In this document: positions 1 through 64,000 of the stretch, piece after piece | How positions within the stretch are numbered: position 1 is the first letter of the stretch | Layout: each line of letters starts with the position of its first letter | Assembly (NCBI GenBank): GCA_002269645.1 | Contig: NIVC01000093.1 | Location: forward strand, 682,001 to 746,000 | Direction of reading: 5' to 3' | Origin: Macrostomum lignano | Taxonomy: Eukaryota | DNA: 64,000 nt | The notes under the pieces: generated by a model | The model's database searches: none | What the model was told of the DNA's origin: nothing | The model's input: only the letters and a program-made list of their open reading frames with translations | Position numbers and translations under genes: made by a program

Positions 1-99
1 CCGGATCTCCCGAGGCTGCGGCTCGCTGCACACGGACTGGAGAAGTTGCTTCACCTCTGTTCGTATTTGCATCCGCATGAGTTCAGACTTACGTATAAA
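1..99 (-). CDS. Probable coding exon of an unidentified gene, truncated at the window edge (FIRKSELMRMQIRTEVKQLLQSVCSEPQPREIR)
   Basis: Open frame from a minus-strand acceptor (aacag|ttt, AG at 101-100) to base 1; GC-rich codon-like composition; same strand as the neighbouring genes. Confidence 0.45.
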
Positions 100-471
100 C
101 TGTTCTTGTGTATAGGCCTTGCTATGGCCTATGATATAGGCCTAGGCCTTGTGACTAACTGACTAACTGGCTTACTAACTAACTGTCCCTGACTGACCTA
201 CGGGTATAGGAAGCAACGAGTTCTGCCGAAGCAAAAATTCCATTCTTTTAATTCAAAATCCATTCTATAGGACAGCAACATGTAAAACTTTATTGTACCA
301 CTTGACTTCCAATCCAAGCTGAGCAGGTCAAATTTTTTTTGCCAGCCATGCAAAATTCACGCTCTACATTCGCTGCTTTCTACATGTCACTTGACAGTAG
401 ACAAACTAACCAATATCGCCATTAGAATCGCAACAAAGCGGCGTTACTATTGCTTTGACACGGCTGTACGA

Positions 472-600
472 GGCTGGCCCAGCAATTGAGGATCTGGGAG
501 GCTGGCCCAGCAATTAAGGATCTGGGAGGCTGGCCCAGCAACTGAGGATCTTGGAGGCTGGCCTAGCAACTGAGGATCTGGGAGACTGGCCCAGCAACTG
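472..600. repeat. 28-bp tandem repeat x4.6 (ggctggcccagcaattgaggatctggga)
   Basis: Direct inspection. Confidence 0.9.
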
Positions 601-1283
601 GAGATGGCGGCGATTCGATCAAAAATTAAATAAATCAGTCGCAGAAACTCAGAAATAGTGAAAAAGAAAAACAACAAATTACTTTCGTTGCGGAAAACTT
701 TCTAAAAGACGGCATCAAATAAATGCGGATACTGATAAACACAGCACCGTGCTGATTACTAGCAGTAGTATTACTAGCAGGGTATACTTGCAATTCCAAT
801 TGGAGACAAAGTCCTAGAACAGCATTCGATTGAAAAGGTCAGTCGTGGCAAATTAGTATCGTATCGGTCTCTTGTGTAGAAGAACTGGGGTTCGATTCTG
901 GTGGGTTAAAAATATTTGATTGGCCAGGTGCAGATGGCAGTGCAGAGTCTTAGACAAAAATGAATTTATATTTACGAGACTGGAAACTGATTTTCACATA
1001 TCGGAACTCCGATATGGATAGATAAATAGATAACGAGGTACTACTTGCAGAAAAGTTATTTTCACAACATATCGGCAGTTGGATACGGATAGATAAATAG
1101 ATCTAGGGACACTACTTGCAGACAAATTTATTGACGCAACATATCGGTAAGTTGATAAAATCCTAAAGAAAAGCTCGGAAACAACTCCATTAGAATGAAG
1201 AAAACTCTAAAAAAACGCTTCGATATTGCCTCTGAGGTCCCAGGTTCGATTCTGGGGCTCAGAAAATTAATAAGGCATCAACT

Positions 1284-4069
1284 TCAATCAAGCGGTCCGG
1301 CAGCATCTGACAGCTCAGCCTCGTACCGGTAGATCGGCACCCCTGGCAGGATGATCGACGTAAATTGGTCGGTCCTGATGAAGCCCAGCCTCTCGTAGAT
1401 GTCGACGGCGTATTGCTGCAGCTGCGTGGTGCCCAGCTGCATCCGCCGGTAGCCCCGGTTGGCGCACAGTCGCATGAGGCGCCGGCAGACGGCGTCGCCA
1501 ACTCCGTGGCCCCGGTAGGCGGGCAGGACGCCGAGGCGCTGCAACTCGCAGGTGTCGCCGTCCAGGTGCAAACTGGCAACTGTGCCGACAAGGGGAGGCT
1601 GCTGCTGGCCGGCTTCGGCTGCATTGGGGTGAATTTGGTGCCATTCTTCAGGGATTTTCAGTTTTTTTATTGAAATCGTCAAGGGCTTATAGCGATTTTA
1701 AGGTGAAGTGACTCGAGGAGACTCTAAAACGACGAGATTTCACAGTAGTAAGTCGCCAAAAAGTTTTCAAAGAGTCAATTTGCGGCGTTTTGATTGTCTG
1801 CGACTCTGAAATCACTCTGGGGCCGTAGAGTCGCATTTGAGGCGTTTTAACTTTTGATTGTCTGCGACTCTGAAATCACTCTGGGGCCGTAGAGTCGCAT
1901 TTGAGGCGTTTTAACTTTTGATTGTCTGCGACTCTGAAATCACTCTGGGGCCGTAGAGTCGCATTTGAGGCGTTTTAACTTTTGATTGTCTGCGACTCTG
2001 AAATCACTCTGGGGCCGTAGAGTCGCATTTGAGGCGTTTTAACTTTTGATTGTCTGCGACTCTGAAATCACTCTGGGGCCGTAGAGTCGCATTTGAGGCG
2101 TTTTAACTTTTGATTGTCTGCGACTCTGAAATCACTCTGGGGCCGTAGAGTCGCATTTGAGGCGTTTTGATTGTCTGCGACTCTGAAATCACTCTGGGGC
2201 CGTAGAGTCGCATTTGAGGCATTTTGATTGTCTGCGACTCTGAAATCACTCTGGGACCGTAGAGTCGCATTTGAGGCATTTTGATTGTCTGCGACTCTGA
2301 AATCACTCTGGGGCCGTAGAGTCGCCTCTGAGGCGTGCCAGAGTCGCTGAAGAATCACTGAGTTGCGTCTAAATTTAATGAATTATAATCGCATTTTGCA
2401 TTCATAATAACTCTATTTAGTCTACTCGAGTTAATAGAACGTAAGCGCTAACACAAGTACCTCTTGGACGATTCTACAACTCATGTGATGCACTCCTGAC
2501 TATAACAGTCACCTTTCCGGCACACTACAGTCGTTAAAAATTCAAAAAAGTCACCCAAGAGACACTATAGTGAGATATGTGCAATAATTCTTCTTTAGCG
2601 ATTCGGCGCTCACCAGAGTCCAGAAAGACTCCATACAATCGATTTGGGCCTTCGCCGCACCAGAATTCCGGGAACCTGGCATAGTCAGGCAGCTGCCGTG
2701 TGCTGATCAACCAGAGCAGCAGGCGAAGGCTGTGCAGCAGCGCTGTTGGCGCCAGCGCGCCGGCAAGGAGCCAGGCAACGGGCCGGCGCCACCGCCAAGC
2801 GGCCAGGGCGGCGAGGGTGGCGCAGGCGGTTCGAGTCTGCATGCGCGCGCGAATGAACATGTAACTATATATTGAACTTCTGGACCTCAATTATACAAAA
2901 CTGCTAATCGATAATGTACATCTAGCAGCACTAAATCGATAATGTACATCTAGCAGCACTACTCGATAATGTACACTGCTAACACTAATCGATAATGTAC
3001 ATCTAGCAGCACTAAATCGATAATGTACATCTAGCAGCACTACTCGATAATGTACACTGCTAACACTAATCGATAATATACATCTAGCAGCACTAATCGA
3101 TAATGTACATCTGCTAACACTAATCGATAATGTACATCTAGCAGCATTAATCGATAATGTTCATCTAGCAGCACTAATCGATAATGTACATCTGCTAACA
3201 CTAATCGATAATGTATTGTACATCTGCTAACACTAATCGATAACGTACATCTGCTAACACTAATCGATAATGTACATCTGGCAGCACTACTCGATAATGT
3301 ACATATAGCAGCGCTAATCGATAATGTACATCTGCTAACACTAATCGATAATGTACATCTAGCAGCACTTATCGATAATGTACATCTGCTAACACTAATC
3401 GATAATGTACATCTAGCAGCACTTATCGATAATGTACATCTGCTAACACTAATCGATAATGTACATCTGGCAGCACTACTCGATAATGTACATATAGCAG
3501 CACTAATCGATAATGTACATCTGCTAACACTAATCGATAATGTACATCTAGCAGCACTTATCGATAATGTACATCTGCTAACACTAATCGATAATGTACA
3601 TCTAGCAGCACTTATCGATAATGTACATCTAGCAGCACTAATCGATAATGTACATCTGCTAACACTAATCGATAATGTACATCTAGCAGCACTAATCGAT
3701 AATGTACATCTGCTAACACTAATCGATAATGTACATCTGCTAACACTAATCGATAATGTACATCTAGCAGCACTAATCGATAATGTACATCTGCTAACAC
3801 TAATCGATAATGTACATCTAGCAGCACTAATCGATAATGTACATCAGCTAGCACTAATCGATATACCAGACTACAATGAGCTCCGGCTACAAAAATATTC
3901 TTACCTGCCAACAGGTGGCAATAATCTCCGCCAACCGTCTATTAGTCCAAGAATACGGCATTAAAGCGACCCAAAAATACTCTTCAGCTTCCTTGGCCGT
4001 AAGCAGACGCATTCTCAGTTTGAGACCGGTCCGACACACTAGCTGCTCTTCCTTAGCCTGGTCTTCCAT
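1284..4069 (-). CDS. NAT8/Camello-like membrane-associated GNAT N-acetyltransferase, 3 exons (4069-3905, 2836-2614, 1645-1284), 249 aa
   Basis: GT-AG introns with matching phases (0,1). Hydrophobic segment in exon 2. GNAT motif A in exon 3 ([20 protein letters not shown]) and motif B ([13 protein letters not shown]). Confidence 0.88.
1771..2335. repeat. Intronic minisatellite: 64-bp units then 57-bp units, each with an internal 9-bp inverted repeat (tgcgactct...agagtcgca)
   Basis: Periodicity measured from recurring cgactctg positions (1801,1865,1929... then 2121,2178,2235). Confidence 0.92.
2905..3862. repeat. Intronic 27-bp minisatellite with two alternating variants (ctaatcgataatgtacatctagcagca / ...ctgctaaca)
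   Basis: Direct inspection; explains the repetitive [12 protein letters not shown]. Confidence 0.93.
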
Positions 4070-4304
4070 GCTGCCCGATATTAGTTGCTGCAGGCACGAA
4101 TTGGAGAGAAAGAGAACAGTGAGTAGCAGGCTGAGGGCAAACTTATATCTGAGATATATTAGAACGCAACCTATGCCCCCGCGGAAATCTGTTATATGCA
4201 GCCTGTTATAGGCTACCAGTTCCAAGCTTACACGCGCAGGTTGGCAAAATTTATAAAAAGCTGTGCTAAACTGTTTTTGAGACACCTGAATCGCCTGATA
4301 CGGT

Positions 4305-4710
<406 letters not shown>

Positions 4711-5003
4711 GGGCAGATACTTAAAGCTGGGATATAGATACATATTGCTACGGAAATAAAAAAGGAAGACCAATTATGTAATAAATAACGTTATCCAGAG
4801 TGTAGCTAAATAATATATTTACTGATAAAATTTAAACGTATCATAATTTACTATTAGTACTCGTAGTATCTACTAAAGTAAACGTGCACACTGGAATGAA
4901 TTATTGGAAAAGTATCAGAAAAAAGAATAAAGAATTTAGTTATAAAAATCACTGAGTGATAGAGATCAGTCGGCCTCCAGTCAAGTTCCCAGCTTCAACG
5001 TGT

Positions 5004-8000
5004 TTAAGAATAATTTTCGAGATTGGGGTACAGGCGGAACGCTTTCCTATACAGCTTCACCGCCTCATCCGCTTGACCTCGGCTTTCCAGCCTCTCCGCC
5101 TCCTGTTGCAGACGCAGCGCCTCGCGAAATTTCTCATCAGACTGTGGTGCGGCGGTGATGCGCCTGTGAAATGCATTTTTTAATTTATTGAATTGTTTAT
5201 TTATTGTGTCCTCACTATTTTCTAGTGTAGTTGCATGTTACACGATGCATCTATGATGTACATGACGCATCTAATTATGTACATGATGCAATAGTGGTGT
5301 ACATGATGCATCAATGATGCACATGATGCACTATGATGTACATGATGCATCTACTATGTACATAAAGCATCTAATTATGTACATGATGCATCAATGATGT
5401 ACATGATGCATCTACTATGTACATGACGCATCTAATTATGTACATGATGTACATTATTACCTGTACATGATGTCGCTGCGCAGGATGTACTTCACTCCGG
5501 CTGCCAGCCGCTCGCCCTCATGCAGACGATAGTGGTTGAACACCAGCAGGGAACCGCGCTCCGGATGCACCTGGCAGATGATCTGGGATTGAGGTGCTGA
5601 CATTCGCTGCCGTTCCGTACCGTCCGATTCGGTGGCCGACTCTGTTGTTGAAATCAGCGACGACATGGACAGGCCGTCGTCAAGAAAATTTGTGGCGCCA
5701 CCGTCGCTAGCAGGATTGTCGGTGAGGTACACCATGAAGGTCTGCATCGATCTGCGATATAAAGATGACCTTAGACAATGTCAGGTGTTCTCAAAATTCA
5801 GACGACCTCAGATAACATGTAATGTCAAATGACCTCAGATAATGTCAAATGATTTCAGATAATGTCAAAAAGTCTCAGATAATGTCAAAAAGTCTCAGAT
5901 AATGTCAAATAGTGTCAGATAATGTCAAATAGTGTGTCAGATAATGTCAAATTATTTCAGATAATGTCAAAAATTCTCAGATAATGTCAAATGACCTCAG
6001 ATAATGTCAAATGACCTCAGATAATGTCAAATGACCTCAGATAATGTCAAATGATTTCAGATAATGTCAAATGATTTCAGATAATGTCAAATGATTTCAG
6101 ATAATGTCAAATGATTTCAGATAATGTCAAAAAGTCTCGGATAATGTCAAAAAGTCTCAGATAATGTCAAAAAGTCTCGGATAGTGTCAAAAAGTCTCAG
6201 ATAATGTCAAATAGTGTCAGATAATGTCAAATGACCTCAGATAATGTCAAACAGTCTTATATAACGTCACATACCTCAAAAGGTCAGGTGACCTCATATA
6301 ATGTCAGGCTAGGACAGTGTTAACTAAGGTCATGCAAGGTCAAACAGCGCACCTGCAGGCGTCATCGTGCACCAGCAGCCCGTCGTAGTGCGGCGAGAAA
6401 TGCTGCCCAGGATGGTAGCGACACAGCCGAAGCACCGGGTTCAAACAGTAGGGCTCCCAGTTGCCCTTCAGCAGCCAGGGTGCGCCGTGGACTCGATGAC
6501 TTGTTATTGGATCGTCCTGACCATTAAAGGTCAGCTTGTCAGGCAGATACGGCCTCAGCCGGAGGAACATTTGCCTAGCCAGCTCGGGCTCGTGCAGAAC
6601 TAGTCGATGACAGCTGCGGTACTCCTGACGGAAGAACGGAGTGGGCTTGAGACCACCGGAAGCTTCGGCGCTGTCCACGAGACGCTGGCATTCGCCTATA
6701 GATGAGGACGGCGAGATTAAACAGTCTTATTGATAAAAAAGTTTGCAACTTTCGACGGCAAAGTACATTTGAAACTTCGAGCGGCACATTAATCTTGAAA
6801 GTACAGGTGGAACTTCTGGTGGCACTTTAATCATAAAAGTACATTTGAAACTTCGGACGGCACAATAATTTAAAAAGTACATTAGGAACTTCGGTGGCTC
6901 CTTAATCTTAAAAGTACATTTGGAACTTCGACGGCACTTTGATACTGGAGCAGGCAAAAAGTTCTCGGACTTTAGATTTTTTAGCATATACAGTTAATTA
7001 AATTACGTTTTTTGACTCTAGGGAGGGTGAGTGATTTTAGCAATATTCTGACACAAATATTTTGACTTTTGGCGTCGAATCGTTACCGCTGACAAAACCT
7101 GGTTACCACACTAAAACCCTGAAAACCAAGCAGCAGTTCAAAGTTTAGGTGGCCCCTGGAGAGCCCTTCCCAACCAAGGCCAGGACAGTACCAGCTGTCA
7201 CCAAAACGATGGTAACAGTTTTCTGGGACTGCGAAGGAGTCATATTCATTGACTACCCGGAGAAGGGCCAGATTGTTAACTCCAAGTGGTACATTGCATC
7301 CTTGGTTGGTTTTCAGTCGCAGCTGGTCAAATGCTGACCTGGGAGGCTGCATGCTGGCATTCTCCTGCAGCATGACAATCAATGCACGGCCGCACACATC
7401 CCGAGCCACACTGGCAGAAATACGCAGAAAAAACTGGAGTATTTGCCACATCCACCATACAGCCCTGATCTGGCACCTGGCGATTACCACCTCTTCAGTC
7501 CGATGAAGGATGCCCTCCGTGATTGGCGTTACAGCAGTGAAAAGGAGCTCAGGCGTGACCTTGAGAAATGGTTTGGAGGTCAACCCAAAGAGTGGTTCGC
7601 CGCTGGGATCAAGAAGTTGCCAGAGCGATGGGATCGCTGCATTAATGCTGATGGAGATTACTTTAAAAAAACTCTAAAATTTAAACTGAGCAGACTTACC
7701 CTTCTGGTTTTATGAACCAAAGTCCGATAACTTTTTGACTGCCCCTCGTACCGTACGTTTAGAACTTCGGCGGAAATTTGATTTTAAAAGTACGTTTAGA
7801 ACTTCGGCGGAAATTTGATTTTAAAAGTACGTTTAGAACTTCGGCGGAAATTTGATTTTACAAGTACGTTTAGAACTTCGGCGGAAATTTGATTTTAAAA
7901 GTACGTTTAGAACTTCGGCGGAAATTTGATTTTACAAGTACGTTTAGAACTTCGGCGGAAAATTTATTTTACAAGTAGATTTGAAACTTCGACGGCACTT

Positions 8001-8396
8001 TGATATTAAAAGTACATTTAGAATTTTGGCGGAAATTTGATTTTAAAAGTACTTTTGGAACTTTGTGCACAGTTGTAGAACTATAACATCACATTAAATT
8101 ATGATTTTGCGGCGCTTTAATAGGAAGTTTTTTGCCTTACCTGGGCTGAGAAAGCCGCGCAAAACGAAGCCTTGATTGCCAAAATCGCTAATTGGCACGC
8201 GGCAGATACCGGCGGCTTCAACAGACTCGTCTGGGTCGAGCTCAACGCCTAGAGATTGTACATCACCGACCTCCGCAGCGGAGACTTCGCTGCGGAATTG
8301 ATCGTACAGGGCCTGATAGATCGTCAAATCTTCCTCCTGATGTTGTTGTTGTTGCTGCAACTGCTGCTGCTCTTCTTGCGACGACGATTGCTGCAT
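5004..8396 (-). CDS. 2OG-Fe(II) dioxygenase of prolyl-4-hydroxylase-like type with a C-terminal TPR-like helix, 4 exons (8396-8141, 6695-6353, 5751-5461, 5163-5004), 349 aa
   Basis: Phase-consistent GT-AG junctions (1,2,2). Motifs FVLRGFLSPGECQRLV, RLCRYHPGQHFSPHYDG (HxD), TFMVYL, GGATNF, LLVFNHYRLHEG (distal His), KYILRSDIMY; tail EAVKLYRKAFRLYP. Confidence 0.9.
5225..5455. repeat. Intronic ~18-21-bp degenerate tandem repeat (atgtacatgatgcatct...)
   Basis: Direct inspection. Confidence 0.8.
5805..6255. repeat. Intronic 20-bp minisatellite (cagataatgtcaaatgacct)
   Basis: Direct inspection. Confidence 0.92.
6760..8065. repeat. 37-38-bp intronic repeat (aaagtacgtttagaacttcggcggaaatttgatttt) in two blocks flanking a mariner fragment (6760-6950; 7752-8065)
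   Basis: Direct inspection. Confidence 0.8.
7060..7750 (+). mobile_element. 5'-truncated mariner (D,D34D) transposon remnant with right TIR and TA
   Basis: Frameshifted transposase motifs WRRIVTADKTW, MVTVFWDCEGVI, HDNARPH-like, PPYSPDLAPGDYHLF, LPERWDRCINADGDYF; end ...ttttgactgcccctcg|ta. Confidence 0.9.
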
Positions 8397-8842
8397 TGTT
8401 GATGCTGAATACAAACAATTAGAAGATTGAAAAGATGAAAACGACACTTCGCTCTGGCATTTGCGTTACTACATTTATATACGTTGTATGAGCATGCTAG
8501 CGTGAATGCGATGCTAAAATTAGCAAATTGCGACACGTTGCACGCAATTCGTGTTTTAACTCTTGGTGCAATACTTATTGCTGAACGCTCATGAAAATAG
8601 CTAATGTTAGAAGTACACTACTTACAATTGGCTAGTGAGTAGAAAGTATGACGTTTTAAGCTAAATTCATCGAAAATTTGTTTATGAAAAGAGTAAGGCA
8701 ATAAAACAATAGTCAGAACATTTTTCTTCTCTTCCGGTTATTAAAATGCAGCAAATTATTGGAAGAAGGCAGTTAGCCGACTAAACACGTTTATGATTGT
8801 TTTCAATCACATTTCTGTACAGCAGGTAAAAGAGGTTTAAGG

Positions 8843-9885
8843 TCAAACATTTGCCTCCTCATTTTCATCTCCGATTGCTTTTTCGTCAGCAGCGGTAGCA
8901 GCGGCCTGCTCGCGTTCCAGTCGACGTTGGCGCGCTTTGTCGTGCGCTGCGCGCCACATTCCGGCTTTGACGAAGCGCTTAGCGGCGTCGACATCGATAC
9001 GCGGCTGGCGTGCTTTGTCGGCCTCAGCTTGGACTCGACGCATCGGTCCGACAACTCGGTCAAGCTCGGAGCGAACGCTGTGCTTGCTAGGGTCCTGGCC
9101 CTGGCGTAGGTGGAATCCAACAATTACCCCTTTTTAGCTATAATTTCAAATCAATTAAAATGCTTACTACGAAACATAAAGCTACTTAAAAACATATAGA
9201 TACATATCGGCTACTTTTATTACAAATTTCGATACATATCGGCTACTTCTAATAAACAAATTGATATATATCAGCTACATTAAATAAACATATCGATACA
9301 TATCGGCCACTTTAAATAAACATCGATAAATATCAGCTAATGCTGGCATTTATTTTACAGCTGGTTGAACTGAAGCAATGCAATGTTAAGTGTCTTGCTT
9401 AAAGACACAAATTGTTTCAGTGGGATCGGGATTCGAACCCTCGACCTTTCAGTCGTGAGTCGGACGCTCTAACCACTAGGCTACCTATTTGTTACTTGTA
9501 AAGAACAAAGATTCTATCCAGATGTCCCCCATCGGGGGGCGAAGATTGCTAGTCGGCTGCTAAAAATCTTGATACATATCGGCAACTTTCAATAAACATG
9601 TCGATACATATCGGCACTCAATCTCACCTGGCAGCGCAGATAGACCCAGTAGAGAGCATTCATGCCGTAGAGAAAGGTGAGATCGAACTTCGCCTTTTCC
9701 AACGGCGTCATATCGGCCGTGCGCTCCTCGTACGGCTGTCGCATCACGGCGTCGAATGCCGACTCGACCTCGTCGACGGAGCCGACAAGGCGCAGCAGAT
9801 TCGCCCGGATCTCATCGGGAATATCATCTAGCTGGCTGCCACCGACACCGCCGCTGTCCGCTTCGAGATCGTCATCGACTTCCAT
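8843..9885 (-). CDS. C1D: C1D/Rrp47 exosome cofactor (Sas10/Utp3/C1D family), 2 exons (9885-9628, 9100-8843), 171 aa
   Basis: Phase-0 intron. PLEKAKFDLTFLYGMNALYWVYLRCQGQDPSKHSVRSELDRV...IDVDAAKRFVKAGMW parallels human C1D ([42 protein letters not shown]...AASRFVKNALW). Confidence 0.92.
9334..9485 (-). mobile_element. tRNA-derived SINE copy 1 (head plus central body)
   Basis: A box (tagcctagtggttag), B box (ggttcgaatcc), then gtgtctttaagcaagacacttaac body shared with the copy at 26478. Confidence 0.8.
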
Positions 9886-9999
9886 TGGCGATGTAGCTGT
9901 TATGAAGCTGACATGAAATATGAGGGACCATTTGATGTACCTTGCTTCAACTATTGCAGACCAACGGTGACTAGTGAAGAGTGGAAACTGGTTAAGAGT

Positions 10000-10810
10000 G
10001 AACGGGGAAGAGTGAAGGGTGAATGGGGGGAGAGTAAATTGTGAATGGGGGAGAATGAATGGTGAATGGGGGGAGTCAATGGTGAATGGGAGAGAGTAAA
10101 TTGTGAATGGGGGAAAATGAATAGTGAATGGGGAAGGGCTAAGGGTGAACAAGGAAGAGTGAAGGGTGAACAGAGGAGAGTGAATGGTGAATAGAGGAGA
10201 GTGAAGGGTGAATGGGGGAGAGTGAGGGGTAAATGGGAAAGAGTTAAGATTGAATGAGAAAGAGTGAGGGGTGAATGGGAAAGAGTGAAGGGTGAATGGG
10301 AAAGAGTGAAGATTGAATGAGATAGAGTGAAGGGTGAATGGAGGAGAGTGAAGGGTGAATGGAGGAGAGTGAAGGGTGAATGGGGGAGTGAAGATTGAAT
10401 GAGAAAGAGTGAGGGGTGAATGGGAAAGAGTGAGGGGTGAATGGGAAAGAGTGAAGATGGAATGAGAAAGAGTGAAGGGTGAATGGGAAAGAGTGAAGAT
10501 TGAATGAGAAAGAGTGAAGGGTGAATGGGAAAGAGTGAAGAGTGAATGAGATAGAGTGAAGGGTGAATGGAGGAGAGTGAAGGGTGAATGGGGGAGTGAA
10601 GATTGAATGAGAAAGAGTGAGGGGTGAATGGGAAAGAGTGAGGGGTGAATGGGAAAGAGTGAAGATTGAATGAGAAAGAGTGAAGGGTGAATGGGAAAGA
10701 GTGAAGATTGAATGAGATAGAGTGAAGGGTGAATGGAGGAGAGTGAAGGGTGAATGGGGGAGAGTGAAGGGTGAATGGGGGAGAGTGAAGGGTGAATGAG
10801 AAAGAGTGAA
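10000..10810. repeat. Purine-rich ~21-bp minisatellite (gagtgaagggtgaatgg...) between UTP23 and C1D
   Basis: Direct inspection. Confidence 0.9.
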
Positions 10811-11009
10811 AAAAGCAGCATCCAAAAAACTACGATAATTGTCTAAATGGGTTTTAAAAAATCAACGAATTTTTTAAAAATTAACGCAAGGCAAGACTAG
10901 ATTTTACAATCTAAATTGCAATTAAAAATACAACTGATCGAATATATTTCGTATACTCAGAGACAGCAGAGACCAGTAGATATGTAAAAAATGCAAATTC
11001 AAAATATTC

Positions 11010-12601
11010 CTACACCAGAAACTGCTGCTGCAACTGTTCGACAATAAACTGCCTCACGTGCCACGGTCGTCGACTCCAGCCGGCACGTCGGCCGCGTTTA
11101 CGACGCCGACAAATAGTCGACGACAAATCGACATTATTGTCAATGTTGCAGTGGACTTCATCGGATTTCTGTTGTTGTTGTTCTGTTTGTCTTTTTCTCT
11201 TCTTCTTCAAGCAGGACAGCGGGTTGGCGCCTCGTTGACGCCGTCGACGGCGTTTCAGGACGGAAGCGTCGACTGTGGCAGCAGCGGCGACGGCGGCAGC
11301 TTCGTCAGCTTCGGCGCGTAGGCCGCGTAGTCGACGTTCAGCAAGTAGTCGGCGAGTGTCGGCCGGCAGGCCGGTGAGCAGAGGCTGGCCGTGCTCAAGC
11401 AGCAGACAGGGCATGCCGGTCAATTCGTGAGCCAGTGAACGAAGCCGCTCGGAGTTCGACGCTAGCAATGGCCGCCAGTTCGGGTCGGAAGCCGAAACGC
11501 TGGAAGCTTCATCGACAGTCGGTTCCGTTGCTACTGGTCGCAGGGCTTTGGTTAGGCATCGAACAGCAGTGGTTGCCCGTTTATGATGACAGGGATGCAG
11601 TTCTAGACAGGACAGCACCTGGCATAGAGACGGGTTTTTTGGGGTGGCTGGCTGTCAATAACAGAGTTCAGACTGTCTACTCCATACAGAAGGCGGGACA
11701 GAAAAAGGTGAAATGCTGGCAGCTAGAATGACAGCAACAGTGTTACAGTGACAGAAAAATGTTACGCAATTACAGACGAAATGACAGCTACAGGTTAGTG
11801 TTACAGACACACTAACAGACACAGGCTAGTGTTACAGACACAATTGACAGCTACAGGTTACAGTGTTACAGACACACTGACAGATACAGGCTAGTGTTAC
11901 AGACACACTGAAAGACACAGGCTAGTGTTACAGACACACTGACAGCTACAGGCTAGTGTTACAGACACACTGACAGATACAGGCTAGTGTTACAGACACA
12001 ATTGACAGCTACAGGTTACAGTGTTACAGACACACTGACAGATACAGGCTAGTGTTACAGACACACTGAAAGACACAGGCTAGTGTTACAGACACAATTG
12101 ACAGCTACAGGTTACAGTGTTACAGACACACTGACAGATACAGGCTAGTGTTACAGACACACTGAAAGACACAGGCTAGTGTTACAGACACAATGACAGC
12201 TACAGGCTAGTGTTACAGGCACAGTGACAGATACAGGCTACAGTACAGACAACATGACAGCTACAGGCTACAGTATTACAGGCAGAATAAAAATAGGGGT
12301 AGACTACTAATAAAATTTATAGGAAAGCAGAGACAATTCAGAAAAAGCAACGAACCTTAAGCGTCCCAGCCATCACTGGCCCCAACAGTTGGCACTCTTT
12401 AATGACGCATCGAGTTGTGCATAGGGCAAGATTCCGGCCATCCAACAGTCTGTGAAGCTGGTCGCTCATGTTCACCTTATGCCGCAGTGCCATCCTAGCG
12501 AAGCTGCTGTCAATCAGCACCGGTAGCGGATCAGCAAGGCCAAATGTCTCCGCGCAAGCGTCAAGAATACGACGATTACGTTTTAACTTTTTTGCGCGCA
12601 T
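11010..12601 (-). CDS. UTP23: UTP23 rRNA-processing PIN-like protein, 2 exons (12601-12356, 11618-11010), 284 aa
   Basis: FGLADPLPVLIDSSF, LCTTRCVIKECQLLG, CHH, C-terminal GANPLSCLKKKRK match UTP23 hallmarks; phase-0 GT-AG intron. Confidence 0.92.
11730..12285. repeat. Intronic ~32-bp minisatellite (gttacagacacactgacagatacaggctagt)
   Basis: Direct inspection. Confidence 0.9.
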
Positions 12602-12756
12602 TCTCTCAATTTATTGGCTTTGAAAGTTGCTGTAATGTAGATCAATATATCTAAAAACTACAAGTACTTGTTTCACTTCTGCTTGTTGTGTCATTTTTAA
12701 TACCTTAAATTAAGTAGAATATTTGACTAAGTTTGAGCCTCTTTTATGGAATAAGA

Positions 12757-12767
12757 GAGATAGAGAT

Positions 12768-12862
<95 letters not shown>

Positions 12863-13335
12863 AGGGGTGAGTGGACAGAAGGGAGAGAATAAGAGAGGGG
12901 AGAGGGGAAAGAAGAGAAGGGAGAGAATAAGAGAAGGGAGAGGGGAAAGAAGAGAAGGGAGAGAATAAGAGAAGGGAGAGGGGAAAGAAGAGAAGGGAGA
13001 GGGGAATGAAGAGAAGGGAGAGGGGAAAGAAGAGAAGGGAGAGAATAAGAGAAGGGAGAGAATAAGAGAAGGGAGAGGGGAAAGAAGAGAAGGGAGAGGG
13101 GAATGAAGAGAAGGGAGAGGGGAAAGAAGAGAAGGGAGAGAATAAGAGAAGGGAGAGAATAAGAGAAGGGAGAGGGGAAAGAAGAGAAGGGAGAGGGGAA
13201 AAAAGAGAAGGGAGAGAATAAGAGGAGGGAGAGGGGAATGAAGAAGAGGAGAGAGAAGAGAGGCGAGATGGAAGAGAGGGGAGAGAGGGGGAAAGAAGAA
13301 GAGAATAGAGAAGGGAGAGAAGAGAGAGAAGAGAA
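12757..13335. repeat. (GA)n microsatellite followed by a purine-rich tandem repeat
   Basis: Direct inspection. Confidence 0.93.
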
Positions 13336-14996
13336 AGAGCTGAGAAAGGACACAAACCATAAGCAGGCCAGATTGCCATTGTGAAGTTTTAAAGGACCAG
13401 AGGGCTGGATAGAGAGGCTTCGAGGGCTGCATATAGCCTGCAGGCCAGATTTTACTGACCCATTTTATTCTTCTGTCTCTCTCTTTGATGATGTCTCCAT
13501 TCATCTTTGTTTCTAATCAATTAAATAAGTCGAGGTTTGCTATTTTTCTCTCAATCTTTAACCCTCAACATGGATATTTATTTCTAATTCCAGATTAGTT
13601 TCCTTGTTGGATTGGGATATTTGAATCTAGACTTGATGTTGGTTAGACATTGGATAGAGGGTGGAGTAGGAGTAGAAGAGCAGTGGGAGCAGAAGCAAAG
13701 GGAGGGAAGATGCAGCAATGGCAGAGCTTCATTCTCACTAAATGCCAACATATATATGATTTCTGCATTTCATTGGTGTTTGCTTTATGCAAGGGGATCC
13801 TTACTATAGCATAAGCATGTGCTATATTTTCCAAATAGAAAAACTTTATTGAAATTAGCATTAGACTAAAAAATAGCACTGGATTTGGATGCTTAAATTA
13901 AGACCATTCTATGACCTATGACTTTAGTATCATTAGTTCTATGACTTTAGTAACTTTAGTAACTTTAGTTCTATGACTTTAGTATCGATATGTATATCTA
14001 TTTTAATATTTCACATTGGCAAAAAATGAGAATTGTTTAATAGAGATCTATACTATATACATGCATTATCATATTTGTTTAAGCATAGTTTAAGAGTTAA
14101 GGCTAGGCCAATACCTATTTGACAGCCTAGGTATCTATTTATCTAGACTAGACTTTAGTGAAGGTCTTGTGGCTTTTCATGAAAAATAATTATTATTTAT
14201 AGTCATAGGTCTAACTTCGTTATAACCCTATAAAAAGTTTAAAACAAAAATAGTGCTAAATAAGGTTCATAGTTTGGAAAGTCTATATCTTAGAAAAAAT
14301 GACCAATTTCTTGGTATAAGCCTAAACCAATGTATGCCTAATAGAACCTTATGCAAAGCTTTAAATTGTCATTATTAATTTTATATAATAGTACTACTAG
14401 ACTAGGCCTAGTGATTTTAATATTTAATTTCAATTAGATAAAGTTAAAAACTAAAAATAATATTTATATTTGCATAAAATTAAATTTTTACATATAAAGT
14501 CATTAAAGAAAAAAAACTAAATTAGTATATATTTATTAAAATTTCAAATCATTATCTTATTAAAAACATAGAAATCAATTTTGTATTAAATAGTTATCAA
14601 ATTTTACAATTATAATGCATGGACAACTATTGAATACAATTGATAATGTAATTTATTTTATTTTCGGTGCATGCTATACACCAAAATACTAAATGTGTAG
14701 TCCTATTATACCAAAAGCCCTAAGCATAAAAATCACTTTTTGTATACCAATGTATAGTTGTATATGTCAAATTTCCTAAATGTAGGGCTTACTCAGAAAT
14801 TTCTAGCATATATGCTTTCTTTTGGACTATGAAAGACTTAAGCAAGGCTTAAATCTTTTATAAGTCAAGGCCCTAGTAAACTATTTAGGCCTACTTTACT
14901 AGGCCTAGCCTAGATAGGGCCTAGTCAAATATATTTGAATATACACAAAACTGTCAAAACATGATATATGATTATGAATATAGGCCTAAATTATAG

Positions 14997-15694
14997 GGAC
15001 TAGGCCTAGTCATTTTGGTGACAAGATGTTTTGATGATAGTCATTTTGGTGACAAGCAAAAGTCATTCTAGTGACAAAAAATACTTTTTGGTGATATAGC
15101 CATTTTGTTTTCAATAGAAAATTACCTTGAAAATCTTAAGGGATATTGAACCATATCTTTTAAACAATTTTCTGGAAATTTCTGCAATGGTTAGGCAATT
15201 GCTTTGTTTAATTTTGTTTATTTACACTTAAAGAGTTGCAATCTTTTGAATTTATATATTTTCTAATCCAATTCCAATGTGACCAAATGTGTCTAGGCCT
15301 AGGCCTAGTGAATAAATAGGCCATCAATGCTTTTCTCGTAGTCGGAATTTCATAAAGATTCTCTATAGGTTTATGTGTCTGAATATTTTGGGACAATTCA
15401 AAATAATCTGTACAAAAAGTTAACCTTATAATTAATTAGTTTGATTTATGAACTTTTCTTACATACAATATTTAATGGGAATTTTCAAATTTGAATGAAA
15501 TATAAATCTTAACAAAAAAGCTACAAGCTGATATTCTGAAGCACCTCCTGTTACTAAACTGACAATATTCATAAATTCTTTATTTTTTTAAAAATGAAAT
15601 AAGTTGATAACAAAAGCAACTTGTCAACAAAACAACTATTTGTCACCAAAATGTCTGTCACTGAAATGACTTGTCACCAAAACAACTGGTACCC
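14997..15694. mobile_element. Non-autonomous DNA element (Merlin-like MITE) with subterminal ttttggtgacaag repeats
   Basis: Inverted subterminal repeats; flanking direct repeat aattatag (14989-14996, 15695-15702); GG termini. Confidence 0.5.
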
Positions 15695-16099
15695 AATTAT
15701 AGTATAGCCCATGGGTCAGTTTAGATTTGTTTTTATCAATAAATAAAATGACAATTTAGACAATTTAGACAAGTTTTCTAACTTACTTATTATCTTATCA
15801 GTTGACCAATTTTCAAAATAAAAATATGGTGTCTTAATATAGTTATCTTAGTTAGATAGGCCCTAGGGCCTAAGTCTAAGACTCAGTACAGTACAGATAC
15901 AGACCATGCATCATGTGATAAAAAAAACTAAAATGATATAATATAGCGAATTCTAAATAATAAATAGGCATACATAGCCATATTAAAATTTCACTGTTAA
16001 GAACGGTGCGCCTTAAGAACTGGGTGGGCAGGGCTGCAGGGTACATGCCTGTTACCAAGTTACCAAGACTGTCACCAAGGGAGGGCACTACGCTACTCA

Positions 16100-17140
16100 A
16101 GTATCGGAAAACTTGCAGAGGTGGGGGTGGAGAAAGAAAAATAAATGGTGATTTGGGAATTTGAAAATTAGGGTTTCCTCGAAACCGGTTAGCGTTGCGT
16201 TCGCACGAATGAAGCCGTAAAATCGCGCAGACGAATCACAACGAATTTCTTCTCCTTTTACTCCGACAGCCGGGTTCTCAAGTCCGGGGGGAGGGTAGTC
16301 GTAATTGTAGCGGAGCGGTCGTAGAGCGGCACGGTCGTTCAGATATAGAAACACCGGAGATTGCTGACGTAGATTAATGTGTCGATGAGTTGAACTTGTT
16401 ACTTTCAGTAGGGTAAGTTGCTGCCACCACCGTAATTCTCGTATTACGGAACGTTAATGGTCTCAGAGCTTTCTTTGAGGTGAGACTTCGGTTATTTTAC
16501 GCCCCACGGGCAAATGATTCAAGATAGGCTATGGCTTAAGTCAACGGAATAAATATATTAAAGGTAAATTGTCGTTATTTATTATTATTATGAGCAAATT
16601 ATTTTAGCTCGCGCAGGTTATTTATTGATTATAGTAGATTACTAAGAACGAATGAATTCACGGGCGCCGGGGCGCAAGACAAACTAATAAGATCGAGCTA
16701 ACTATGTAACTGCAAGGGCAAAAGTGAACAGAAAGGGAGAAGAGGGAGAGCGAGAGAGAGCGAGAGCGAGAGCGGAAGCGCATGCAGACATAAAGCTGAG
16801 CGCGACTTATTTATAGCAAAACTTATAATAAACTCCCAGGTGTGGGGGCTGAGCTCGCCAACACCGGGGCCACGCAATGGTTATTGAAACAAAATTTCAC
16901 AGGAATGCACATAAAATTGGTTAGAAAACAACAGATGAAATTACGTTAACCAGACATGGGAAAACAAACTTCAACCGAAGGTCCAAACTCGGGGCCAACA
17001 GAGGGAGGGGGCCTGAGGTCATAGATAGACTACCGTTGGCCACACGGGTTGGAATTCACGAAAGAAAAACATTATTGGCACGCAATTAAATAGTAATTAT
17101 TAAAGAATAAAAATGAAGCTTCCGTGGCAACCCCACTGCC
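16100..17140 (-). mobile_element. Probable LTR retrotransposon remnant (5' LTR, PBS and start of the internal region)
   Basis: Minus-strand TATA-like ctataaataag and AATAAA, followed by TGGTGGCAGC (16429-16420), complementary to a tRNA-Leu 3' end; termini are not canonical TG..CA. Confidence 0.4.
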
Positions 17141-18070
17141 ACGAACTCATTGGGAAACTACGTTTCTTGGAAAAAATACGAGGTTTTGCCAAAAAATTGC
17201 GAAAAACGGTTTTGTCAAAAAATTTGCCAATGAATGGAAGTTTTCGTCTTTTCACTCTTTCAGCACAAAAACTGTAATTGCATTTGATAAAAGGCATAGC
17301 TAGTGTTTATCTTTTGATGTGTCTTGCTTTTGTTGTAGAATACATAATTTACAAGTATAGATCTACTTATATTCATTGGCTTTATACTGCATGCAACTCT
17401 ACTTTTATCATTTTAGCTGAACTGTTTAATGAAATGTGTAACAGCTTGATAAACTGTATATTTAAATAGATAATTAAAACTTGATCAAACCTTCCTAAAC
17501 CTTCACATGTAGCCTTGGCCTCTTTGTCAGAGGGGGATCGGAAGACCACGTGCACCCCCGCCGTCTGCTTGTCCAAAAGCAGCTATATAGCAGTTTGCCT
17601 TTAGAAAGCAGATCGAAGTTCGACCTCAGATGCAACCTAGGAGCCCTGCTGGAAGCAGCTGGAGGCCTAGGCTGCACTGCTAACCCTCGGATGGAATATC
17701 CTGTCCATGCACACTCTGCCCTCCGCTTAAATTCCGAAAAACTGCATTTCACCGCACGTTAAGAATTGAAGCAAGGGACTAGTATAGAAACCTCTGTAAA
17801 ATCTACTGCTTTCCTGACAGGTCTCAAATCAACTCTATAGCTATACGTATTACATCTGTTTTGGAGGGAGGAAGCTGCAGTACACGCATCCTATCTCCCA
17901 ACAGCACACCGCCGGCGGCACCTACTCTCCGTCATCTGTTCCTGCCACCAGCTCCTGTGCCGTGCCGTGAGCTGTGTACAATGAGCGAGTCTGGGGGAAG
18001 AAGATCACTGGATCACCATGATCAGGACAGGCTCACCTACTTACATGCTTGGGCGCAACCTTGGGATTCA

Positions 18071-18191
18071 CCCGGCCGTTTCTATTGGCAACACACGCAT
18101 GTAAGTCGCTATTGGCTGAGAGCAGTCACGTGACTACTGTTCTGTCCAATAGCGACTTACATGCGTGTGTTGCCAATAGAAACGGGCCGGG
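18071..18191. repeat. Near-perfect 121-bp palindrome (~45-bp arms) with a central AGTCACGTGACT
   Basis: Arms ccgtttctattggcaacacacgcatgtaagtcgctattgg / ccaatagcgacttacatgcgtgtgttgccaatagaaacgg are perfectly complementary over 40 bp. Confidence 0.93.
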
Positions 18192-18850
18192 CGGCTACTT
18201 AGGCCCAAACGGCCGGCCAGATCTCTCCAGATCCTACGTTTTCAGGCTCGAGAATCTCAGCTGCCAGCTTGACTACCAGTACAAAAAATTATCCATACAT
18301 GCACCTCTTGGACTCCTTCTGGACCACCGCGGATCTCCATGCGTGACACCGTAGCACCATATGCAGCTGCAGCTGCAAACTGACTGAAAAACGTCATCTT
18401 CGGTGAGCCAGCGTTCCCCCTGATGACTAAGTTGGCACAAACTGTCATATGACCTTCTTCCATGCCAATGCCGATCCAGAACGTGCTGTATAGGGAAGTC
18501 AAGCGACATAGATGATAATTCAAAGCGAAATTCAATGGCTGACACTACTCACTCGTTTTGCTCATCTTCGAGTTTCCTTTGCTCTACTAACTCATCAGCA
18601 ACAAGCTGTGCATTTGATGTTAGCATCAGTCAGAACCTGATTAATCTCGCAATCGAAGCATGAGCTACGCCCGTAAGTATAGCTCGTATTTCGCCTACCA
18701 AGCAGAAAAAAAAAGTGAAAGGCTAACGAAAAGGCTCAGGATCGCTGCTGCAGAGCTGACACTGTCACTAGCTGACACTGACAGTACCACAATAAATTGA
18801 TGTGATCGTGTCTCTGGTAGTTTATAATTTTCAACTTAGGGGTTAGGTAA

Positions 18851-19074
18851 AGTGACAAAGACGAAAAGCAGAATTTTGAAATGCGTTTTTGGTCCTTGTG
18901 CGTTCAACTTTTTGGCAAGCTTCTCGAATCGTTCGTTTAATTATTTCCGGAATTATTTCGCCCTCTATTTCAAGAGTGGTGGGGGTGGGGTTGGAATTAA
19001 ACGAACGATTCGAGAAGATAGTCAACTTTTCAATATACTGAGTGGCAGCACTGATACACGCAGTCTTTGTCACT
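18851..19074. mobile_element. Small fold-back/MITE-like element
   Basis: Outer 12-bp IR agtgacaaagac/gtctttgtcact and inner 23-bp IR cttctcgaatcgttcgtttaatt; no clear TSD. Confidence 0.45.
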
Positions 19075-19879
19075 ACAGTTATTGGAGTCTTTGCTATTAC
19101 TATTGACCTATTCAACACCTATAGTAGTTGACACCTATTCAGGCTATTCTTTTCAGATATATGGAATATATCTTGTCCAAGTCCTACGTTTAGGAAAAAA
19201 ATTATTTACTCGGTGGCCAAAGTAACGCTAAATCAAGTGTTTTTTTTACGTTTTTAGCGACGAGCATGTTAAGCTACCGGAACATTCTAGTGCAAAAGAG
19301 AGAGGTAATATGCAGAAGACGTGGAGTTAGCGGGTCTATACCGCATCATCATTGTCTTGTCTCGGCAAAAATAGCTCGTACTTACACTCGTATCAGCTGG
19401 CTCATGGTTTCTCAAAATGTGAAAACGGAATGCATCTCAATCAAAGCATCAGAAGAAGGCTGTGGCTCATCACGCTTCATTCAGCGGATCGGCAGTTTTT
19501 GATTTATCGAATTAGATTAGTGAATGGAATTAACAAACTGCTTTTCGGTTGACAATAGTAGCTTTAATTTTAGTTTTTTTTGGAGTGTGTGAAGAGCGAA
19601 ATTGTTATTGAAATACACACAGTTCAATAATCATGACGCAGATGTTTGCCATTGAAAAAGTAGCAAAAAGTTTTTTCTACTTTGCGAAAAGTATTTTTAG
19701 CCCCTATCAGTAAGCCGGATGTCCTAAAGCAAACCTCTGTCTCCGCAAGCTGACCCCTCTCTTTCAATCTACAGTCAGACGTCCTAAGACAAATTCCCCT
19801 TCTTGTGATCTCTGGGCCGGATAGCAGAGTCAGTGCCGTAGGATGCCCGGGAGAGACATCTCAAAGTATATATATAGCG

Positions 19880-20630
19880 ACGCAGAGAGTAGCACAGACA
19901 AAAAGAGACCTAGCTAGACTTTGCGTGGACGCGTTCGCAGAACAATCGAGAGGGGCAAGTCATGGCGGACTGGGGGCTGAGCCCGATGGCCTGCAAGTCA
20001 GTCAGAAACGTATCTGCATTTAGCGTCACAGTTCGGCCTTGGCCACGGCGCAGGCGCTCAGTGGGCTGATGCAGGAGAGCCAGCGCCAGAGGATTTTGCT
20101 CGCCGCGGCCGTGGCTTCTTAGGCAGTGGCCAAGTAGCATCTGACGGCGTTTACGGATAGTGCAGCTGAGCGCGGGAACACCAGCGTGAGTCATCAGGTC
20201 CCTGGTCGGCACAGTATCAGGGTAGTGCACGCCCAGGGCATAGCAGAGCAGCGACCTGTAGTGAGCATCCAGGGCTTGCTGTCGCGTCGCAGTCATTGGC
20301 ACAGCCTCCATGCCATATAGGAGAATCGGCTCAATGGCAGTGCGGAAAAGGCGCATCTTTAGGTCGTCGCGAGCGGTTGAATTGAAGATGCTCCTGAGCA
20401 TGCGTGCCGCACGCCAGGCCTGAGTCCTCCTGTCAGAGACAATGGTGTCGGGGCTCAAGACAAGAGAGCCGAGGTAGCGGAAGTCTTCGCACACCTTGAC
20501 GACTTCTCCATTTGGAAGAGCTAGCGCAGGGGTAGTTGCAGTGCCCACGTGGAGCACCTCAGTCTTGGATGCGTTGATCACCAAGCCAACTCGGGTGCCC
20601 TCTTCGTAGAGTCTAGACAGCCCGTTGGGC
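19880..20630 (-). mobile_element. 5'-truncated non-LTR retrotransposon (RTE-like RT C-terminus)
   Basis: GLVINASKTEVL, FRYLGS, IEPILLYGMEA, RRQMLLGHCLR, RRGQGRTVT motifs in the 253-aa ORF. Confidence 0.88.
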
Positions 20631-21084
20631 AGCAGCCGGATTGCGACACAGAAGGGCAATGTCGTCAGCATGGGCGAAAGCAGGCAGCGAGACGGCGGGA
20701 TGTCGGGATCTCAAAGTGCCCGGAAAATGCAAAGCAGCTCAAGATATCCGGGAAATAGAAAACAAAGCAGGTTTTTTGCTTGGCAGTATCCGCGGGCGGA
20801 TATCGTAAGTGCCAGACAAAAAAACCCCGGATAGTCTAAAAGTGTAGCACCGGCTTCGCTGTAGACATCGCCTTCAACTTCCCGGCGCACTGCAGTTCAT
20901 TTTAGCATTCTTTCGGTGCACACCCAAAGTAAAGGAATTCCATAAGTTTAAATTTCGATAGATTAAATTCACTCTCTTTTTTCAATAAAAATTAACTTAG
21001 ACAGGCTGGAGGCTCCTAAATCAAGTTTTCGACGATCACAGAGAAGTCTATAGTAAAACAAATTCTCGAAGCAAAAAAGCAACC

Positions 21085-22326
21085 ATGCTGTTCTCAACTC
21101 TCGCTCTGATCCTTCTAGCTGCCGTCTCAAGTGTCGTTGGAGGTAAGAATCTGTATTCTTAATGAGTATGGATTTGATTTTATGTATTTTCGTAAAAAAT
21201 ATAATGCCTTAGAATTATGACTAGCGATTTAAGCCCCCCCTCCACCGTTAGGGTGGCAACGGAGAAATTGAAATTAAGCATCAAAGTCTCCCTTCCAGCC
21301 ATATGGCTTAACTCAAACTCTCCCTTTGATCTACCTTTGGGTTTGTTGGCCAATCAAAAACATCCAATTGACCTTGGCATCTCAGCAACCAACCCCCCAT
21401 GAGCAACAGCATTCAGCAATGCCCCCATGCATTTGTAAAGCAGGTTTTCATACCTACTTCAATAAGATGCATCTTAATTTCGTCTTTATAATTCAGACCA
21501 AGTGGCATTTTGATCGCTCGCTGATTGACTTGTCCTGTAGTTGTGTCTGTTGTGCCCCTGTGCGGCAAACTTGATCTCTCTCGTACTGACCCCATTTTAA
21601 TCTTCCCCAAACATTTCCGGGAGCGCCTCACGTTTGCTTCATCAGCTGTCAAAAATACACCGAGTCGCACTTCTGGCGTTCTTTCAGCGCCTTCAAAAGG
21701 ATGCTATTTTTTGGAAAAGTTATGAGCGCTTGTTGAGCCATGAATTGACGTACAATTTCAAAATGATGAACCAGGAAACGTGTGCCAGAGCGTGCATGGA
21801 TTGGCGATACAAATATTTTGGTCTAGCAAACGGCGACCGATGCTACTGTGGCAATGAAATAAGTAAAGCTTTAAAATTCGACAAAAAACTTTGCAATCAG
21901 CAATGCAAGAATGCCGATTGGGGGCAAAAGTGCGGCGGCCTCATTGCAATGGAAATATTTGATTTGATTGTTAAGGTGCCGGAAACCCGGCAGACCTCTG
22001 CCGTTTTTTCAGCGCCGTCAAAAGGATGCTATTTTTGGCGAAGTGATGAGATCTTGCTGGAATATAAATCCACGAACAATTTCACAATGATGAATCAGGA
22101 AACGTGTGCCAGAGCGTTCATGAAGTGGTCATACAAATATTTTGGTCTAGCAAACGGCGACCGATGCTTCTGTGGCAATGAAATACTCTTACCTGAAGAT
22201 ATGAAATTAGATAAAACATATTGCAATCAGCAATGCAAGAATGCCGATTGGGGGCAAAAGTGCGGCGGCCACTTTACAATGGAAATATTTGATTTGATTG
22301 TTAAGATGCCGGAAACCCAGGCCTGA
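21085..22326 (+). CDS. Secreted WSC-domain protein 1: signal-peptide exon 21085-21142 plus tandem WSC exon(s) (acceptors before 21688 and 22013); +1 T frameshift in the first WSC copy (~21707-21712)
   Basis: MLFSTLALILLAAVSSVVG|gtaag; two GCYFW...NQETCARAC...YKYFGLANGDRCYCGNE...CNQQC...QKCGG domains. Confidence 0.85.
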
Positions 22327-22677
22327 TCTGATCTGCACTGAACCGTATAGCAACTGACTATTCATACATGCATAGGACTTGACCCAAAATGCTAATCCCA
22401 TATCTAACAGCAAAATACAAAAGTTCAACCGTTATAAATAGTACTCAGTGAAATCATTTGAGATATGCATAAAAATTGCTGTATGTGTGCCAGGATAAAC
22501 CTTGACATTTCAAAAAATTTTCCACCACGAGCAATAGTATTTCAGCAATTCATCTGAGTCTTGTCATCTCAGAAATTCTACATGACTCTTGGTTTTAGCA
22601 ATTCCCCCGTGAGCCTTTAAATCTTTGCAATTTCCCCAAGAGTTTTTGTAGTTGACAGGGCGATTCCTCCATGGATG

Positions 22678-22726
22678 AACCCTAACCATAACCCTAACCC
22701 TAACGCTACATCCTAACCCTTACCCT
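22678..22726. repeat. Short degenerate (CCCTAA)n telomere-like patch
   Basis: aaccctaaccataaccctaaccctaacgctacatcctaacccttaccct. Confidence 0.6.
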
Positions 22727-23149
22727 GATGAGAGTCACAAAATTTCAGCAATTCCCCAATGAGCCTTGACATCCTCTCTCTGGATCCTGGCTCCGGTGCT
22801 GGCTCCTCCCTCAGCAGGACCTTTGGATCCAGGGATCCAAAGCTGGAGGCGCTGTCCAAACCAATCAGCCGAAGCGCACCTACGCGGTTATGACCAAGAG
22901 GCAGCCGGCCCTGATCATGGCGCAGGTTTGACTCCCACCTGGTCAAGATGGCCCTGAGCGGTACAGTGCTTCAACACCTGAAGACGAACGTCTAGGACCA
23001 GGCCGTCCACATACAGCCCGCTGACAGCCCGCTGACAGCCAGCAGTCTGGGCAGCAGCTCCTCCAGATGCTGAAGCCTTCGACTGGGGTGCGGAGTTGGG
23101 TAACCGGTTTATCTACAGAGAGGACAAGCGAGCAATTCAGACCTGCCCG

Positions 23150-23645
23150 TAAATGGCGTTGTGGCTCACGAGACCATCTCCAAGCCGGGCGGAGACGGTC
23201 TCACGGCCATCCTCGGACTGTCGGATAGCTGGATGCTTCGCTATCCGGACATGTCCCAATTATCTCTGCCCATCCTCCGTCCACCGCACCCTGAGAAGCG
23301 TAAGCGAGAAAGCGTGACAGCTCGTGACAAGCATCCGGCGCTTGGATCCCTCCATGGCAAGGCAAAGTGTCTCCAACGGAAAGCTCGCAAGAGCAAGGAC
23401 CTGACTGACCTGGTCGCCTATCAAGACGTGATTTGCGACTTTTAAAGCGACTATGAGGAAAAACAAGTCTGAAAGGTGGCGCCAATACTGCCCGGAGTTA
23501 GATACGTCACGCGTTGGTCAAGGCAAAATGTCAAAGCCCTTATTCATTATAAGACAGGAGGGCCAGCTGGCTGACAACCCCGAGGAATCGCTGGACATCA
23601 TGCTTACCAGCTCATGCCCACGTGCCGCACCGCAGCAAAGCTGAA
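23150..23645 (+). mobile_element. Degenerate non-LTR ORF2 fragment (endonuclease-RT linker, R1/LOA-like)
   Basis: Frameshifted KARKSKDLTDLVAYQDVICDFKATMRKNKSERWRQYC...LADNPEESLDIML resembles the R1/LOA linker. Confidence 0.5.
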
Positions 23646-24076
23646 GGCTCGAGGGATTTAATCCCCGCTTTGGCCCGGCCAGCTGCCTATCTCCGCTGTG
23701 TATTTTCATTTCTTGGACTCCAAGAAATAATTGTCTATGGCTAAAAAACATTCTTTCAAATGAGTTGAAACTCCCATCAGGCGTTTCTTGGAGGTCAAGA
23801 AATAATTGTCTATGGTAGAAACACAAAGATGCTGTTGTAATTTTGAAACAAGATCAGTTTCACAACACTGAATAGCAACAAATAGGGATCGAAAGTGAAA
23901 AATCTAACTCTCAACTCTTACGGAGGCTCTGATTCGAGTAGCGTCCAGTGTCAGAGGGAGCAACCATGGCCACGGCGTCCTTGACGACGGTTGCCAATGA
24001 ATGACGTCCAATTGAAGAGCGGCTTCAATAGGTCCAGCGTTATCCCCGGGCTTCAACAACGACAGCAGCAGAGATG

Positions 24077-24431
24077 CATGGATGAATGAATAGAATGGAT
24101 TGCTATTCTGGCTCTGGCTATTTTCGTTTTTGACTCTTTTGCATCCGGTTCCCCCCGTGCCTTTTCATTGGTTGATGATTGCCATAGACAATTTTCGGCC
24201 TTCGCCCCTTTCAAAGAACTGAGAATTTCAACAAAGTTCAATTTCAACACAAGTAACTTCTATTTACTAACAAGAAAGCGCTTGTGCATCGAAAGAAAGG
24301 GGCAAAGGCCGAAAATTGTCTATGGCAATCATCAACCAATGAAAAGGCACGGGGGGGAACTGGATGCAAAAGAGTCAAAAACGAAAATAGCCAGAGCCAG
24401 AATAGCAATCCATTCTATTCATTCATCCATG
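24077..24431. mobile_element. hAT-like MITE, 355 bp, ~137-bp near-perfect TIRs, 8-bp TSD cagagatg
   Basis: TIR CATGGATG...CATCCATG; TSD at 24069-24076 and 24432-24439. Confidence 0.88.
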
Positions 24432-25464
24432 CAGAGATGTCACTCATATTCGGTACCAAGCTACACACAACTGAAGCTTTTCTGATCTTACACAGAATAT
24501 TCGGCTTTATAGAGCTTTATAGCCAATAGTCTATGGCCGAGGCTTAGTCTCATTTCCTCCCGCTGGCTGCGGCAATTAAATAGTATAATCCCCACTTAAT
24601 TTCGTTGTCTATGGCCTAGAACGACTTCAGACTGCGCTTCTAGGCCTTGGCTTCGCTAGGTTCCTAGGTTCCGTTCCTAGGCCAAAGAAACAAAATCAAG
24701 TGGGGATTATCTTATACTTAAGTGGAATACCGATCCCGAAAAACACATAGAATATCTTATTTAAACTACTTTAATTTGCGGGATGTATTCAGATAAATCC
24801 CGGAGCCATACTTGTATGTCTATGGTTGAAGTTAGGGATGGGGATGTGGGGGCGAAGCCCCTGCTGGGGGTGTGGGGACGAAGCCCCCACATTCTTACCA
24901 TAGACAAAATTTCATTAAGAAATTTCTTGAGTCACGAAGGAAGAGAAGAGAGAAGCTCGTTTATTTAGATACATACTCACTTTTTTTCTCTAACCTTTAT
25001 GTACATAACACTGGCCTGTTCACACGCGCTCCTTCGAATAAACTTTTTCTTGACCACATCATGGAGCTGAGATCCGCAGCTTTCATTTGAATCAAGTTAC
25101 AATTGAAACGGACTGAAATTATGTCCGCTAGAAGACATCGTAGCAAGGGTTCCGGAACTTTTGACTGGATTGATTTTGTCTATGGTTAAACTTATAGTCT
25201 ACTTGTAAATGGATTAAAATAGAATCAATTATATGAATGTTTACAATACTCGAAGATCGCTTCTGTTGGTCTATGGTTCGATCGCCATGAATTTTGCATG
25301 CTGCGCACACGTTGTTGACTATGCATGCCTAGCTTAATACAATAAAAATATCACTTATATAATCTGTGATCCCTAAGTAAAAAATTCGATTAAGTGTGGC
25401 TTATACGAAAGCTGTGAGAAAAACAACAGAACCAGTGTTTTTAATTTGTTTTAATAACCGCGGT

Positions 25465-28374
25465 ATGGCCGCGCATCGAGGTCTACAGGCCAGTTGTATT
25501 CTTCTAGTAATATTTGCAACGCTCTCAGAAGCCTGCTATAGAGGTAGGTGAATTACGTCAACAATAATGATGCTTTTATTACAGTGTAAATCCATTTCAT
25601 GTATAAGACATCGGTTTTAGTGTATACTTTTGGTACTCTTTCAACTTTATTTATTTGTGAAAGTTTTCACTAGGGTGTTCGCTAATCTGCTAAAGTCCAC
25701 TAATTTTCAAGCATATTCCTGTCTTCAGGCATTCCGTCTCATAGCTATAAAAGGGCCATATGATTCATTAATAATGTTTTTTGTTGACTAGAAGGACTGA
25801 TGCATTAGCGAATCCTGGCATCAAAACCATCAATTTTCAAGAGCCAGGTGTCTTAAAAGACCACCTCGATCAGTTTTTATACTTCTCTCTCTTTCTTGGT
25901 CGAGTTCTCCTTCTATCCTCTCCCTTTGTCTTCTTTCATTTGTTTTCCCCTTTACCTCTTTGTAGCCATGGGGCACCAATGGTGTTATTGGTCCTTGACC
26001 ACTCCCATAGTGAGTTGCATATAATAATAGTAATAATAGTAGTAGTTGTAACAATATAACAATAATTCAAATCCATAGTAGCAAAAAACAACCACAGGGG
26101 CATGAGGAATGGGGAGCTTTTAGGTCGGGGAGATTATTCATAGGGATTTATTTCTGTTTCTTCAAGAAGACGACGCCACACTTAATACCCCATGCCTCTA
26201 TTTAATGCGTAGCTCTACCCCCTCCCTCAATTTTTGGCGCCCCTGTTTCTATAATTTTATCACTCCGCCATGTTAACTACATGCAAGTGTACTTTACCGC
26301 CAATTAACACCGAATGCACTTTAAGCAAAAATATATTTAGGATAAATAATGAACTGGCACTTCGCGAGAGTCTGTTTGTGTGTGCCTTCGTGTACTCTGA
26401 GTTTTTGTGTACTTTGTGTACTTTGCATTCTAGAAGGAGCCTTAGTGCCAAGTAGTTCTGAGGAACACTCGTAACATTTTGTGTCCTTGAGCAAGACACT
26501 TAACTCTGCATTGTCTTCAGTTCACCCAACTGTAAAATGGGTGCCAGCATTAGCTGGGGTAATTGAGGCTGTGTGGCGATTCCCATCCCATCTGCTGTCG
26601 GTTGCACATCTTGTCCATAGGGTAGCTGTAACGAAAAACTTGGTATGTATACAGTGTGTATTAAATTTAAAAGCTAAGCCCAACCCTTTGCTCAGACGAC
26701 TTGATCACGTGATGCACCATTACTCTCTCATTGTGCCTGCATTAAATTTAGAAGCTGAGACCAACCCTTTGCTCAGACGACTTGATCACGTGATGCACCA
26801 TTACTCTCTCACTCTGCCTGCATTAAATTTAGAAGCTGAGACCAACCCTTTGCTCAGACGACTTGATCACGTGATGCACCATTACTCTCTCATTGTGCCT
26901 GCATTAAATTTAGAAGCTGAGACCAACCCTTTGCTCAGACGACTTGATCACGTGATGCACCATTACTCTCTCATTGTGCCTGCATTAAATTTAGAAGCTG
27001 AGACCAACCCTTTGCTCAGACGACTTGATCACGTGATGCACCATTACTCTCTCATTGTGCCTGCATTAAATTTAGAAGCTGAGACCAACCCTTTGCTCAG
27101 ACGACTTGATCACGTGATGCACCATTACTCTCTCATTGTGCCTGCATTAAATTTAGAAGCTGAGACCAACCCTTTGCTCAGACGACTTGATCACGTGATG
27201 CACCATTACTCTCTCACTCTGCCTGCATTAAATTTAGAAGCTGAGACCAACCCTTTGCTCAGACGACTTGATCACGTGATGCACCATTACTCTCTCATTG
27301 TGCCTGCATTAAATTTAGAAGCTGAGACCAACCCTTTGCTCAGACGACTTGATCACGTGATGCACCATTACTCTCTCATTGTGCCTGCATTAAATTTAGA
27401 AGCTGAGACCAACCCTTTGCTCAGACGACTTGATCACGTGATGCACCATTACTCTCTCATTGTGCCTGCATTAAATTTAGAAGCTGAGACCAACCCTTTG
27501 CTCAGACGACTTGATCACGTGATGCACCATTACTCTCTCACTCTGCCTGCATTAAATTTAGAAGCTGAGACCAACCCTTTGCTCAGACGACTTGATCACG
27601 TGATGCACCATTACTCTCTCACTCTGCCTGCATTAAATTTAGAAGCTGAGACCAACCCTTTGCTCAGACGACTTGATCACGTGATGCACCATTACTCTCT
27701 CATTGTGCCTGCATTAAATTTAGAAGCTGAGACCAACCCTTTGCTCAGACGACTTGATCACGTGATGCACCATTACTCTCTCATTGTGCCTGCATTAAAT
27801 TTAGAAGCTGAGACCAACCCTTTGCTCAGACGACTTGATCACGTGATGCACCATTACTCTCTCATTGTGCCTGCATTAAATTTAGAAGCTGAGACCAACC
27901 CTTTGCTCAGACGACTTGATCACGTGATGCACCATTACTCTCTCACTCTGCCTGCATTAAATTTAGAAGCTGAGACCAACCCTTTGCTCAGACGACTTGA
28001 TCACGTGATGCACCATTACTCTCTCACTCTTCACTTAGCAACTTCGCCAACACACAGAAATCGCTGCGAGTCTGAAGAAAACAAAGCCAAAGATCGAATA
28101 CAAAGGCTGCTACCCGTCCGAGCAAATGGAAACGGTTCACAGTCCGCGCAAGAAGGCCATGGTTCGGCTTCAATCGAAGGACTGCAACGAAGAGTGCAAG
28201 AGGACGCACAAACCGAACGGTGGTTTTATTGGCCTCGGACGCGGCCACTGCTGGTGCGGCTACAAAGGCATCGGCGATCTGGCGGCCAATTATAATTGCG
28301 ATGTGGACTGTCCGGGCAATGTCCGAGAAGCCTGCGGCAGCACCAACTTCGTGTCCGTGTACACCATGATCTGA
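25465..28374 (+). CDS. Secreted WSC-domain protein 2, exons 25465-25543 and 28058-28374
   Basis: Signal peptide MAAHRGLQASCILLVIFATLSEACYR|gtagg; phase-1 acceptor cacacag|aaatc; YKGCY...CNEEC...GHCWCG...CDVDCPGNVREACGSTNFVSVY. Confidence 0.82.
26478..26640 (+). mobile_element. SINE copy 2 (body and 3' part, no tRNA head)
   Basis: gtgtccttgagcaagacacttaac...gccagcattagctg matches copy 1; ctgtcggttgcacatct matches copy 3. Confidence 0.75.
26660..28030. repeat. Intronic 81-bp minisatellite x~17, each unit with the palindrome ATCACGTGAT
   Basis: Period measured at 81 bp; two variants (attgtg/actctg). Confidence 0.95.
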
Positions 28375-28684
28375 GAGTGCAGCAACTGTGTTTATTGGGC
28401 TAGATTTATATTTGCACTTTTTAGTTTACAGACAATTTAGGCTTGTTAGTTAGATCAACTCAGATGCTCCAGAAAAGCTTGCCAAACAAGAGATTTAATA
28501 TGCGACATGCACATGTGAATGTTATTGTATTAATTTCCTGAACCAGAATATTCTTGCGGTAGGTTTTAATTTGAGTTTTTGCTTGACATTACATAAAGCA
28601 TCATTGCTAATAACAGCTTATGTGTTATTCAAATTATTTTGAGAATTTTTTTGAAAAATTATTGCGCAAGATATACAGTGCCAC

Positions 28685-29280
28685 TTGTGTTTATTCTGCG
28701 TTGAGGTTGATGTTGAGTGTGTTTATTCTGTGATGAAGTTGTGATGGATGTGTTTATTCTGTGATGAGGTTGAGATGGATGTGTTTATTCTGTGATGAGG
28801 TTGAAATGGATGTGTTTATTCTGTGATGAAGTTGAGATGGATGTGTTTATTCTGTGATGAGGTTGAAATGGATGTGTTTATTCTGTGATGAGGTTGAGAT
28901 GGATGTGTTTATTCTGTGATGAAGTTGTGATGGATGTGTTTGTTCTGTGATGAGGTTGATGTTGAGTGTGTTTATTCTGTGATGAGGTTGATGTTGAGTG
29001 TGTTTATTCTGAGATGAGGTTGATGTGGAGTTTGTTTATTCTGTGATGAGGTTGATGTGGAGTGTGTTTATTCTGAGATGAGGTTGATGTTGAGTGTGTT
29101 TATTCTGTGATGAGGTTGATGTGGAGTGTGTTTATTCTGAGATGAGGTTGATGTGGAGTGTGTTTATTCTGAGATGAGGTTGATGTGGAGTGTGTTTATT
29201 CTGTGATGAGGTTGCGATGGATGTGTTTATTCTGTGATGAGGTTGTGATGGATGTGTTTATTCTGTGTTGAGGTTGATGT
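28685..29280. repeat. 31-bp minisatellite (gtgtttattctgtgatgaggttgagatggat)
   Basis: Period measured at 31 bp. Confidence 0.92.
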
Positions 29281-29866
29281 GGGGTGTTTTAAGGCCTGCT
29301 ACGTGGGCCTCAGTGTAAAGTTGTGTTATCCCCATCCTCATGCAGCCTCCTCTCCACCGCCGCACCCCCTCCACCGCAGAATTGCTCAAACAGCTCAAAA
29401 TTGTAACACAATACTTTTAATGACATTTAAAGGCAATCTTTAGTCAACCAATCATTTTAGACATAGAAAAACCCTGTTGAATTTTACTTCTTAGATATTT
29501 CTGAATTTGACTGTCTACTTTCAGTAGCAGATTGGCAGTTTGGTGCAGCTCTTGGATCGACGGATAGATCTTTAGAACCAGTGCATTCAATAGTATACTG
29601 GAGACTGCCTGTTGAAGATACTCAAGCAAAGAGTCTGAATCTGAGTTTCAGCCACTTGTACTTTTATTTTATTATACTGCTTGCACTCAGACTCAGAGGA
29701 AGGGTCAGAGACTATAAAGCGAGCATGCACTGTACATGCAGGGACGAACTGCAGCGTCTATGGCTAAACACTTCTGCTGCATAAAAAGACGCGAGGCTCG
29801 ACTTTTGACAAACCAAACTCATTCAAGACTTAAAGAAGTTTGGTAATAGAAAATAAATCCTGCATC

Positions 29867-30596
29867 ATGCTGTGCTCAGCACTGACTCTGATCATCCTTG
29901 TGACTGCTCAGGAATTCTACGAAGCCAAAGGTGAGAAATTTGTGTTGTCCCAAGCTGACCTGTGATTATGTGCTATTACTGAGCAGTCTGCCACATTATA
30001 CAGACTATTCACTGTTTAAAAACGAGCATTGAACAAGCTTCCGTTTTCACAAAATATGAAAGACTTTCGAGTTAATGCAAAAATTTTCGGCAATCTGAAA
30101 TATCAAGCTTATGAAAATTCGAGCTAATGAAATATTGAGATTTTGAAACGCCATCAAAACCTGTGGATTTCAGGTGCATCGATCGATATGCAGCCCATGA
30201 TTCCTGGTAAGTCTTGCTGGCTCTGCTTCATCATTCACATTCTTTGCTTAACTTTCTTCCTGTTTTTTTTTTAATTCAACGCCTTCGAAGGGATGCTTTT
30301 ATTGGCGAAGTGATGAGCTCTTGCTGCACCATCAATTGTCGCACCATTTCACAATGATGAACCAAGAAACCTGTGCCACAGCGTGCATGAAGTGGTCATA
30401 CAAATATTTTGGTCTAGCAAACGGCGACCGATGCTACTGTGGCAATGAAATAGTTACAGCTTTTAAGTTAAATAAAACATATTGCTATTGGCAATGCAAG
30501 AATGCCGAGTTTGGACAAAAGTGCGGCGGAAGGATCGGAATGGAAATATTCGATCTGGTGCCGGTTCCGAAGAACAACTCTGGCAAAACTGCCTGA
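29867..30596 (+). CDS. Secreted WSC-domain protein 3, exons 29867-29930, 30174-30206, 30280-30596; last acceptor reads AA rather than AG (possible pseudogene or sequence error)
   Basis: Signal peptide MLCSALTLIILVTAQEFYEAK; phase-1 junctions; WSC domain closely similar to protein 1. Confidence 0.75.
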
Positions 30597-30944
30597 CTGA
30601 TGAAAAGCTGCTGCATTGAATGCTTGAACCGAAACTGTCGTTAAAAATATTTTTTTTTATATGCAAAATAAAAACCAACACAACGTTTCAAACAACAACG
30701 TTTCAACTTTTTTATTTGAACACGAACTAGCTGATAAAAGATTGAGTTCCAGAGCTGTGACTTGAGTGACTTTGACTGCCACAAGACTAAACAGAGCTAA
30801 TTAAACCAGTGAATTTTATAATCGTAATAATTAATTAGTTGGTGCTAAATTTGCAATGCTTTTCTACAGAGATGATTAAAATATCCCTAGACTCTGCTCT
30901 GCATAGAACAGATGAGATCCATTGTGCTGTACTTCTGAAATTGG

Positions 30945-31478
30945 TGGATAGAGTAGCATTTTACCTGTTGGATAGGGGTTCTCACCTGGGGAATGAAGTA
31001 GGATTTTACCTGTTGACAGGGGTTCTCACCTGGGGAATACAGTAGGATTTTACCTGTTAGATAGGGGTTCTCACCTGGGTAATAAAGTAGGATTTTACCT
31101 GTTGACAGGGGTTCTCACCTGGGGAATAAAGTAGGATTTTACCTGTTAGATAGGGGTTCTAACCTGGGGAATAAAGTAGGATTTTACCTGTTAGATAGGG
31201 GTTCTCACCTGGGGAATAAAGTAGGATTTTACCTGTTGGATAGGGACACTCACCTGGGGAATAAAGTAGGATTTTACCTGTTAGATAGGGGTTCTCACCT
31301 GGGGAATAAAGTAGCATTTTACCTGTTAGATAGGGGTTCTCACCTGGGGAATAAAGTAGCATTTTACCTGTTAGACAGGGACACTCACCTGGTGAATAGA
31401 GTAGCATTTTGCCTGTTGGATAGGGACATCGACCTGGTGTATAGAGCAGCATTTTACCTGTTGGATAGGGACACCGGA
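30945..31478. repeat. 45-bp minisatellite x~12 (attttacctgttagataggggttctcacctggggaataaagtagg)
   Basis: Direct inspection. Confidence 0.92.
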
Positions 31479-31565
31479 TAAAATAGCATCGAAATGCGGC
31501 ATTCCTGTGGGCAGCTTTCTAAGGTCCCTGTTTTTTTCTTTTTTTCGGGGTTAGCTTTGCTTGAT

Positions 31566-31998
31566 ACTTAACAACAACAACATACGCGGCCCTGCAAGCA
31601 AAAGGTCACAGTTAGAGCAGGGCGCGTCAGATGGCGCGCTGCAGAGCCTGGGAGCGAACAAAATCCGCTCCGTTGGCAGTGTCGGGCGCCCCAGCGTCGC
31701 ACAGCAGGCAGTCCACGTATCGACGGGTTCGTGCCTGACCCCGCCTGAACGGACCCTGCAAGGTGAGCAGCAGGACGTCCTGAACAGGTTGGGGGCAGTA
31801 GCTCTCGGCCCGGATCACGTGGCCCGCCAGTTGAAATCGCCGCCGGCGCAGGATGGTGGACGGGCGCTGCAGCTTGGCCCGATCGTACAGGGCCTCGGTC
31901 CCGACGCTCTCGTCAGCTCGAAAGGCCACACGGAGCAGCCCTGAGTGCGCCGAGTCCAACTGCCGCTCCAGCGTAGCCGTCAGCGTCCACGTCTCGGC
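31566..31998 (-). mobile_element. 5'-truncated LINE 3' end (RTE-like) with (TTG)n tail
   Basis: AETWTLTATLERQLDSAHSGLLR...RRRRFQLAGHVIR...RRGQARTRRYVD; tail gttgttgttgtt. Confidence 0.85.
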
Positions 31999-32029
31999 GT
32001 TGTTAATGCTTAATAATAATAATTAATAA

Positions 32030-32166
32030 CCGATTACACCTGCCGCGATGGCCAGATGTGCAACCGACAGCCCAGCCGCAGCTGTTCAGTCCAAGGACTG
32101 GGGATCGGGAATCGAACCCCGGATCTTTTAGTCGTGAGTCCGACGCTCTAACCACTAGGCTGCAAC
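32030..32166 (-). mobile_element. SINE copy 3 (tRNA head plus 3' end, central body deleted)
   Basis: A/B boxes as in copy 1; 3' part as in copy 2; (TTA)-rich tail. Confidence 0.75.
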
Positions 32167-32455
32167 CTTAATTAGTAGCATTCCCTGTTGTAGTGTTAAT
32201 ATTATAATTGACAATTGAAATAATTTGTAAATAACAACAATTTTAGTTTTGTAAAAGCTCCGCGGTATATTGTATATGAAATTTAAGAAGCGTATATTAA
32301 ATGTTTAATAATTATATTGTCAACTATAAATATTAGCGAAGTGCTTGCATATAATTGCTAATAACAATGTGCTTGGAAAAATTATTAATTAAATGTTATA
32401 CTTAATAATTACCCCGTGTTAATTTAAATTAGTAACTAGCATGTCATGCTACTTC

Positions 32456-34035
32456 TTAGTAGTAGGTGGTCTCGCGCTCCCTCGTGTAAACGGATCCGTC
32501 AGGGGTTCGGTAGCGCTCCGTGACTGTCGTGATCTTCTTGCCGCCCTCCGTTCTGGTGCTGCTGTTGGAGCCAATCAGAGTGTCGCTCGGGTTCTTCGGA
32601 CCAATCGGGTTTGACTTGCCAGCGGCGGCAGCGGCGGGGGTGGCGGGGGCCGGCTGACGCTGAGTGGCTTCTTGTGAGGGAGGCGGATTGGGGTATATTG
32701 GGGGTAGGAATTTATTCTCCTAGCTTAATACGCATATAGTTTCCTGAATTACTGCTTCAATTCTAAATTCTCCTGGGTCTGATTCTTTGTTTAAATCTCG
32801 GTTTTGGAATTCCCTTGCACTGGCTCACCCTTCCCTCCTACAGATTTCTAAATTCTCCTTCAATCCAACGGGTTCCTAAATTCCCCTCCCAGGTTCCTTA
32901 TTCTTCTTACGGGTTCCTAAATTCCCCTCCCAGATTCCCTATTCTCCTTAAGATTTTCAGAATTCCCCTCCCAGAGGCCAGATTCCCGTCTGCGCCCACT
33001 CACTTCCACCAGGCTGCTGCTGCATGCTCTCCGGGACTCGGACTTTGCCGTCCTTAGGTGGCCGCACGTTGGCTAAAAACTGGTCGATGTAGTTCCCACC
33101 TGGGCTGTACCTGCCCACCACATACACCCGACCGGAGCTCGAAACCGCCCGGCCGAAACCGACCTTCTCCGAGGCCTTCCAGACAACCTGGGTGAAGTGG
33201 CCTGCGAATGTGAATAATGAGCATATCTGAGTGAGAGGTGCGAATTGCTGCTACTAATTACAGGTGCAAATTGCCGGTAGTAATTATCTGAGAGAGATAT
33301 GCGAATTGTCGGTACTAATTATCTCAGTGAGAGGTGGCGCATTGCCGGTACTAATTATCTCAATGCGAGGTGCGAATTGTTGCTACTAATTACATGTGCA
33401 AATCGTCGGTACTAATTATTTCAGTGAGAGGTGCGAATTGCCGGTACTAATTATCTCAATGCGAGGTGTGTATTATTGGTACTAATTATCATAGGTGCAT
33501 ATTATAGATGCAACTAGTCAGTGCTAATTACCTCACCTGAGAGGTGAAAACATTTTTAATGTCTTTCTAAACGATGCAATAAAAAGTATTAAAAACGCAA
33601 TTAACCTTACCGCAATTAACCTGATTCTCGGCGTTGAAATCGTAGTCGGCAATCTCCGAGTACCAGTAGTCGGTAAAATCACCGCCTAAAATTTTGAAAT
33701 TATTTTTTTCAACTATCGATGCATTTTTTAAAGTACTATCCTTTTATTTCTACTATAAGTAAAGTAGTAGTAAAGTTTATTACTTAGTTAATAAATTATG
33801 GTTTCTCACCTGGAAAATCGGTCCTCTCAGAGCTGTACTTCATGGCCACATTTTCGCCAATGTGATCGTCCTGACACCTGGAGTCGTGCTCCAGCTTGTC
33901 CTTCTTAGCGATTGTCTCCGCCCATTTCTGGGCCGCTTTGGCCAGGTCTTTGTCGTAGACTAGCGGGCCAACCTGGTGCAGGTCTCTGTAGCGATTGTGC
34001 GACTCCAGCATTTGTTTGGTGAACGTGTCAGTCAT
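32456..34035 (-). CDS. CAP/SCP superfamily GAPR-1 (GLIPR2)-like protein, 4 coding exons (34035-33810, 33685-33611, 33201-33004, 32670-32456), 237 aa
   Basis: HNRYRDLH, LAKAAQKWAE, GENVA, WYSEI, GHFTQVVW, VYVVGRYSPGGN; all junctions phase 1; no signal peptide. Confidence 0.9.
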
Positions 34036-34189
34036 TTTGGTGGCTTTCCTGTTTTTGAAGCTGTGCGAGGCAAATTAGACGTACTGTAGTTTCTTTGATA
34101 ATATGACGTGTAAAGGACTTAATTTGGACTGTCTAGTGGTCTTCGGTTGATATAGGAGTTGTACTAGAATTGCGTTTGCGAATACCAGA

Positions 34190-35135
34190 GTTGGGGTTGT
34201 GAAAGGGCCAAGTATTGGCTTTGTGAAGGGGCCTAAGATTGGGGTTGTGAAGGGCTAAGTATTGGGGTTGTGAAAGGTCCAAGTATTGGGGTTGTGAAGG
34301 GGTCTAAGATTGGGGTTGTGAAGGGCTAAGTATTGGGGTTGTGAAAGGTCCAAGTATTGGGGTTGTGAAGGGGTCTAAGATTGGGGTTGTGAAGGGCTAA
34401 GTATTGGGGTTGTGAAAGGTCCAAGTATGGGGGTTGTGAAGGGCCAAGTATTGGGGTTGTGAAGGGCCAAGTATTGGGGTTGTGAAGGGGTCTAAGATTG
34501 GGGTTGTGAAGGGCTAAGTATTGGGGTTGTGAAAGGTCCAAGTATGGGGGTTGTGAAAGGTCCAAGTATTTGAGTTGTGAAGGGGCCTAAGATTGGGGTT
34601 GTGAAGGGGCCTAAGATTGGGGTTGTGAAGGGGCCTAAGATTGGGGTTGTGAAAGGGCCAATTATTGGCTCTAGTATTGGCCCTCACCTAAACTGGATTG
34701 TGAAAGGGCCAAGTATTGGGGTTGTGAAAGGTCCAAGTATTGGGGTTGTGAAAGGTCCAAGTATTGGGGTTGTGAAAGGGCCAAGTATTGGTTTTGTGAA
34801 GGGGCCTAAGATTGGGGTTGTGAAGGGCTAAGTATTGGGGTTGTGAAAGGTCCAAGTATTGGGGTTGTGAAAGGGCCAAGTATTGGGTTTGTGAAGGGGC
34901 CTAAGATTGGGGTTGTGAAGGGCTAAGTATTGGGGTTGTGAAGGGGCCTAAGATTGGGGTTGTGAAGGGGCCTAAGATTGGGGTTGTGAAAGGGCCAAGT
35001 ATTGGGGTTGTGAAGGGGCCTAAGATTGGGGTTGTGAAGGGGCCTAAGATTGGGGTCGTGAAAGGGCCAAGTATTGGGGTTGTGAAAGGGCCAAGGATTG
35101 GAGTTGTGAAAGGGCCAAGGATTGGAGTTGTGAAT
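34190..35135. repeat. 21-22-bp minisatellite (attggggttgtgaagggccaagt) in the probable 5'UTR intron of the CAP gene
   Basis: Direct inspection; minus-strand donor gtgagt near 35160. Confidence 0.92.
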
Positions 35136-36524
35136 CATGCAGTAAAAGAAACAACTCACCTATTTAAAAATATTGAACTCCGATAGTTAAACAAAAATTT
35201 AAAGGATTTGATTTCCTCACTAAACTGTGAGCCGATCTGGCGCAGTTAAGACTTTAGAGAAAGAAATTCTGACCAAACTGTTGCAAGTATTTATATAAGC
35301 TAAGCTATGTCATTTGTTGCTCCGCGATCGGCACTTTTTATTAGCTATAGTTAAACAGCTATAGTTGAGATTGAATGACTTGCTCGCCGAGCTTCGAGAT
35401 AGCCCACACACACGCGCACACATGCATTTTCGGACACACTTTGCATAGAAACACACACACACAATATGCACAGAAAAAATATATATGAACTCGAGTATAA
35501 AAAACGAAAATGGCACTAGAAGAGTGGTCTATCTGTATCAATAAGAGTCTCTGCCCTAGAGATAGCTCGTGATAGCTAGAAATCATTTAGTTCTGACTGT
35601 GAACTGCGACCACGCCTTCAGGCCGAAATGGCAAGAAAGAACGATATAATTTACTTAGCAATTTTTCGCAATTTTGATAGTCAGAGTTGGCGGGCGGGTC
35701 GTAAAAAGGCCCTGAAACCTTTTTGCTTTTTTTGCTTATCGTCGAGATTAAAAAGGAACAGACGCGGCATGCGAAGAAATTTCAAAGGTATTCATTTTTC
35801 TGGGTTTTAGGATAAGTCGATTAAATGGTACACATCTAAATGCATTAGCGAGGAAGGACGTTTTCAGTTTTTTCTAAGCACTGAATTCACAAGCCATAAA
35901 TTAAATTAAGAGAAGAAGTTTCTTGAAAGATATTTAAAGCTGAGCTCACACCAACCATTTGTTCATTAGCAGAAATATAAAGGTGTTCCTGAGATCTCGC
36001 TATAGGACATCACAGGACATCAGGTTGTGGCTGCATTTGCCAGGCACCGCTAACCTCCAGGGAAACATCCATAGCGAGGAATCCTCGGCCCAACACACGG
36101 AGCTCTCCGACGTTTTCAGGCCCGAGAATGTCTGCCAGCTCGTCCGATGCTCCATTACTCCATTGCTTACTGCGGGTGCTTTCTTCATCCGCATTGAGGG
36201 ATGCTGAATCTCCATTAGCAACAAGTAAGGAAATACAATGATGCACTTTAGCCTAAGCAAAGAAAAACGCTCTAAAAGTTCCGGAAACATTAACCAAGTT
36301 TTAACATATGCATCGATATATTGACATTGCAAGCAGATAAATGGTGCCTTTATCAAGGAAACCATATGATTTTAAAAGCTTTGCTGAGCAGACCAATAAG
36401 CGATCGTGGATCCAATTAAATAATCTGAGAAGCCATATGCTTAAAAGACTTAGCAGGAGACTCAGCATCAGACTCAAGACCAATACCCGTCACATTTGTA
36501 CTTGTCTTGATATACTCAAATTAG

Positions 36525-37253
36525 CAATGATCCTTGAGATAGGGCTGCTCACCTGAGCCTGCTGGCTGTGTGCCAGTGCAGGGCCGGAGACACCTGGACT
36601 CGCATGCAAGGTGCACTGCCTGTCTGATGCTGCCGCATTCCGCATCTCCAAGGCATTCACGGAACAGCACTGCAGCATTCAGGAAACGGATGCAATTCCA
36701 TCCGGCATTCCCGTTGCCCAGTTCGAGCCGGCCTCTCTCCGCTGCAGTCTCTTCCGCTACCAGTCCGTGTGTCGCGACCTCGTCTCTGGCGGTGCGAGCA
36801 GCGACTGCCGAGTGCTCATCCGATTTCCGATCAAATATCCGGCTCAGCTCAACCCGAAGCTCACAAACGTGTGGCTCGGAGACGACATGTCTGCATTTGA
36901 GAATGTCGTGTGCCAGGCAGACGAAGAGACCAACCGAATTTATCCGGTCGGAGTCCAGTGGACAGAGGAGGGCGCCGCGTTCGATGGGAGCAGCTCGTTT
37001 CTGGCCATGAACAAGAGCGACATCGGGTTCGGCACAGGCGTCACGGTGCTGCTCAGGATTAAGCGGCAGCCGAAGGTGCAGATCTTCTTTGAGTTCCTGG
37101 ACTGCACCAATTTTGAGACGGGACTCCCGCAGTACCAAATCCGAGAGCAAAACGCTGCTTCTAAACTCTTTTTAGACGCCTTTTTGTCGACGGCCTCCTT
37201 CAGCCTGACTATACTGGTGTCAACTTCATCTCGCTGCCTCAGTTCTGCTTCAG
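36525..37253 (+). pseudogene. Copy A of the PAN/LamG-like lectin gene (frameshifted, ~46-codon internal deletion, 3'-truncated)
   Basis: Homologous to 38765-39835; in-frame stop/frameshifts at the 5' end; KLFL-DAFL deletion; homology stops after QFCFR codons. Confidence 0.8.
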
Positions 37254-38764
37254 GGGTCGTTTCACAAACCCTAATTCTCACAGCGTCGAAACCAAAACCT
37301 TTCATAAGACCTAGAGCTTGTGATGAATGTGCTTCTCTCAGCCTGCTCTTAAATTATTTTGCCTCCCCTCTTGTTTGTGAGGCACTCGCCTAGCGGGTCG
37401 CTTTCACAAGCCTCCCCCCTTCTGGGGCTTGCGTAAGCCTCTCGTTGTCTGATTGCCGGAGACTCGGTCAGAGTAGCCCCTTTTGTTTTCTTGTTGTGCT
37501 CTCAACCCCTCCCCGGCCCTTTGCGATGTACCCTCGGTGCAGGCTCAGCCAGTTGGCGCTCTCTGATTGGCTGCGAGTCCCCGGGCTCGTATGTCTGGTG
37601 CCTCCGCCCTTATTATGCCTGCGCTGGCCCGCCTATTATATGAGGCCTTTGCGGCCCCTGTTTCGGTCGACGCTGCCCCGTTGCACTTTGTATCTGCAAC
37701 CGTGCGACTGCGCTTTGTTTCTGCGACTTTGCAACTTTGGCCGTTCAGCACGCGAAACGTGAGCACTTACTGTCTTTGTTTTTCGGGGTTGCTGCTCAGG
37801 GCCTAGCCGGGATTAAGAGCAGCGTTGTACGCCGATTCCCACCCCAACCAAGCTCAACGTCGTCCGCTCAGCTGGAGGCCATCGTGCGTCGTACGCTCGA
37901 TCGGCCTGATCTCAACCGACTCTGCGTCGTACGCGAGTAGGTCGGACGACTGTAGCGCTAAGGGTCAGTACATGAACCCGGGTCAGGTGCACCTGAGCAG
38001 TGTTCTAATTGCTATGGTTTGGCCATAGATATGAATTTGAGCACAGACTGCTCTTCATTTTTCTAAGTTGAACTACTATGCGCATGCGTTAAAAAGCTAA
38101 ATTGTTATATCAAAGAGAGCTCGAAAAGCTCGGCTCAGAATTGAGCGAAAATATATGTACGAGCTAACTAAGCAGCTGCGAACTGAAAATCCGAAAACCT
38201 CAGCCTCAGCCTCCGAAAGCCTCAGTCATAACACTAATTAGCGTTGAAAACAGACGCTAAAGGAGTAAAAAAAGAAGTCATTGGTGACATGTCAGCACTT
38301 GCTCTATATTCCTTTTATATTTCGAAAGTTGTTATAATAAAGCTTATTCTTACTCTATCCTGTCCCGATTCCAGTTGATCCTGAATCTAAAATCAATTCT
38401 AGTTGTCAGCTGAACTTGAACAATTCGGCCTGTAGGTTTAAAACAAAAGCAAAATAATTCAGAGCAGAATTGATTTGCGAAATATTATTAAAGAAGTTAA
38501 AGTAAATATTGAGAGAAGATTTGGAACATGCTAACAAGACTGCGCTGTAGCTATAATTAAATAATTTGGTCGGCTGTAAACTTTGAAGTAAGGCTTAAGT
38601 AACATTCACTTTCAAAACTCATTTCAACAGCAGCTCATTGATCCGATCCAGAATATCTTTCAAAGTTCAGGCAATTACAAAATTACAAAAGGAGCAGGCT
38701 TTCAATATTGGTTAAAAAAGTTCAACTGCTTGTTAATTCGCCAAAAGTCACACAAAGCCTTCCT

Positions 38765-39835
38765 TCAGCCGATGACGGCAAAGAAGTCGCGGATCTCGCT
38801 CTCAGACATGGTGACGCTGCTCATAGCGATGGCCCGGACAGTGCCATTGAACATTTGGGCGTTATTGAGTCGCTTGCCGAACCTGAAGCAGAACTGGGGC
38901 AGCAGAGTATAGTTAGAATTAACAATCAAGTTGAACGAAGCCGTCGGTAAGAATGCGTCGTTCACAAACGCTCCCCACGAGTCAGCCGATAGAGTCGATG
39001 TGAAGCCGATGTTCACCCACTCGTTGGCGTTCGAAGTCAGCGGAGTTGTCGAAGTTTGATAGCGTGTGGGAGTAGCGCCGGCTTCGGTTTTGATCACAAA
39101 AAGGAGTTTAGAAGCAGTGTCGTACTCCCAGATACGGTGGTAGAATGGTCCGGTTTCGAAGTCAGAGCAGTTTAGAAAATCGAAGAAGATCTGCACCTGC
39201 GGCTGCCGCTTCATCCTGAGCAGCACCGTGACGCCTGTGCCGAACCCGATGTCGCTCTTGTTCATGGCCAGAAACGAGCTGCTCCCATCGAACGCGGCGC
39301 CCTCCTCTGTCCACTGGACTCCGACCGGATAAATTCGGTTGGTCTCTTCGTCAGCCTGGCACACGACATTCTCAAATGCAGACATGTCGTCTCCGAGCCA
39401 CACGTTTGTGAGCTTCGGGTTGAGCTGAGCCGGATATTTGATCGGAAATCGGATGAGCACTCGGCAGTCGCTGCTCGCACCGCCAGAGACAAAGTCGCGA
39501 CACACGGACTGGTAGCGGAAGAGACTGCAGCGGAGAGAGGCCGGCTCGAACTGGGCAACGAGAATGCCGGATGGAAACGCATCGGTCGCCTGCATGCTGC
39601 AGTGCTGCTCCGAGACCGCCTTGGAGATGTAGAATGCGGCAGCATCGGACAGGCAGTGCACCTGCACCTGAGTCCAGGTGTCTCCGGACCTGCACATGCA
39701 GGCAGGCATCAGAGCCATCAGCTCAAGCGCCGACAACAGTATCCACCAAGCTAAAACGGAGCAATATATTGCAATGCACCTTTCAATATTTATTGGCTAA
39801 AATGAACTTGTATTTTATTGTTTCTTACCTTGCAT
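38765..39835 (-). CDS. Copy B (intact): secreted protein with a Cys-containing PAN/Apple-like N-terminus and a concanavalin A/laminin-G3/pentraxin-like domain; exons 39835-39829 and 39750-38765, 330 aa
   Basis: ATGCAAG|gtaag micro-exon and phase-1 acceptor give MQAWWILLSALELMALMPACMC; GAAFDGSSSFL, TVLLRMK, WVNIGFT, FVND, FNGTVRAIAMSSVTMSESEI are typical LamG3 patterns. Confidence 0.8.
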
Positions 39836-40907
39836 TTGAGCCGTGGAGTGTGAAGTTCTCAGCAGTTTTTGACAGATGCCGAGATGCGGCTCTCAAATTT
39901 AATGCTGCTTAGCTGGTCTTAAATAAGGAAGGCTTTGAATTTTTTGCGTTTCTTGGATGGCTTGGCTGATTAGCCATTCTGCTTACAATGAAACCCAAGC
40001 CAAGGACATACATACAATGCGTATGGGCGCATCGGCTGGCTGCATCTCCAAACTGCACTGTTAGTCCCCATTCCCCATCCGCTGACAATTATGTAGTGAG
40101 TCGCAGGCTTTGCAGCTGTGTGGGATATTCTCGTACAGAAAACTGTCTCATTTTCCTCCCCCATCGCAAGTGGGATTCTTCAAGTTGCCTCTCCAGTTGC
40201 TTAGGTTTTCCTCAGCTTGGGTGTAGGAGCGAGACAATAGAGAAATCCCACCTGGGTAGCAACAATCAATAAAAAGAAATTAAAACAAATTGGCTCTGCA
40301 GAAGAATTGGCTCTTGAGTGTCTCATCCTTGTTAGTTGTTTAATGCTGCTGAGTGATGCCGAACAGCAAGCTATATTCCCTATTAATACGTATAGCCTAT
40401 TATAGATTTTTATTTGAGCCATGATTACCCCCGAATTGGAATTTTATTCTATATTGTACAGAAACAAATCCGCTGACAAACGATGCTAGTTGAACTAATA
40501 GTACGAGAGTAAAAATTAACACCTTGACTATTAAATGGCACTAACTTTGAAGAGATGGCGCTCTCGATCTGGGAAGATGCATCAAAAAACCCAGGGACAA
40601 GCAGAATAAAAGCATTCAAAAACAGCGAAACTTTGAACAGCACGTGTACGCAATGAAACCGCAGTTCAAGCAGGCGGAATACGACGAAAAGCTACTCCCA
40701 GTTCAAGTAAAAATAGTAATATTTGCTAACAACCGTCATGGTGCTGCATCATGGTACTATCAGAAAACTTTTTTTAAAGCGTATTTTAGTAATATTTAGG
40801 AAACTTCCAAGCTTCAAAGAGTGATCTTAAACCTTTAGATTTTCGGAATAAAGCCCTTGATCAATTCTGGAAGCTTGATAAACGACATTTAAAGAATTAG
40901 TAGCTGA

Positions 40908-41908
40908 ATGTATGCAGGTCAGACACAAATTCCTTATTCTGTTTCAGTCTCAGATATATTTAAAAATACGAATTTACTTCCGCAGCTGCACTTGCTATTC
41001 CGCTTGTCGTTCTGACGTTGATGGCTCTGATGCTTGCCTGCATGTGCAGGTCCGGAGACACCTGGACTTGCAGGCAACGGATGCGTTTCCATCCGGCATT
41101 CTCGTTGCCCAGTTCGAGCCGGCCTCTCTCCGCTGCAGTCTCTTCCGCTACCAGTCCGTGTGTCGCGACCTTGTCTCTGGCGGTGCGAGCAGCGACTGCC
41201 GAGTGCTCATACGATTTCCGATCAAATATCCGGCTCAACTCAACCCGAAGCTCACAAACGTGTGGCTCGGAGACGACATGTCTGCATTTGAGAATGTCGT
41301 GTGCCAGGCAGACGAAGAGACCAACCGAATTTATCCGGTCGGAGTCCAGTGGACAGAGGAGGGCGCCGCGTTCGATGGGAGCAGCTCGTTTCTGGCCATG
41401 AACAAGAGCGACATCGGGTTCGGCACAGGCGTCACGGTGCTGCTCAGGATTAAGCGGCAGCCGCAGGTGCAGCTCTTCTTCGATTTTCTAAACTGCCTTG
41501 AATTTGAAACCGGACCATTCTACCACCGTATCTGGGAGTTCGACGCTGCTTCTAAACTCCTTTTTGTGATCAAAACCGAAGCCGGCGCCACTCCCACACG
41601 CTATCAAACTTCGACAACTCCGCTGACTTCGAACGCCAACGAGTGGGTGAACATCGGCTTCACATCGACTCCATCGGCTTACTCGACGTGGGGAGCGTTC
41701 GTGAACGACGCCAATTCTTGCCGACGACTTTCTTTAGCCTGACTATTAGACCTAATTATCCTATATGCTGCTTCAGAACTGCTTCAGATTTGGCAACCGA
41801 CTAAATGATCCACGATCGTGTTCAAAGGAACTGTGAGGGCTATCGATATGAGCAAAGGCACCATGTCTGAGGGAGAAGATCCGGGATTTCTTCGTGGTCA
41901 TCGACTGA
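40908..41908 (+). pseudogene. Copy C of the lectin gene (76-nt frameshifting deletion near the 5' end, several 3' frameshifts)
   Basis: Micro-exon ATGTATGCAG|gt (40908-40917), acceptor before 40986; alignment to copy B. Confidence 0.8.
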
Positions 41909-42343
41909 ACGATATTGTTTTAAAATATTTTTGGCAAAAAGCAAAATATCTGTACACATGTTATAAAAGAATTTTATCGAACATCGCCACGAATAGCGGT
42001 GTTATGTCTGAAACCTATATTCTCGGCTTCAATAAATTTATTCGACTAAAACTGAGAATTTGCCTGAAATAAAGGTGTGAGCTAGCATGAGTCGTCATCT
42101 GAGGACGCTAGCAACGCGCGGTGCACATGACGCCATGCAGCACCATAAGGCGCCAGCAGAATATGGTACCATAGCTGAAGTACACGTAGCCATAGTTTAC
42201 AAGCATTTATCGCAACTGATTCGAAATCTGCAGAGTTAGCAAAGCAATTATAACTCGCCTCTCGCCGGTTGTGTGCCTATGTCGCCTAAAGTGCGCCAGG
42301 GTGCACATAACCCCCTGCCTGTAATAAAAAGTCTAGTAAATTT

Positions 42344-42457
42344 GTGTAGACGACAAAATCAGGTATTGAAAAGATATAAAAGGACTAAAGGATCAATGTA
42401 CAGTATAGCAATGTTCATAATATTTTTTGTGGAATGACAGGACAGAGAAAAAAAAGG

Positions 42458-42493
<36 letters not shown>

Positions 42494-43366
42494 GCGCATG
42501 CGCCCCAAATGTACTCTAGCTTAGAACACCGACAGCTGTTCACTCGCACCTCCTCCAGATAGTTGGACATTGAGAGTGGGTTTGTGTAACTTAATGTGCA
42601 GAGCTTCAAGAATGTTAAGTTTATGCTCATTTTTGTTGTTGTCTATGACCTTGAAATGAGAGGTTATGTCTGGCTCATCACAACAACCATGGCATTGCAG
42701 CAAATGTTCATGAATCGGAGAGTTTCGTTGCCTATGTTCCTTGGCTCTCGTGAGTAGGTGTCGCTTGGTTTTACCAATGTAGGTAATGCTCTGGTCAACA
42801 GAGCAACGAAAACGATAGATGACACCTGCCTTGAGAGCACATGGAACACGAGACTTTAAACTCCCAACAAATTGACTGACTTTATGAGTACGGAACACTA
42901 CATGAATCTGAGTCTTAAAGAATTTTTGGCAAGTTTTGCGAATTTGCCTCTTAAACACAATCGAAGAGTTGCCCAAAAAAGGAAGAGTCAAGATTGGTTC
43001 TCCTGGTTCTCTATCTGGCCGCTTACGTTTAAGCTTTTTTTCAATTTTTTCATCTAAGAAATTACCAATAACCTTCATGATGTAGTTGATAGGGTATCCA
43101 TTGGCAGTGAGAATATTGATAATGTTGGCAAACTCGTTGTGCAGCAACGACCAAGAGCAACATACTGTATAGGCACGATGAAGCAGACAACGAATGACTC
43201 CCGTCTTCCATTCCCTGGGGCACAACGCCTGGAAATTAAGCATCAATTTAGTGAATGTGGGCTTGCGATACACTTCCTGTTTTTTAATCATGTCCAACTA
43301 TCTGGAGGAGGTGCGAGTGAACAGCTGTCGGTGTTCTAAGCTAGAGTACATTTGGGGCGCATACGC

Positions 43367-43403
<37 letters not shown>

Positions 43404-43483
43404 TTTTTTTCTCTGTCCTGTCATTCCACAAAAAATATTATGAACATTGCTATACTGTACATTGATCCTTTAGTCCTTTTATA
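42344..43483 (-). mobile_element. 5'-truncated Penelope-like element (RT thumb plus GIY-YIG) with an inverted ~198-bp copy of its own 3' end
   Basis: VYRKPTFT, LLHRAY, NGYP, LPFLG, GVIYRFRC...YIGKTKRHLLTRAKEH, LEALHI; IR 42372-42570/43290-43486; flanking repeat tctagtaaattt. Confidence 0.92.
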
Positions 43484-44104
43484 TCTAGTAAATTTATTTC
43501 GTTTTTGTTTATGATTCTGCTGGATCTAATTGGGTTAAATGCACATTGTTACTATAATATTTATTATACTATTCTATTGTTTCTAAACTATTTCTTTGGA
43601 TATTTTCAAAACTCTCTGGCAGTCTCATTTTTGACATGTCTTAACGTGATTACGTGAACTTTATATTCGGTCCATTTTCAGTGAATGAGTTTTAGTAGGA
43701 CAGTCTACCATTTAAGTAACCGACTTAAAATTGTAGTTTTTTTGTAATACGAACTACTAACTGCTATTAAGAAGTCGAGAAGGCAGCTCTCGTGCTCTCT
43801 TATTGATTTTTTAGACTATAGTCTATAGTAAAAGCATTTGGACTATAGTAAAAGCATTGTTAAAGTTAATATATATTAGTTGCCGTCTGTATCAGTTCCA
43901 TAGTTCTAAAGGTCCGCATTTTTTCAGTCCTGAACATAATTTTGCTGTTTAGCCAACTTATCTGCCTTTCCCCATAAATAAATCGAATTATGGAGTCAGA
44001 CATTGTGAGGTAAGCAAAACTTTTAGTTTTTATCCAGTTCTTGTCATTTGTGTTTTTAATGCTGAATTTAATAGTATAATTTCTATAAATAGGCCTGTGT
44101 TTGC

Positions 44105-45893
44105 TAGAGGTTGGACAGGATTAAAATCTTTGGGCGGGATTGGGATCAGGAATAATTTTTTTCTTGGGATCAGGATCAGTATTGGGATTTGGGAATTGGG
44201 ATCAGGTCTTTTAGTGTATTGTAGCTTGTGGGTCCATATAAAGATAAACAAAATTGAGCTAAAAATGTCAAGATGAACAACATTGTAGAATACAACAAAA
44301 TTAATGCAAAGTTTTGTAACCAACAAATTAATAATTTAATAAGTACAGCATTCCTTCAGTTTACGATCCCTGAAATTGGTGACGATCCCCATAAGAAAGA
44401 TACGCAAGAGTAAGAAATTCGTGTTTTTTAATCATTTTTTAAACCAGCACAGAAAATCACTCCAAGCCTTTTTATTTTTCTGTTGTCAAATGATCAAATG
44501 CCAACCAGAATGAAACGATGCAAAGAGATCTGTTCATTCGCATACATTCATCAAATTGAAAGAGTTGCTCATTACAGAACTCGTTTCAGAACTGTTCCAT
44601 GCAGGGGATCCTATATATCTACTTCGGTTTACAATTATTTAAATGGTAGAAATACATGTAAATGATCATGAACCAAAGGTAGGGGGTTTTAGTGTACTAT
44701 TTCACATCTTAGAACTATTCCATGAAGACAATCCTATATATCCACTTTGGTTTACGATCATTTAAATGGCAGAAATACATGTAAATGATCATAAACCAAA
44801 GGTAGGGGGTTTAAGTGTACCATTTCACATCTCAGAACTATTCCATGAAGACGATCCTATATATCCACTTCGATTTACGATCATTTAAATGGCAGAAATA
44901 CATGTAAATGATCGTAAACTGAAGCTGAGGAGGGGTGGCAGCATGCAGAGAATAATAAAGCATCAAGTTACTTAGGAGCGCACGTTAACTCAAGATGACA
45001 TTTCAATCGCCAACAAGCCAGCAAATAAATATATGACTACATATGTCTTCGACACCCCCCTCAGCTTTGGTTCACGATCATTTAAATTAAAGAAATACAT
45101 GTAAATGATTGTAAACCAAAGCTGAGGGGGAGTTGCAGCGTGCAGAGAATAATAAAGCATCAAGTTACTTGGGAGTGCACGTTAACTCAAGATGACATTT
45201 CAATCGCCAACAAGCCAACAAATAAATATATGACTACATATGTCTTCCACACCCCCTCAGCTTTGGTTCACGATCATTTAAATTGAAGAAATACATATAA
45301 ATGATCGTGAACCGAAGTGGATATATAGGATCCTCGTCATCGCAATGCCATTAAAGAAACCATTTGTCGGCTATTCCATTCAGTTTTTTCTAATGTAACG
45401 AATAAGCTCAGTTTAACAATTTTTGTTTATTTCAAGCAAGCTATGATCATTTATATGAAAAATTACATGGGGATCGTGAACCGAAATGTGGGTGGAAAAA
45501 TGATCGTAAACCGAAGGAATGCCATAAGTACAAGGTAAAACAAAATACATTCAAGTAATCACTACTAATACATTCAAGTATAATTATCGTATAATAATAA
45601 TTATATATTATACATATAAGTATATAATAATAAATATTATATACGTATATACGTATATAATAATTATATATTATAAGTATAATATTCAAATATATATAAA
45701 TATATAATTCTATATAATTCTAAATAATAGGCCTATAGGCCTATATAATTCTAAAATTCTATAAATTTTTAATCAAAAGACCTGTTCCCGATTCTTGTGT
45801 TTTTTAGGGTCAGGATTCTAGTCCCGCAAGAATCCAATTTTCCTTGGGATCCCAAGATTTTGGGATTGGGATTGGGATCTCGTCCAACCTCTA
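44105..45893. mobile_element. Non-autonomous hAT-like element, TIR TAGAGGTTGGAC, 8-bp TSD gtgtttgc
   Basis: TSD at 44097-44104 and 45894-45901. Confidence 0.88.
44347..45523. mobile_element. Merlin-like non-autonomous element nested in the hAT element, TIR (G)GCATTCCTTC(A/G)GTTTACGATC, 8-bp TSD ataagtac
   Basis: TSD at 44339-44346 and 45524-45531; internal ~120-bp direct and inverted repeats. Confidence 0.8.
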
Positions 45894-46086
45894 GTGTTTG
45901 CATGCTTTTCTTATTTGCATTTGCATGCTAGTTGTACTAAGCAAATTTTGTGTATTAGGCCCTAGTGTTTGTTTGTTTCAAAATGCAGCATGCATGACAT
46001 GCAACTGAAAGAATATGTAGGCCTAGTTGTCAGCATGTACAAGTGGCATGCAATATACATTATGATGTGCTGATATGAGCCATAAC

Positions 46087-46332
46087 CCACACTCAGGAAG
46101 GTGTCACGTGTGCGCGGGAATATATTTCAGCGTATTTTTGGAGTGTGTGCTGTGCGCGAAGCTAAAATATGAATTTTTGCGCCGAGTTCTACATTTGTTT
46201 ATTGACAAATACATAGCTAGAGTACTAATGCGCCGTAGCACTAAAAACTAATGCGCCGCGCCACTTTGCGCATATTTTTTTGTTGATATGCGCCGGAATT
46301 TTCCGCCATAATGTACACCTTCCTGAGTGTGG
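46087..46332. mobile_element. 246-bp MITE, TIR CCACACTCAGGAAGGTGT, TSD gcca(t/c)aac
   Basis: 18-bp TIR; 8-bp TSD with one mismatch. Confidence 0.7.
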
Positions 46333-46389
46333 GCCACAACATACATACATAACTGCTTGACAACCCAGATACCATAAATTGTGATAGAC

Positions 46390-46830
46390 TAGGGGTAAGT
46401 CATAAAAATATCTATCCAAAAATACAAATGTAATACTAATTAGATGATGAGGCAATTAGTCTTAATAAGACTGTCATAAGCCTAGTTAGGCCCCTACTCC
46501 TGCCATTTACCCAAACTTGCATTAATTTTGCTTTAGGGTTTCTTTTAAATGTAAGTTGCATGGCCAGTGTAAACATACATGCGCAACCTCCAAAATTCGG
46601 TCGGCCATGCAACTTAGTTTTAACAAAATGCGACATAGTTTTTGGCCAAAAATGCAACTTACATGTAAAAAAACCTTGCGTAAGTAGCGTAAAGCAAATT
46701 AATGCTATTTTGGGTAAACGGCAGGAGTTACTATGACTGTCTTATTAAGTCAAAATGCCTCGTCAGCTACTTAGTACTACTACTTGGGTATTTTTTGGGT
46801 GGGCATTTTTGCAACTTCCTACTTCCTTGT
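46390..46830. mobile_element. Old fold-back element with long degenerate inverted arms
   Basis: Matching blocks cttaataagactgtcata/tatgactgtcttattaag and ctcctgccatttacccaaa/tttgggtaaacggcaggag. Confidence 0.55.
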
Positions 46831-48690
46831 TTGGCCGCCAAATCGGTCAGCTGGATCGGCCGACTTGGCCGATTATTGCGCATGTATGAGTGTAAATCAG
46901 GCAGGTTGCACATGTATAAGCCCAAAGCTAGATTAATGAATAATGTTAAAGCTATTTTTAGAAAATGTCTTTACAACTAGAGGATAAATTAATAAAGTGT
47001 TTTTGCTAAAGATATTTAGTAGAATGTATCTATGCCATTGAAAATAGTAGCATTTGTTTACTAGGTATATGTACATATAAACTATATTGTTAGATTAGCT
47101 GTAATAGAAGCTTATATTATTTAAGTTCAAACTGCTAAAAAGGTCATTTATTGTCACAACTGCAAAGAGGCCTTGTATTGTTGCAAGTAAAAAAGGTCCT
47201 TTATAGTTGCAACTGTGATCTGCATTATTGGCATCAACATGCGTTTAATTGGAGTTGGTTTGGTTTAAAGCATTCTGGCATGCACTTAGCATGATCTAGA
47301 CTATGGTGCTTGACTTGATTTACTTGACTTTGCCACAGGGCTATTAGAGGGGACATAGTGGTAATGCACAAATGCCAATGAATTCTGCTAATCCCTGAAT
47401 AGCCAACAAATTGCTATGGACAAAGGGTTGGCATCACCTAGTGAGGTTCCCCAGTGTTGCCAGCAGCTATGATGCTCTCTAAAAAAGAGAGTTCAGCTTC
47501 ACAGGTGGCTTAGAAATAGCGCATGAGCTGATAAACATTTTTAGCTCTGCATGATTTAGTAATTAATATGTGTGACCCAAGGTAAGCAAGTCTGGCTGGC
47601 ATAAATATGGGAAAAATGCTAACAAAATGTTTAGTGGTTTTGTAAGGTTTAATGAAATGAAGGGATAGAAAGTGCTAGCTGGTGGTTCTTATTTGATTTG
47701 GTTTGTATATAAGCCAGGCAGTAGAAGAAGGTAAAGATTATTCACAATGGGCACCATTTATTTATAGTCATCAGGAGCATTGCTAGAGACTTCTAGAACA
47801 TTCTGTGCATTATAACAAAACAAAGATTAACTATGCATTCCTTTTGGATCTGCATTAATTGTATTGCTAACTCACTATAACTAATTATACAATGAATATT
47901 TATAAATATAAGTATTGAAATTAGTTTATGTAAGAGAACTGTCTAGAATTTAAGTTGTACTCTATTGGGGAAATTTCTAGAAAGAAATGATTATCATACT
48001 GTATCAAACTTTCAAAGGTCAATACAGTTTCATCATCTAAGTTACATAAACTACAGATGATGTTGGTGGCACTATGGTGCATATGCTATGGACTTGTTTA
48101 GTGTTGGAATCCATTTGTTTATTGTTAGTGTGCATTTGTATATTTGGTTTGGGGCATTCCATTGTGCACTTAGAATGATCCAGACTATGGTATCTTTAGT
48201 ATATACAAGGGTTGTTTAATAAGTTTGTGGAAAAAGTAACTTCCTTTAAAGTTGCAATTCTTATTCAATTTCGACTTGGCCAATCTGCCTCTGAGTGCTT
48301 GCAGATGTTTCAAAAAGCCTTTGGTGATAAAGCCCCATCCTAGATGATGGTATACAAGTGGTTTGGCTGATTTTGTTCTTGCTGCCTGGAGCTGGATGAT
48401 GACAAATGCAAAGGCCATCCAAATTTGGCCATTACAAATGCAACAATGGCCAGTGTCCGAAAACTGCTTGATAAAGATTAATAAGTGACTATTTGCAAAA
48501 TGGAGAAACATGTTAGGATTTTGGATTCAAGCCCCATTTCTATCTTGCATGATCATCTGGGCATGAGAAAAGTGTCTGCGCGCTAGGTGTCCCACCACTT
48601 AAACTTGACCCAAATGCAAGCTCGTGTTGAGTTTGCAAACTTCATCCTCAACAAATTCAATGCAAGGGCTTCAAATTGATGGACAATATC

Positions 48691-49044
48691 TCAGGGTTTT
48701 TTGTGCAAAATTTGTACTCCTGCGACATTTTTTTCAATTGGCACAAATTATTTGAAGGCTAGGTGCTACTTTGGCACATATTAATTTTCAATTTGGCATA
48801 TCCTCTTTTTTGATTTTTGAGTTTTAAATGTTGAAAACTTTTTTATTTTTTATTTCAATTTTTCATTTATTTCTTTTTTGTTTGCTTATATACATTTTGT
48901 GACAAATGTAATTAAAACCATTTTAAATGCATGACAAGTAAACAATTTAAAAAATGTTTCATGGGCACATTGAGTTTCAAAATGGCACAAGTTTTTTAGG
49001 TCAAGGTGCCATATGGCACATGTTTTCAAATGAAAAACGCCCTG
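48691..49044. mobile_element. hAT-like MITE, TIR CAGGG(C)TTTTT, TSD acaatatc
   Basis: TSD at 48683-48690 and 49045-49052; subterminal ggcaca repeats. Confidence 0.8.
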
Positions 49045-49060
49045 ACAATATCCTGACAGG

Positions 49061-49648
49061 CCCTATTAGAATAAATGTTAAAAACCCGCAGACGCGTGCT
49101 TCAGAAAAGAGTCAAACTATTTTACCGCACTTTAGGATTATTAGAGATGTTCCAAAAGATCTGCAGTTTCATCGAAAGCAAAATTCGCTAACTTTCCAAA
49201 ATCAAAATTGAAATTTCCCAAAATCATAATTCAGAAAAACAAGTTTAGTATGAGCAACACTCACTTCTTTACTTTCAATTTACTGCTTAAGCAAAAAGTA
49301 ATACATGTATATGTAGTAGAAAGTAGTTTTATTTTTAGTGACTTTTTAGACACTACCAAAATTTTCACTTCTAAATTTTTTTCGAAATTGAAATTTGCTC
49401 TAAAAATTTCAAATTTTGGAAAATTGAAATTGAATTTTTGGAACATCTCTAAGCTTAATAAATTACAAGTGTATAAGCCCCTTCAACAGAGGTATTATAC
49501 CCATTTCCATGCATATGTATTTGCTAGAGCAGCAGCCAGTAAGAAAGGGCAGCACGCAGGCAATGTGCCTGTGTGCGCACTGCGCTTTAGAAAAAATTCA
49601 AATGTGTGCCGGACACCGTCCGCGGTTTTACAACTTTTTCCTATAGGG
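49061..49648. mobile_element. 588-bp MITE, ~33-bp imperfect TIR CCCTAT..., TSD ctgacagg
   Basis: TSD at 49053-49060 and 49649-49656. Confidence 0.82.

Positions 49649-64000: not shown

Follow-up and report, generated by a model that had tools for sequence, protein, structure and literature searches.

Within the window, the whole 64-kb stretch of Macrostomum lignano DNA analysed here, blastn and tblastn located exactly three copies of one gene, arranged as A(+), B(-) and C(+) (Table 1). The first-pass annotation of this DNA had described one intact gene between two pseudogenes inverted relative to it, and both points are borne out, the layout by the blastn and tblastn matches and the repeat orientation, and the status of the copies by the open frame of 330 amino acids in B and the lesions in A and C. 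The repeat arms are separated by 2.0 kb (A-B) and 1.3-1.5 kb (B-C), and by 1-3 kb overall. Self-blast showed the flanks and spacers of the cluster to be single-copy in the window, so that duplication was confined to the gene body. Furthermore, the intron is retained in C, and the copies are thus DNA-level duplicates; a retrocopy origin was ruled out on the same ground. Minisatellites and transposon fragments are abundant around the cluster, a GIY-YIG ORF adjoins C, and an unrelated GC-rich block abuts A. Scans of the whole window were negative for tRNA genes and, at gathering thresholds, for Rfam RNA families.

Table 1 Features of the three-copy cluster, with positions numbered from the start of the window
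Feature	Position	Strand	Basis or remark
Copy A, pseudogene fragment	36525-37262	+	blastn/tblastn match to B, alignment, lesions
A N-terminal block	36559-36711	+	segment identities; 79-87% identical to B
Core in A, 378 nt	36712-37089	+	segment identities; 98.7% identical to B and to C
Diverged jelly-roll remnant of A	37090-37262	+	72% identity to B until 37173, deletion junction, short 3' fragment
GC-rich block (57% GC) in place of the 3' end of A	37263-37990	.	unrelated; single-copy in window
Copy B, intact two-exon gene	38765-39835	-	open frame and splice sites
B exon 1, ATGCAAG, phase 1	39835-39829	-	splice-site analysis
B intron, GT...AG, 78 nt	39828-39751	-	splice acceptor 39752-39751
B exon 2, including stop codon 38765-38767	39750-38765	-	open frame
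Longer B/C tract, ~750 nt, ~97% identical	B 39720-38961	-	repeat search and alignment; interrupted in C by a 76-nt deletion
Core in B, coding for residues ~66-190	39560-39183	-	segment identities
Head-to-head spacer, B start codon to C start codon	39836-40911	.	41% GC; single-copy in window
Copy C, pseudogene, exon-intron layout kept	40912-41908	+	alignment to B, lesions
C exon-1 remnant, ATGCAG, one base short of B	40912-40917	+	alignment to B
C intron	40918-40985	+	alignment to B
C exon-2 remnant	40986-41908	+	alignment to B
Core in C	41103-41480	+	segment identities
Decayed 3' end of C, remnant stop 41906-41908	41701-41908	+	78% identity to B

To judge from its sequence, B is the working gene of the cluster. 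The ATG exon and the intron are both present in B, C has a damaged exon 1 and the intron, and A has neither. The translation of the two exons of B, 330 amino acids in all, starts MQAWWILLSALELMALMPACMC...; this N-terminus is probably a signal peptide and the product probably secreted, and at the position aligned to the start of B, the N-termini of the relatives P0006 and P0016 clearly resemble signal peptides. Copy A retains the N-domain and the core, with a degenerate leader (stops in every frame, no in-frame ATG and a +1 insertion at 36608) and a jelly-roll part that is deleted or truncated, an internal deletion of 138 nt having its junction at 37173/37174 and homology to B ending at 37262. 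Its N-terminal block appears to be an older or unconverted haplotype, and a block of the same type recurs at the protein level in P0001a. Copy C has a frameshifting 76-nt deletion at 41068/41069 (corresponding to B 39670-39595) and at least four frameshifting indels in its variable 3' end, where the indels relative to B are +3, +2, +2, +8/-6, and +1.

A Macrostomum family with a predicted jelly-roll fold

Against the Pfam model Laminin_G_3 (PF13385), B scored 15.2 bits (E 0.024) with a cut-off of 27.6, and 6 of 19 family members matched the model, the best with an E-value of 1.2e-5. A profile search against PDB sequences found no match to any solved structure. AF2 gave an unusable model from the B sequence alone (pLDDT 37) and a model with a pLDDT of 78.9 from the 19-sequence alignment. 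With the latter, there were 280 Foldseek matches in PDB at E ≤ 1e-3, led by ConA-like jelly-rolls (E ~2e-7, probability 1.00, 205-250 aligned columns). In the B protein, this predicted ConA-like/LamG jelly-roll is joined to a Cys-rich N-domain and, probably, a signal peptide. The name "lectin" given in the first-pass annotation is thus backed by the AF2 model and the Foldseek matches at the fold level only; at that level B would be a lectin, with carbohydrate binding putative.

A second homology search, with the family profile, matched only P0001-P0003 and P0016. The gene models P0001-P0003, other Macrostomum members located elsewhere, have the same invariant core and patchwork N-termini, and across the family the invariant core is accompanied by at least four patchwork N-terminal haplotypes. 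As the same core occurs in these unlinked models, the pattern is family-wide and not peculiar to the inverted triplet. P0002 and P0003 are 98-99% identical to B in the core and 34-55% in the flanks, and distant relatives are 33-49% identical in the core block and 21-32% in the remainder. In these alignments the core stands out as the most constrained and best-conserved block of the family, but constraint alone cannot explain the pattern because the contrast between core and flanks is far sharper in P0002 and P0003 than in distant relatives. Exact-product database look-ups for P0001, P0002, P0003, and the ATG-started ORF of B gave no match, nor did a metagenome scan with a 44-mer from the core, and literature searches brought up no article dealing with this family or with gene conversion in Macrostomum.

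Abrupt changes of identity along the copies

Over the 378-nt core, the copies match at 373 (A-B), 372 (C-B), and 373 (A-C) positions (98.4-98.7%). The first-pass estimate of a core of about 375 nt, about 99% identical and with some four differences between A and C, was therefore essentially right, five differences being counted. An identity and recombination test had also been proposed, and we located the breakpoints by maximum chi-square with 5000 permutations each, adding Fisher tests. The A/B breakpoints lie at A 37089 on the 3' side (Fisher p 5e-14) and A 36695 on the 5' side (p 7e-10), and the C/B breakpoint at B 38949, approximately C 41719 (p 8e-16); none of the 5000 permutations reached any of the three. 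Clustered C-B differences start at C 41712. Beyond the breakpoints, identity to B is 72% in A (57/79) and 78% in C (149/190). Both falls had been noticed earlier, for A at about 37075 and for C after about 41690, and their abruptness stands, but the positions and the identities of 65-70% then given need the present correction. The suggestion of three distinct 3' haplotypes has to be narrowed, as C differs only in its last ~200 nt and the 3' part of A is mostly gone.

Only 2 synonymous A-B differences were seen in the core, compared with approximately 43 expected at the age of the adjacent block. In the core, the three-way site patterns form a star (2/3/3); in the flanks most sites are A|BC (N1 7/0/1, N3 5/2/0, mid1 18/2/2) and C|AB sites are isolated. 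The segments thus differ in history. The high-identity blocks lie in register within collinear homologous genes, with homology on both sides of every breakpoint. After the core, A-B mismatches fall 9/1/12 by codon position, and this divergence thus arose under purifying selection on the copy. Further, the core of B spans both the N-domain and the first jelly-roll strands, and a block that straddles two structural domains is what would be expected of a tract at the DNA level, not of a protein module. The difference between C and B is 1.6% in the core and 4.2% in the remaining tract, a marginal contrast (p=0.058) that leaves the nesting of the tracts as a weak detail. GC content is 59% in the core and 51-61% in the rest of the CDS; the core is not clearly higher, and the comparison gave no usable signal of GC-biased conversion. 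The breakpoints and synonymous sites uphold the earlier statement that duplication age alone cannot yield this mosaic, which needs recombination or conversion between the copies.

Probable ectopic gene conversion and competing explanations

We consider it probable that ectopic (interlocus) gene conversion produced the mosaic, acting between inverted paralogues that are old and closely linked, and we infer this process, its direction and its timing from three copies in a single haplotype. A, B, and C would be old paralogues of a Macrostomum-lineage family, arranged -> <- ->, of which A and C decayed, and whose unconverted parts (72-85% identical) may have diverged partly under purifying selection. 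Non-allelic conversion, accompanying homologous repair with a copy 1-3 kb away, would later have overwritten their central parts, giving one tract of ~750 nt common to B and C (~97%) and one block of ~380 nt common to all three. The constrained core may keep sufficient identity for further recombination, and the flanks may have diverged beyond the threshold at which conversion can start. In this way the most constrained block would passively evolve in concert, and no programmed generator of diversity would be at work. The copies lie at the kilobase-scale distances expected of interlocus conversion, and the abrupt changes of identity, the homogenisation independent of constraint and the segment-specific topologies are likewise those of this process. 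Selection cannot explain the homogenisation, since it extends to pseudogenes and synonymous sites.

The same patchwork could have been built without conversion if non-homologous or unequal events had joined recent partial copies of the middle of B to fragments that were older and had decayed. The minisatellites, the transposon fragments, the GIY-YIG ORF by C and the GC-rich block by A would suit such a history, as would deletion junctions that show active rearrangement. Nevertheless, blocks in register with collinear homology on both sides speak for replacement by homology and not insertion, and two separate events would be required, each in frame and register; we regard this origin as unlikely. 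An assembly artefact, in which a mis-join or consensus polishing over neopolyploid subgenome copies made the patchwork or the lesions, appears quite improbable. Published M. lignano assemblies are fragmented, with collapsed or mosaic sequences acknowledged, and ~70% of the assembly is in three copies with ~98% small-scale identity (PMC10733133); moreover, single-base indels are possibly long-read errors. However, subgenome copies ~98% alike throughout, flanks included, would not be expected to drop to 72-78% within a gene, a divergence of 25% prevents read mis-mapping, and base-calling errors do not account for the 76-nt and 138-nt deletions or the lost 3' end of A. The window sequence contains no N and no gap, each arm is flanked differently, and the spacer of 1.1-1.5 kb is unique. 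A palindromic long-read artefact was ruled out, as the arms differ and unique spacers separate them. Least credible of all is a nucleotide-level constraint, such as an overlapping RNA or antisense element, that keeps the core identical in all copies. In its favour, no block of the wider family is better conserved than the core, and a long antisense ORF (36521-37150, minus strand) covers it in A, but this ORF is absent from B and C, no Rfam match was found, two dead copies would have to be under the same constraint, and distant relatives are only 33-49% identical in the core block. An annotated RNA behind the conservation was rejected, given the lack of any Rfam match or tRNA in the window.

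The first-pass annotation had gone further and taken A and C as silent donors or templates that reshuffle a secreted recognition lectin, with inversion between copies as a further way to swap ends. On this reading, variant segments of A and C would be copied into B, in soma or germ line, and would diversify its product. The arrangement invites the idea: one intact gene lies between inverted copies that are broken or putatively promoter-less, with a conserved anchor and differing flanks; the invariant core with its patchwork N-terminal haplotypes extends across the family; and the protein is probably secreted and of a lectin-type fold. Yet there are only two donors and no array in the 64 kb, and the variable parts of A and C carry frameshifts, deletions and a truncation, so that B would not survive an inversion crossover or a long tract copied into it. 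In-frame donor segments are lacking, and the many cassettes of vlsE, pseudo-V, and VSG systems have only two extra copies as their counterpart. In the three-way site patterns of this one sequence, nothing in B is recognisable as a tract taken from A or C. The visible effect is homogenisation, two dead genes having either received the conserved core or retained it, and the pattern is found also in P0001-P0003, elsewhere in the genome. No dedicated conversion-based diversification mechanism is known in flatworms. With two broken donors, homogenisation as the effect seen and no donor tract in B, the proposed cassette system is unsupported, and we hold it to be highly improbable. A broader version, in which B, A, C, P0001-P0003, and homeologues form a recognition repertoire whose N-terminal and jelly-roll segments are shuffled by conversion anchored on the ~380-nt core, is very unlikely as well; it would amount to an FREP-like system in Platyhelminthes, dead copies included, in germ line or soma. 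The data contain no sign of a purpose-built diversity system, and ordinary recombination between neighbouring copies is the best explanation.

Significance and comparison with known systems

On the gene-conversion explanation, the cluster would be a clean, textbook-style case of ectopic conversion that includes pseudogenes, and it lies in the genome of a neopolyploid flatworm, where analysis of the paralogue structure is difficult. Such tracts would mislead any dating of M. lignano duplicates by their identity. The analysis is also of value for annotation, as public gene models of the family are truncated or chimeric, and it defines a Macrostomum-lineage family, probably secreted, with a predicted Cys-rich N-domain and ConA-like jelly-roll. 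Should the invariant core and patchwork flanks prove to reflect selected shuffling, this would be a new invertebrate diversity-generating system.

Like members of the ConA-like lectin/glucanase superfamily, the family has a jelly-roll of ~200 amino acids, and the fold matches of B include the lectin-like sub-domain of the clostridial neurotoxin binding domain, the trans-sialidase lectin domain and a GH43 accessory domain. It differs from that superfamily in adding a novel Cys-rich N-domain. The C-terminal motif GTVRAxAxxxxxMSExEIxxFF resembles Laminin_G_3, but B lies under the Pfam threshold for PF13385 and has no sequence match to solved structures.

Pseudogene-templated diversification operates in chicken Ig pseudo-V genes, Borrelia vlsE cassettes and trypanosome VSG, with 15 to several hundred donors. 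As here, an expressed copy stands beside non-expressible homologues, some of them inverted, and conserved anchor sequences are combined with variable flanks. In contrast, the present cluster has two donors with variable segments out of frame or deleted, variant tracts are not evident in B, and dedicated machinery is not known here. Proposals that conversion or recombination creates diversity have been made for the Biomphalaria FREPs and for sea-urchin Sp185/333 (PMC3313920, PMC3091723, PMC12074976). Both are, as the B family would be, lineage-specific secreted families with lectin-type domains, whose members are patchworks of shared elements and whose genes are clustered amid repeats. Compared with FREPs, the domain of the B family is ConA-like/LamG and not fibrinogen, and the family is known here from sequence alone.

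The closest likeness is to interlocus conversion systems, in which homogenisation extends to pseudogenes and silent sites, divergence persists in islands outside the tracts, and a neighbouring pseudogene is a potential source of deleterious conversions, all as in this cluster. CYP21A2 and CYP21A1P are such a pair of functional gene and pseudogene. Interlocus conversion is documented for the adjacent inverted hsp16 and hsp70 pairs of C. elegans, with fog-2/ftr-1 as a further example (PMC3966223), and for human segmental duplications (PMC4467073, PMC3790853). As in such systems, the copies of the present cluster are a few kilobases apart, and its tracts are sharp-edged and 10^2-10^3 nt long. Unlike these known cases, the B family is flatworm-specific, and its homogenised block is apparently common to unlinked or homeologous copies of a neopolyploid genome.

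Organization and state of the three gene copies

Searches of the 64-kb window with copy B as query (blastn and tblastn) recovered three homologous gene copies, designated A, B and C, and none further. A and B are arranged tail-to-tail and B and C head-to-head. Copy B is intact and encodes a 330-aa product with the N-terminus MQAWWILLSALELMALMPACMC. The positions of these and other features in the window are listed in the table below.

Features of the gene cluster and its surroundings, in window positions
Feature	Position	Strand	Length	Remarks
Copy A	36525-37262	+
Copy B	38765-39835	-
Copy C	40912-41908	+
B exon 1	39835-39829	-	7 nt	ATGCAAG
B intron	39828-39751	-	78 nt	GT...AG
B exon 2	39750 to stop codon 38765-38767	-		open frame
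Core	B 39560-39183 = A 36712-37089 = C 41103-41480		378 nt
Inverted repeat B/C			617 nt	97% (repeat search of window)
Inverted repeat A/B			516 nt	94% (repeat search of window)
Direct repeat A/C			300 nt	98% (repeat search of window)
GC-rich block	37263-37990			57% GC
GIY-YIG ORF	42521-43297	-	258 aa	Pfam E 1.1e-5
Region with GIY-YIG ORF	42365-43493			directly downstream of C
GNAT acetyltransferase exon	1284-1682	-
ORF	19910-20671	-	253 aa	no Pfam match
Open frame with two WSC domains	21634-22326	+	230 aa	Pfam E 5e-24
ORF	26481-28295		604 aa
81-nt repeat	26660-28026			16.9 units, 98% identity
(GTTA)n array	54893-64000		9.1 kb	about 90% matches

Both neighbours of B are dead genes. In copy A, the leader has a stop in each reading frame, a +1 insertion at 36608 splits it from the body, and the in-frame ATG is gone. 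The part encoding the jelly-roll (the ConA-like/LamG beta-sandwich domain) carries a 138-nt deletion (junction 37173/37174) followed by more indels, and homology to B stops at 37262. The unrelated GC-rich block that takes the place of the A 3' end is unique in the window; Rfam and tRNA scans of it gave no RNA family or tRNA match. In copy C, exon 1 reads ATGCAG, one base short, and an otherwise good hydrophobic leader is thereby out of frame. A 76-nt deletion (junction 41068/41069) has removed the part corresponding to B 39670-39595, and the final 200 nt contain indels of +3, +2, +2, +8/-6, and +1. Since C retains the exon-intron layout, it is a DNA-level duplicate, and origin as a retrocopy is ruled out.

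Elsewhere in the window, more than 15 distinct minisatellite arrays, whose periods span 20-197 nt, lie in 1-35200 and 44500-54400, and the (GTTA)n microsatellite array, which continues past the window end, produces a strong local GC skew. The GIY-YIG nuclease ORF lies between ~125-nt inverted repeats containing (GA)n, and the region resembles part of a Penelope-like retroelement; the 253-aa ORF resembles, by eye, a retrotransposon remnant. The extreme minisatellite density, the (GTTA)n array, and the transposon fragments suit the M. lignano genome (PMC10733133). The frame with WSC carbohydrate-binding domains probably belongs, as an exon, to another gene for a secreted protein. The 81-nt repeat is in frame within the 604-aa ORF, which could be either a 27-aa protein repeat or a minisatellite open by coincidence.

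Predicted fold of the copy B product

The match of B alone to Laminin_G_3 fell below threshold (E 0.024), and 6 of the 19 family members matched this domain (best 1.2e-5). Compared with the PDB by Foldseek, an AlphaFold2 model built from the 19-sequence alignment (pLDDT 78.9, pTM 0.69) gave 280 matches at E <= 1e-3, led by ConA-like jelly-rolls (E about 2e-7, 205-250 aligned columns). The top matches comprised the lectin-like sub-domain of clostridial neurotoxin binding domains, the lectin domain of trypanosome trans-sialidase, a GH43 accessory domain, and the LamG/TSPN domain of NEL. The modelled resemblance is generic (8-14% identity) and has no bearing on toxin function. The N-terminal ~100 residues contain cysteines and form a domain without database matches, for which a PAN/apple-like fold is a guess from the Cys pattern only. 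A probably secreted LamG-fold protein is supported, a "lectin" at the fold level with putative sugar binding.

Mosaic identity and the age of the core

Projecting A and C onto B showed that the core is nearly identical in all three copies (A-B 98.7%, C-B 98.4%, A-C 98.7%). On its 5' side, identity is 79-87% for A-B and 94-98% for C-B. In the 84 nt directly 3' of the core, A-B drops to 72% and C-B is 93%; the following 138 nt are deleted from A and 97% identical between C and B, and over the final ~200 nt C-B drops to 78%. Maximum chi-square breakpoints were placed at A 36695, A 37089, and B 38949 (about C 41719), and the score of each was matched in 0/5000 permutations. Fisher tests of the segment contrasts gave p values of 7e-10 to 8e-16. 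The mosaic is real, and the first-pass annotation was correct in stating, from abrupt changes of this kind, that simple duplication age cannot produce it. Its positions were accurate to about 15-30 nt and its identities to within a few percent, and the frames, lesions, and orientations bear out its description of one intact gene between two inverted pseudogene copies.

Selection does not explain the near-identical core, because A and C, although pseudogenes, carry it as well. A and B show 2 synonymous differences in the core against about 43 expected at the age of the adjacent block, an expectation scaled from 79 aligned nt with 9 synonymous differences. A-B mismatches in that block fall on codon positions 1/2/3 as 9/1/12, a bias showing that the block diverged at a time when the A and B lineages were both functional genes; the copies are therefore old paralogues, with a young core. 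The core gives star-like three-way site patterns (A|BC 2, B|AC 3, C|AB 3), and A|BC predominates overwhelmingly in the blocks on either side, so that these segments have separate histories. The core covers residues ~66-190, namely the second half of the N-domain, a low-confidence linker, and the first jelly-roll strands. On the model it does not coincide with a structural module, in keeping with a DNA-level tract.

Database relatives and the family-wide pattern

Among 1.84 billion representatives searched exhaustively with HMMER there were 24 relatives, and no entry was identical to B. The relatives place the window in Macrostomum, either in M. lignano or in a very close relative of it. The 10 that were looked up comprised 6 M. 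lignano models (one assigned by UniParc accession only, with no named organism), 3 short JGI metagenome contigs, and 1 Trypanosoma cruzi protein. The last (P0015, KAF8280146.1) is a hypothetical protein of 2022 aa, and its HMMER hit (E 9e-13) lists no single matched stretch. Combined with the trans-sialidase lectin domains among the Foldseek matches, this hit suggests a common ConA-like domain type. Several M. lignano models are plainly chimeric, joined to clathrin or P450. The public models P0004 and P0021 are artefactual in this way, with the family domain fused to clathrin and cytochrome P450, respectively, as is P0001, in which two N-domain+core units are joined at ...KRQPQ|CRTGDTW. The source names UBC core, COIA1, and DOMON misdescribe the aligned part of these models.

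B, conceptually translated A and C, and the UniRef models were aligned, with P0001 counted as two units. Residues 66-190 are 98-100% identical across all seven aligned copies, whereas residues 24-65 of the models P0002 and P0003 are 55% and 34% identical to B. At least four haplotypes of residues 24-65 occur and are themselves patchworks; in unit P0001a, for example, residues 16-47 are of A type and residues 53-65 of B type. Among distant relatives, conservation of the core block (33-49%) is only mildly above that of the rest (21-32%). Constraint alone fails as an explanation because the contrast between a 99% core and 34-55% flanks exceeds that seen in the distant relatives. On these alignments, the core seems to have been homogenised across loci beyond the A/B/C triplet. 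About 70% of the M. lignano assembly is in three paralogous copies, with about 98% small-scale identity (PMC10733133). As this equals the identity level of the A/B/C core, some of the other UniRef models may be homeologues of the cluster. The remaining interest lies in the combination of an invariant core and patchwork variable ends across the family.

Origin of the mosaic

The mosaic is most likely explained by ectopic (interlocus) gene conversion of old paralogues 1-3 kb apart or, in a wider sense, by non-allelic homologous recombination between them. This would imply at least two tracts, one of about 750 nt that runs from B 39720 to about 38950 and links B with C, and one of about 380-400 nt common to A, B, and C. 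C-B divergence was lower in the core (1.6%) than in the remaining tract (4.2%) at marginal significance (p=0.058), and nested conversion events of unequal age are no more than suggested. Being the most constrained block of the family, the core would stay similar enough for continued recombination, and the flanks would have escaped.

A chimeric partial duplication without homology-driven replacement is unlikely, given that the high-identity blocks are in register and that homologous sequence flanks each breakpoint on both sides. The M. lignano genome is notoriously difficult to assemble, but mixed-up subgenomes would not leave segments of 72-78% identity within collinear genes, read errors do not account for the large deletions in A and C, and the region is gap-free with unique flanks, making an assembly artefact behind the patchwork quite improbable. 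It is extremely improbable that an overlapping element imposes nucleotide-level constraint on the core: an antisense ORF over the A core is conserved in neither B nor C, and the core has no Rfam match. The first-pass annotation had proposed a possible donor-cassette system with A and C as silent donors that reshuffle B. Its premise of recombination between copies stands, but we regard programmed diversification of this kind as very unlikely. The analogy that it drew with pseudo-V, vlsE, and VSG fails on donor number (two and no array by blastn/tblastn in the 64 kb window), on donor usability (the distinctive segments are frameshifted, deleted, or truncated), and on donor-derived tracts, none of A or C origin being visible in B by three-way site comparison. 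Furthermore, a B x C crossover inside the repeat would flip the spacer and fuse the B body to the damaged 5' end of C, and an A x B crossover would replace the 3' part of B with the deleted one of A; the outcome in both cases would be inactivation of B, not its diversification. Short-tract transfer of point differences into B is possible in principle, as beside any pseudogene neighbour.

Recombination among old paralogues is our preferred reading, and the pattern matches standard concerted evolution with islands of divergence. Other animals provide documented cases of this in neighbouring paralogues of direct and inverted orientation (PMC3966223, PMC3728101). The cluster adds an instance of a familiar process, in a flatworm gene family that is itself uncharacterised.
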